Source: Podarcis pityusensis (Eukaryota). From it: 64,000 bases of DNA. Both the position numbers and the translations under genes were made by a program. The stretch lies in the NCBI GenBank assembly GCA_964106645.2, contig OZ067053.1; one strand, written 5' to 3'. The notes under the pieces are model-generated. The model had not been told where the DNA came from, made no database searches, and was given only the letters and a program-made list of their open reading frames with translations. How positions within the stretch are numbered: the stretch's first letter is position 1; every line of letters starts with the position of its first letter. Positions 1-64,000 of the stretch are shown in pieces.

Positions 1-6
1 ATCTCA

Positions 7-529
7 TGTAACACAGGTCAACTGAAAGCTCTTTGTACTTAGTATAGAAACAAGGTGTTATTTAAGAAAACTGAAAATGCACCAAGTTCATAGCTGTAAT
101 GGTTCAAGGGGTTGCTCGTGCCTAAGCCGGTGCCCACACCTGGCTGGGTTGCCTAAGTGAACCTTTTCTGTCCGGACAGCCACTCACCCGTGGCTGTCTC
201 AGTCGCTGGCAGAATCCGTCAGTGGACGTTTCTTAAACTTCTTCCAGCATAGAAGTTCTTTCACGCCCAGTCGCCTCCTACTTTCCCTGCGCGGAAGCCT
301 TCTGCGCAAGGAAGGCGTAGGCAGCGGAGGACCCTTCCTCCCCCCACTGGTCCCAGGCAAGGAGTCATGTGACTCCCTCTCAGATTCCCCCATCTGCCCC
401 CCTTCTCCACTGGAGCTGAGCTGATTCCCTTCCCCAGAAGATGGGCTGCCTCTCCCAATCCCGTGACGCTCTCTGGGATCCCTCTGGAGCTCTCTCTCTC
501 CCTCCGGCACTGATGGAAGTTCCCTGACA
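7..529 (-). mobile_element. Probable solo LTR inserted in the leader-V intron of V1
   Basis: TGTAA...TGACA termini. The flanks (atctca / atagcg...aaag) rejoin into sequence like the V3 intron (gctcatagta...agaag). No clean TSD. Confidence 0.45.
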
Positions 530-563
530 ATAGCGTTTGCCTTTTCTGTTTTGTTTTTTAAAG

Positions 564-865
564 GTGTCACTTCCCAGTCAGCCTGGACTCAGCCTGCTTC
601 AGAGTCTGTGACCCTGGGGCAAACGGTTAAACTCTCCTGTATCACTAATGATGGCAGCCATTACATTCCCTGGTATCAACAGAGATCTGGAGAAGCCCCT
701 CGTTTTGTGCACTGTGAGAGTTGCAGCAGCAGGGGAGAAGGGATCCCAGATCGGTTCACTGCTTCCCGCTCAGGTAGCATTGGCTATTTAACCATCACCA
801 ATGCAGAGGCTGAAGACGAGGCCGGTTATTACTGTGGCAGGTGGAATACAGCTGGTAATGTGTTC
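564..865 (+). CDS. IGLV: Ig lambda V exon V1 (leader upstream of window); CxxC family
   Basis: AG acceptor 562-563. QSAWTQPAS..LSC..WYQQ..HCESC..YYCGRW. 23-RSS 866-904: CACGGTG-23-ACAAAAACC. Confidence 0.9.
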
Positions 866-1294
866 CACGGTGGTACATTCTTATGGGAAACTGAGACAAA
901 AACCTTGCCTCTTCTGCCCCAGAGCCATGACATGCGAATGTTGAAGAAGAACTTCATATGCTTTGATCCTGCGGCTGTTGTCAAGTCAGACATCCGTTGG
1001 AGAGAAAGAAACCCATTTGTGCTTTCAACTCCTTCATAGCAGCAGAGCCATGTACTTGTCAAACCCACCGCACAACCAAGTCTCCATCCAGAGGAGCCAG
1101 GCCTCTGAAGACACTTATTTGTGGATCAAGGAGGCTTGGGACTTTATATCACAGCCAGATGTGAGTCCGCTTTAGGAAATGTCTGTTGCACTTCCATTTA
1201 GAGTCTGTTCATTAGCTACTGGGGTAACCATCGTGTAGATAATGCAGACACATATTCTTTCTTAGGAACCCTATAGAACTTTGTTGCAAGTGTA

Positions 1295-1663
1295 AAAGGT
1301 AAAGAAAAAAGGTAAAGGATCCTTGGACAGTTAAGTCCAGTCAAAGGCGACTATGGGGTTGCAACACTTATCTCGCTTTCAGGCTGAAGGAGCTGGCGTT
1401 TGTTCACAGCATGACTAAACTGCTTCTGGCACAATGGGATACCGTGATGGAAATCAGAGTGCACGGAAATGCCATTTACCTTCCCATCACAGCGGTACCT
1501 ATTTATCTACTTGCACTTTGACGTGCTTTTGAACTGCTAGGTTGGCAGGAGCTGGGACAGAGCAACGGGAGCTCACCCTGTCACGGGGATTCGAACCACC
1601 GACCTTCTGATCGGCAAGCCCAAGAGGCTCAGTGGTTTAACTCACAGCGCCACCCGTGTCCCC
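1295..1663 (-). mobile_element. Sauria SINE
   Basis: Reverse complement of the GGGACACGGGTGGCGCTGTG head and (ACCTTT)n tail. TGCAAGTGTAAA occurs on both sides. Confidence 0.85.
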
Positions 1664-2415
1664 TTTATCTGCAAGTGTAAATAATCACACACACACAGTT
1701 TATTATCAATTTGTGAATAAATCATATTTCTTAAAGCCACGACAGTCTCTGCCACGTCTTTAATTCTCCAGAGGAGCACAAACCCTGGAAACCCCCTGGA
1801 ATCCTGCTACCACTAGGCTGTGTGTGTGTGTGTGGGTGGGTGGGAGGGGTGGTGCCCAACCTTTGTAGCAGGAGCAATGCCATGACTGCGACAAAACTCT
1901 TTCTTGCCGGAGTGAGGAAATGTGAATGTTTTTCTAAAAATGTAAATACGATCTATTCCTGCGGTTGTTGCCAAGTCAAATTTACTATGGACAGAACTTG
2001 TAAGTCATCTGATGTCTTAAAAGTCTTCTGTTTCTTCCTGTCACCTGTGTCTGCAGCTGGTGTCATGTCAACCCTGCAATGCACCGAACTGGAAGAGACA
2101 GGAAACCCTTTGCAGAAGGAGGTGGGACTTCAAAGATGACCATGCACCTTCCAAGCCAAGGAACGGCCTGTCCCTTTTTGCCACCTGAGGTGAAATTGGG
2201 ATTTGCTACTCCCTGCCCCACTGCTATACCCCTGCCCACCCCACTTCTGCCACTGCTGAAAAGCCGCCTATCACTGCACTTGGTGAGAAACAGGGAATTA
2301 TGTCATGCAATGCTGCTCACCGGAACGCCTCCCTCTTGATGACAAGAGGGTTCTGGCGTTCTGGCGGCAGTGGAGTAGGCAGAGAGGTTGTGCCAATTCC
2401 CAAGCGTTCACAATA

Positions 2416-2667
2416 CAGCAGTACCTTGGTTTTCAAACGTAATCCTTCCCGGAAAACCGTTTGAGTTCCGAAACGTTCGAAAACCGAGGTGCAAAGGGCG
2501 GTCTGCAAATTTAATAGAGACAATTGAGAAAAATAACATATACACTCAGCGGAAGCTCTCCGACTTCTGAGGCGCGTTCAAAAACGGAAGCATTTACTTC
2601 CAGGTTTACGGCGTTCGAGTTCTGAAGTGTTCGTCAACAGAGACGCTCGAAAACTGAGGTACCACTG
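2416..2667. mobile_element. Tc1/mariner-type MITE
   Basis: TIR CAGCAGTACCT...AGGTACCACTG flanked by TA. Confidence 0.75.
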
Positions 2668-3355
2668 TATTCACATGTGAGATGATCCACACTAAAAAAT
2701 TAGTGCTCCTTGGATCCCTGTTTTTCTTTAGACTGACTTTTATGCAAATTTGTCCTATGGTCATTGGTTATGTCCAAATATCCCATAATGCTTTACAGCA
2801 GGCGCATCCAACTCCCAAGAGACTGTGATCTACTCTCAGTATAAAAAACAGGCATTGATCTACCCATTGTTATTGCCTAGAGTTATTGAGCTTTTTGGGG
2901 GGGAGGATTGACCAGACCCTTTTTTCGAACTGGCTTTTTATGATCTTTATTTTTTTATAGTTCTCTATGCAGGTTTTAATATTTGAATATTTAGATCTGT
3001 GCTAAAGGAGAATGTGTACAGATAACTGAGGGTTGGAAAAGGAAGGGATCTATCTGAGAGATGGATCAGAGTGGGTTTTGTCAAGGTTTGAGGCGGAGGC
3101 ATGAGGGAGACCTCCCAGGTGGGAGATGGGGTGACTCAGCTCTCGATATGCGGATGGAAGATTGAGATGAAAGGTTGATAGAGGGCTATACATAGATATA
3201 ATTGCGTTTTATGAGAATCATGAATATTGCTACAAAGTTCGTCAGCCAAGTAAAGTGTTCAAAAATTGATAAGATGGTGTGGTGTCCAGAAAAATGCACA
3301 CATTACTGAAAATGATATACGAAAATGCATAGTTCTAGGGAGAAACATGTGTATA

Positions 3356-3597
3356 CAGTGGTACCTTGGGTTACATATGCTTCAGGTTACATACGCTTCA
3401 GGTTACAGACTCCGCTAACCCAGAAATAGTGTCTCAGGTTAAGAACTTTGCTTTAGGATAAGAACAGAAATCGTGCTCCGGCGGTGTGGCGGCAGCAGGA
3501 GGCCCCATTAGCTAAAGTGGTGCTTCAGGTTAAGAACAGTTTCAGGTTAAGAACAGACCTCCGGAATGAATTAAATACTTAACCCGAGGTACCACTG
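3356..3597. mobile_element. Tc1/mariner-type MITE
   Basis: TIR CAGTGGTACCTTGGGTTA...TAACCCGAGGTACCACTG with TA TSD. Same family at 24105, 25864 and 34305. Confidence 0.85.
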
Positions 3598-4190
3598 TAT
3601 TAGGAAGAATTGTATATAAAAAATGGAAATCCAAACTATTCAGACAAATTCACACTGAAGTGCTGGTGAATTTTCATGAGGACTTTTAAATTCCCCTTTG
3701 CAAACTGCTTTTGAAATGTGGAGAAAGGAAGTTAAGACGGGGAAAGAGAAATACTGAAAGAAAGGAACATTGACAGATCTGCCCATTCAGCTCAATCCTA
3801 CTTCTCCGGACTAAGTCATATTGGACTCACTGGGATTTTGTGCAGTACAATATTGCAAATCTAGTTCCATCTCTTTTCGCTTCAGATAGATTGTTATTGT
3901 TCTCTTAGACTGGACCAAGGAATGGTGAATTAATGTGTTTCCTTCTTACGTAAGGGTTTGAATGCCACAATCTCTTCCCATCTCCATCTCTCATCTTCTG
4001 CTTTGAAGGAACTGAAGCTCAGAAGCTCTTTCCTCACCATATATGGAGCTTCTCCTGCAAGGGCGGAGAGACCTACTGACATGTGATTGGTGGGGGAGTG
4101 ACATTCTTCTCCTATAAAGAGCAAATCACTGAGATCCCTGGCAGAGACCCCCTTTGTCTCACGATGCAGAGTGTATCAGGATTTCTCTCC

Positions 4191-4697
4191 ATGGCCTGGT
4201 CCTTCCTGGTCCTCCTCTTGTTCCTCACTTATCCTTCAGGTAATATAATCAGCTAAACCCTTGAGAGCAGATCTGTGATGAGCCCCACCTGAGTCCCAAA
4301 GCTTCTACTGAGGTCTTCCTATGGTTTTTCTACAATTATTTCTCTTTGGGATTTCTATCTCCTTGCAGGTTCCTCCTCCCAGCCAGTGCTGACTCAGAGG
4401 CCCTCAGCATCCTTTTCCTCAGGTGAGACAGTCCGTCTCTCCTGCACCTTGAATGCTGGATACAGTATCAGCAGCTATAGGGTCAGGTGGTACCAGCAGA
4501 TATCAGGTGGTGCCCCACGGTTTGTATACCAGTACTATAAACCTAGTGATCAGGGCAGAGGCACCGAGGTCCCAGAGAGATTCAGTGTCTCCCCTGATTC
4601 CTCCAGCAACCTCTGGAATTTAGTGATCACAGGCGCTAAAGCTGAGGATGAGGCTGATTATTACTGTTGCACATGGGATAGCAGCAGAAGCATGTTC
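4191..4697 (+). CDS. IGLV: Ig lambda V gene V2 (long-CDR2 family); leader 4191-4239, V exon 4369-4697
   Basis: Leader MAWSFLVLLLFLTYPS, GT-AG intron, QPVLTQRPS..LSC..WYQQ..YYCCTW. RSS 4698-4736: CACAGTG-23-ACAAAAACC. Confidence 0.93.
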
Positions 4698-5307
4698 CAC
4701 AGTGGTACAATCTGATGGGGAACTGCGACAAAAACCTTCACTCACCCTCCCCAGAGAGGTGAAAATGAAAATGCTTAAAGACTTGGCTTCAGTCTGTTCC
4801 CACAGCTGCTCGAATCCCTGGTTTGGAAGAGACTTACTGGGCAGCCTCTCTCACGTCCTTCTGGAAGACATGACCACCTGCACAGGTTCATCGGTGGGAC
4901 ATATCTGATAAAGAAAGCAAAAGACATCTCTGCTCCACCTGTGTCACGATCTCGTTGGTTTAATTAGGCTTAATTAGGCAGCAAGCAGACTCCTTCAGTT
5001 TTCAAGCAGTCTTATTATATACAGTGGGCATGTACAACACATCGATCACGATTGACTGGTGGAACCTGTGACTGATTATGGTCGGTTACAGGTTGATTGA
5101 TGTGCTCCTAGGGGGGTACGTAAGGGAGATGCTGCCCTGCCGCCTCCGAGGGAGAGCTGGTGTGTGCGTGTGCATGCTGGCTTGCTACCCTTCCCGCTGT
5201 GCTCTGAGCGCTGGCGGTGGGGTGGGATGCTGCATGAGGGAGAGGTAGAGGGAAAGGGAGAGGGAGAGGGACAGAAGCAGGGAAGGCCATATTATGCAAA
5301 GGAAAGT

Positions 5308-5661
5308 GGGACACGGGTGGTGCTGTGGGTGAAACCACAGAACTTAGGACTTGCCGATCAGAAGGTCGGCGGTTCAAATCCCCGTGACAGGGTGAGCTCC
5401 CGTTGCTCGGTCCCTGCTCCTGCCAACCTAGCAGTTTGAAAGCACATCAAAGTGCAAGTAGATAAATAGGTACCACTCTGGCGGGAAGGTAAACAGCATT
5501 TCCGTGTGCTGCTCTGGTTTGCCAGAAGCGGCTTAGTCATGCTGGCCATATGACCCAGAAGCTGTATGCCGGCTCCCTCGGCCAGTAAAGCGAGATGAGC
5601 GCCGCAACCCCAGAGTCGGTCATGACTGGACCTAATGGTCAGGGGTCCCTTTACCTTTACC
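5308..5661 (+). mobile_element. Sauria SINE
   Basis: GGGACACGGGTGGTGCTGTGGG head, CCTTTACCTTTACC tail, flanked by TATG(C/T)AAAGGAAA. Confidence 0.88.
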
Positions 5662-6390
5662 TATGTAAAGGAAAACTCAACCACTTTAACGTTTCCATGA
5701 GGGAAAGATACATATGTGGAGAGCTCACCATACGAAAAATGATCAATTTTGCCCCCCCCATCCCATGTTAGAAATTATCACAAGCGACATGTTGAACACT
5801 AGATCAAAGTGTTCTCATGATCCATTTTCAAAACACTAGGTATTCCTGGGTTTTATCGACGTGGGATATGCCATCCTCTCTGTCTTGTTCTCCTCCTGGT
5901 GAAGCATATTCTATATTTTCAAAATGGCCTTCAGGCAAATTTGCCCCCAGGTCCTATGCTTCAGTGTCCCAAAAGACTCTGTGGAAATGAGAAGTCCGAG
6001 GCAAGGCCTTCACTCTTCTGTTTAATTCTGTGCCTTCCGTGTTCTGCTATGAAACCTTCTTTATTTATGCTTGCTAAGCTGCCTTTCACCACTAGGGGAA
6101 GATATTGGCCCTGTTTTCTGACAGAAATGAACCGATCACAAAGACCCCTTTGGAAATGTGCTGGGAAACAGAAAAGGGGAATGTTTTAGGGACATGGTTG
6201 CTCTTTCTGAGCTGTACTCCTTTACTTTATTTAACATCTGTGCTTACAGCCCATCCTTAACCAAAGGCACCAGGAAGATGACAAAAATACCCTTTGCACA
6301 TTTGACCACCCCATTGAACTGAGAGGAATTTTCTGATTTTCCTTCAGGTCAAACCAAGGACTTGTCCTACCCCTTTTCAAGATGCCCATA

Positions 6391-6530
6391 ATGCAAATTT
6401 GTCATTCTGTCCTGTGCTTGAATGTCCCACAATGCCCTGCAGGAACATGAAGTTCTAGCAGAGGCGATCAGCTGATCACCGAGGACATTTGCATGAAGAA
6501 GGGGCAACTCTTCTACTCTGGAGGATTTAA
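6391..6530 (+). promoter_or_regulatory. V3 promoter: two opposed octamers plus TATA-like element
   Basis: ATGCAAAT 6391-6398, ATTTGCAT 6487-6494, GATTTAAG near 6523. The layout recurs upstream of most V genes. Confidence 0.8.
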
Positions 6531-6584
6531 GAGAGGAGAGGGGATGATTCCTTGAGTAAGCCAAAGACTTCTGGAGAACTCACC

Positions 6585-7071
6585 ATGGGCCAATTTCTGT
6601 TTCTCCTTGCTCTTTTCACTTACTGCTCAGGTAGGACTGTGGAGATGACCTCATGATATGTAGACCAAGCGAAGCTCTTTGTATTTATCAATGGAATATA
6701 TTACTTGGTGGGTGTTTGAAAGTGCATCCAGCTCATAGTACATGTTCTTTCTGGTTTTCCTTTTAGAAGGTGTCACTTCCCAGTCAGCTTGGACTCAGCC
6801 TGCCTCTGAGTCGGCGACCCTGGGACAAACAGCTAAACTCTCCTGTACCACTAATGATGGCAGCCAAAGAATTCACTGGTATCAACAGAGATCTGGAGAA
6901 GCCCCTCTCTTTCTGCACTGTGAGGGTTGCAGCAACAGGGGAGAAGGGATCCCAGATCGGTTCACTGCTTCCCGCTCTGGGAGCATTGGCTATTTGACCA
7001 TCACCAACATCCAGGCTGGAGACGAGGCAGTTTATTACTGTGGTAGGTGGAATACGGCTGGTATCGTGTTC
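6585..7071 (+). CDS. IGLV: Ig lambda V gene V3; leader 6585-6630, V exon 6770-7071
   Basis: Leader MGQFLFLLALFTYCS, HCEGC in CDR2, YYCGRW. RSS 7072-7110: CACGGTG-23-ACAAAAACC. Confidence 0.93.
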
Positions 7072-7435
7072 CACGGTGGTACAATCTGATGGGGAACTGA
7101 GACAAAAACCTAGCCTCTTCCTCCCAAGAGGGGTGAAATGTGAATGCTGTAGAAGAACTTCACATGGTCTGGGTGGCTCTGCAGCAGATGTCAAGTCAAC
7201 CCTACCGTGGAAAGATCAGAAAGTGACACAAGGAATTCACAAAACTCTTGTTTATTATTTCTGTTTGGAAAATTGCACCACATGCCTCTGTATTGCACCA
7301 CATGGCTCTTCTGTGGCTATGGCAAGGTAGAAGATTCAGATGAATCGTATCCGTGTTGCATGCAGAGGTAAAGGGAGACCACAGAAATCTGCATCTACAT
7401 TTTTTTGTTGGGGATAATTCGGACAGACATTTCCA

Positions 7436-7870
7436 GGTGTCAAAAAATGTCATTTATGTATGTGGCCCATGCTTAGTTAGCCCCAAAATGGATATGGAAA
7501 TGGAAATGGAAAATGAAAATGGAAAATGAGTGAGATCCCAGCTAAAGAAGAATGGCAACTTACGGTAAACTGATGGAATATGTGCACCTTGCAGACCTAA
7601 CATACAGAATACGAGAACAAGAAGAACATACGTTTGAAGAAGATTGGAAAATGTTTATTGAATATATGGGGGGAAATTGTGTACACTTGAAAAGTTGGCA
7701 GCATTCAGATAAATTCAACAGTGTAAACAAGTTTTGATGGATGTAATAATGGACTGCTGAATGGTTTCGTTTATGTAAAATATGCAGGGATTTGTGATAT
7801 GCAAAATGAACCATGGAAAGAGAAGAAGGGACGTCGCTGACATTTTAAGGTTGTTTAAATGAATATTCTG
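7436..7870 (+). mobile_element. Degenerate L1-like 3' fragment
   Basis: Translates to ..KLMEYVHLADLTYRIREQEEHTFEEDWKMFIEY, similar to the L1 ORF2 C-terminus near 47340-47460. Confidence 0.65.
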
Positions 7871-7911
7871 TTTTATACTTTAGAATATTCATTTAAACAA
7901 CCTTAAAATGT
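7840..7911. repeat. Perfect 30-bp inverted repeat with 12-nt spacer
   Basis: ACATTTTAAGGTTGTTTAAATGAATATTCT (7840-7869) and its exact reverse complement (7882-7911). Confidence 0.9.
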
Positions 7912-7912
7912 A

Positions 7913-7945
<33 letters not shown>

Positions 7946-8042
7946 GCATCTAAAACCCAGTTCAGAGCTTCTCATCTTCTTAAGAGTGGGAAGGCAGCAC
8001 AAGGGAATTGTGGGTAGTGGCAGAACATCACATAGCTTAGAG

Positions 8043-8364
8043 CAGGGGTCAGAAAACTTTTTCAGCAGGGGGCTGGTCCACTGTCCCTCAGACCTTGTGG
8101 GGAGCCGGACTATATTTTGAAAAAAAATAATGAACGAATTCCTATGCCCGACAAATAACCCAGAGATTCATTTTAAATAAAAGCACACATTCTACTCATG
8201 TAAAAACACCAGGCAGGCCCCACAAATAACCTAGAGATGCATTTTAAATAAAAGGACACATTCTACTCCTGTAAAAACACGTTGATTCCTGGACCATCTG
8301 CTGGCCGGATTTAGAAGGCGATTGGGCCAAATTCAGCCCCCGGGCCTTAGCTTGCCTACCCATG
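8043..8364. mobile_element. hAT-type MITE
   Basis: CAGGGGTCAG...CCTACCCATG with 8-bp TSD GCTTAGAG/GTTTAGAG. An inverted copy lies at 63341-63588. Confidence 0.8.
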
Positions 8365-8984
8365 GTTTAGAGGGTATGTGTGGCACAGCAGACACTTTCT
8401 GTTTTGGGTGGTGGGAGCTTATTGCTACAAAATGTGACCAGTTTATAGACTTTCCACACATTATGTGGCCATAAACCTATTTTGCCAGCAAGTGGACTCT
8501 GAACAGGGAACTACAGACAGTCACCTCCCTAAGACTTGAGCCTCTACATGGTGATGGGGGAATCTGTCAGTTTCTGTTTTCTCCCAGTTTCTTATTTTTC
8601 CCGTTCCGTTCCTCATACTTCCACATCTGCTTGCAATTTTCCCTTAAAGTCCGCATGAAAATTCACCAGCATCACAATGCAAACTTCTAGTACACACACA
8701 TTTTGTATGCCTCTTTGCCTACTATACACGGTTTGGCAAAACATCCTCAAAGACAGTACAGTTTGGTATGTTCTTTTCATAGGTATATATGCATTTCCAT
8801 GCACACATTACTCTAGTACATGCATTGTTGTACACATGAATTGGCTGCTGAACTACCTTGCAAAATTAAGAGAAGTGTGAATTTTTTGAGGACGGCTGTA
8901 TTTGCACATTGTTTCGGAATAAGCAGACTTGGCAGATTTGCCTTTCAATGCGATCTGAACACCACCTCCATTTCAAAGAGACTG

Positions 8985-9450
8985 AATCATAGACTTAAAG
9001 AATTGTAGAATTGGAAGAGACCCCCCAAAACCATCTAGTCCAACCCCCTGCAATGCAGGAAACTAAAGATTCCTTGACAGGTGGCTGCTTAGAAACCTCC
9101 AATGAAGGTCTACATCTTCAGAGGCCATCCCTTCCACTGTCAAATAGATTTTACTGTCAGGAAGTTTTTCCTAATGTTTAGTGGGGAGCTCCTCTCGTGT
9201 CATTTGAATCCACTGGTTCGGATCTTACCCTCTGGAGCAGCAGGAAACAAGCTTTCTCCATCTTCAGTGTGACAGCCCTTTAGATATATGAAGATGGTTT
9301 CATATCACCTCTCAGTCTTCTCTTTACCGGGATAAACATACAGAATTCCCTCAACCACCCTTCATAAGGATTGGTTTCCATACCCTTGATAATGGTTGCC
9401 CCGCTTGACACTCCAGCTTGTCAATATCTTTCTTGAACTGTGGTACCCAG
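8985..9450 (-). mobile_element. CR1-type LINE 3' fragment
   Basis: GAATCATAGA..GAATTGTAGAATTGGAAGAGACCC..ATCTAGTCCAACCCCCTG resembles a reversed CR1 3' end. Boundaries approximate. Confidence 0.65.
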
Positions 9451-9677
9451 TAGTTACGGTATCATCAATTATCTTGTATCTGAGTATTTTTATTCCTGGT
9501 ATCTGTCGGTTTCTGTGTCGCAGGAAGCTAGGGGACAAACAGGGGAGTGCAGTGGCTGTGTTGAGAATTGTGTGGTTCTGAGTTCAAATGTCAACCCATG
9601 GATTCCACTATGAGAAGTCCACTTCTCCATTCTCAGTTCCCCATGTGCAACAATATAATGTAATCTAAAGCCCTTGA

Positions 9678-9679
<2 letters not shown>

Positions 9680-9716
<37 letters not shown>
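9680..9716. repeat. (CT)n microsatellite
   Basis: Directly visible in the sequence. Confidence 0.95.
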
Positions 9717-9721
<5 letters not shown>

Positions 9722-10258
9722 TTCTTCCTTTGGAGAACTCAAGACAACGTAAATAGGATCCCCAAATGGTCTTAAATCCATGGACTGACCGATCCAAGAT
9801 CTGCCATAATGAAATAGACCCAGTGAAGCTTTTGCTGTAATTAATTTATTTGCTTTTAAGGAGTCACAAACTTTCCATTATTTTCTGCAATGTCATCAAG
9901 ACTTCTAAGCCCTGACCAACTGGGGTGACTCAGAGACACTCCCGGTGGAAAATCCTCACTTTGTAATGATCAAAACAAACCTTATGAGAATTTGGGATCT
10001 GACCCCTGTCTCACACCTGTACAGCAGTAGAAAGTTTCATGATAGTGCTGTCAGATGAAGAAGAGAGTCAAAAATCTTCACTCCTCTGTGCCTTCTGTGT
10101 TTTGCGATGAAACCTTCTTTATTTGAGGCCTGCTCAGCATCAAATGATCACAAAGACCACAGAGCACATTTGCATGAAGGGGCAGCTCCTCAGCTCTGGG
10201 GGATTTAAGAGAGGAAGTTTCCTTCAGAAGTTCAAACTCCTCTGGAGAGCTCACCATC

Positions 10259-10715
10259 ATGTCTTCATTTCTCTTTCTCCTTGCTCTTTTTATTTACTGC
10301 TCAGGTAAAGCTGAAGAGCAGATCTCATGTTCCATTGGCTAAACAAAAGCTAACTGCATTTATCATATTTCCTTATTTGAGAACACTGAAAATGTTCCTT
10401 TTTCTCAATTCTCTTAAAACAGGTGTCACCTGCCAGTCAATTTGCACTCAGCCTGCCTCCGAGTCTGTGTCGCCGGGTGAAACCATTAAACTCTCCGGCA
10501 CAACTAGTGATACTGGCTCTGCTGTTCGCTCGTATCAACAGAGATCAGGGCAGGTCCCTCGATTTGTGCAGTATGAAGGTAGCAGCAGGGGAGAAGGGAT
10601 CCCGGATCGATTCACAGCTTCTCGCTCTGGGAACATTGGCTATTTAACCATCACCAATGTCCAGGCTGAAGACGAGGCCGTTTATCATTGTGGCAGATGG
10701 TATAATAACCTGTTT
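10259..10715 (+). pseudogene. IGLV: Ig lambda V4, in frame but lacking conserved Cys23 and Trp41; leader 10259-10304, exon 10423-10715
   Basis: KLSGTT (Cys to Gly) and VRSYQQ (Trp to Ser). RSS 10716-10754 intact. Confidence 0.85.
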
Positions 10716-12514
10716 CACAGTGATACAAACCAACGGGGAAGTGGGACAAAAACCTTTCCTCTTCCACCAAACAGCAGTGATCTGTGAATGCTTGAAATAA
10801 ACTTCATATAGTCTGTCTCTACATCTGTTGTCAAGTCCATCCTACTCTGGATGGAACCAGAAGAGACAGAAAATTCTGAAGCCCCACCTCCTTCCCCTCC
10901 TTCCTCACAGCAGGACCTTGGAGCTGCCAGCCCAGAAGACCCTCAAGTCAGCCCTTCCTTGTAGATGAAAGAGCTGCTTTGGGAAAGTCAGGCTGCAGAC
11001 TTCATATCATTGCCAGATGGAAGTCTCTTTTAGGAATGGTGAGCTATAAGAGAAATGCCACCTGCTGACTGCTAGGTTGGGTCTTCATTGAGCCTATTTT
11101 AATGTTCTTATCATTTTTTGAGCATTATTGTTATTATTCTTATTGGTTCAAGTTGTGTGTTTGTATGTATAAATAACCCATATCATAAAGATAAGACAAT
11201 TGCTAATAGGCCTCATTCGAAAAGGAATGATGAACACTGGGAAATGCCTGGAACCCATGGAACCCCCCACCACTTGGAGTTTGGGGTGACGTGGAAAAAT
11301 AGGCTTTCTGCCTGCAGTTGTTGTCAAGTCCAACGTCTTCTGCCTAGAACTTGTAACAGATAAAAAGCACATTTGAAGACCCCCCCCTCTTGCCGCAGAG
11401 CAGGACCTCCATCATGTCTGCGCTCAGAGTCAGCACCACCACCTGGGCTGGATGGAAGTAGGAAGCCAAGCAGATGGGGGCACTTAATCCCATCCGCACT
11501 CTTGTTCCAGGCTGCTGGAGAGTCTGGTGGGAGTCCGCCAATTCTGCTCTCCCACGAAGGTCTCAGGGATAGCATTCTTGTCACTGTTGCCGGCTGCGTG
11601 CCTTTTCATCCCACTCTCCGCTCCTCATATGCCAGAAGGTGGCACCAGAGACTTTTGAAATAACAAGAATGAATGTTTTCTTCACCAAGTTCATGCAATA
11701 ATTTAAAGTTCTATAGTGTTGTACAGCGGGGGTAGGGAAACTCTGGCCTTTCTGAAGTTGTTGGACTCCTACTCCCATCAGCCCCTGCCAGCAAGAACAA
11801 AAGAAGGATGCAAAGAGCAGGCGGACCAATCGGCCCCTTTCTGTGCAGGAGGACATAGACTAGGCTGCCCAGAGTGCGCAGCTTGGTTTGTGCAGCCTGA
11901 GGAGTGGGTGTTCTTCCCCTCTTTTGAACTTCTCAATCCTTTGTTTCACTGATTCATTTCATAATATTTCTACACCACTTGATCGTATTAAAAAAGCCTC
12001 AAAGGTTATAAAGAGATAAGACAATGAAGAAAAAATCACAATGTTACTATAAAAAATAAAAAATAAAAATACAATAGTCAGACTGAACTTTCTAAGACTT
12101 TCTAAGAATTATGAGCTTTTTTCATTCTTACACAGTCCTCTGTCCCTCCTGCCCATATTAGGAATGGTCCCAAGTGAGATAGATGTGCCACTCCATAAAA
12201 AGCAGTGTTCCCAGGACCCAGGACTGATAGACGTCTTGTTGCAAAGAGGTCCTTTCAATGCAGTCTCATCACAATCTGCCTGAACTAAGGGCCAGTCTTG
12301 CTGCTTTGAGAAATCTCTTTTATGCAAATCTGCCCTTGGGCCCTTGGACTGAATGTCCTATGATGCTCTGCAGGATCTCCAAATCCCAATAGAGGCAATC
12401 GATGATCACAGAAGATATTTGCATGAAGGGGCAGCTCTTCAGCTCTGGGGTATTTAAGAGAGGAGTGAGGAAATTTCCTTCAGCAGTTCAAACTCCTCTG
12501 GAGAGCTCACCATC

Positions 12515-12971
12515 ATGTCTTCATTTCTCTTTCTCCTTGTTCTTTTTATTTACTGCTCAGGTAACGCTTTGGAGAAGATCTCATTTTCCATTGGCCAACC
12601 AAAAGCTAACTGCATTTATCATTTTATTTATTTGAGAGCACTTTGAAATATTCCTTTTTCTGATTTGTTATTAAACAGGTGTCACCTGCCAGTCAATTTG
12701 CACTCAGCCTGCCTCCGAATCTGTGGCACCAGGTCAAACCATTAAACTCTCCTGTACAACTAGTGATACTAGTTCGAACGTTCGCTGGTTTCAACAGAGA
12801 TCAGGGCAGGCCCCTCGATTTGTGCAGTATGAGGGTAGCAGCAGGGGAGAAGGGATCCCGGATCGATTCACTGCTTCCCGCTCAGGGAACAATGGCTATT
12901 TAACCATCACCAATGTCCAGGCTGAAGACGAGGCCGTTTATCACTGTGGCAGATGGTATGGTAACACGTTC
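12515..12971 (+). CDS. IGLV: Ig lambda V5; leader 12515-12560, exon 12679-12971
   Basis: QSICTQPAS..LSC..WFQQ..QYEGSS..YHCGRWYGNTF. RSS 12972-13010 with nonamer GCAAAAACC. Confidence 0.92.
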
Positions 12972-13353
12972 CACAGTGATGCAAAGTAATGGGGAAGTGT
13001 GGCAAAAACCTTTTCTCTTCCACCAAAGAGCAGTGAGATGTGAATACCAAAAACAAACATCATCTAATCTGTGTCTATATCTGTTGTCAAGTCCATCCTA
13101 CTGTGGATGAAACCAGAAGAGACAGAAAACTCTGAAGTCCCACCTCCTTCCTCACAGCAGGACCTTGGAGCTGCCAGCCCAGCAGACCCTCAAGTCAGCC
13201 CTTCCCAGTGGATGAAAGATTGCATTGGGAAAGTCAGGCTGCAGACTTCATATCATTCCAGATGGAAGTCTGTTTTAGGAATGGTGAGCTATAAGAGAAA
13301 TGCCACCTGCTGACTGCTAGGTTGGGTCTTCATTGAGCCTATTGTAATGTTCT

Positions 13354-13502
13354 NNNNNNNNNNNNNNNNNNNNNNNNNNNNNNNNNNNNNNNNNNNNNNN
13401 NNNNNNNNNNNNNNNNNNNNNNNNNNNNNNNNNNNNNNNNNNNNNNNNNNNNNNNNNNNNNNNNNNNNNNNNNNNNNNNNNNNNNNNNNNNNNNNNNNNN
13501 NN
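13354..13502. other. Assembly gap (N run)
   Basis: Run of Ns where paralogous units carry a (TAT)n tract. Confidence 1.
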
Positions 13503-14807
13503 TAACACAATTGCCAATAGGCCTCATTCCAAAAGGAATGATGAACCCTGGGAAACGCCTGGAACCCATGGAACCCCCCACCACTTGGAGTTTGGGGTGA
13601 CGTGGAAATATAGGCTTTCTGCCTGCAGTTGCTGTCAAGTCCAACGTCTTCTGCCTAGAATTTGTAACAGATAAAAAGCACATTTGAAGACCCCCCCCTC
13701 TTGCTGCAGAGCAGGACCTCTATCATGTCTGCGCTCAGAGTCAGCACCACCACCTGGGCTGGATGGAGGTAGGAAGCCAAGCAGATGGGGGCACTTAATC
13801 CCATCCGCACTCTTGTTCCAGGCTGCTGGAGAGTCTGGTGGGAGTCCGCCAATTCTGCTCTCCCACGAAGGTCTCAGGGATAGCATTCTTGTCACTGTTG
13901 CCGGCTGCGTGCCTTTTCATCCCAATCTCCGCTCCTCATATGCCAGAAGGTGGCACCAGAGACTTTTGAAATAACAAGAATGAATGTTTTCTTCACCAAG
14001 TTCATGCAATAATTTAAAGTTCTATAGTGTTGTACAGCGGGGGTAGGGAAACTCTGGCCTTTCAGAAGTTGCTGGACTCCAACTCCCATCAGCCCCTGCC
14101 AGCAAGAACAATAGAAGGATGCAAAGAGCAGGCGGACCAATCGGCCTCTTTCTGTGCAGGAGGACATAGACTAGGCTGCCCAGAGTGCGCAGCTTGGTTT
14201 GTGCAGCCCTGAGGAGTGGGTGTTCTTCCCCTCTTTTGAACTTCTCAATCCTTTGTTTCACTGATTCATTTCATAATATTTCTACACCACTTGATCGTAT
14301 TAAAAAAGCCTCAAAGGTTATAAAGAGATAAGACAATGAAGAAAAAATCACAATGTTACTATAAAAAATAAAAAATAAAAATACAATAGTCAGACTGAAC
14401 TTTCTAAGACTTTCTAAGAATCATGAGCTTTTTTCATTCCTACGCAGTCCTCTGTCCCTCCTGCCCATTTTAGGAATGGTCCCAAGTGAGATAGATGTCC
14501 CACTCCATAAAAAGCAGTGTTCCCAGGACCCTTCCTGATAGACGTCTTACAGCAAAGAGTTCCTTCATGGCTGTCTCATCACATCCAGTCCTGCTGCTTT
14601 GAGAAATCTCCTTTATGCAAATCTGCCCTTGGGCCCTTTGATGGAATGTCCCATAATGCTCTACAGGATCTCCAAATCCCAATAGAGGCAATCGATGATC
14701 AAAGAAGATATTTGCATGAAGGGGCAGCTCTTCAGCTCTGGGGTATTTAAGAGAGGAGTGAGGAAATTTCCTTCAGTAGTTCAAACTCCTCTGGAGAGCT
14801 CACCATC

Positions 14808-15272
14808 ATGTCTTCCTTTCTCTTTCTCCTTGCTCTTTTTATTTACTGCTCAGGTAACGCTTTGGAGAAGATCTCATTTTCCATTGGCCAACCAAAAGCT
14901 AACTGCATTTATCATTTTATTTATTTGAGAGCACTTTGAAATATTCATTTTTTTTCTGATTTGTTATTAAACAGGTGTCACCTGCCAGTCAATTTGCACT
15001 CAGCCTGCCTCCGAATCTGTGGCACCAGGTCAAACCATTAAACTCTCCTGTACAACTAGTGATACTATTTCCTACGTTCGCTGGTATCAACAGAGATCAG
15101 GGCAGGCCCCTCGATTTGTGCAGTATGAGGGTAGCAGCAGGGGAGAAGGGATCCCGGATCGGTTCACTGCTTCTCGCTCAGGGAACAATGGCTACGGTAT
15201 TTAACCATCACCAATGTCCAGGCTGAAGACGAGGCCGTTTATCACTGTGGCAGATGGTATGGTAACACGTTC
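14808..15272 (+). pseudogene. IGLV: Ig lambda V6 pseudogene (5-bp insertion in FR3); leader 14808-14853, exon from 14975
   Basis: GGCTACGGTATTTAA versus GGCTATTTA in paralogs gives a frameshift and TAA at 15202-15204. RSS 15273-15311. Confidence 0.9.
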
Positions 15273-15669
15273 CACAGTGATGCAAAGTAATGGGGAAGTG
15301 TGGCAAAAACCTTTTCTTTTTCACCAAAGAGCAGTGAGATGTGAATACCAAAAACAAACATCATCTAATCTGTGTCTACATCTGTTGTCAAGTCCATCCT
15401 ACTCTGGATGGAACCAGAAGAGACAGAAAACTCTGCAGTCCCACCTCCTTCCTCCCAGCAGGACTTTGAAACTGCCAGCCCAGCAGACCCTCAAGTCAGC
15501 CCTTCCCAGTGGATGAAAGATTGCATTGGGAAAGTCAGGCTGCAGACTTCATATCATTCCAGATGGAAGTCTGTTTTAGGAATTGTGAGCTATAAGAGAA
15601 ATGCCACCTGCTGACTGCTAGGTTGGTTCTTCATTGAGCCTATTATAATGTTCTTATTATTTTCTGAGC

Positions 15670-15711
<42 letters not shown>

Positions 15712-15948
15712 TGTTCAGGTTGTATATATGCATAAATAAACTATATATCATAAAGACACCACAATCTCCAATGCGCCTTATTCCCAAAGGGAAGACGAAC
15801 CCTGGGAAATGCCTGGAACCCCTGGAACCTCCCACCACTTGGAGATTGGGGTGGTGTGCAGAAGTAGGTTTTGCACCTGCAATTGCTGTCAAGCCAAACT
15901 TCCTCTGCCTCAAACTTGTAAGAGCAAAGAACACATTTAAGAACCCCC

Positions 15949-18029
15949 GGACTTCCGGAGGTGGCGCCAACGGTAATGGCGGATTCCCTCTAACTCGGAG
16001 GGAAGCCGCTCCACAAAAATCGGGTCTGACACCGCTTCGGCGCAGCGGGGACCCTTCAAATCACAGGCGGGTGAAGCCTGTGACCCTGGGACTCGGCGGG
16101 CACTGTTTGCGCCCCCCCAATCTGCAAAGGAACCCGGCAAAGGGCTCCGGAACAGAGCGGGGAAGTGGCGCTGTGCTGTGAGTCGTCTGCTTCTTTTGTG
16201 GAGTGAAGCCGCGTAGCTGTTGCCGGAGAGCGCTGCCTTTTTTCCTGGACAATTCAGACTTTAAAATAAACACCCATGAGTACTTAGAATTTGAACAAAT
16301 GGGACAGTAAATGAAGATTTGCGAAAAGGACAGAATTGGATTATAAAAAAAAAAGAAAAAAAACCTATTGAATTTGGTACGGAGCGGGAAGGGCTAAACA
16401 GGAAGTCATCCTTCCGTTCTTTTGTAAATAGAACAAAGCAAAGGCAATTTACACTAGAGCTTAGAAAATCGCTTTTAAAAGAGTGGACTCCAACATTTTA
16501 AACTAGGAATATTTTTTTGGACTATTTGAAGGAGTAAAAGGAAGTTATTTTCGTCCTGATCCTGGAGCGGGGAAGTCAGGACTGACGTGAATCTATCAAG
16601 ATAATTGTGTGTGACAGATAGTTAAAAGAAGAAAATTCTTGCGACTTTACTGTTCCCTTTCGCATTTTAAAGGAATATATATGGATAAAGTATTTCAAGT
16701 ATTTTGGAAATGTAGCAAAAACAAATATAAGTCTTCCCCCTAGGGGGAGCCTTTGAAACTGTAACTAATCCTAAGGACTTGACAGTTGCTACAAAAATAC
16801 CGTGGGAAAGCGTAACAATGTTTTCAGAAGTCTGGGTGAGCCTGCTCTACAAAACAAATACTCTACTGGAAGAATTATATGATAAGGTGAACCGGATGGC
16901 TAATTCGACTAGAAATCTTAGACAGGCAGTGGAATGTTTTGACCAGACTGTGGGAATATATGTGGAGTCTATCCAGGACTTAAACCAGGAGTGTGTTTTG
17001 ACAGAACAGGGGTTTGTGGTATCAAATCAGGAGAGTGTTTTGACAGAACAGACCCAACAGGAGTTTGATCCTTCGGATTGGAAAAAGGAACTTGGAAAAA
17101 ACCAGATTTGGGAAGGGAAAGTTCGGTGTGGTCTGGAAATGGGGGGCTGGATCGACCCCCCTATGTCGGGATATCTGGACTTCTTAAATATGGTAACAGG
17201 CTGCGATATGTTTGGGATTGTGGGGGCCCACAATTATGGAGGGCCCATGAAGTATGCTTTTAAACACTATATGGAATGCAGCGATGAATACGGAAAAGGG
17301 TCTGATCTGATGAGAAGGGCTAAAAACACTATTAAGTTGGAGTTACCACGAGCAAGAGACTACAGCCACAAATATGAAGAAGAGCAGCGGAAGGGCCATG
17401 GAAGTGACCTGAGGGCCTCGGACATAAGGTCACCGGGTTAGATTGGGGAATAAGGACTGACAAATCCCGGAACCAGGAGGAAGGGACGTTGGATAAAGAT
17501 TGGACTTGCTTATGTGCTTCTTTTTCTCTTTTTTAACTAATAGAATGTTTTATAAAGTTGATGAATGATAGAAAAATGTTGGAAGAAATTAGCTGGCTTT
17601 AGTAAAGATGTATAAAGAATTATGAAAGAACATTATGAACACAAGAAGTTGGTAAAGTTAAGACTTAAATTTTAAACTTTAAGGTTTATTTTAATATAGA
17701 AAGATAGGATCAAATTAGTTTAGAATTCTTTCTATGCCTTATTTTTTTTGAAATATGGAAAGGAAAGGATTTGCTGGGATAATTAATAACTAGAATACAA
17801 AGGAAGGGAGGAGGAGGAGGTCTAAGAAAGAAGGTAATGACAATTAAGGACTTGAAAATAATGAACTTGTTTTGTTTTTTTTCTTTATTTTTCTTTTCTA
17901 TTTTCTATTTTCTCATATTTGTACCTTTATTTTTTGTATTTTTATTTTTTACTTTTTGTTTCTGTTTTGTTTTTGTGTAAGTTTTGTATTTTTCAAATTT
18001 CAATAAATATCATTAAAAAAAAAAAAAAA
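15949..18029 (+). mobile_element. Non-autonomous L1-tailed retroelement (~2.1 kb)
   Basis: CpG-rich 5' end GGACTTCCGG; AATAAA and poly(A) at the 3' end; imperfect TSD AAGAACCCCC/GAAGACCCCC. Absent in paralogous units (e.g. 41760). 3' UTR resembles the L1 at 47570-47820. No RT. Confidence 0.8.
16818..17441 (+). CDS. 207-aa ORF of the non-autonomous element, unknown function (possible coiled coil)
   Basis: ATG-started part of ORF 16779-17441. Heptad-like LLEELYDKVNRMANSTRNLRQAV and an internal duplication NQE(C/S)VLTEQ. Confidence 0.4.
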   Translation: MFSEVWVSLLYKTNTLLEELYDKVNRMANSTRNLRQAVECFDQTVGIYVESIQDLNQECVLTEQGFVVSNQESVLTEQTQQEFDPSDWKKELGKNQIWEGKVRCGLEMGGWIDPPMSGYLDFLNMVTGCDMFGIVGAHNYGGPMKYAFKHYMECSDEYGKGSDLMRRAKNTIKLELPRARDYSHKYEEEQRKGHGSDLRASDIRSPG

Positions 18030-19211
18030 GAAGACCCCCCTCCTGCTGCAGAGCAGGACCAGGGACCTCCCAACCCAGCCCTCAATCCCATCCACACCAG
18101 GAGTGCCAGGCTTCCGCAGATTCCTAGGGCTTGTCTAATTTCTGGAAAGCACAGCTATAAGGACTTTTACGCTTTGCCCCTGATTTCTAGACAGGAGTCT
18201 GTCTGGTTTTGCCTTGGCCCCGCTGCTTTCCCCGGAAAACCTGCTCTTCAACCCTGAATTGGAACAACTGGCAATCTGTGAAAAATCAAACTGCCCTTTG
18301 CTGCCATTCAGAAGTAAACTGCAGCTTTTTCCTGGGTAAAGAGGCAGGGGAAATGGAGCTGTGCCCCTCCTTTTGGATCAAAGTGGTCGGTTTGGAAAGG
18401 CTTGGGAGTTTATATCTATTTAGATCCATTTGAGGAAAAGTGAAATATTAGAGAGACATGCGCCAATGGGGGCGCAGCGAACCCAATAATTGTCAAGGAA
18501 GGGGCCAGGCCCCTCAAAACTGCCCAGCGGATGTGCTCACCTGCCACAGGAAATGCTTGTGTCAGTGGTGCAAGCTGTAGGGCATGCGCACGGCATGCCA
18601 GACCACCCTGTGACATTCGTGCCTGATGTCAGAATGGAGGTCTGTTCTGCAAAGCAGTAACGTGAACCTGAATACGGCAGCTGTGGGGAAATGGTGGCCT
18701 TTCAGAAATGGGTGGACTCCCATCAGCCCCAGTCAGCATGGCCAATGGCCAGACACATTTGGGCCTTTCTCTAAGTGTTCCTAAAATTTGACAATGCCTC
18801 TTGCTCGTCTGGAGGGAGGATGGAAAGAGACGTGTGAAGACACTTTCGCAGGAGACAGAATTAAAATTCAGAGCCATTGCTCCACCCACTTTTTGCTCTG
18901 GTCCCTCCTCCCATTGGCAGGTGCCTTGGCCAGTCCATGGCTTTAACAAGCCTCTTTCCCCCCAGAACTGGAGTCTGAAACTAGCATTTCTTCCTACCAA
19001 TAGCTTAGAAACTTATGTAAGTAAGCAACATTTGGCTTCTTTCCTGACTGGTGATTTACTGCTGGCTCGCTCCTGTCACTGACCCACTACTTTTTAATTT
19101 TATTTTAAAAATGCTTTATGAAAATCTGTTCTATTCTCCTCTGTTTGACTGCCCCACAATGCTTTGCAGGAACATGAAGCTCTAGGAGAGGTGATTGGAT
19201 ATCCCCAGAAC

Positions 19212-19491
19212 CAGGGCTGTAGCCAGGGGGTGGTGAGGTGGGCCCCAGCCAGGGGTGCAGGTGAGGAGAGGGCACAGAATCAACTAAAATATATGCATAA
19301 ATATGTCTATAAATAAACATATTGATATTGCCTCATAAGGAAAGGTTTTAAATAGAGGCTGAATTGAATAGGTGGAGGGGGTGGGGTTTGGAGGAGAGGT
19401 GGAAGAAGAGCTACCGGTAATTTGTCTGTGGCTAGGGGGTGCAATCTGGATGGTTCTGCCAGGGGCGCAAGGTCACCTAGATACGGTTCTG
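19212..19491. mobile_element. hAT-type MITE in the V7 promoter
   Basis: 8-bp TSD CCCAGAAC/CACAGAGC. Empty site CACAGAAC-ac-ATTTGCAT at 52561. Confidence 0.75.
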
Positions 19492-19596
19492 CACAGAGCA
19501 CATTTGCATGAAGGGGAAAGCCTTGAGCTCTGGGATATTTAAGAGAGGAGAGGGCAAGATCCCTTCAGAAAGTCAGACTCCCCTGGAGAGCTCACC

Positions 19597-20092
19597 ATGG
19601 CCCTCTCTCAGTTCATCCTTGCTATTTTCCTTTACTGCTCAGGTAAGGCTGTGGAGGTGATTTCTTGCTACAAAGGCCAAGCCAAAGATATTTGAATCTA
19701 TCCAAGAAACATAATGCGTTGTGGGCATTTGAGAATGCTGAAAAGGAACAGAAGTCCTCATATTTGTATTTTCTGTTGTTGCTTCCCCCTGCAAAGGTGT
19801 CTCTTCACAGTCAGATGCGATTCAGCCTGCCTCACAATTGGTGGCCCTGGGACAGACAGTCAAACTCTCCTGTACTACCAGTGACAGCAGCGGCAACTAC
19901 GTTTTTTGGTATCAACAGAGACCAGGACAGGCCCCTCGCTATGTCCACTGCGAGAGTTGTAGCAAGGGAGAAGGGATCCCCGATCGATTTACTGCTTCCC
20001 GCTCTGGGACCATTGGCTATTTAACCATCACCAACGTCCAGGTTGGAGATGAGGCTGTTTACTACTGTGGCAGATGGTATGGTAACACGTTC
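19597..20092 (+). CDS. IGLV: Ig lambda V7; leader 19597-19642, exon 19797-20092
   Basis: Octamer at 19502, leader MALSQFILAIFLYCS, QSDAIQPASQ..HCESC..YYCGRWYGNTF. RSS 20093-20131. Confidence 0.92.
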
Positions 20093-20486
20093 CACAGTGA
20101 TGCAAACTGATGGGGAACTGAGACAAAAACCTTTCCTCTTCCACCAAAGAGCAGTGAGATGTGAATACTGAAAACCAACTTCATCTAATCTGTGTCTACA
20201 TCTGTTGTCAAGTCAATCCTACTCTGGATGGAGCTAGAAGAGACAGAAAACTCTGAATTCCCACCTCCTTCATCACAGCAGGACCTTGGACCAGCCAACC
20301 CATCACACCCAGTCAGCACTTCCTTGTGGATCAAAGAGCTGCTTTTGGAAAGTCAGGCTTCAGACTTCATATCATTGCCAGATGGAAGTCTGCTTTAGAG
20401 TTGGTGAGCTATAGCAGAAATGCCACCTGCAGATTGCTAGGTCAATCTTCATCGAGCATTTTATAATATTATTATTATTTACTGAA

Positions 20487-20523
<37 letters not shown>

Positions 20524-23208
20524 TCAGGCTCAGGTTATATATATGTGTAAATAAACCATATATCATAAAGACTCCACAATCTCCAATGGGCCTCTTTCCG
20601 AAAGGAAGGACGAACTCTGGGAAATACCTGGAACCTCCCACCACTTGGAGATTGGAGTGACGTGGAAAAAGAGGCTTTGAGCCTGCAATTGCTGTCAAGT
20701 CAAACTTGTTATTCCTAGAACTTGTAAGAGAGAAAGAACACATTTGAAGTCCCCCCTCCTCCGGGACCAGGGACCTTCCAACCCAGCCCTCAATACCGTC
20801 CGCACCTGGAGTGCCAGGCTTCCGCAGATTCCTAGGGCTTCTCCACATTTCTGCTTGTCCCATTCCTAGAAAGCACAGCTACGAGGACTTTTATTGCTTT
20901 GCCCCTGCTTTCTAGGCATGAGTCTGGCTGGTTTTGCCTTTGCCCTGCTGCTTTCCCCTGGAAAACCTGCTCTTCAATCCTAAATCGGAACAACCAGCAA
21001 TCTGTGGGGAATCCGATTGCCAGACCTTTCAAGTGTCTCTATTTTCCAGGGTCAGTCTTGAATCTACATAAACCATCCTGGTTTCTGATTTGAGTCTCAC
21101 TTTTCCTTAGATCGTCCCAATTTCCATCTGAGAAATGTTGGAGGGTATGGAGTCACTGAACCCACAAGCCATTTAAGACAGCCCTATATAGCCAAGTCTT
21201 TAATGTTTTATTATGCTTTATATATGTTGGATGCCACCCAGAGTGGCACCCCAGTCAGATGGGCAGGGTATAAAGAGTTAAATTATTATTATGGGATAGG
21301 AGGTCCCTATTTTCATTGGAGAAATGTTGGAGGGTACATTGACAGGCATCTGCCCAAGAGTCATATTCCCCACCTGGTAACTTTCCATGGGTCCCGTGTC
21401 ACGGGTGGGTGGGGCCAGAGGCAAAGGTGCCATGAACAGATATTTTACCTCTCTACTGTAGGCTAGTCCCCCCAACACTCACTATCCTCCATCCACGAAA
21501 CGAGAGGCATCAGCGGAATACGAGGGCACATCCCTGCCAGGCAGAAACCCTTGGGGTGGAAACAGAGCCAGTGGAAGGTGTGGCTAGAGGAGAGTGGGCG
21601 TGGCCTAGAGCAGTGGCAACGTGTGTGTGGGGAATGGGGTGCTTGCCCCAGACAGAAAATTGTTAGGGGCACAAAAATTTGTACACTTGGTGTTGCCTCA
21701 ATACAACTGCGCACTTCCGTAATGTGCTCCCTTGAAAAAAGGTTTTCCATGTGAAGTTGACCTCTCCAACTAATGGGGTGACTCTTATTTTCTTGTCTCT
21801 TTGGCTGCAATCTCCTGGGTGATGTAGAGGCTGCAAGGCAGTTGAATGTGCATGCGTACTTTATCCGTTTCCCTCCCCCCCTGCACTTGGCCCCGGGCGC
21901 TGCAACCCATGCTACACCACTGGCCTGCAGGGCCAGACAGAGTCACCCACAGAGACACATTGCTCTCTGAGCTTGCGGCTTGTGTTACAGGTTGAGCAGC
22001 TGCTTCCAGAAGTGACAGATGCTGTCAGGTGTTGTCAAAGGCTTCTGGCTAATTGCCCAGGAAATTAGAGAGGAAGAGAAAGAGTGAGTTTTCCAGTGAC
22101 GTTCTGTGTGATGCAAAAATCAGGCACTCTTTCTGCTTCTCGTCTTCCATTGTTTTTCATAGTTGTGGCACCTCAGGAGCTCTAGGTCCACTCTCCCCGC
22201 AACTGGACAGAGAGTCAGGGGAGAGGGAGAGGGAGAGGGGGGGAAATCTCTATAGGCTACTCAATCTCCTGCTCCCTGACCCTCAAGTCTGCCTTGATAC
22301 TGCACTGAGTATCCAGATGGGCTCAGCCGGGTGAGACCAAATCCACTCTGCTCTCAGAGGCGATTCAACTGGTTTGGCCTAATTGGGCAAGTCGCTGCTG
22401 AAATCTGGGAGCCCAAAGTCTCCCACCCAGATCTCAGTGATACTTTTCTTGCTACTCTTGAAGGCTGCGTGTTTTTTCATCACAATCTCTGCTCCTCATA
22501 TGTCAGAAGGTGGCAGCAGAGACTGTGCCTTTTGAAATACGGAGAACGAATGTTTTCTTCACCAAGTTTATGCAATAATTTAAAGCTTAATAGTTTTGTA
22601 CAGCAGAGGTATGGAAACCATGGCCTTTCTGAAGTTGTGGGGCTCCAACTCCAGTCCCAGCCACAAGAACAACAGGTGCATGCAAAGAGCAGGTGGACCA
22701 ATCGGTCCCTTTCTGTGCAGGAGGACATAGACTAGGTTGTCCAGGTTAGAAAATGATAAGACAAAAGAAGAAAAATTCACAACCTTACTTTAAATTATAA
22801 AAAGTTAAGATACAATGAAAGAATGAACTTTCTAAGACTTTTTCAGAATTATGAGCTCTTTTCATTCCTACACAGTGCTCTATCTATAAAGCCCAGGTTA
22901 GGAATGTTCCCAAGTGAGATGTTCCACACTATACTGCAAAGAGTCCCTTCATGCCTATCTCATCACATCCTGGCTGAACAAAGGGCCATTCCTGTTGCTT
23001 TGAAAAATCTCCTTTATGCAAATCTGCCCTTGGACCCTTTGACTGAATGTCCCATAATGCTCTGTAGGATCTCCAAACTCCAATAGAGGTAATCGATGAT
23101 CACAGAAGACATTTGCATGAAGGGGCAGCTCTTCAGCTCTGGGGGATTTAAGAGAGGAGTGAGGAAGTTTCCTTCAGACATTGAAACTCCTCTGGAGAGC
23201 TCACCGTC

Positions 23209-23666
23209 ATGGCTTCATTTCTCTTTCTCCTTGCTCTTTTTTTTTACTGCTCAGGTAAAGCTGGAGATCTCATGTTCCATTGGCCAACCAAAAGTGAACT
23301 GCATTTATCATATTTACTTATTTGAGAACACTGAAAATGTTCCTTTTTCTCATTTTTCTTTAAACAGGTGTCATCTCTCAGTCAATTTGCACTCAGCCTG
23401 CCTCTGAGTCTGTGTTGCCGGGTCAATCTATTAAACTCTCCTGTACAACTAGTGATACTGGCTCCGCTGTTCGCTGGTTTCAACAGAGATCAGGGCAGGC
23501 CCCTCGCTTTGTGCACTGTGAGAGTTGCAGCAAGGGAGAAGGGATCCCCAATCGATTCACCGCTTCCCGCTCTGGGACCGTTGGCTATTTAACCATCACC
23601 AACGTCCAGGTTGAAGACGAAGCTGTTTATTACTGTTGCAGATGGTATAGCAGTATTAATGCGTTC
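23209..23666 (+). CDS. IGLV: Ig lambda V8; leader 23209-23254, exon 23368-23666
   Basis: QSICTQP..HCESC..YYCCRWYSSINAF (6 Cys in the mature domain). RSS 23667-23705. Confidence 0.92.
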
Positions 23667-24104
23667 CACAGTGATGCAAACCAATGGGGAACTGAGACAA
23701 AAACCTTTCCTCTTCCACCAAAGAGCAGTGAGATGTGAATACTGAAAGCCAACTTCATCTAATCTGTGTGTACATCTGTTGTCAAGTCCATCCTACTCTG
23801 GATGGAACCAGAAGAGACAGAAAACTCTGCAGTCCCACCTCCTTCCTCACAGCAGGACCTTGGAGCTGCCAGCCCAGCAGACCCTCAAGTCAGCCCTTCC
23901 TTGTGGATGAAAGAGCTGCTTTGGGAAAGTCAGGCTGCAGACTTCCTTTTTCATTACCAGGTGGAGGTCTGTTTTAGGAATTGTGAGCTATAGTATAAAT
24001 GGCACCTGCTGACTGCTAGGTTGGGTCTTCACTGAGCCTATTATAATGTTCTTATTATTTTCTGAGCATTATTATTATTATTATTATTATTAGTAGTAGT
24101 AGTA

Positions 24105-24331
24105 TAGTGGTACCTCGGGTTACATACACTTCAGGTTACAGACTCCCGTAACTCAGAAATAGTACCTCGGGTTAAGAACTTTGCTTCAGGATGAGAACAG
24201 AAATCGTGCTCCGGCGGCATGGCTGCAGCAGGAGGCCCCAATTAGCTAAAGTGGTGCTTCAGGTTAAGAACAGTTTCAGGTTAAGAACGGACCTCCGGAA
24301 TGAATTAAGTACGTAACCAGGGGTACCATTG
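24105..24331. mobile_element. Tc1/mariner-type MITE
   Basis: Same family as 3356-3597, inserted at TA in a (TAG)n tract. Confidence 0.8.
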
Positions 24332-24967
24332 TAGCAGTAGTAGTAGTACAGGCTCAAGTTGTGTGTGTGTGTGTATGTATAAATAACCCATATGATAAAG
24401 ATAACACAATTGCCAATAGGCGTCATTCCAAAAGAAATGACAAACCCTGGGAAATGCCTGGAACCCCTAGAACCCCTCACCACTTGGAGATTTGGGTGGC
24501 GTGGAAAATAGGCTTTGTGCCTGCAGTTGCTGTCAAGTCCAACTTTTTTTGCCTAGAACATGTAAGAGCGAAAGAACACATTTGAAGTCCCTCCTCCTCC
24601 TATGGAGCAGCACCCTGGACCTCCCAGCCCAGCCCTCCATCCCATCCACACCAGGAGTGCCAGGCTTCTGCAGATCCATAGGGCCTGTCCACATTTCTGC
24701 TTGCCCAATTTCTGGAAAGCACAGCTATGAGGACTTTTACGCTTTGCCCCTGCTTTCTAGATATAATCTCCTTTATGCAAATCTGCCCCAGGGCACTTTG
24801 ATTGAATGTCCCATAATGCTCTACAGGATCTCCAAATCCCAATAGAGGCAAAAGATGATCACAGAAGATATTTGCATGAAGGGGCAGCTCTTCAGCTCTG
24901 GGGGATTTAAGAGAGGAGTGAGGAAGTTTCCTTCAGACATTGAAACTCCTCTGGAGAGCTCACCGTC

Positions 24968-25425
24968 ATGGCTTCATTTCTCTTTCTCCTTGCTCTTTTT
25001 TTTTACTGCTCAGGTAAAGCTGGAGATCTCATGTTCCATTGGCCAACCAAAAGTGAACTGCATTTATCATATTTACTTATTTGAGAACACTGAAAATGTT
25101 CCTTTTTCTCATTTTTCTTTAAACAGGTGTCATCTCTCAGTCAATTTGCACTCAGCCTGCCTCTGAGTCTGTGTTGCCGGGTCAATCTATTAAACTCTCC
25201 TGTACAACTAGTGATACTGGCTCCGCTGTTCGCTGGTTTCAACAGAGATCAGGGCAGGCCCCTCGCTTTGTGCACTGTGAGAGTTGCAGCAAGGGAGAAG
25301 GGATCCCCAATCGATTCACCGCTTCCCGCTCTGGGACCGTTGGCTATTTAACCATCACCAACGTCCAGGTTGAAGACGAAGCTGTTTATTACTGTTGCAG
25401 ATGGTATAGCAGTATTAATGCGTTC
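24968..25425 (+). CDS. IGLV: Ig lambda V9 (same protein as V8); leader 24968-25013, exon 25127-25425
   Basis: Identical translation to V8. RSS 25426-25464. Confidence 0.9.
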
Positions 25426-25863
25426 CACAGTGATGCAAACCAATGGGGAACTGAGACAAAAACCTTTCCTCTTCCACCAAAGAGCAGTGAGATGTGAATA
25501 CTGAAAGCCAACTTCATCTAATCTGTGTGTACATCTGTTGTCAAGTCCATCCTACTCTGGATGGAACCAGAAGAGACAGAAAACTCTGCAGTCCCACCTC
25601 CTTCCTCACAGCAGGACCTTGGAGCTGCCAGCCCAGCAGACCCTCAAGTCAGCCCTTCCTTGTGGATGAAAGAGCTGCTTTGGGAAAGTCAGGCTGCAGA
25701 CTTCCTTTTTCATTACCAGGTGGAGGTCTGTTTTAGGAATTGTGAGCTATAGTATAAATGGCACCTGCTGACTGCTAGGTTGGGTCTTCACTGAGCCTAT
25801 TATAATGTTCTTATTATTTTCTGAGCATTATTATTATTATTATTATTAGTAGTAGTAGTAGTA

Positions 25864-26090
25864 TAGTGGTACCTCGGGTTACATACACTTCAGGTTACAG
25901 ACTCCCGTAACTCAGAAATAGTACCTCGGGTTAAGAACTTTGCTTCAGGATGAGAACAGAAATCGTGCTCCGGCGGCATGGCTGCAGCAGGAGGCCCCAA
26001 TTAGCTAAAGTGGTGCTTCAGGTTAAGAACAGTTTCAGGTTAAGAACGGACCTCCGGAATGAATTAAGTACGTAACCAGGGGTACCATTG
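25864..26090. mobile_element. Tc1/mariner-type MITE (duplicated copy)
   Basis: Copy of 24105-24331. Confidence 0.8.
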
Positions 26091-26726
26091 TAGCAGTAGT
26101 AGTAGTACAGGCTCAAGTTGTGTGTGTGTGTGTATGTATAAATAACCCATATGATAAAGATAACACAATTGCCAATAGGCGTCATTCCAAAAGAAATGAC
26201 AAACCCTGGGAAATACCTGGAACCCCTAGAACCCCTCACCACTTGGAGATTTGGGTGGCGTGGAAAATAGGCTTTGTGCCTGCAGTTGCTGTCAAGTCCA
26301 ACTTTTTTTGCCTAGAACATGTAAGAGCGAAAGAACACATTTGAAGTCCCTCCTCCTCCTATGGAGCAGCACCCTGGACCTCCCAGCCCAGCCCTCCATC
26401 CCATCCACACCAGGAGTGCCAGGCTTCTGCAGATCCATAGGGCCTGTCCACATTTCTGCTTGCCCAATTTCTGGAAAGCACAGCTATGAGGACTTTTACG
26501 CTTTGCCCCTGCTTTCTAGATATAATTTCCTTTATGCAAATCTGCCCCAGGGCACTTTGATTGAATGTCCCATAATGCTCTACAGGATCTCCAAATCCCA
26601 ATAGAGGCAAAAGATGATCACAGAAGATATTTGCATGAAGGGGCAGCTCTTCAGCTCTGGGGGATTTAAGAGAGGAGTGAGGAAGTTTCCTCCAGAAGTT
26701 CAAACTCCTCTGGAGAGCTCACCATC

Positions 26727-27189
26727 ATGTCTTCCTTTCTCTTTCTCCTTGCTCTTTGTATTTACTGCTCAGGTAAAGCTGGGGAGAAGATCTCATATTC
26801 CCTTAGCCAACAGAAAGCTAATAGCATTTATCATATTTTTTTATTTGAGAACAGTGAAAATGTTCCTTTTTCTCATTTTTTTTAAAACAGGTGTCAACTG
26901 CCAATCAATTTGCACTCAGCCTGCCTCTGAGTCTGTGGCGCCGGGTCAAACAGTTAAACTCTCCTGTACAACTAGTGATACTGGCGACGTTGTTCGGTGG
27001 TATCAACAGAGAGCAGGGCAGGTCCCTCGATTTGTGCAGTATGAGGGTAGCAGCAGGGGAGAAGGGATCCCAGATCGATTCACGGCTTCTCGCTCTGGGA
27101 ACATTGGCTATTTAACCATCACCAACGTCCAGGCTGGAGATGAGGCTGTTTATTACTGTTGCAGATGGTATAGCAGTATTAATGCGTTC
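26727..27189 (+). CDS. IGLV: Ig lambda V10; leader 26727-26772, exon 26891-27189
   Basis: QSICTQP..QYEGSS..YYCCRWYSSINAF. RSS 27190-27228. Confidence 0.92.
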
Positions 27190-27591
27190 CACAGTGATGC
27201 AACGTAATGGGGAAGTGTGACAAAAACCTTTCCTCTTCCACCAAAGAGCAGTGAGATGTGAATACTGAAAACGAATTTCATGTAATCTGTGGCTACATCT
27301 GTTGTCAAGTCCACCCGACTCTGGATGGAACCAGAAGAGACAGAAAATTCTGAAGCCCCACCTCCTTCCCCTCCTTCCTCACTGAAGGACCTTGGAGCTG
27401 CCAGCCCAGAACACCCTCAAGTTAGCACTTCCTTGTGGATGTAAGAGCTGCTTTTGTAAAGTCAGGTTTCAGACTTCATATCATCGCCAGATGGAATTGG
27501 GATTAAGAATTGGGAACTATAGGAGAAATGTCACATACAGATTGCTAGGTTGGTCTTAATTGAGCATCTTATGATATTATGATTATTAAGC

Positions 27592-27624
<33 letters not shown>

Positions 27625-27637
27625 GGCTCAGGTTGTA

Positions 27638-27983
27638 AAGGTAAAGGGACCCCTGACCCATAGGTCCAGTCGCAGATGACTGTGAGGTTGCATTGCTTAT
27701 CTCGATTTATTGGCTGAGGAAGCTAGTGTACAGCTTCCAGGTCATGTGGTCAGCATGACTAAGCCACTTCTGGCGAACCTGAGCAGCGCACAGAAACGCC
27801 ATTTACCTTCCTGCCGGAGCGGGACTATTTATCGGCTTGCACTGCATGCTTTCAAACTGCCAGGTTGGCAGGAGCAGGGACTGAGCAACGGGAGCTCACT
27901 ACGTTGCAGGGATTTGAACTGCTGACCTTCCGATCGGCAAGCCCTAGGCTCTGTGGTTTAACCCACAGCACCACCTGCATCCC
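27638..27983 (-). mobile_element. Sauria SINE
   Basis: 12-bp TSD GCTCAGGTTGTA. Confidence 0.88.
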
Positions 27984-29405
27984 GCTCAGGTTGTATATGT
28001 GTGTAAATAAACCAAATATCATAAAGACACCACCTTCTCGAATGGGCCTCATTCACAAAGGAGAGACAAACCCTGGGAAATGCCTGGAACTGCTGGAACC
28101 TCGCACCAGTTGGAAATTGGGGTGGCGTTCAAAAAGAGGCTTTGTGCCTGCAATTGCTGCCAAGTCCAACTTCTTCTGCCTAGAACTTGTAGGAGATAAA
28201 GAGCACATTTGAAGACCCTCCTCCTGCTGCAGGACCAGGGACCTCCTAGCCCAGCCCTCCATCCCGTCCGCACCCAGAGTGCCAGGCTTCTTCAGATTCC
28301 TAGGTCTTGTCCACATCTCTGCTTGTCCAATTTCTGGAAAGCACAGCTATAAGGACTTTTATGCTTTGCTCCTGCTTTCTAGACAGGAGTCTGGCTGGTT
28401 TTTCCTTTGCCCTGCTGCTTTCCCCTGGAAAACCTGCTCTTCAACCCTAGATCAGAACAACCAGCAATCCGTGGAGAATCCGACTGCCCTTTGCTGCCAT
28501 TCAGAGGTAGATTGCAGATTTTTCCTGGAGAAAGAGGCAGGGGAAAGGGAGCTGTGTCCTTCCTTTCAGATGAAAGTGGTCGGTTTGGAAAGGCTTGGGA
28601 GTTTATATCTATTTAGATCCATTTGAGGTAAAGTGCAATATTAGAGAGACACACGCCAATGGGGGTGCAGCGAACCCAATAATTGTCAAGGAAGGGGCCA
28701 GGCCCCTCAAAACTGCCCAGCGGATGTGCTCACCTGCCACGGGGAATGCTTGTGCCAGTGGTGCCAGCTGTAGGGCATGCGCACGGCATGCCAGACCACC
28801 CTGTGACGTTCGTGCTTGATGTCAGAATGGAGGTCTGTTCTGCAAAGCAGTAATGTGAACCTGAATACGGCAGCTGTGGGGAAATGGTGGCCTTTCAGAA
28901 ATGGGTGGACTCCCATCAGCCCCAGTCAGCATGGCCAATGGCCAGACACATTTGGGCCTTTCTCTAAGTGTTCCTAAAATTTGACAATGCCTCTTGCTCG
29001 TCTGGAGGAAGGATGGAAAGAGACGTGTGAAGACACTTTCGCAGGAGACAGAATTAAAATTTAGAGCCATTGCTCCACCCACTTTTTGCCCTGGTCCCTC
29101 CTCCCATTGGCAGGTGCCTTGGCCAGTCCATGGCTTTAACAAGCCTCTTTCCCCCCCAGAACTGGAGTCTGAAACTAGCATTTCTTCCTACCAATAGCTT
29201 AGAAACTTATGTAAGTAAGCAAAATTTTTCATCTTTCCTGACTGGTGATTTACTGCTGGCTCGCTCCTGTCACTGACCCACTACTTTTTAATTTTATTTT
29301 AAAAATGCTTTATGAAAATCTGTTCTATTCTCCTCTGTTTGACTGCCCCACAATGCTTTGCAGGAACATGAAGCTCTAGGAGAGGTGATTGGATATCCCC
29401 AGAAC

Positions 29406-29686
29406 CAGGGCTGTAGCCAGGGGGTGGTGAGGTGGGCCCCAGCCAGGGGTGCAGGTGAGGAGGGGGCGCAGAATCAGCTAAAATATATGCATAAATATGT
29501 CTATAAATAAAAATACTGATATTGCCTCATAAGGAAAGGTTTTAAATAAAGGGTGAATTGAATAGGTGGAGGGGGTGGGGTTTGGAGGAGAGGCGGAAAG
29601 AAGAGCAACCGGTAATTTGACTGTGGCTAGGGGGTGTAATCTGGATGGATCTGCCAGGGGCGCAAGGTCACCTAGATAGGGTTCTG
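29406..29686. mobile_element. hAT-type MITE in the V11 promoter
   Basis: Copy of 19212-19491. TSD CCCAGAAC/CAAAGAAC. Confidence 0.75.
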
Positions 29687-29791
29687 CAAAGAACACATTT
29701 GCATGAAGGGGAAAGCCTTCAGCTCTGGAAGATTTAAGTGAGGAGAGGGCAAGATCCCTTCAGAAAGTCAGAGTCCCCTGGAGATCTCACC

Positions 29792-30283
29792 ATGGCCCGC
29801 CCTCAATTCATTCTTGCTATTTTGCTTTACTGCTCAGGTAAGGCTGTGGTAATGATTTCTTGTTACAGAGGCAAAGCCAAAGATATTTGAATCCAAGAAA
29901 CATAATGCTTTGTGGGTATTTGAGAATGCTGAAAAGGAACAGAAGTCCTCATATTTGTATTTTCTGTTGTTGCTTCCCCCTGCAAAGGTGTCTCTTCACA
30001 GTCAGATGCGATTCAGCCTGCCTCACAATTGGTGGCCCTGGGACAGACAGTCAAACTCTCCTGTACTACCAGTGACAGCAGCGGCAACTACGTTTTTTGG
30101 TATCAACAGAGACCAGGACAGGCCCCTCGCTATGTCCACTGCGAGAGTTGTAGCAAGGGAGAAGGGATCCCCGATGGATTTACTGCTTCCCGCTCTGGGA
30201 CCATTGGCTATTTAACCATCACCAACGTCCAGGTTGGAGATGAGGCTGTTTACTACTGTGGCAGATGGTATGGTAACACGTTC
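29792..30283 (+). CDS. IGLV: Ig lambda V11; leader 29792-29837, exon 29988-30283
   Basis: Exon matches V7 except PDRF to PDGF. Leader MARPQFILAILLYCS. RSS 30284-30322. Confidence 0.9.
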
Positions 30284-30677
30284 CACAGTGATGCAAACTG
30301 ATGGGGAACTGAGACAAAAACCTTTCCTCTTCCACCAAAGAGCAGTGAGATGTGAATACTGAAAACCAACTTCATCTAATCTGTGTCTACATCTGTTGTC
30401 AAGTCAATCCTACTCTGGATGGAGCTAGAAGAGACAGAAAACTCTGAATTCCCACCTCCTTCATCACAGCAGGACCTTGGACCAGCCAACCCATCACACC
30501 CAGTCAGCACTTCCTTGTGGATCAAAGAGCTGCTTTTGGAAAGTCAGGCTTCAGACTTCATATCATTGCCAGATGGAAGTCTGCTTTAGAGTTGGTGAGC
30601 TATAGCAGAAATGCCACCTGCAGATTGCTAGGTCAATCTTCATCGAGCATTTTATAATATTATTATTATTTACTGAA

Positions 30678-30723
<46 letters not shown>

Positions 30724-33408
30724 TCAGGCTCAGGTTATATATATGTGTAAATAAACCATATATCATAAAGACTCCACAATCTCCAATGGGCCTCTTTCCG
30801 AAAGGAAGGACGAACTCTGGGAAATACCTGGAACCTCCCACCACTTGGAGATTGGAGTGACGTGGAAAAAGAGGCTTTGAGCCTGCAATTGCTGTCAAGT
30901 CAAACTTGTTATTCCTAGAACTTGTAAGAGAGAAAGAACACATTTGAAGTCCCCCCTCCTCCGGGACCAGGGACCTTCCAACCCAGCCCTCAATACCGTC
31001 CGCACCTGGAGTGCCAGGCTTCCGCAGATTCCTAGGGCTTCTCCACATTTCTGCTTGTCCCATTCCTAGAAAGCACAGCTACGAGGACTTTTATTGCTTT
31101 GCCCCTGCTTTCTAGGCATGAGTCTGGCTGGTTTTGCCTTTGCCCTGCTGCTTTCCCCTGGAAAACCTGCTCTTCAATCCTAAATCGGAACAACCAGCAA
31201 TCTGTGGGGAATCCGATTGCCAGACCTTTCAAGTGTCTCTATTTTCCAGGGTCAGTCTTGAATCTACATAAACCATCCTGGTTTCTGATTTGAGTCTCAC
31301 TTTTCCTTAGATCGTCCCAATTTCCATCTGAGAAATGTTGGAGGGTATGGAGTCACTGAACCCACAAGCCATTTAAGACAGCCCTATATAGCCAAGTCTT
31401 TAATGTTTTATTATGCTTTATGTATGTTGGATGCCACCCAGAGTGGCACCCCAGTCAGATGGGCAGGGTATAAAGAGTTAAATTATTATTATGGGATAGG
31501 AGGTCCCTATTTTCATTGGAGAAATGTTGGAGGGTACATTGACAGGCATCTGCCCAAGAGTCATATTCCCCACCTGGTAACTTTCCATGGGTCCCGTGTC
31601 ACGGGTGGGTGGGGCCAGAGGCAAAGGTGCCATGAACAGATATTTTACCTCTCTACTGTAGGCTAGTCCCCCCAACACTCACTATCCTCCATCCACGAAA
31701 TGAGAGGCATCAGCGGAATACGAGGGCACATCCCTGCCAGGCAGAAACCCTTGGGGTGGAAACAGAGCCAGTGGAAGGTGTGGCTAGAGGAGAGTGGGCG
31801 TGGCCTAGAGCAGTGGCAACGTGTGTGTGGGGAATGGGGTGCTTGCCCCAGACAGAAAATTGTTAGGGGCACAAAAATTTGTACACTTGGTGTTGCCTCA
31901 ATACAACTGCGCACTTCCGTAATGTGCTCCCTTGAAAAAAGGTTTTCCATGTGAAGTTGACCTCTCCAACTAATGGGGTGACTCTTATTTTCTTGTCTCT
32001 TTGGCTGCAATCTCCTGGGTGATGTAGAGGCTGCAAGGCAGTTGAATGTGCATGCGTACTTTATCCGTTTCCCTCCCCCCCTGCACTTGGCCCCGGGCGC
32101 TGCAACCCATGCTACACCACTGGCCTGCAGGGCCAGACAGAGTCACCCACAGAGACACATTGCTCTCTGAGCTTGCGGCTTGTGTTACAGGTTGAGCAGC
32201 TGCTTCCAGAAGTGACAGATGCTGTCAGGTGTTGTCAAAGGCTTCTGGCTAATTGCCCAGGAAATTAGAGAGGAAGAGAAAGAGTGAGTTTTCCAGTGAC
32301 GTTCTGTGTGATGCAAAAATCAGGCACTCTTTCTGCTTCTCGTCTTCCATTGTTTTTCATAGTTGTGGCACCTCAGGAGCTCTAGGTCCACTCTCCCCGC
32401 AACTGGACAGAGAGTCAGGGGAGAGGGAGAGGGAGAGGGGGGGAAATCTCTATAGGCTACTCAATCTCCTGCTCCCTGACCCTCAAGTCTGCCTTGATAC
32501 TGCACTGAGTATCCAGATGGGCTCAGCTGGGTGAGACCAAATCCACTCTGCTCTCAGAGGCGATTCAACTGGTTTGGCCTAATTGGGCAAGTCGCTGCTG
32601 AAATCTGGGAGCCCAAAGTCTCCCACCCAGATCTCAGTGATACTTTTCTTGCTACTCTTGAAGGCTGCGTGTTTTTTCATCACAATCTCTGCTCCTCATA
32701 TGTCAGAAGGTGGCAGCAGAGACTGTGCCTTTTGAAATACGGAGAACGAATGTTTTCTTCACCAAGTTTATGCAATAATTTAAAGCTTAATAGTTTTGTA
32801 CAGCAGAGGTATGGAAACCATGGCCTTTCTGAAGTTGTGGGGCTCCAACTCCAGTCCCAGCCACAAGAACAACAGGTGCATGCAAAGAGCAGGTGGACCA
32901 ATCGGTCCCTTTCTGTGCAGGAGGACATAGACTAGGTTGTCCAGGTTAGAAAATGATAAGACAAAAGAAGAAAAATTCACAACCTTACTTTAAATTATAA
33001 AAAGTTAAGATACAATGAAAGAATGAACTTTCTAAGACTTTTTCAGAATTATGAGCTCTTTTCATTCCTACACAGTGCTCTATCTATAAAGCCCAGGTTA
33101 GGAATGTTCCCAAGTGAGATGTTCCACACTATACTGCAAAGAGTCCCTTCATGCCTATCTCATCACATCCTGGCTGAACAAAGGGCCATTCCTGTTGCTT
33201 TGAAAAATCTCCTTTATGCAAATCTGCCCTTGGACCCTTTGACTGAATGTCCCATAATGCTCTGTAGGATCTCCAAACTCCAATAGAGGTAATCGATGAT
33301 CACAGAAGACATTTGCATGAAGGGGCAGCTCTTCAGCTCTGGGGGATTTAAGAGAGGAGTGAGGAAGTTTCCTTCAGACATTGAAACTCCTCTGGAGAGC
33401 TCACCGTC

Positions 33409-33866
33409 ATGGCTTCATTTCTCTTTCTCCTTGCTCTTTTTTTTTACTGCTCAGGTAAAGCTGGAGATCTCATGTTCCATTGGCCAACCAAAAGTGAACT
33501 GCATTTATCATATTTACTTATTTGAGAACACTGAAAATGTTCCTTTTTCTCATTTTTCTTTAAACAGGTGTCATCTCTCAGTCAATTTGCACTCAGCCTG
33601 CCTCTGAGTCTGTGTTGCCGGGTCAATCTATTAAACTCTCCTGTACAACTAGTGATACTGGCTCCGCTGTTCGCTGGTTTCAACAGAGATCAGGGCAGGC
33701 CCCTCGCTTTGTGCACTGTGAGAGTTGCAGCAAGGGAGAAGGGATCCCCAATCGATTCACCGCTTCCCGCTCTGGGACCGTTGGCTATTTAACCATCACC
33801 AACGTCCAGGTTGAAGACGAAGCTGTTTATTACTGTTGCAGATGGTATAGCAGTATTAATGCGTTC
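33409..33866 (+). CDS. IGLV: Ig lambda V12 (same protein as V8); leader 33409-33454, exon 33568-33866
   Basis: Identical translation to V8 and V9. RSS 33867-33905. Confidence 0.9.
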
Positions 33867-34304
33867 CACAGTGATGCAAACCAATGGGGAACTGAGACAA
33901 AAACCTTTCCTCTTCCACCAAAGAGCAGTGAGATGTGAATACTGAAAGCCAACTTCATCTAATCTGTGTGTACATCTGTTGTCAAGTCCATCCTACTCTG
34001 GATGGAACCAGAAGAGACAGAAAACTCTGCAGTCCCACCTCCTTCCTCACAGCAGGACCTTGGAGCTGCCAGCCCAGCAGACCCTCAAGTCAGCCCTTCC
34101 TTGTGGATGAAAGAGCTGCTTTGGGAAAGTCAGGCTGCAGACTTCCTTTTTCATTACCAGGTGGAGGTCTGTTTTAGGAATTGTGAGCTATAGTATAAAT
34201 GGCACCTGCTGACTGCTAGGTTGGGTCTTCACTGTGCCTATTATAATGTTCTTATTATTTTCTGAGCATTATTATTATTATTATTAGTAGTAGTAGTAGT
34301 AGTA

Positions 34305-34531
34305 TAGTGGTACCTCGGGTTACATACACTTCAGGTTACAGACTCCCGTAACTCAGAAATAGTACCTCGGGTTAAGAACTTTGCTTCAGGATGAGAACAG
34401 AAATCGTGCTCCGGCGGCATGGCTGCAGCAGGAGGCCCCAATTAGCTAAAGTGGTGCTTCAGGTTAAGAACAGTTTCAGGTTAAGAACGGACCTCCGGAA
34501 TGAATTAAGTACGTAACCAGGGGTACCATTG
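34305..34531. mobile_element. Tc1/mariner-type MITE (duplicated copy)
   Basis: Copy of 24105-24331. Confidence 0.8.
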
Positions 34532-35167
34532 TAGCAGTAGTAGTAGTACAGGCTCAAGTTGTGTGTGTGTGTGTATGTATAAATAACCCATATGATAAAG
34601 ATAACACAATTGCCAATAGGCGTCATTCCAAAAGAAATGACAAACCCTGGGAAATGCCTGGAACCCCTAGAACCCCTCACCACTTGGAGATTTGGGTGGC
34701 GTGGAAAATAGGCTTTGTGCCTGCAGTTGCTGTCAAGTCCAACTTTTTTTGCCTAGAACATGTAAGAGCGAAAGAACACATTTGAAGTCCCTCCTCCTCC
34801 TATGGAGCAGCACCCTGGACCTCCCAGCCCAGCCCTCCATCCCATCCACACCAGGAGTGCCAGGCTTCTGCAGATCCATAGGGCCTGTCCACATTTCTGC
34901 TTGCCCAATTTCTGGAAAGCACAGCTATGAGGACTTTTACGCTTTGCCCCTGCTTTCTAGATATAATCTCCTTTATGCAAATCTGCCCCAGGGCACTTTG
35001 ATTGAATGTCCCATAATGCTCTACAGGATCTCCAAATCCCAATAGAGGCAAAAGATGATCACAGAAGATATTTGCATGAAGGGGCAGCTCTTCAGCTCTG
35101 GGGGATTTAAGAGAGGAGTGAGGAAGTTTCCTCCAGAAGTTCAAACTCCTCTGGAGAGCTCACCATC

Positions 35168-35630
35168 ATGTCTTCCTTTCTCTTTCTCCTTGCTCTTTGT
35201 ATTTACTGCTCAGGTAAAGCTGGGGAGAAGATCTCATATTCCCTTAGCCAACAGAAAGCTAATAGCATTTATCATATTTTTTTATTTGAGAACAGTGAAA
35301 ATGTTCCTTTTTCTCATTTTTTTTAAAACAGGTGTCAACTGCCAATCAATTTGCACTCAGCCTGCCTCTGAGTCTGTGGCGCCGGGTCAAACAGTTAAAC
35401 TCTCCTGTACAACTAGTGATACTGGCGACGTTGTTCGGTGGTATCAACAGAGAGCAGGGCAGGTCCCTCGATTTGTGCAGTATGAGGGTAGCAGCAGGGG
35501 AGAAGGGATCCCAGATCGATTCACGGCTTCTCGCTCTGGGAACATTGGCTATTTAACCATCACCAACGTCCAGGCTGGAGATGAGGCTGTTTATTACTGT
35601 TGCAGATGGTATAGCAGTATTAATGCGTTC
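35168..35630 (+). CDS. IGLV: Ig lambda V13 (same protein as V10); leader 35168-35213, exon 35332-35630
   Basis: Identical translation to V10. RSS 35631-35669. Confidence 0.9.
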
Positions 35631-36032
35631 CACAGTGATGCAACGTAATGGGGAAGTGTGACAAAAACCTTTCCTCTTCCACCAAAGAGCAGTGAGATGT
35701 GAATACTGAAAACGAATTTCATGTAATCTGTGGCTACATCTGTTGTCAAGTCCACCCGACTCTGGATGGAACCAGAAGAGACAGAAAATTCTGAAGCCCC
35801 ACCTCCTTCCCCTCCTTCCTCACTGAAGGACCTTGGAGCTGCCAGCCCAGAACACCCTCAAGTTAGCACTTCCTTGTGGATGTAAGAGCTGCTTTTGTAA
35901 AGTCAGGTTTCAGACTTCATATCATCGCCAGATGGAATTGGGATTAAGAATTGGGAACTATAGCAGAAATGTCACATGCAGATTGCTAGGTTGGTCTTAA
36001 TTGAGCATCTTATGATATTATGATTATTAAGC

Positions 36033-36068
<36 letters not shown>

Positions 36069-36081
36069 GGCTCAGGTTGTA

Positions 36082-36427
36082 AAGGTAAAGGGACCCCTGA
36101 CCCATAGGTCCAGTCGCAGATGACTGTGAGGTTGCATTGCTTATCTCGATTTATTGGCTGAGGAAGCTAGTGTACAGCTTCCAGGTCATGTGGTCAGCAT
36201 GACTAAGCCACTTCTGGCGAACCTGAGCAGCGCACAGAAACGCCATTTACCTTCCTGCCGGAGCGGGACTATTTATCGGCTTGCACTGCATGCTTTCAAA
36301 CTGCCAGGTTGGCAGGAGCAGGGACTGAGCAACGGGAGCTCACTACGTTGCAGGGATTTGAACTGCTGACCTTCCGATCGGCAAGCCCTAGGCTCTGTGG
36401 TTTAACCCACAGCACCACCTGCATCCC
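36082..36427 (-). mobile_element. Sauria SINE (duplicate of 27638)
   Basis: Same TSD GCTCAGGTTGTA. Confidence 0.88.
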
Positions 36428-37831
36428 GCTCAGGTTGTATATGTGTGTAAATAAACCAAATATCATAAAGACACCACCTTCTCCAATGGGCCTCATTCAC
36501 AAAGGGGAGACAAACCCTGGGAAATGCCTGGAACTGCTGGAACCTCGCACCAGTTGGAAATTGGGGTGGCGTTCAAAAAGAGGCTTTGTGCCTGCAGTTG
36601 CTGCCAAGTCCAACTTCTTCTGCGTAGAACACAGTTGAAGTCCCCCCTCCTCCTGCAGAGAAGGACCAGGGACCTCCCGACCCAGCCCTCCATCCCATCC
36701 ATACCCAAAGTGCCAGGCTTCTTTAGATGCATAGGGCTTGTCCACATTTCTGCTTGTCCAATTTCTGGAAACCACAAATAAAAGCTGTTTTATGCTTTGC
36801 CCCTGCTTTCTAGACAGGAGTCTGCCTGGTTTTGCCTTTGCCCTGCTGCTTTCCTCAGAAAACCTGCTCTTCAACCCTAAATCAGAACAACCAGCAATCT
36901 GTGAAAAATCTGATTGCTGTTAGCTGCCATTCAGAGGTAAATTGCAGGTTTTTCCTGGGGAAAGAGGCACGGGAAACGGAGCTGTGCCCCTCCTTTTGGA
37001 TTAAAGTGGTCGGTTTGGAAAGGCTTGGGAGTTTATATCTATTTAGATCCATTTGAGGAAAAGTGAAATATTAGAGAGACACGCGCCATTGGGGGCGCAG
37101 CGAACCCAATAATTGTCAAGGAAGGCGCCAGGCCCCTCAAAACTGCCCAGCGGATGTGCTCACCTGCCACAGGAAATGCTTGTGTCAGTGGTGCAAGCTG
37201 TAGGGCATGCGCACGGCATGCCAGACCACCCTGTGACGTTCGTGCCTGATGTCAGAATGGAGGCCTGTTCTGCAAAGCAGTAACGTGAACCTGAATACGG
37301 CAGCTGAGGGGAAATGGTGGCCTTTCAGAAATGGGTGGACTCCCATCAGCCCCAGTCAGCATGGCCAATGGCCAGACACATTTGGGCCTTTCTCTAAGTG
37401 TTCCTAAAATTTGACAATGCCTCTTGCTCGTCTGGAGGGAGGATGGAAAGAGACGTGTGAAGACACTTTCGCAGGAGACAGAATTAAAATTCAGAGCCAT
37501 TGCTCCACCCACTTTTTGCTCTGGTCCCTCCTCCCATTGGCAGGTGCCTTGGCCAGTCCATGGCTTTAACAAGCCTCTTTCCCCCCAGAACTGGAGTCTG
37601 AAACTAGCATTTCTTCCTACCAATAGCTTAGAAACTTATGTAAGTAAGCAACATTTGGCTTTCCTGACTGGTGATTTACTGCTGGCTCGGTCCTGTCACT
37701 GACCCACTACTTTTAAATTTTATTTTAAAAATGCTTTATGAAAATCTGTTCTATTCTCCTCTGTTTGACTGCCCCACAATGCTTTGCAGGAACATGAAAC
37801 TCTAGGAGAGGTGATTGGATATCCACAGAAC

Positions 37832-38111
37832 CAGGGCTGTAGCTAGGGGGTGGTGAGGTGGACCCCCGCCAGGGGTGCAGGTGAGGAGGGGGCGCAGAAT
37901 CAGCTAAAATATATGCATAAATATGTCTATAAATAAACATATTGATATTGCCTCATAAGGAAAGGTTTTTAATAGAGGGTGAATTGAATAGGTGGAGGGG
38001 GTGGGTTTTGGAGGAGAGGCGGAAGCAGAGCTACCAGTAATTTGTCTGTGGCTAGGGGGTGCAATCTGGATGGTTCTGCCAGGGGCGCAAGGTCACCTAG
38101 ATACGGTTCTG
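37832..38111. mobile_element. hAT-type MITE in the V14 promoter
   Basis: TSD CACAGAAC/CACAGAGC. Confidence 0.78.
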
Positions 38112-38216
38112 CACAGAGCACATTTGCATGAAGGGGAAAGCCTTGAGCTCTGGGATATTTAAGAGAGGAGAGGGCAAGATCCCTTCAGAAAGTCAGACTC
38201 CCCTGGAGAGCTCACC

Positions 38217-38718
38217 ATGGCCCTCTCTCAGTTCATCCTTGCTATTTTCCTTTACTGCTCAGGTAAGGCTGTGGAGGTGATTTCTTGCTACAAAGGCCAA
38301 GCCAAAGATATTTGAATCTATCCAAGAAACATAATGCGTTGTGGGCATTTGAGAATGCTGAAAAGGAACAGAGGTCCTCATATTTATATTTTCTGTTGTT
38401 GCTTCCCCCTGCAAAGGTGTCTCTTCACAGTCAGATGCGATTCAGCCTGCCTCACAATCGGTGGCCCTGGGACAAACGGTCAAACTCTCCTGTACTACCA
38501 GTGACAGCAGCGGCAACGACGTTTTTTGGTATCAACAGAGGCCAGGACAGGCCCCTCGCTATGTCCACTGTGAGAGTTGCAGCAGGGGAGAAGGGATCCC
38601 CGATCGATTTACTGCTTCCCGCTCTGGGACCATTGGTTATTTAACCATCAGCAACACCCAGGCTGGAGACGAGGCTGTTTATTACTGTTGCAGATGGTAT
38701 AGCAGTGCTAGCATGTTC
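38217..38718 (+). CDS. IGLV: Ig lambda V14; leader 38217-38262, exon 38417-38718
   Basis: QSDAIQP..HCESC..YYCCRWYSSASMF. Non-consensus RSS 38719-38757: CACATTG-23-ACAGAAACC. Confidence 0.88.
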
Positions 38719-40642
38719 CACATTGATACAAACTGATGGGGAAGGATTACAGAAACCCTTTCTCTTCCTCCAAAGAGCAGTGAGATGTGAATGCTTAAAA
38801 AGAACTTTCTATGCTTTGTGCTTGCAGCTGTTGTCAAGTCAGAGGTAGATTTGCTATAGCTAGCTGTGCTTGGCCATACAGGCAGCGTAATCTACACAGA
38901 TCCCACCACTGCAGGCCACAAACAGAGAGTGAACAGACTTAAAGGAAGCTCTTTGTAGATTAGGCCACACCCTCCAAGTGCCCCCATTTTCCAGGGACAG
39001 TCCTGAATCTAGAATGCCGTCCTTGTTTCTCATTTGTTCCCTTAATCTCCCACTTTTACTTAGCATGTCTCGATTTGCACCGGAGAAATTTTGGTGCGTA
39101 TGGAGTTATTCGACTCCCAAACCATCAAAAGGCAGCCATGTATAGGCAAGTTTTTTATGTTTCATGTTTTATTATGCTTTCATATATGTTGGAAGACAGC
39201 CAGAGTTGCAACGCAGTCAGATGGGCAGGGTATAAATAGTAAAATTATTATTACGGGATCTGACTTCTCTGTTCTCATTGGAGAAATGTTGGAGGGAATG
39301 TTGACAGACAATCAGCCCCAGAGTCACATTCCCCACCTGGCAACTTTCCATGGGACCCACGTTACTGGTGGGTGGCGCCAGAGGCAAAGGTGCGATGAAT
39401 GGATATTTTACCTCTCTACTGTAGGCTCCCTGATCCTCAGGTCTGCCCTGATACCACAGCGAGTATCCAGGTTGGCCAAGCTGGGTGAGACCAACTGCAC
39501 TCTGCTCTCAGGGGCGGTTCAACTGGTTCAGTCGAATTGGGCACCATGCTACAGGGGATCCCACACCAAGGCATTGGAACAGAGAATGAGAGGTAGGGGC
39601 ATGCGCCAAACATGAGCATCGCACAGGGCGCTGCTGAAATCTGAAGGCCTCAAGTCAGTCATTTCTGCTCTCCCACCCAGGTCTCAGGGATATTGTTCTT
39701 GTCACTGTTGCAGGCTGCGTGTCTTTTCATCCTAATCTCTGCTCCTCATATGTCTGAAGGTGGCAGCAGAGACTGTGCCGTTTGAAATAACAAGAATGAA
39801 TGCTTTCTTCCCCAAGTTCATGCAATAGTTTAAAGCTCAATAGTGTTGTACAGCGGGGGTAGGGAAACTCTGGCCTTTCAGAAGTTGCTGGACTCCAACT
39901 CCCATCAGCCCCGGCCAGCAAGAGCAATAGCCTTCTGCAAAGAGCAGGCGGACCAATCAGCCCCTTTCTGTGCAGGAGGACATAGACTAGGCTGGCCAGA
40001 GTGCGCAGCTCGGTTTGTGCAGCCCTGACTAGTGGGTGTTCTTCCTCTCTTTTGAACTTCTCAATCATTTGTTTCACTGATTCATTTCATAATATTTCTA
40101 CACCACTTGATTGTATTAAAAAGAAATCCAATAAGGTTACGAAGAGATAAGAAAAGAAAATGAAGAAAAATTCACAAACTTACTTTAAACATAAGAAGCT
40201 AAAATACAAAAAGAGACTGCACTTTCTAAGACGTTTTAAGAATTTTGAGCTCTTTCCTATCCTACACAGTCCTCTGTGCATCCTGCCCATATTAGGAATA
40301 TTCCCAAGTGAGATGTTCCACACTATAAAAAGCAGTGTTCCCAGGACCCTTCCTGATAGATGTCTTACTGCAAAGAGTTCCTTCATGGCTGTCTCATCAC
40401 AATCTGGCTGAACTAAGGGCCAGTCCTACTGCTTTGAGAAATCTCCTTTATATAAATCTGCCATTGCCCCCTTTGATTAAATGTCCCATAATGCTCTGCA
40501 GGATCTCCCAATCCCAATCGAGGCAATCAATGAACACAGAAGATATTTGCATGAAGGGGCAGTTCTTCAGCTCTGGGAGATTTAAGAGAGAAGTGTGGAA
40601 GTTTCCTTCAGAAGTTCAAAGTTCTCTGGAGAGCTCACCATC

Positions 40643-41105
40643 ATGTCTTCATTTCTCTTTCTCCTTGTTCTTTTTGTTTACTGCTCAGGTAAAGCTTTGG
40701 AGAAGATCTCTTGTTCCATTGGCCAACCAAAAGCTAACTGCATTTATCATATTTACTTATTTGAGAAGACTGAAAATGTTCCTTTTTCTCAATTCTCTTA
40801 AAACAGGTGTCATCTCTCAGTCAATTTGCACTCAGCCTGCCTCTGAGTCTGTGGCGCCGGGTCAAACCATTAAACTCTCCTGTACAACTAGTGATACTGG
40901 CTCTGCTGTTCGCTGGTATCAACAGAGATCAGGGCAGGCCCCTCGCTTTGTGCAGTATGAGGGTGGCAGCAGGGGAGAAGGGATCCCGGATCGATTCACG
41001 GCTTCTCGCTCTGGGAACATTGGCTATTTAACCATCACCAACGTCCAGGCTGGAGATGAGGCCGTTTATTACTGTTGCAGATGGTATAGCAGTGCTAGTG
41101 CGTTC
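40643..41105 (+). CDS. IGLV: Ig lambda V15; leader 40643-40688, exon 40807-41105
   Basis: QSICTQP..QYEGGS..YYCCRWYSSASAF. RSS 41106-41144. Confidence 0.92.
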
Positions 41106-43691
41106 CACAGTGATGCAAACTGATGGGGAACTGAGACAAAAACCTTTCCTCTTCCACCAAAGGGCAGTGAGATGTGAATACTGAAAACCAACTTCATGTA
41201 ATCTGTGTCTACATCTGTTGTCAAGTCCATCCTACTCTGGATGGAACCAGAAGAGACAGAAAACTCTGAAGTCTCACCTCCTTTCTCACAGCAGGACCTT
41301 GGATCTGCCAGCCCAGCACACCCTCAAGTCAGCCCTTCCTTGTGGATGAAAGAGCTGCTTTGGGAAAGTCAGTCTGCAGACTTCATATCATTGCCAGATG
41401 GAAGTCTCTTTTAGAAATGTTGAGCTATAGCAGAAATGCCACCTGCTGACTGCTAGGTCAGTCTTCATTGAGCATATTATAATGATATTATTATTATTTA
41501 CTGAACATTATTATTATTATTATTATTATTATTACAGGCTCAGGTTCTATATATGTGTAAATAAACCATATATCATAAAGACACCACAATCTCTAATGCG
41601 CCATATTCCCAAAGGAAAGACGAACCCAGGGAAACGCCTGGAACCCCTGGAACCTCCCACCACTTGGAGATTGGGGTGGTGTGCAGAAGTAGGCTTTGTA
41701 CCTGCAGTTGCTGTCAAGCCAAACTTCCTCTGCCTCAAACTTGTAAGAGAAAAGAACACATCTGAAGTCCCTCCTCCTCCTGCAGAGCAGGACCCTGGAC
41801 CTCCCAACCCAGCCCTCATTCCTATCCACACCCGGAGTGCCAGGCTTCCGCAGATTCCTAGGTCTTGTCCACATCTCTGCTTGTCCAATTTCTGGAAAGC
41901 ACAGCTATAAGGACTTTTACGCTTTGCTCCTGCTTTCTAGACAGGAGTCTGGCTGGTTTTGCCTTTGCCCTGCTGCTTTCCCCTGGAAAACCTGCTCTTC
42001 AACCCTAAATCGGAAAAACCAGCAATCTGCAAAAAATCTGATTGCTGTTAGGTGCCATTCAGAAGTAAATCTGATTGCCAGACCTTCCAAGTGTCCCTAT
42101 TTTCCAGGGTCAGTCCAGAATCTACAAAAGCCGTCCTGGTTTCTGATTTGATCCCAGAAAGTCCCACTTTTCCTTAGATCGTCCCAATTTCAATCTGAGA
42201 AATGTTGGCGGGTATGGAGTTATTGAACCCAGAAGCCATTTGAAGACAGCCCTGTAGAGCCATGTTTTTAATGTTTAATGTTTTATTATGCTTTTATATG
42301 TCTTGGATGCCACCCAGAGTGGCACCCCAGTCAGATGGGCAGGGTATAAAGAGTTAAATTATAGGATAGGAGTTCCCGATTTTCATTGGAGAAATGTTGG
42401 TATGTACGTTGACAGGCATCTGCCCGAGAGTCATATTTCCCCACCTGGTAACTTTCCATGGGTCCCATGTCACAGGTGGGTGGGGCAGAGGCAAAGGTGC
42501 CATGAACGGATATTTTACCTCTCTGTTGTAGTCTAGTCCCCCCAACACTCACTATCCCCCATCCATGAAATGAGAGGCATCAGCGGAATGCTAGGGCACA
42601 TCCTTGCCAGGCAGAAACCCTTGGGGTGCAAACAGAGCCAGTGGAAGGTGTGGCTAGAGGAGAGTGGGTGTGGCCTAGAGCAGTGGCAGAGTGTGTGTGG
42701 GGGGGAATGGGGTGCTTGCCCCAGACACAAAATTGTAAGGGGCACAAAAAATTGTACACTTGGTGCTACCTCAATACAACTGCACACTTCCGTAATGTGC
42801 TCCCTTGAAAAAAGGTTCTCCATGTGAAGTTGACCTCTCCAAACAATGGAGCGACTCTTATTTTCTTGTCTCTTTGACTGCAATGTCCTGGGTGATGCAG
42901 AGGCTGCTAGGCATTTGAATGTACATGCGTACTTTATCCGTTTCCCTCCCAGCCCCCCTGCATTTGGCCCCGGGCGCTGCAACCCACGCTACACCACTGG
43001 CCTAGAGGGCCAGACAGAGACACATTGCTCTTTCAGCTTGAGGTTCCTCACCTTGTTGCAGATTGATGAGCTGCTTCCACAAGTGACTAATGCTGACAGG
43101 TGCTGTCGATGGCTTCTGGCTAATTGCCCAGGAAATCAGAGAGGCAGAGAAAAAGCCAGCTTTCCAGTGACGTCCTTTGTGATGTAAAGATTAGACACTC
43201 TCCCTGCTTCTCGTCTTCCATTGTTTTTCATAGTTGTGGCACCTCAGGAGCTCTAGGTCCACTCTCCCCTCAACTGGGCAGAGAGTCAGGGGAGAGGGAG
43301 AGGGGAGGGGGAAAAATCTCTATAGGCTACTCGATCTTCTGCACCCTGACCCTCAAGTCTGCCTTGATACTGTACCGAGTACCCAGATGGGATCAGCTGG
43401 GTGAGACCAAATCCACTCTGCTCTCAGAGGTGCTTCAACTGGTTTGGCCTAATTGGGCACCGTGCCATAGGAGGTGCCACACCAATGCTGTAGAACGAAG
43501 GATGAGAGGTGGGGGCATGCGCCAAATTTTAGCATCGCACAAGGCGCTGCTGGAATCTGAGAGCCCAAAGTACGCCACTTCTGTTGTCCCAATCAGGTCT
43601 CAGTGATACCGTTCTTGTCACTGTTGCAGGCTGCGTGTCTTTTCATCACAATCTCTGCTCCTCACATGTCAGAAAGTGGCAGCAGAAACCT

Positions 43692-43764
43692 CAAGGGAGG
43701 GGGGACTTGAACCACCTCTAACCAGTTTCAAGCCAGTCACACATCCTCTTATGTTTCTCCCCTT
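43692..43764 (-). tRNA. trnS: mt tRNA-Ser(UCN), NUMT copy
   Basis: Minus-strand anticodon TGA; lies between the COX1 end and trnD. Confidence 0.85.
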
Positions 43765-43766
43765 AT

Positions 43767-43836
43767 AAGGTTCTAGTAAAACAATTACATAGCTCTGTCA
43801 GTACCAAATTACAGGCCACAAAACCTGTGAACCTTA
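43767..43836 (+). tRNA. trnD: mt tRNA-Asp, NUMT copy
   Basis: AAGGTTC..GAACCTT acceptor stem, GTC anticodon, directly before COX2. Confidence 0.85.
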
Positions 43837-44524
43837 GTGGCACACCCAGCACAATTAGGCTTCCAAAATGCAGCCTCCCCCATTATAGAAGAGCTTCTTC
43901 ATTTTCATGATCATGCACTAATAATTGTTTTTTTAATTAGTGCTCTAGTACTATATATTATTAGCTTAATACTATCAACAAAACTTACACATACCAATTC
44001 AATAGATGCCCAAGAAGTTGAAATAATTTGAACCATCCTTCCTGCAATTATTCTCATCTTAATTGCTCTTCCATCCCTCCAAATTCTTTATTTAATAGAC
44101 AAAATTAATAATCCCCATCTAACTATTAAAGCTATTGGCCACCAATGATATTGAAGCTATGAATATACTGACTACGAAAGCCTGCTATTCGACTCTTATA
44201 TAATCCCAACATGTGATCTAAGTCCTGGAAGTTTTCGCCTATTAGAAGTAGACCACCGAGTTGTAATTCCGATAGAATCCCCAATTCGAATCTTAATCTC
44301 AGCAGAAGACGTTCTACACTCATGAGCTGTCCCAGCACTTGGCATTAAAACAGACGCAGTCCCAGGTCGATTAAACCAAACCACTTTAATTACCTCCCAC
44401 CCTGGTCTATTTTACGGCCAATGCTCAGAGATTTGTGGATCAAATCACAGCTTCATACCCATTGTTGTAGAGTCAACACCATTAAAACACTTCGAAGCAT
44501 GATCTAAAACAATAGTTTCTTCAT
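43837..44524 (+). pseudogene. COX2: Cytochrome c oxidase subunit II, NUMT copy
   Basis: [39 protein letters not shown]. 688 bp ending in an incomplete T stop. Confidence 0.96.
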
Positions 44525-44589
44525 CACTAAGAAGCTAACTTACAGCACTAGCCTTTTAAGCTAGAGAGGGAAACAATTTCCCTTAGTGA
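44525..44589 (+). tRNA. trnK: mt tRNA-Lys, NUMT copy
   Basis: CACTAAG...CTTAGTG stem, TTT anticodon. Confidence 0.88.
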
Positions 44590-44590
44590 C

Positions 44591-44751
44591 ATGCCTCAAC
44601 TTAACCCCGCCCCTTGATTCATAATATTTGTATTAGTATGAACAACCCTCATTATATTTTTTACAAAAATTATTAATACTAATTCCCACCTTTCAACCCA
44701 ACAATATAAAAAACAATCCAACAACCACTACTGAACCTGACCATGACCTAA
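44591..44751 (+). pseudogene. ATP8: ATP synthase F0 subunit 8, NUMT copy
   Basis: MPQLNPAPW...WTWPW. An apparent 1-bp deletion lies in the ATP8/ATP6 overlap. Confidence 0.9.
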
Positions 44752-44890
44752 GTTTTTTTGATCAGTTTGCAATTCCCAATATGCTAGGAGTCCCCCTTAT
44801 TATCCCAGCTTTATTCTTTCCATTAATTATTTGATTTTCAACCGACTGCCTTATCCAAAACTGCTACTCAATCATTCAGTCTTCACTGCC
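44743..44890 (+). pseudogene. ATP6: ATP synthase F0 subunit 6, 5' fragment, NUMT
   Basis: ..SFFDQFAIPNMLGVPLI.. after correcting one frameshift. Truncated at the V junction. Confidence 0.85.
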
Positions 44891-45082
44891 TGGTTTCAAC
44901 AGAGATCAGGGCAGGCCCCTCGCTTTGTGCAGTATGAGGGTGGCAGCAGGGGAGAAGGGATCCCAGATCGATTTACTGCTTCTCGCTCTGGGACCATGGG
45001 CTATTTAACCATCACCAACGTCCAGGCTGGAGATGAGGCCGTTTATTACTGTTGCAGATATTATAGCAGTGCTAGTGCGTTC
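44891..45082 (+). pseudogene. IGLV: Ig lambda V16, 5'-truncated (FR2 to CDR3 only)
   Basis: Starts abruptly at WFQQRSGQAP, joined to mtDNA. Perfect RSS 45083-45121. Confidence 0.92.
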
Positions 45083-45637
45083 CACAGTGATGCAAACTGA
45101 TGGGGAACTGAGACAAAAACCTTTCCTCTTCCACCAAAGAGCAGTGAGATGTGAATGCTTAAGAAGAACTTCCTATGCTTTGTGCTTGCAGCTGTTTTCA
45201 AGTCATGGGCAGATTTGCTTTAACTGGCCATGACTGACCATACAGACAACTTAATCCACACAGATGCTGCCACTGCAGGGAACAAACAGAGAGTGAACAG
45301 ACCCAAAGCAAGTTTTTGTTCGATCAGGCCAGACGCTCCAAGTGTCCCTATTTTGCAGTGTCAGTACTGAATCTAGAAAAGCCGTCCTGGTTTCTGAATT
45401 GATCCTGAAAGTCCCACTTTTCCTTAGATCGTTCCAATTTCCATATGAAAAATGTTGGAAGGTATGGAGTTATTGAACCCACTAGCCATTTGAAGACAGC
45501 CCTGTATAGCCAAGTTTTTAATGCTTAATGTTTTATTATGCTTTTGTATATGTTGGATGCCACCCAGAGGGGCACCCCAGTCAGATATGCAGCATATAAA
45601 GAGTTAAATTATTATTATGGGATAGGAGGTCCCGATT

Positions 45638-45671
45638 TTCATGATCAAGGTGTCTCCCCTGCCAGGTAAGT
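45638..45671 (-). ncRNA. RNU1: U1 snRNA 5'-end fragment (retrocopy, antisense to the adjoining L1)
   Basis: Reverse complement ACTTACCTGGCAGGGGAGACACCTTGATCATGAA matches my recalled human U1 nt 3-36 at 31/34. Confidence 0.88.
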
Positions 45672-47823
45672 GGTTACGGAAGAATTTAAGATAGAAAAAG
45701 GGACACGACAGGGGTGCCCAATTTCCGCATTGCTTTTTATATCGGTCCTGGAGGTTCTGCTAAACATGATTAGAAAGGACCGGTTGGTTAAAGGTATACA
45801 GGTCGGAGCTAAACAGTACAAACTGAGAGCATTTGCAGATGACTTAGTATTGACGTTACAGGAGCCAGAATCTAGCACTAAAAGAGTTTTAGAATTAATT
45901 CAAGAATTTGGTCAGGTGGCAGGCTTTAAATTGAACAAGCTAAAAACTAAGGTTTTAGAGAAAAATTTAACACCGATTGAAAGAGAGAGGTTTCAGAATG
46001 AGACAGGATTGACTGTGGTAAAGAAAGTGAAATACCTGGGGATTAATATGACAGCCAAAAATGGGAACTTATTTAAAGATAACTATGAAAAATGTTGGAC
46101 TGAAGTGAAAAAAGATTTAGAAATCTGGTCAAATTTGAAACTCTCGCTGCTGGGCCGTATTGCTGTGATAAAGATGAATGTATTGCCTAGAATGTTGTTT
46201 TTGTTTCAGACATTACAAATTGTAGATAAGATGGACTGTTTCAAGAAGTGGCAGAGAGATATTTCTAGATTTGTCTGGCAGGGCAAGAAGCCCAGAATAA
46301 AATTTAAGATATTAACTGATGCCAAGGAAAGAGGTGGATTTGCCCTGCCAGACCTTAAACTTTATTATGAATCAGCAGCTTTTTGCTGGCTGAAAGAATG
46401 GCTACTTCTTGAAAACACAGACATTTTGGATTTAGAAGGTTTTAACAATGTATTTGGATGGCATGCATACTTATGGTATGATAAGGTCAAAGCACACAAA
46501 GCATTTAAAAACCATATTGTCAGGAAAGCATTGTTTAATGTTTGGATAAGATATAAAGATTTATTGGAAAATAAAACCCCAAGGTGGCTGTCACCAATGG
46601 AAGCAAAAGCTCTGAAAAGGCTCAATATGGAGGCCAAATGGCCGACATATTGGGAAATTTTGGAACAAGAAGGAGATAAATTGAGATTGCAGAGTTTCGA
46701 AAAACTAAAAAACAAGGTGAGAGATTGGCTTCATTATTATCAGATAATGGAGGCATATAATTTGGATAAGAAAATAGGCTTCCAGGTGGAAAAGTCAAAA
46801 TTAGAGACAGAACTGCTAGAACCCAAAACTAAGAATCTGTCAAGAATGTATAACTTGCTGTTGAAATGGAATACTCAGGATGAAACGGTGAAATCTGCTA
46901 TGATTAAATGGGCACAAGATGTTGGACATAATATTATGTTTGCTGACTGGGAACAGGTATGATGTTTACGGCATGTAACGCCTTAAGAGAGAATATTATG
47001 AAAATGATATACAGGTGGTACATGACCCCAGTCAAGCTTGCAAAAATCTATCATTTGCCTGATAACAAATGTTGGAAATGTAAAGAGACTGAGGGTACAT
47101 TCTTTCACCTTTGGTGGACATGCCCAAAGATTAAGGCTTTCTGGGAATTGATATATAATGAACTGAAAAAGGTATTTAAATATACCTTTCTGAAGAAACC
47201 AGAGGCCTTTCTTCTGGGCATTGTCGGCCAATTGGTGCCAAAGAAGGATAGAACCTTTTTTATGTATGCTATAACAGCAGCAAGAATACTCATCGCAAAG
47301 TATTGGAAGACACAAGATCTACCCACTCTGGAAGAATGGCAGATGAAGGTGATTGACTACATGGAACTGGCGGAAATGACTGGCAGAATCCGAGACCAGA
47401 GAGAAGAGTCGGTGAAAGAAGACTGGAAGAAATTTAAAGACTATTTACAGAAATATTGTAAAATTAAGGAATTTTAGAAGGATGTTGGATAGAAACTAAG
47501 AGGTTTTTAGCTGTAATACTTTAAGAGATATGAAAAAAGGTTTGCAACTGGGTAATTTTAATGGTAAGGATTTGCTGAACTAACAAATTGAACTGGAATA
47601 CAAAAAAGGGAGGTATGAGGAGGTCCGGGGAAATAAGTATAGGGAAGATAGGTTATGGAAAATTAATGTCTTTTTAACTGTTTATTTGGTATGTTTCTTT
47701 TTATTTTCTTTTTTTCTTTTTTTGGTCATATTTTTTTTTAAAAAAACTTTATTCTTTTTCTTTTTGTATTCTGTATTTTTTGTATTTTTTGAAACTTTAA
47801 TAAATATTATTATTTTTTTAAAA
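45643..47823 (+). mobile_element. 5'-truncated L1 LINE (ORF2 RT, C-terminal zinc knuckle, 3' UTR)
   Basis: GTRQGCPIS, AFADDL, KYLGI, CWKC..HLWWTC. Frameshift near 46957. 19-bp TSD AGGAGGTCCCGATTTTCAT (45624-45642, 47824-47842). Empty sites near 21298 and 42368. Confidence 0.95.
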
Positions 47824-49744
47824 AGGAGGTCCCGATTTTCATTGGAGAAATGTTGGAGGGTACATTGACAAGCATCTGCCTGAGGGTCACATTCCCCACC
47901 TGGTAACTTTCCATGGGACCCACATTACTGGTGGGTGGGGCCAGAGGCAAAGGTGCAATGAATTGATATTTCACCTCTCTACGTAGGCTAGTTTTCCCCA
48001 CACTCCCTATCCCCCATTCAGGAAAGCGAGAGGCATCAACGGAATGCGAGGGAACAAACCGAGGCAGTGGAAGGTGTGGCTAGAGGAGAGTGGGTGTGGC
48101 CTAGAGCAGTGGCAAAGTGTGTGTGGGGGGGGAATGGGGTGCTTTTCCCACACACAAAGTTGTTAGGGGCACAAAATTTGTACACTTGGTGCTGCCACAA
48201 TACAGCTGCATACTTCCTTCACTGTGCTCGCTTGAAAACAGGTTCTCCATGTGAAGCTGAGCTCTCCAGACAATGGTGCGACACTCTTGTCTCTTTGGTT
48301 GCAATCTCCTGGGTGATGCAGAGGCCACTAGGCAGGTGAATGTGCATGCGTACTTTGTCCGTTTCCCTCCCACCCACCATCGCTCTTCACGCTGGCCGCT
48401 GCAACCCATGCTACACCACTGGCCTAGAGGGCCAAACTGAGTCACTCTCAGACACATTGCTCTCCGAGCTTGAGGCTCCTCACCTTGTTGCATATTGATG
48501 AGCTGCTTCCGGTGTTGTCAACAGCTTCTGGCTAATTGCCCAGGAAATCAGAGAGGAAGAGAAAGAGTGCGCTTTCTAGTGACGTCCTGTGTGATGCAAA
48601 AAATCAGGCACTCTCCCTGCCTCTCGTCTTCCATTGTGTTTCTTAGTTGTGGCACCTCAGGAGCTCTAGATCCAATGCCCGCCCCCTTCAACTGGACAGA
48701 GAGTCAGGGGAGAGAGGGAGGGAGGGAGGGAGGGAGGGAGGGAGGGAGAGAGAGAGAGGGGGGGGGAGAGAGAATGTCTGTAGGATACAAAAACTCCTGC
48801 TCCCTGACCCTCATGTCTGCCCTGATCCTACACCGAGTAACCAAGTGGACTCAGATGGGTGAGACCAACTCCCCTCTGCTTTCAGAGGTGGTTCAACTGA
48901 TTTGGCCAAATTGGAAACCGTGTGACACGGGGTGCCACACCAATGCTGTAGAATGGGGCATGAGACGTGGGAGCATGTGTCCAATTTTAGCATCGCACAA
49001 GGCGCTGCTGAATTCTGGGCGCCCAAAGACTGCCATTTCTGCCCTCCCACGAAGGTCTCAGGGATACCGTTCTTGTCACTCTTGCTGGCTGCATGCCTTT
49101 TCATCACCATCTCTGCTCCTCATATGTCAGAAGGTGGCAGCAGAGACTGTGCTACGTGAAATACTGAGAATGAATGTTTTCTTCACCAAGTTTACGCAAC
49201 AATTCAAAGCTTAATAGTTTTGTACAGTGGGGGTATGCAAACCCTGGCTGTCCTAGGTTGTCCATGTTAGAAAAAGATAAGACAAAACAAGAAAAATTCA
49301 CAACCTTACTTTAAACTATATAAAGTTAAGATACAAAGACAGACTGAACTTGGTAAGACATTCTGAGAATTATGAATTTTTTTCATTCCTACACAGTCCT
49401 CTGTCTCTCCAGCCCATGTTAGGAATGGACCCAAGTGAGATGTTCCACTCTATAAAAAACAGTGTTTCCAGGACCCTTCCTGAAAGATGTCTCACTCATG
49501 ACATCCTGGCTGAACTATGGGCCAGTCCTGCTGCTTTGAATAATCTCCTTTATGCAAATCTGCCCTTGGGCTCTTTGATTGAATGTCCCATAATGCTCTG
49601 CAGGATCTCCAAACCCCAATAGAGGCAACTGATGATCACAGAAGATATTTGCATGAATGGGCAGCTCTTCAGCTCCGGGGGATTTAAGAGAGGAGTGAGG
49701 AAGTTTCCTATAGAAGTTGAAACTCCTCTGGAGAGCTCACCATC

Positions 49745-50208
49745 ATGTCTTCATTTCTCTTTCTCTTTGCTCTTTTTATTTACTGCTCAGGTAAAGCTGT
49801 GGAGAAGATCTCATGTTCCATTGGCCAACCAAAAGCTAACTGCATTTATCATTTTTATTTATTTGAGAGCACTAAAAATGTTCCCCTTTCTCCATATTTT
49901 TTTAAACAGGGGTCACCTGCCAGTCAATTTGCACTCAGCCTGCCTCTGAGTCTGTGTCGCCGGGTCAAACCATTAAACTCTCCTGTACTACTAGTGATAC
50001 TGGCTCCTACATTGGCTGGTATCAACAGAGATCAGGGCAGGCCCCTCGCTTTGTGCACTGTGAAACTGGCAGCAGGGGAGAAGGGATCCCGGATCGATTC
50101 ACGGCTTCTCGCTCTGGGAACATTGGCTATTTAACCATCACCAACGTCCAGGCTGGAGATGAGGCCGTTTATTACTGTGGCAGATGGTATAGCAGTGCTA
50201 GTGCGTTC
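49745..50208 (+). CDS. IGLV: Ig lambda V17; leader 49745-49790, exon 49910-50208
   Basis: QSICTQP..HCETGS..YYCGRWYSSASAF. RSS 50209-50247 with nonamer ACAGAAACC. Confidence 0.92.
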
Positions 50209-50650
50209 CACAGTGATGCAAACTGATGGGGAACTGAGACAGAAACCTTTCCTCTTCCACCAAAGGGCAGTGAGATGTGAATACCAAAAACAAACATCAT
50301 CTAATCTGTGTCTACATCTGTTGTCAAGCCCATCCTACTCTGGATGGAACCAGAAGAGACAGAAAACTCTGCAGTCCCACCTCCTTCCTCACAGCAGGAC
50401 CTTGGAGCTGCCAGCCCAGCACACCCTCAAGTCAGCCCTTCCCAGTGGATGAAAGATCTGCTTTGGGAAAGTCAGGCTGTAGATTTCATATCATTGCAAA
50501 ATAGGAGTCTGTTTTAGGAATTGTGAGCTATAGCAGAAATGTCACCTGTGGATTGCTAGGTTGGTCTTCACTGAGCATATTATAATATCATTATTATTTA
50601 CTAAGCATTATCATTATGATTACTATTATTACAGGCTCAGGTTGTATATA

Positions 50651-50996
50651 AAGGTAAAGGAACCCCTGACCATTAGGTCCAGTCGTGGCCGACTCTGGGG
50701 TTGCGGCACTCATCTCGCTTTATTGGACGAGGAAGCCAGCGTACAGCTTCCGGGTCATGTGGCCAGCATGACTGAGCCGCTTCTGGTGAACCAGAGCAGC
50801 ACACGGAAACGCCGTTTACCTTCCTGCCGGAGTGGGACTATTTATTTGCTTGCACTGAGTGCTTTCAAACTGCTAGGTTGGGAGGAGCAGGGACTGAGCA
50901 ACAGGAGCTCACTCCGTTGCTGGGATTCGAACCGCCGACCTCCTGATCGGCAAGTCCTAGGCACTGTGGTTTAACGCACAGCGCCACCCGCATTCC
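50651..50996 (-). mobile_element. Sauria SINE
   Basis: Flanked by TCAGGTTGTATAT, at the same paralogous site as 27638. Confidence 0.85.
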
Positions 50997-52665
50997 TTCA
51001 GGTTGTATATATGTGTATATAAAATACATATCGTAAAGACACCACAATCTCCAATGGGCCTCATTACGAATGGAAAGACGAACCCTGGGAAACACTTGGA
51101 ACCACTGGAACCTCCCACCACTTGGAGATTGGGGTGGCTTGCAAAAATAGGCTTTGTGCCTGCAGTTGCTGTCAAGTCTAGCTTCTTCCGCATAGAACTT
51201 ATAAGAGAAAAATAGCAAATTTGAAGTCCCCCCTGAAGTACTGCTGGTACTGCAGCTACAAGGACTTTTATGCTTTTCCCATGATTCTAGACATGAGTCT
51301 GACTGGTTTTGCCTTTGCCCTGCTCCTTTCCCCTGGAAAACCTGCTCTTCACCCCTCAATTGGAACAACCAGCAATCCGTGGAAAGTCCGACTACCATAT
51401 GCTGCCATTCAGCAGTAAATTGCAGGTTTTCCCTGGGGAAATAAGCAGGGGAAAATGGAGCGGTGCCCTTCCATTTTGATCAAAGTTGTCGTTTTGGAAA
51501 GGCTTGTGAGTTTATATCTATTTAGATCCTTTTTAGGAGATGTGAAATATTACAGACAGGCATGCCAATTGTGGAGTGGGCTGCCTAAAATATATTGTCA
51601 AGGAGGGGCCAGGCCCCACAAAGAACCCCAGCGGATGTGCGCACCCACCGCGGGGCATGCTTGCGTCACTTTTGCAAGCTGCAGGGCATGTGCACAACAT
51701 ATCAGCACACGCCATGACATTCGTAGGTGACGTCAGAACTGAGTTTGTGCAGCCCTGGGCCTGTCAATCGCAGGGACAAGGGGGTGCCCTTGATGGCAGA
51801 GATGCTATTTTCCAAAGCATACTTTCCCGGACAGTAGGAAGCTGCTGTCACCATCCCTACCGCTTGGGAATTTCCCTTGGATCTTGTCCCTGCTGAAGGT
51901 CACGTGCCTTTTGTTCACAATCTCTGCTCCTTAGAAGCAGGCTGCAGAGAGCGTCTCACTGGAAATGTTCTCTGTCCCAATATGTTCTGCAATATAGTAA
52001 TGTGAGCCTTAATATAGCAGGTGAGGGGAAACGGTGGCCTTTCAGAAACGCTTGGACTCCCATCAGCCCCAGTCAGCATGGCGAATGGCCACACACATTT
52101 GGGCCTTTCTCCAAGGTGTTGCTAAACTCTGAAGCTGCCTCTTGTTTGTCTGGAGGGACGATAGAAAGAGATGTGTGAAGACACTTCCGCAGTAGACAGA
52201 AGTAAAATTTAGAACTATAGCTCCACCCACTTTTTCCTCTGGTCTCTCCTACCATTGGCAGGTGCCCTGCTCAGTCCATGGCTTTAACCAGCCTCTTCCC
52301 CCCCTCCCCCAGACCTGAACAGAGTCTGAAACTAGCATTTTTTTCTCACCAATAGCTTAGAAACCTTTACCTTTTGTAACTAAGCAACATTTTTCATATT
52401 TCCTGACTGGTGATTTACTGCTGGCTCACTCCCGTCACTAACCCATTCCTATTTTACTTTTTTAAAAAGAAAGAAAGAAAATCTGTCCTATTCTCCTCTG
52501 TTTGAATGTCCCACAATGCTTTACAGGAACCTGAAATTCTAGGAGTGGCGTTTGGTTATCCACAGAACACATTTGCATGAAGGGGAAAGCCTTCAGCACT
52601 GGGAAATTTAAGAGAGGAGAGGGCAAGATCCACTCAGAAAGGCAAACTCCCCTGGAGAGCTCACC

Positions 52666-53161
52666 ATGGCCCTCCCTCAATTCATCCTTGCTATTTTTGT
52701 TTACTGTTCAGGTAAGGCTGTGGAGGTGATCTCTTGTTCAAGAGGCCAAGCCAAAGATATTTGAATCTATCCCAGAAACATAGTGCTTTGTGGGTGTTTG
52801 TGAATACTGAAAATGAAACGAGGTCCTCATCTTTGTTTTTTCTGTTGTTGCTTCCCCCTGCAAAGGTGTCTCTTCACAGTCAGATCCAACTCAGCCTGCC
52901 TCTGAATCTGTGACCCTGGGACAAACGATGAAACTCTCCTGTACTTCCAGTAACCGTGGCAGCAACTACATTCATTGGTATCAACAGAGATCAGGACAGG
53001 CCCCTCGCTTTGTGCAGTATGATGGTAGCAGCAGGGGAGAAGGGATCCCGGATCGATTCACCGCTTCTCGCTCAGGGAACATTGGCTATTTAACCATCAC
53101 CAACTTCCAGGCTGAAGATGAGGCTGTTTATTACTGTGGCAGATGGTATGGTCTCACACCC
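52666..53161 (+). CDS. IGLV: Ig lambda V18; leader 52666-52711, exon 52866-53161
   Basis: Octamer at 52571. QSDPTQPAS..QYDGSS..YYCGRWYGLTP. RSS 53162-53200: CACAGTA-23-ACAAAAACC. Confidence 0.92.
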
Positions 53162-55138
53162 CACAGTAATACAAACTGATGTGGAAGTGTGACAAAAACC
53201 TTTCTTCTTCCACCCAAGAGCAGTGAGATGTGAATGCTTAAAAAGAACTTCCTATGCTTTGTGCTTGCAGCTGTTGTCAACTCATGGGTAGATTTGCTTT
53301 ACTGGCCATGATCGGCCATACAGACAGCTTAATCAACACAGATCCCACCACTGCAGGGCACAAACAGAGAGTGAACAGACCCCAAACAAGTTCTTGGTAG
53401 ATCAGGACAGACCCTCCAAGTGTCTCTATTTTGAAGGGACAGTCCTGGATTTACAGAAGCTGTCCTGGTTTCTGATTTGATCCCAGAAAGTCCTGCTTTT
53501 CCTCAGGACATCCCTATGTCCATAGGAGAAATGCTGGAGGGTATGGAGTTATTTAACCCTCAAGCCATCTGAAGACAGCCCTGTATAGGTGTGGAGTTAT
53601 CTGACTCCCAAACCATCAAAAGGCAGCCATGTATGGGAAAGTTTTTAATGCTTAGCGTTTTATTATGCTTTTATATATGTTGGAAGACAGCCAGAGTTGC
53701 AACACAGTCAGTTGCAGGATAGTAGGATTATTATTATGGTATAGGACTTCTCTGTTCTCATTGGAGAAATGTTGGAGGGAATGTTGACAGACAATCAGCC
53801 CCAGAGTCACATTCCCCACCTGGCAGCTTTCCATGGGACCTACGTTACTGGTGGGCGGGGCCAGAGGCAAAGGTGCAATGAAGGGATATTTTACCTCTCT
53901 ACTGTAGGCTCCCTGACCCTCAGGTCTGCCCTGATACTGCAGCGAGTATCCAGATTGGCCTAGCTGGGTGAGACCAACTGCACTCTGCTCTCAGAGGTGG
54001 TTCAACTGGTTTCGTCGAATTGGGCATTGTGCTACAGGGGGTCCCACACCAATGCTGTGGAATGGAGCATGAGGGGAAGGGGCATGCGCCAAATTTTAGC
54101 ATCGCACAGGGCGCTGCTGAAATATGGGAGCCCAAAGACCGCCATTTCTGCTCTCCCACGCAGGTCTCAGGGAGCCTGTTCTTGTCACTGTTGCAGGCTG
54201 TGTGTCTGTTCATCCCAATCTCTGCTCCTCATATGCCAGAAGGTGGCAGCAGAGACTGTGCCACTGAAAAACCGAGAAAGAATGTTTTCTTCAATAAGTT
54301 TAAGAAAGAACTTAAAGCTTAATAATTCTGTACAGTGGGGGTAGGGAAACTCTGGCCTTTCAGAAGTTGCTGGACTCCAACTCCCATCAGCCCCGGCCAG
54401 CAAGAGCAATAGAAGGATGCAAAGAGCAGGCGGACCAATCGGCCCCTTTCTGTGCAGGAGGACATAGACTAGCTGCCCAGAGTGTGCAGCTTGGTTTGTG
54501 CAGCCCTGACTAGTGGGTGTTCTTCCTCTCTTTTGAACTTCTCAATCATTTGTTTCACTGATTCATTTCATAATATTTCTACACCACTTGATTGTATTAA
54601 AAAAGCCTCTAAGCAAGTTACAAAAAGATAAGAAAAGAAAATGAAGAAGAATTCACAACATTACTTTAAAAGATAAAAAGTAAAAATACGAAGACAGACT
54701 GAACTTTCTAAGACATTTTAGGAATTATGAGCTTTATTTGTTCCTACACAGTCATCTGTCTATCCAGCCCGGGTTAGGAATGGTCCCAAGTGAGATGTTC
54801 CACACAATAAAAACCAACCTATTAAAAGCAGTGTTCCCAGGACCCTTCCTGATAGATGTCTTGCTGCAAAGAGTTCCTTCATGGCTGTCTCATAAGACTC
54901 TGGCTGAACTAAGGGCCAGTCCTGCTGCTTTGAGAAATCTCATTTATGCAAATCTGCCCTTGGGCCCTTGGACTGAATGTCCTATGATGCTCTGCAGGAT
55001 TTCCAAATCCCAATAGAGGCAATCGATGATCGCAGGAGATATTTGCATGAAGGGGCAGCTCTTCAGCTCTGGGGGATTTAAGACAGGAGTGAGGAAGTTT
55101 CCTTCAGAAGTTCAAACTCCTCTGGAGAGCTCACCATC

Positions 55139-55587
55139 ATGTCTTCCTTTCTCTTTCTCCTTGCTCTTTTTATTTACTGCTTAGGTAAAGCTGGGGTGAA
55201 GATCTCATGTTCCATTGGCCAACCAAAAGCTTTTATCATATTTACTTATTTGAGAACACTGAAAATGTTCCTTTTCTCAATTCTCTTAAAACAGGTGTCA
55301 TCTCTCAGCCAACTTGCACTCAGCCTGCCTCTGAGTCTGTGGCGCCGGGTCAAATGGTTAAAATGTCTTGTACAACTAGTGATACAGGTGAGCGTGTTAG
55401 CTGGTTTCAACAGAGATCAGGGCAGGCACCTCGATTTGTGCAGCATGAGAGTAGCAGCAGGGGAGAAGGGATCCCGGATCGATTCACGGCTTCTCGCTCT
55501 GGGAACATTGGCTATTTAACCATCACCGACGTCCAGGCTGGAGACGAGGCAGTTTATTACTGTTGCAGATGGTATAGTGACAAGTTC
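55139..55587 (+). CDS. IGLV: Ig lambda V19; leader 55139-55184, exon 55295-55587
   Basis: QPTCTQPAS..MSC..WFQQ..YYCCRWYSDKF. RSS 55588-55626. Confidence 0.92.
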
Positions 55588-56027
55588 CACAGTGATACAA
55601 ACTGATGGGGAACTGAGACAAAAACCTTTCCTCTTCCACCAAAGAGCAGTGAGATGTGAATACCAAAAACAAACATCATCTAATCTGTGTCTACATCTGT
55701 TGTCAAGTCCATCCTACTCTGGATGGAACCAGAAGAGACAGAAAACTCTGCAGTCCCACCTCCTTCCTCACAGCAGGACCTTGGAGCTGCCAGCCCAGCA
55801 CACCCTCAAGTCAGCCCTTCCTTGTGGATCAAAGAGCTGCTTTGGGAAAGTCAGGCTGCAGACTTCATATCATTGCCAGATGGAAGTCTCTTTTAGGAAT
55901 TGTGAGCTATAAGAGAAATGCCACCTGCTGACGGCTAGGTTGGGTCTTCATTGAGCCTATTGTAATGTTCTTCTCATTTTCTGAGCAGTATTATTATTAT
56001 TATTATTATTATTATGATTATTTTTAG

Positions 56028-56181
56028 NNNNNNNNNNNNNNNNNNNNNNNNNNNNNNNNNNNNNNNNNNNNNNNNNNNNNNNNNNNNNNNNNNNNNNNNN
56101 NNNNNNNNNNNNNNNNNNNNNNNNNNNNNNNNNNNNNNNNNNNNNNNNNNNNNNNNNNNNNNNNNNNNNNNNNNNNNNNNN
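56028..56181. other. Assembly gap (N run)
   Basis: Run of Ns after a (TAT)n tract. Confidence 1.
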
Positions 56182-57013
56182 AGATAACACAATCGCTAAT
56201 AGGCCTCATTCCAAAAGGAAAGATGAACCCTGGAAAATGCCTGGAACCCCTGAAACCTCCCAACCCTTGGAGATTGGGGTGGCATGAAAAAAATAGACCT
56301 TGTGCCTGCAGTTGCTATCAAATCCAAGTTCTTCTGCCTCAAACTTGTAAGAGAGAAAGGACACATTTGAAGTCCCCCCTCCTCCTGGACAGCAGTACCC
56401 TGGACCTCTCAACCCAGCCCTCCATCACGTCTGTGCTCACAATCATCACCACCCCCTGGGCTGGATGGAAGCAGGAAGGCAGACAGGTGGGGGATGGCTG
56501 GGCATTGTCTAATCTCATCATAAGCATCCTGCATGCAAATCAAGATGTGCTCCATAGATTTTCTGGAAGAGCCATTTAGGCTCATTTGCTACCTTAATTT
56601 ACAAAAGAAGCATCTGTTAGGACGTGGGTTGCATCTTGGATAGAGGAACATATCCCTTGACATATCTTCTAAATTTTCTGCCCAATCTCATGCCCTGGGA
56701 AGGAAGGAAAAGATTTTAACAGCCAAAGTTGGTTGCTTCTGGGTAGATGCAAATTTTATAGGTGGTTTTGTCCCATACCCCCAACAGCAGCCAGGTGTAT
56801 CATTTTCTATCTGTGTCTCTCCATGCCTGACTTCACCTGCCATGAGCTTGCTGTGAAAGGTACAGAAGCAGCAGCGCTAAAATAAATGGAGGGATCTTCT
56901 TCTGGTAGTATTATGGAGGTTGTTGATGGCTTCCTGCAAATGTCGTTCAGAAGCATTGGTGTCACTCTGGAGGAAGAGCATAGCAGTGCTCTGTCTACCC
57001 TAAGACCAGTTCA

Positions 57014-57490
57014 TGTCGGGGCCTGGGCAGTGGAGGAATGGTGGAGACCGCCTCCCCAGCCTGACCCTTCCAGAGAAGAAGAAGACAGTTCAGAATTACA
57101 GCAGGGGTTTGAGGGAGGTCACAGCTCAGAGGAAGATGAGGGGGGAAAGTTGGGAAATGATAGGAGAAGAGGAGGGGGAAGCAGAGCCTGAGCAGCTGGT
57201 TGACATGTTATCACTAGAAAGCATTCCAGACCCACCATCTCCCAGAACCGGCGAGCCTTAAAAGTAGGAGAGCAAAGGACTCAGAAGCAAAGGGCCCTCA
57301 GCGCCACCTGTAGAAGGGATGATGAATGAAGAAGGGGAGGGGAGATATACTTGGGGCAACACCATTATTCCTAGAGGCTGCATTCCCACTCTCTGTAAAT
57401 ATTGAATAAAAAGCAGATGATAAGGAGTTTTACTTGTCTTTTCCGTTCCTGGCAACCTGCCCTGGGGATTGGTTCCTCTGCCACCTGAAA
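57014..57490 (+). mobile_element. Solo LTR just upstream of the V20 promoter
   Basis: TGTCGGG...CCTGAAA termini, internal AATAAA, 5-bp TSD GTTCA. Confidence 0.65.
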
Positions 57491-57664
57491 GTTCATGAGC
57501 TTGATGGCATTCTAGGACTTCTCACAGTCCTTGTGACAGGGAAAGCCAAAAGCAGCTAGAAATATTTGCATACCGGCCCAGGAATTTGCCTCCAAGTGAG
57601 AGATATAAGAGAAGAGATGATGGGATAGCAGGATGAGAAGCAAGTCATGGGTGTCCTTGCTGCA

Positions 57665-58072
57665 ATGTTCTGGGTTCCTGTGGTTTTGTTCCTGGAGACA
57701 CTTCTCTCAGGTGAGGTTACTTCAGCGAGACAGAGAAGAGTTGTATCAGTTCTCACTCAGGTGGTCAGGTAGGAAAAGGAGAGAAATTCAGTTTTGTTTG
57801 TTTTGTAATGATGAACTACCTAACGGACACTTCTCAAACCGATAGACAGCTATCTTTTGAAAGGCACGCTTCTCTGATTTGTGCAACGCAGTTCCGCAGC
57901 CAAAGAACACATGTACCAAGCTGCATATATTTGGGAGAACTGTATATCAAAATATTGACAAAAATAACATGAAAAAAATGCATCATGTATTTGTCCATGT
58001 TAGGCAAAACCATGTACAAAAATGTTCATATCGAGAGAAATTAAAATGGTGGTGAATTGAATTTTTGCAAAG

Positions 58073-58106
<34 letters not shown>

Positions 58107-58583
58107 AGCTAATTGTTTTCACAATATCTTTTCTTAAATATGAAATTGCTGTGGAAATGTGGAGATCTGAATTTAAGAAAAGAAAGGCAGAAAGAAAAGT
58201 GACCGATGAGTCCATCTCCAGTGGTCAGTAACATTCCCTATTATTTTCTTGCAGGTTCAGAGTCTCAGGTTATTGTTGTGACTCAACCAGCCTCAATGTC
58301 CGTATCCCTGGGATCAACAGTGAAGCTCGCATGTGCTGTGAGCAGCGATTTTAAAATCAGCAGCGAGAGGGTGAGATGGTATCAGCAGAAAACGGGTACC
58401 CCAAGCTTTCTCTATCATTATTACACCAGTAGTGACCAGGGCAGGGGCTCTGGGGTCCCAGAGAGATTCAGTGTCTCCCCTGATTCCTCCAAGAACCTCT
58501 GGAATCTAGTGATCACCGGAGTTCAAGCCGAAGACGAGGCCAATTATTACTGCAGTACATGGGACAACAGGCCACGCGCGTAC
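57665..58583 (+). CDS. IGLV: Ig lambda V20 (long-CDR2 family like V2); leader 57665-57710 (alternative ATG 57647), exon 58255-58583
   Basis: Octamer at 57564, TATA near 57603, leader MFWVPVVLFLETLLS, YYTSSDQGRG, YYCSTW. RSS 58584-58622: CACTGTG-23-ACAAAAACC. Confidence 0.9.
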
Positions 58584-59880
58584 CACTGTGATCCATCTCT
58601 ATGGGGAACTGAGACAAAAACCTCTTACTGTCTCGCAGGGCACCAGCAGGCAACTCTGAATACAAGGCTGTACAGCTGTCTAATGCCTTCCTGAATGACT
58701 AGTGATTTGATGGTTGTTCTGCACTGCTTTTGAAGAGTGTTTATTATTATTGTTGTTGCATGTCGAGACCCCACAGCCACCCCCTCGTTGGGAAATAACT
58801 CACACCAGGACACAGATATTAGGTTTATGTTACTGGGCAAATTTTGGCCACAACTTTATTGAATTACAGAATGTGATCGGTATTGGCTTAGGCATTGATT
58901 GAACCCGACTATATCTGACTGCTGCCCACTGTGCAGAAAGTCCAGTAAGGGTAGGCCACTGGTAGGGGGAGCCCTGTTGATGAGAACCAACTCAAGCTCC
59001 CCTTGGTGTTCCCGTCGGGGTCGTGTCAAGGCCCTACCCCCCAGCCGGGCCTCAGACAAGATCAACACCCCCGGATTCCTTTAACGGAATACCCTTAAGC
59101 TTGGAGGGGCAGGTGATGGCTACACCTCCCCACACACAAGGTCACATAATGCCTAACCGCAACCCTAATAAAGTTGTGACGATTGCTACGAGGTAGGCGA
59201 AAACCAAGTGGCCAGTGCCAATCTGCCAAGTGGAAAAATTCCTACCAGGACCCTTGGACAATCAAGGCGACCAACGGAAGTCCATAGCAAGGCCAGTGCC
59301 TAACCTGCAAATAGGGAGGGAGGGTGAGTGATTGAGGATGCGAGCCAAAGGTTTAAACTCGCTCCTCGGTTTAAACTGTCCCAGCCACGCCCCCCGGCCA
59401 GCGGATTGGCTGGCCAGGCTCTGACGTGGCCGGGATCCCCCGGGCAATGGGGGACAAAGTCCCCCGCCCCCGGTGGGGAGTGGGTGGCCATGCGGTCCAC
59501 CACAACTCCTCCCCACTGGGAAGTGGAGCGGATTTATTATAAAAAATGTTGCTCTTCTACACCATCCTTTGCAAGAGGATAGCATATTTATAAATGTTTT
59601 TGCCTTTGTCCCCACCACTCCACGCTTGAAAAAGTTTTGTTAGACCAAGGAGCAATTAGAAGAACCCAAAGTTGTGAATATTCTGTCTGAGATGAAATCA
59701 GGAACGCTCTTGGTTTAAGCCCACAAGTGAGCAATGATGCTTAAACAACAGCCGAAGAATAGGAAGCCTATTTGCATGCATTTGAATTTTCCTCTTTGCT
59801 GTCTTAAGTGCAAAGAGGAGAACTTTGTTTTCAGAGAAGCCTTTATCTCAAGAAGCCAGTTTTCTCCCCATTTCCCAATC

Positions 59881-62059
59881 ATGGCCTGGGCTCTTTTCCT
59901 TCTGATCCTCTTCAGTCACTGCACAGGTAAAGGAAACTGATTTCCTAATGTAATCTTTTTCTGTATATATCCTTTCTATCTCCCAGGGAGCAGGCTTTCC
60001 CCCCTAGGCCAGTGTTGCCCAAAATTGGGTCTCCAGCTACTTTTGGACTAGAATTCCCATCAGAAAATATTCCTCTATGCCACAGGAGCAGCAAGGATCC
60101 TAATTGCTAAAAACTGGAAGAAAGAAACAAAGGAATGGCAAGACAAACTATTAGAGTAAAATGAACTGGCTAGATTAACAGAGGCAATTAGAGATCACAC
60201 TAGACAAGAGTTTCACAAAGCATGGGGGAAATGCAGAGAATACTTCACAAAACAGTGCCCTAAAATACATACCTGGACTTGTTTCGATTAATGTCTGCAG
60301 GAGCCTTTGTGGATATTTAAGTTATAATTAGAAAAATCTTAATAACTATTCATAAAGGAAACAGTTTATAAGGAGTAAATAAGGAGGCCAGATACAGGAT
60401 AATGGAAGTCTTTTATTTGGTTGTTTGTATTGTTGTATGTTATGCTCACTGTATGTTATGTTCACATTTAATGAGGGTGGCTTTGTGTATTGGGGGGTGG
60501 GGCGGTTTGTGTTATGTTGTAAATAAAATTTCAATAAAATTGAATTTTTAAAAAATAGAATTCCCATCACCCCTGACTGCTCTTTCTAGCTAGGGGTGGT
60601 GGGGGTTGTAGTCCAAAAACATCTGGAAACTCAAGTTTGGGAAACACTGGGCTAGGTCTTAGAGCAGTGGCGGGGAACCAGTGGCACTCCAGATGTTGCT
60701 AGACTCCAGCTCCTCTAAGCCCCAGCCAGCATGGTCAATAACAAGGGCTGATGGGAGTTGTAGTCCAGCAGCTTCTGGATAGCCACCAGTTCCCTATCCC
60801 TGCTCTAGGTCCTAGAGTGCCTAGTTCATCATTTCTGACCACTGACCATACTGATGAGAGTCTAGCAACATCTAGAGCAGCGGTTCTCAACCTGTGGGTC
60901 CCCAGATGTTGTTGGACTACAACTCCCATCATTCCTGAGCTCTGGCCTTGCTAACTAGGGGTGATGGGAGTTGTAGTTCAACAACATCTGGAGACCCAAG
61001 GTTGAGAAAGGCTGATCTAGAGGGCCACAAGGTTCCCCATCCATTATCTAGACCAGTGTTTCCCACACATGGGTCTCCAGCTGTTTTTGGACTACAACTC
61101 CTGAAATATACTCGGAGTCGAGTGTGGATTTCATGCTCTTTATTCAGCTCATAGTAGTGAGGAATGAAGATTCCTCCAAAATATCTGCTTTATATACATT
61201 ATTTACACAATGGGCCGCACGTGATTGGCTAATTCCGGGATTCTCCTGTGGGCCAATCAGGTTGTGGATTCACTTCCACCTGGAGCTGGATTGGGTGGCT
61301 CCTGCGGACCAATCAGACTGCTGCATTGTTCTAGGACCAATCAGACTGCTGCATTGTTCTAGGACCAATCAGACTGCTGCATTCTGAATCCTACTGTTCT
61401 AGGACCAATCAGACTGCTGCCTTTTGGATCCTATTGTTCTAGGACCAATCAGACTGCTGCCTTTTGGATCCTATTCAACTCAGTACATAACAACTCCCAT
61501 CATCCCTAGCTTGCAGGACCAGTGGTCAGGGATGATGGGAACTGTAGTCCAAAAACTGCTGGAGACCCAAGTTTGGGAAACCCTGATCAAGGCCTTCTTT
61601 GTCCCCCTTGGCTTTCTACCCCTTTGTCATTGCTTGAAGTGAAAACCTGCATGGTGCCTATGCTTTCTTTCAGGGTGTTTCGCCCAGTTCGTGTTGATTC
61701 AGCCACTGCTCTTATCAGCATCCCCTGGAGAAACCATCAACATCTCTTGCACCAGGAGCAGTGGAAACATTGCGAGCTACGCTGTCTCCTGGTATCAGCA
61801 GAAGCCTGGCAGTTCCCCCAAGCCACTGATATTTGGCTTCAGCAGCAGATCCTCCGGAATCCCAGAGCGATTCTCCGGTTCCTTTGACGAGTCATCCAAT
61901 TCTGCCACCTTAACCATCTCCAACCTTCAAGCAGAAGATGAGGCTGTGTATTATTGCTTGTCGTACGACACCACTGAACAGCCTACCATGTTTGCGATAC
62001 AACCGTACACAGGAGTGGGAGAAGAACTTCCCGAGAACGGATTTTGCACTTTCGATTAA
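59881..62059 (+). CDS. RSS-less V-lambda-derived gene V21 (candidate VpreB-like), 143 aa; leader 59881-59926, exon 61674-62059
   Basis: Octamer at 59770, leader [15 protein letters not shown], intact V domain with both Cys and Trp. No heptamer. Open tail ending GFCTFD*. AATAAA 62250-62255. Confidence 0.75.
60063..60555 (+). mobile_element. L1 3' fragment nested in a MITE
   Basis: [24 protein letters not shown] tail, 14-bp TSD TAGAATTCCCATCA. Confidence 0.8.
61102..61492 (-). mobile_element. Solo LTR with tandem CCAAT repeats, nested in a MITE
   Basis: TG...CA termini, 5-bp TSD ACTCC, minus-strand TATA and AATAAA, five copies of GGACCAATCAGACTGCTGC. Confidence 0.7.
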
Positions 62060-62725
62060 GGCTTGCTGACTTACAATTGCAGGAATGGGAAATATTTTAA
62101 AGGTGTTCCCACCCTCCCACCCCAGCTTATGAAAAGCTTTGTGTTTTTGCTTGTAATCTGATTGTACCTTTCTCTGGTTTCTCAACACATCTTTCTGTCT
62201 GCATGTTGTAAAATTGCAAAGATCCTCAAATTATCTATCTATATATTACAATAAAGAGTTTGTGAATGTTTATTCAAAACCTGCCAAAGAGTCCAGTTCA
62301 TTTTGTTGCTTCTTCAAATATTTTGTAAAAGGTTCCCATTCATCTTTAAAACCACAGTTATCCTTGTCACGTAGTTTGTGTGTCATAATGTTTTACTATG
62401 TTTTTATGTATGTGGGAAGCTGCCCAGAGTGGCTGGGACAACCCAGTAAGATGTGTAGGTTATAAATAGTAAAAATTATCATGATGGAATGGGACGTCCC
62501 TATTTTCATTGGAGAAATGTTGGGGGGGTCTGCCATTGCTGCTACATGGGTGATGGATTGAAGAAAAGGAAATATGAATTGTCCCTGCCCCATAGCTTGA
62601 CCAATCATGGCTAGGAGTGGCTAGGAGCTAGGTGGAGTCATAGATATAAATAAAAGTGTAGACATGTATTCACTGGGCAGCTTCTGTTTTGACTTGAAAT
62701 GTTCATTTTGGACTTCTCAGAAGTA

Positions 62726-63075
62726 AAGGTAAAGGGACCCCTGACCATTAGGACCAGTCGTGGCTGACTCTGGGGTTGTGGCGCTCATCTCGCTTTATTG
62801 GCCGAGGGAGCCGGCGTACAGCTTCCGGGTCATGTGGTCAGCATGACTAAGCCGCTTCTGGCGTACCAGAGCAGCGCATGGGAACGCAGTTTACCTTCCC
62901 GCCAGAGTGGTACCTATTTATCTACTTGCACTTTGACGTGCTTTCAAACTGCTAGGTTGGCAGGAGCAGGGACCGAGCAACGAGAGCTCACCCCGTTGCG
63001 GGGATTCAAACCGCCGAACTTCTGATTGGCAAGTCCTAGGGTCTGTGGTTTAACCCACAGCGCCACCCGCGTCCC
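62726..63075 (-). mobile_element. Sauria SINE
   Basis: TSD CTTCTCAGAAGTA. Confidence 0.88.
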
Positions 63076-63169
63076 TCTTCTCAGAAGTACATAATGGCAA
63101 GAAGCAGGCAGGGGGAGTGCCAGCCCACAATGTCTCCCCCCGGAGATGTGCCAAAACTGCTCTCCAGCT

Positions 63170-63208
63170 AAAACAAAGAAGCAAAGAAGCAAAAGAAGCA
63201 AAGAAGCA

Positions 63209-63262
<54 letters not shown>

Positions 63263-63280
63263 CAAACAAAGAAACAAACC
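63170..63280. repeat. (AAAG)n compound microsatellite
   Basis: Directly visible in the sequence. Confidence 0.9.
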
Positions 63281-63340
63281 ACTGCTAACTACTCAGAACA
63301 CCAAAGGCTTCTGCACTGCTCTTTTTGCATTGCTCAATGT

Positions 63341-63588
63341 CATGGGTAGGCAAACTAAGGCCCGGGGGCTGGATCTGGCCCAATCGCCTTCTAAATCCGG
63401 CCCGCGGATGGTCCGGGAATCAGCATGTTTTTACATGAGTAGAATGTGTGCTTTTATTTAAAATGCATCTCTGGGTTATTTGTGGGGCATAGGAATTCAT
63501 TCATCCGCCCCCAAAAAAGTCCGCCCCCCCCCACCAGGTCTGAGGGACAGTGGACTGGCCCCCTGCTGAAAAAGCTTGCTGACCCCTG
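63341..63588. mobile_element. hAT-type MITE
   Basis: Perfect 8-bp TSD CTCAATGT. Inverted copy of the 8043 family. Confidence 0.85.
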
Positions 63589-64000
63589 CTCAATGTCATA
63601 TTTTGATCCTTGGTGCATTGACACCCCACCAGGTGGTCACTTTGAAATCATGGCACAAAATTAGAACTTTTTGTCTCCAACGCTGTAGTTGGCGATTCAC
63701 ATACACAAACCTCTGTGCGCATGGCTAGCTAGGTGTCCCAACTACATTTCACTGCACTCTCGGTTCTGAAATCCCTTGGGCCACCCCTTCTACACCTGCA
63801 TATTTGTCCTGAACACCTGTAGCGTGATATCCTGTGCAGATACAGTGTGGTTTCCCTTTTAACATAGCGCATCTTGAACTTTTTCAGGCCTCCACCTTGT
63901 GGTTTCCCCATAACCAAATACCAAAAAATCTACTCTGACAGGCAAACGTGTGACATTTCTTAAACCTCTGCTGCTGTAGAAATGTTGAAGATATGGCAAT

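What the first reader, a model, noticed from the sequence alone, without database searches (positions are those of the whole stretch)
45624..45700. L1 insertion carrying an antisense U1 snRNA 5' end: apparent twin priming in trans
Seen: between the left TSD (ending TTTTCAT at 45642) and the truncated L1 ORF2 lies GATCAAGGTGTCTCCCCTGCCAGGTAAGT, the reverse complement of the U1 5' end. The last 5 nt of the TSD (TTCAT) extend the U1 complementarity, and both pieces sit inside one 19-bp TSD. Established: snRNA-L1 chimeras (mainly U6-L1) usually have the snRNA in the same sense as L1, and twin priming inverts part of the same RNA. Inference: the second target strand annealed to a separate U1 RNA, was reverse-transcribed to its 5' end, and was joined to the L1 cDNA. 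A side effect is a perfect splice donor CAG|GTAAGT on the V-sense strand, ~540 bp downstream of the V16 RSS.
Basis: partly seen in the sequence, partly recalled or inferred. Interest (0 to 1): 0.8.

Follow-up and report, generated by a model that had tools for sequence, protein, structure and literature searches.

The report
Inverted U1 fragment on lizard L1
A lizard L1 retrotransposon copied a short piece of the U1 splicing RNA backwards into the genome in the same event as its own insertion; this rare kind of chimera is already described in humans, and this is a clean reptile example.

Summary
A 29-nt antisense U1 5' fragment (about nt 3-31; 45643-45671) and a 5'-truncated lacertid L1 (from 45670) sit inside one exact 19-bp TSD. 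At least five paralogous empty sites carry one TSD copy and no U1. L1 relatives read a different sequence upstream of 45670, so the piece is not L1. The TSD's last 5 nt match U1 loop I (4 at conserved Rfam positions); 2 nt are shared at the U1/L1 joint. Twin priming in trans fits best (~0.8). It is not new: Doucet et al. 2015 (PMC4476161) modelled it from 7 human chimeras, including a U1/L1 (truncated at nt 40, 17-bp TSD, 3-nt junction homology), and Law & Burns 2026 extend it to 5S, tRNA and U5. I found no reptile report in the library. The splice donor is just the U1 complement, and it follows a V pseudogene whose promoter and leader were replaced by a NUMT. Not shown: read support for the filled junction, and this species' U1 loop sequence. 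The scan noted cis twin priming and tailless U6 copies elsewhere in this genome (unchecked), but no U1 chimera.

The parts
45624..45642 (+). Left target-site duplication copy, 19 bp; its last 5 nt (45638-45642) are complementary to U1 loop I, about nt 32-36 (inferred top-strand primer)
   Evidence: single copy in empty paralogous sites
45643..45671 (-). Antisense, 3'-truncated U1 snRNA 5' fragment (about nt 3-31)
   Evidence: Rfam U1 E=1.2e-4; not in L1 relatives; multi-copy matches in three lacertid DNA runs
45670..45671 (+). 2-nt microhomology (GT) shared by the U1 cDNA and the L1 cDNA at the joint
45663..45671 (+). Consensus splice-donor-like 9-mer, the automatic complement of the U1 5' end; use not shown
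   Evidence: only copy in the window
45670..47823 (+). 5'-truncated lacertid L1 (~2.15 kb): ORF2 from within the RT domain to the stop (ends 47477), T-rich 3' UTR, poly(A) signal and a short A tail; 13-nt internal deletion near 46958
   Evidence: RVT_1 E=2.4e-15; top homologues are Podarcis L1 ORF2 at 82-94%; DNA 79-90% to P. lilfordi copies
47824..47842 (+). Right target-site duplication copy
44881..45121 (+). Context: 5'-truncated Ig lambda-type V pseudogene remnant (FR2 to end) with 23-RSS, lacking promoter, leader and FR1

Best explanation
One L1 integration event used two RNA templates (twin priming in trans). Steps: (1) the L1 endonuclease nicked the bottom strand after a pyrimidine run (5'-CTCCT/AT), and ORF2p began reverse transcription at the L1 tail [inferred; nick context seen in sequence]. 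(2) The top strand was cut 19 nt away, leaving a 3' end finishing in TTCAT [TSD shown]. (3) That end annealed to single-stranded loop I of a U1 snRNA (about nt 32-36) and primed a second cDNA running to about U1 nt 3 [complementarity shown against the Rfam consensus; annealing inferred]. The stop near the capped, 2'-O-methylated first nucleotides is from my own knowledge and speculative. (4) The two cDNAs were joined at a 2-nt GT microhomology and filled in [microhomology shown; joining route inferred]. The product is a dead retrocopy with no likely function.
For: Single exact 19-bp TSD around both parts and no separate TSD around U1. Empty paralogs at 21298, 31498, 42368, 39253, 53743 and 62492 lack both parts. 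In run X2 a contig 1 nt from this flank over 115 nt turns away at exactly 45642, with 14 unaligned letters, which suggests an allele without U1 or L1 (record 11; letters not shown). 4 of the 5 TSD-end nt match conserved Rfam loop positions, chance 0.5%. TSD length and purine-rich start match other Podarcis L1 copies (17, 17, 14, 12 bp). The published human U1/L1 twin chimera has a 17-bp TSD, truncation at 40, 3-nt junction homology and nick TTTCT-AT, against CTCCT-AT here.
Against: A single locus cannot show the order of events. No listed contig bridges the filled junction (inconclusive, since short unitigs were not shown and the samples are probably other individuals or species). This species' U1 loop base 33 was not read. 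The 2-nt microhomology is within chance. The twin-priming-in-trans model rests on genomic anatomy in the papers I read, not on an experiment.
Confidence: 0.8

Rival explanations
1. Two sequential insertions: the L1 came first, then a tailless U1 retrocopy primed on TTCAT and landed exactly at the TSD/L1 boundary without leaving its own TSD (or the reverse order).
For: Tailless snRNA retrocopies primed in loops are common (PMC4476161 section 8; 25 3'-truncated U6 copies in Anolis). Earlier unchecked notes report tailless U6 copies in this genome.
Against: No duplication or deletion marks a second event; the flank and TSD are intact and the L1 begins at once. A second hit at the one exact base of a fresh 5' junction is improbable. 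No intermediate state was seen in six empty paralogs or in the pieces shown.
Confidence: 0.07
2. One event, but the U1 piece came in during repair of the 5' junction (capture of a U1 cDNA or genomic U1 copy by end joining or polymerase-theta-type templated synthesis), not by ORF2p priming on U1 RNA.
For: Short microhomologies at both ends (5 and 2 nt) also fit microhomology-mediated repair (general knowledge). Lacertid genomes hold many U1-like copies (depth about 840-3240 over the U1 piece against about 12-20 for single-copy flank).
Against: The piece ends within 2 nt of the mature RNA 5' end, with no upstream genomic flank, and starts in a single-stranded loop, as RNA-primed synthesis predicts. 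The same pattern recurs for U5, 5S and tRNA in human.
Confidence: 0.11
3. Assembly artefact or chance likeness to U1.
For: The filled junction was not seen in the contig pieces displayed.
Against: 29-34 nt matching U1, an exact 19-bp TSD, and a precise start of L1 homology do not arise from misassembly or chance.
Confidence: 0.02

Closest known systems
Inverted 3'-truncated snRNA/L1 chimeras formed by twin priming (Doucet et al. 2015, Mol Biol Evol, PMC4476161; 7 human cases: 4 U5, 1 U1, 1 U2, 1 U6)
   Same: Inverted, 3'-truncated snRNA 5' piece upstream of a 5'-truncated L1 within one TSD; junction homology to the TSD end; nick fits L1 orientation. The human U1 case: L1 623 nt, TSD 17, truncation at 40, 3-nt homology, TTTCT-AT.
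   Different: Lacertid lizard L1 instead of mammalian L1; truncation at about nt 31-36, inside loop I; 5-nt homology; longer L1 (2.15 kb).
Antisense 5S rRNA/L1, tRNA-half/L1 and U5/L1 chimeras (Law & Burns 2026, Cell Genomics, PMC13174262)
   Same: RNA 5' end at the L1 junction, antisense, loop-truncated; twin priming proposed.
   Different: That catalogue is human/mammalian; other partner RNAs.
Classical twin priming in cis (L1 5' inversion; Ostertag & Kazazian 2001, cited in PMC4476161)
   Same: Same two-primer geometry and microhomologies.
   Different: The second template is a separate RNA, not the same L1 RNA.
Sense U6/L1 chimeras (template switch or RtcB ligation; PMC6789731, title and abstract only), including 3 U6-L1 in Anolis (PMC4476161)
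   Same: snRNA plus 5'-truncated L1 in one TSD.
   Different: Those are same-sense with usually full-length U6; here the snRNA is antisense and truncated.
Tailless / 3'-truncated snRNA retropseudogenes
   Same: Internal priming in a single-stranded loop by target complementarity.
   Different: They stand alone in their own TSD, with no L1 partner.

Membership tests
Inverted snRNA/L1 twin-priming chimera (Doucet 2015, Group IV twin) | snRNA and L1 enclosed by one TSD | tested here: met
   19/19 TSD; no separate U1 TSD; empty paralogs hold one copy
Inverted snRNA/L1 twin-priming chimera (Doucet 2015, Group IV twin) | snRNA in opposite orientation to L1 and 3'-truncated | tested here: met
   U1 on - strand, model positions ~3-36; L1 ORF2 on +
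Inverted snRNA/L1 twin-priming chimera (Doucet 2015, Group IV twin) | The extra segment is not part of the L1 family sequence | tested here: met
   Podarcis ORF2 proteins read KAKLIVNN before VVTEE; DNA of L001 and L003; loose ends at 45670 in four runs
Inverted snRNA/L1 twin-priming chimera (Doucet 2015, Group IV twin) | Complementarity between the TSD 3' end and the snRNA at the truncation point, in a single-stranded region | tested here: met
   4 of 5 nt at conserved loop positions of the Rfam U1 model, chance 0.005; the fifth is a variable position not checked in this species
Inverted snRNA/L1 twin-priming chimera (Doucet 2015, Group IV twin) | Cleavage site fits the L1 endonuclease when read in L1 orientation | tested here: met
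   CTCCT/AT is not the strict mammalian TTTT/AA, but is a pyrimidine run before a purine, like L001 and L002 sites of this family and the human U1 case; small comparison set
Inverted snRNA/L1 twin-priming chimera (Doucet 2015, Group IV twin) | Both parts arrive together (present or absent together across alleles or species) | tested here: inconclusive
   Only empty states seen (paralogs; probable empty allele in X2); no filled or intermediate allele was displayed
Inverted snRNA/L1 twin-priming chimera (Doucet 2015, Group IV twin) | Exact identity to the host species' own U1 gene through the primer site | tested here: inconclusive
   No host genome search available; two metagenome scans were blank; multi-copy matches at >=90% in lacertid runs, but their letters were not listed
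Sense U6/L1-type template-switch or ligation chimera | snRNA in the same sense as L1, usually full length | tested here: not met
   Antisense and 29 nt
Stand-alone tailless snRNA retropseudogene | Own TSD directly flanking the snRNA piece | tested here: not met
   The sequence after U1 is L1, not a repeat of the flank
SINEU (U1/U2-headed SINE, PMC4494074) | snRNA head in sense at the 5' end of a multi-copy element | tested here: not met
   Antisense; L1-family copies and reads lack it

The most novel reading that the evidence does not exclude
This is the first non-mammalian example of twin priming in trans, and in lizards such events recur often enough with U1 that L1 scatters perfect ready-made splice donors (antisense U1 5' ends) on its own sense strand, some of which are used in transcripts.
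Probability: 0.1. Interest if true: 0.5.

Novelty: new member of a known kind. Interest (0 to 1): 0.27.

Why it matters
It suggests that top-strand priming on a foreign snRNA is not peculiar to mammalian L1 but shared with squamate L1, so it may be an old property of the clade. With the human case (truncation at 40), it points to U1 stem-loop I as a recurrent priming site. Young, polymorphic lizard L1s could supply a larger natural sample of these rare chimeras than the 7 in Doucet's human set. It does not change the model, and no function at this locus is likely.

Tried and rejected
Exact-pattern scans of metagenome contigs for the 34-mer and the 29-mer, to get a reptile U1 gene, found nothing. 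A paper search for the U1 sequence string found nothing, and the SINEU paper has no supplements held. RNA run X23 (another lacertid sample) had no reads on the U1 piece, so it gave neither the U1 loop sequence nor donor use. The depth in bin 45628-45646 is compatible with U1 contigs reaching 45638 but is confounded by a flanking repeat, so I did not use it as evidence. Rfam scans of seven Podarcis L1 loci found no family at gathering score, and a short blast with the 34-mer found nothing longer than 14 nt; this is far too small a sample for a frequency. Rejected: the piece belongs to the L1 consensus; SINEU head; a functional donor for the adjacent V (promoterless). Folding the 34-mer alone is uninformative (z=-1.1). 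The large protein search was not needed. N runs (13354-13502, 56028-56181) were left untouched.

Full report
Setting. The window is an immunoglobulin lambda-type V cluster: repeated V-set units with octamer promoters and 23-bp-spacer RSSs. The host is a lacertid lizard: the closest relatives of the L1 ORF2 fragment are Podarcis lilfordi and P. muralis proteins at 82-94% identity. The species itself was not identified.

Observation. The 19-mer at 45624-45642 recurs exactly at 47824-47842 and cannot be extended. Joining the two flanks gives a site that aligns without a gap at the TSD to paralogous V-cluster units at 21298 and 31498 (92% identical over 141 nt), 42368, 39253, 53743 and 62492. Each has one copy of the TSD and continues into the right flank (also the alignment). 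So everything from 45643 to 47842 was added to a known empty site. The first 29 nt are the reverse complement of U1 about nt 3-31: Rfam RF00003 is the best hit, E=1.2e-4 against all families. The rest is a 5'-truncated L1 with RVT_1, a 3' UTR, a poly(A) signal and a short A tail.

The piece is not L1. Podarcis ORF2 proteins read KAKLIVNN just before the VVTEE at which the window's frame begins. DNA homology to two P. lilfordi copies starts exactly at 45670. In three lacertid DNA runs and one RNA run, L1-family contigs and 94 reads come loose at 45670 with that same upstream L1 sequence. Positions 45670-45671 (GT) belong to both U1 and L1. The U1 copy thus ends at nt 3, or as early as nt 5 if the GT came from L1; U1 nt 1-2 are absent.

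Primer site. The last 5 nt of the TSD read AUGAA on the U1 strand, at about nt 32-36, within loop I of the Rfam model. Four of them match conserved consensus letters, and the fifth is a variable position. The chance is 0.0046 for four and 0.0013 for five. I could not read this species' U1 gene. Contigs over the U1 piece sum to depth 842-3244, against about 12-20 for single-copy flank contigs, so multi-copy U1-like sequence at least 90% alike is in these genomes.

Target site. The nick in L1 orientation is 5'-CTCCT/AT. Other Podarcis L1 copies gave TSDs of 17, 17, 14 and 12 bp; the two 17-bp ones start with purine runs (AAGGAA, AGAAG), and the tails are short. So 19 bp starting AGGAGG is ordinary for this family.

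Reads. No public run holds the whole stretch (best share 0.63). No displayed contig bridges the filled junction. This is inconclusive: the 34-nt identity with U1 genes would split the junction into unitigs shorter than those listed, and 4270 pieces were not shown. In X2, a 129-nt contig with one difference over 45528-45642 leaves the window's sequence exactly at the TSD end with 14 unaligned letters (record 11). I read this as an empty allele or very close paralog, which fits a recent insertion; the letters were not shown.

Mechanism. Shown: one TSD, opposite orientations, truncation in a loop with TSD-end complementarity, and a 2-nt joint. Inferred: bottom-strand priming on the L1 tail, top-strand priming on U1 loop I, synthesis to near the RNA 5' end, and end joining. 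Confidence about 0.8. Rivals are repair-templated capture (0.11), two sequential insertions (0.07) and artefact (0.02). The geometry is symmetric, so the sequence cannot say which cDNA was made first.

Comparison with the known. Doucet et al. 2015 (PMC4476161) drew this model and listed 7 human chimeras: four U5 and one each of U1, U2 and U6, all 3'-truncated and inverted within one TSD. Their U1 row reads: L1 623 nt, TSD 17, truncation 40, junction 3 nt, nick TTTCT-AT. Law & Burns 2026 (PMC13174262) report antisense, loop-truncated 5S, tRNA and U5 partners and propose twin priming. For Anolis, Doucet et al. describe only template-switch U6 chimeras and 3'-truncated copies. Library searches found no reptile report of the inverted kind, but the library lacks most subscription papers. 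Every defining feature I could test is met; co-segregation and identity to the host's own U1 are inconclusive. It is a new member of a known kind.

The splice donor. CAG|GTAAGT is at 45663-45671, 544 bp after the nonamer. It is not independent evidence, since the U1 5' end is the complement of the donor consensus (established knowledge). The V segment upstream begins at 44881 in FR2. About 860 bp of the paralogous unit (49148-50006: octamers, leader, intron, FR1) is replaced by a 1.19-kb NUMT. There is therefore no V promoter to feed this donor, and rearrangement of this or any upstream V would delete it if joining is deletional (inference). Its use was not testable with the runs at hand.

Verdict. 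The added value is the reptile host. Interest 0.27.

Noticed in passing
window 43690-44880: A 1.19-kb NUMT (tRNA-Ser, probable tRNA-Asp, COX2, probable tRNA-Lys, ATP8, start of ATP6; COX2 nearly intact in the mitochondrial code) replaces about 860 bp of a V unit, including octamer promoter, leader and FR1, making this V a pseudogene.
   Followed up: partly
window ~46954-46960: The L1 ORF2 has a 13-nt internal deletion between two ACAG repeats, which shifts the frame; the frames on both sides are otherwise open (430 and 172 codons), consistent with a young copy.
   Followed up: partly
window ~13685-18040: A second, more distant L1-like insertion with a poly(A) tail and a candidate TSD of at least 11 bp; its 5' junction was not examined closely.
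   Followed up: partly
window ~18000-38600: Near-identical tandem segmental duplications of V units (about 10.2-kb period, e.g. 21234 and 31434; smaller 1.76-kb repeats at 23-27 kb); could be real copy-number expansion or an assembly feature.
   Followed up: no
window 45450-45627: The left flank of the insertion is itself part of a high-copy lacertid repeat (contig depth up to 2e5 near 45514-45551); family not identified.
   Followed up: no
run X23 on window 45670-45950: Reads from other copies of this L1 family are strongly one-sided (first mate on + about 10:1), which in most stranded libraries means antisense transcription of one or a few copies.
   Followed up: no
L003 5238-11140: P. lilfordi locus with two tandem L1 pieces and a 39-nt direct repeat around them, too long for a usual TSD; perhaps a nested or rearranged insertion.
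   Followed up: no
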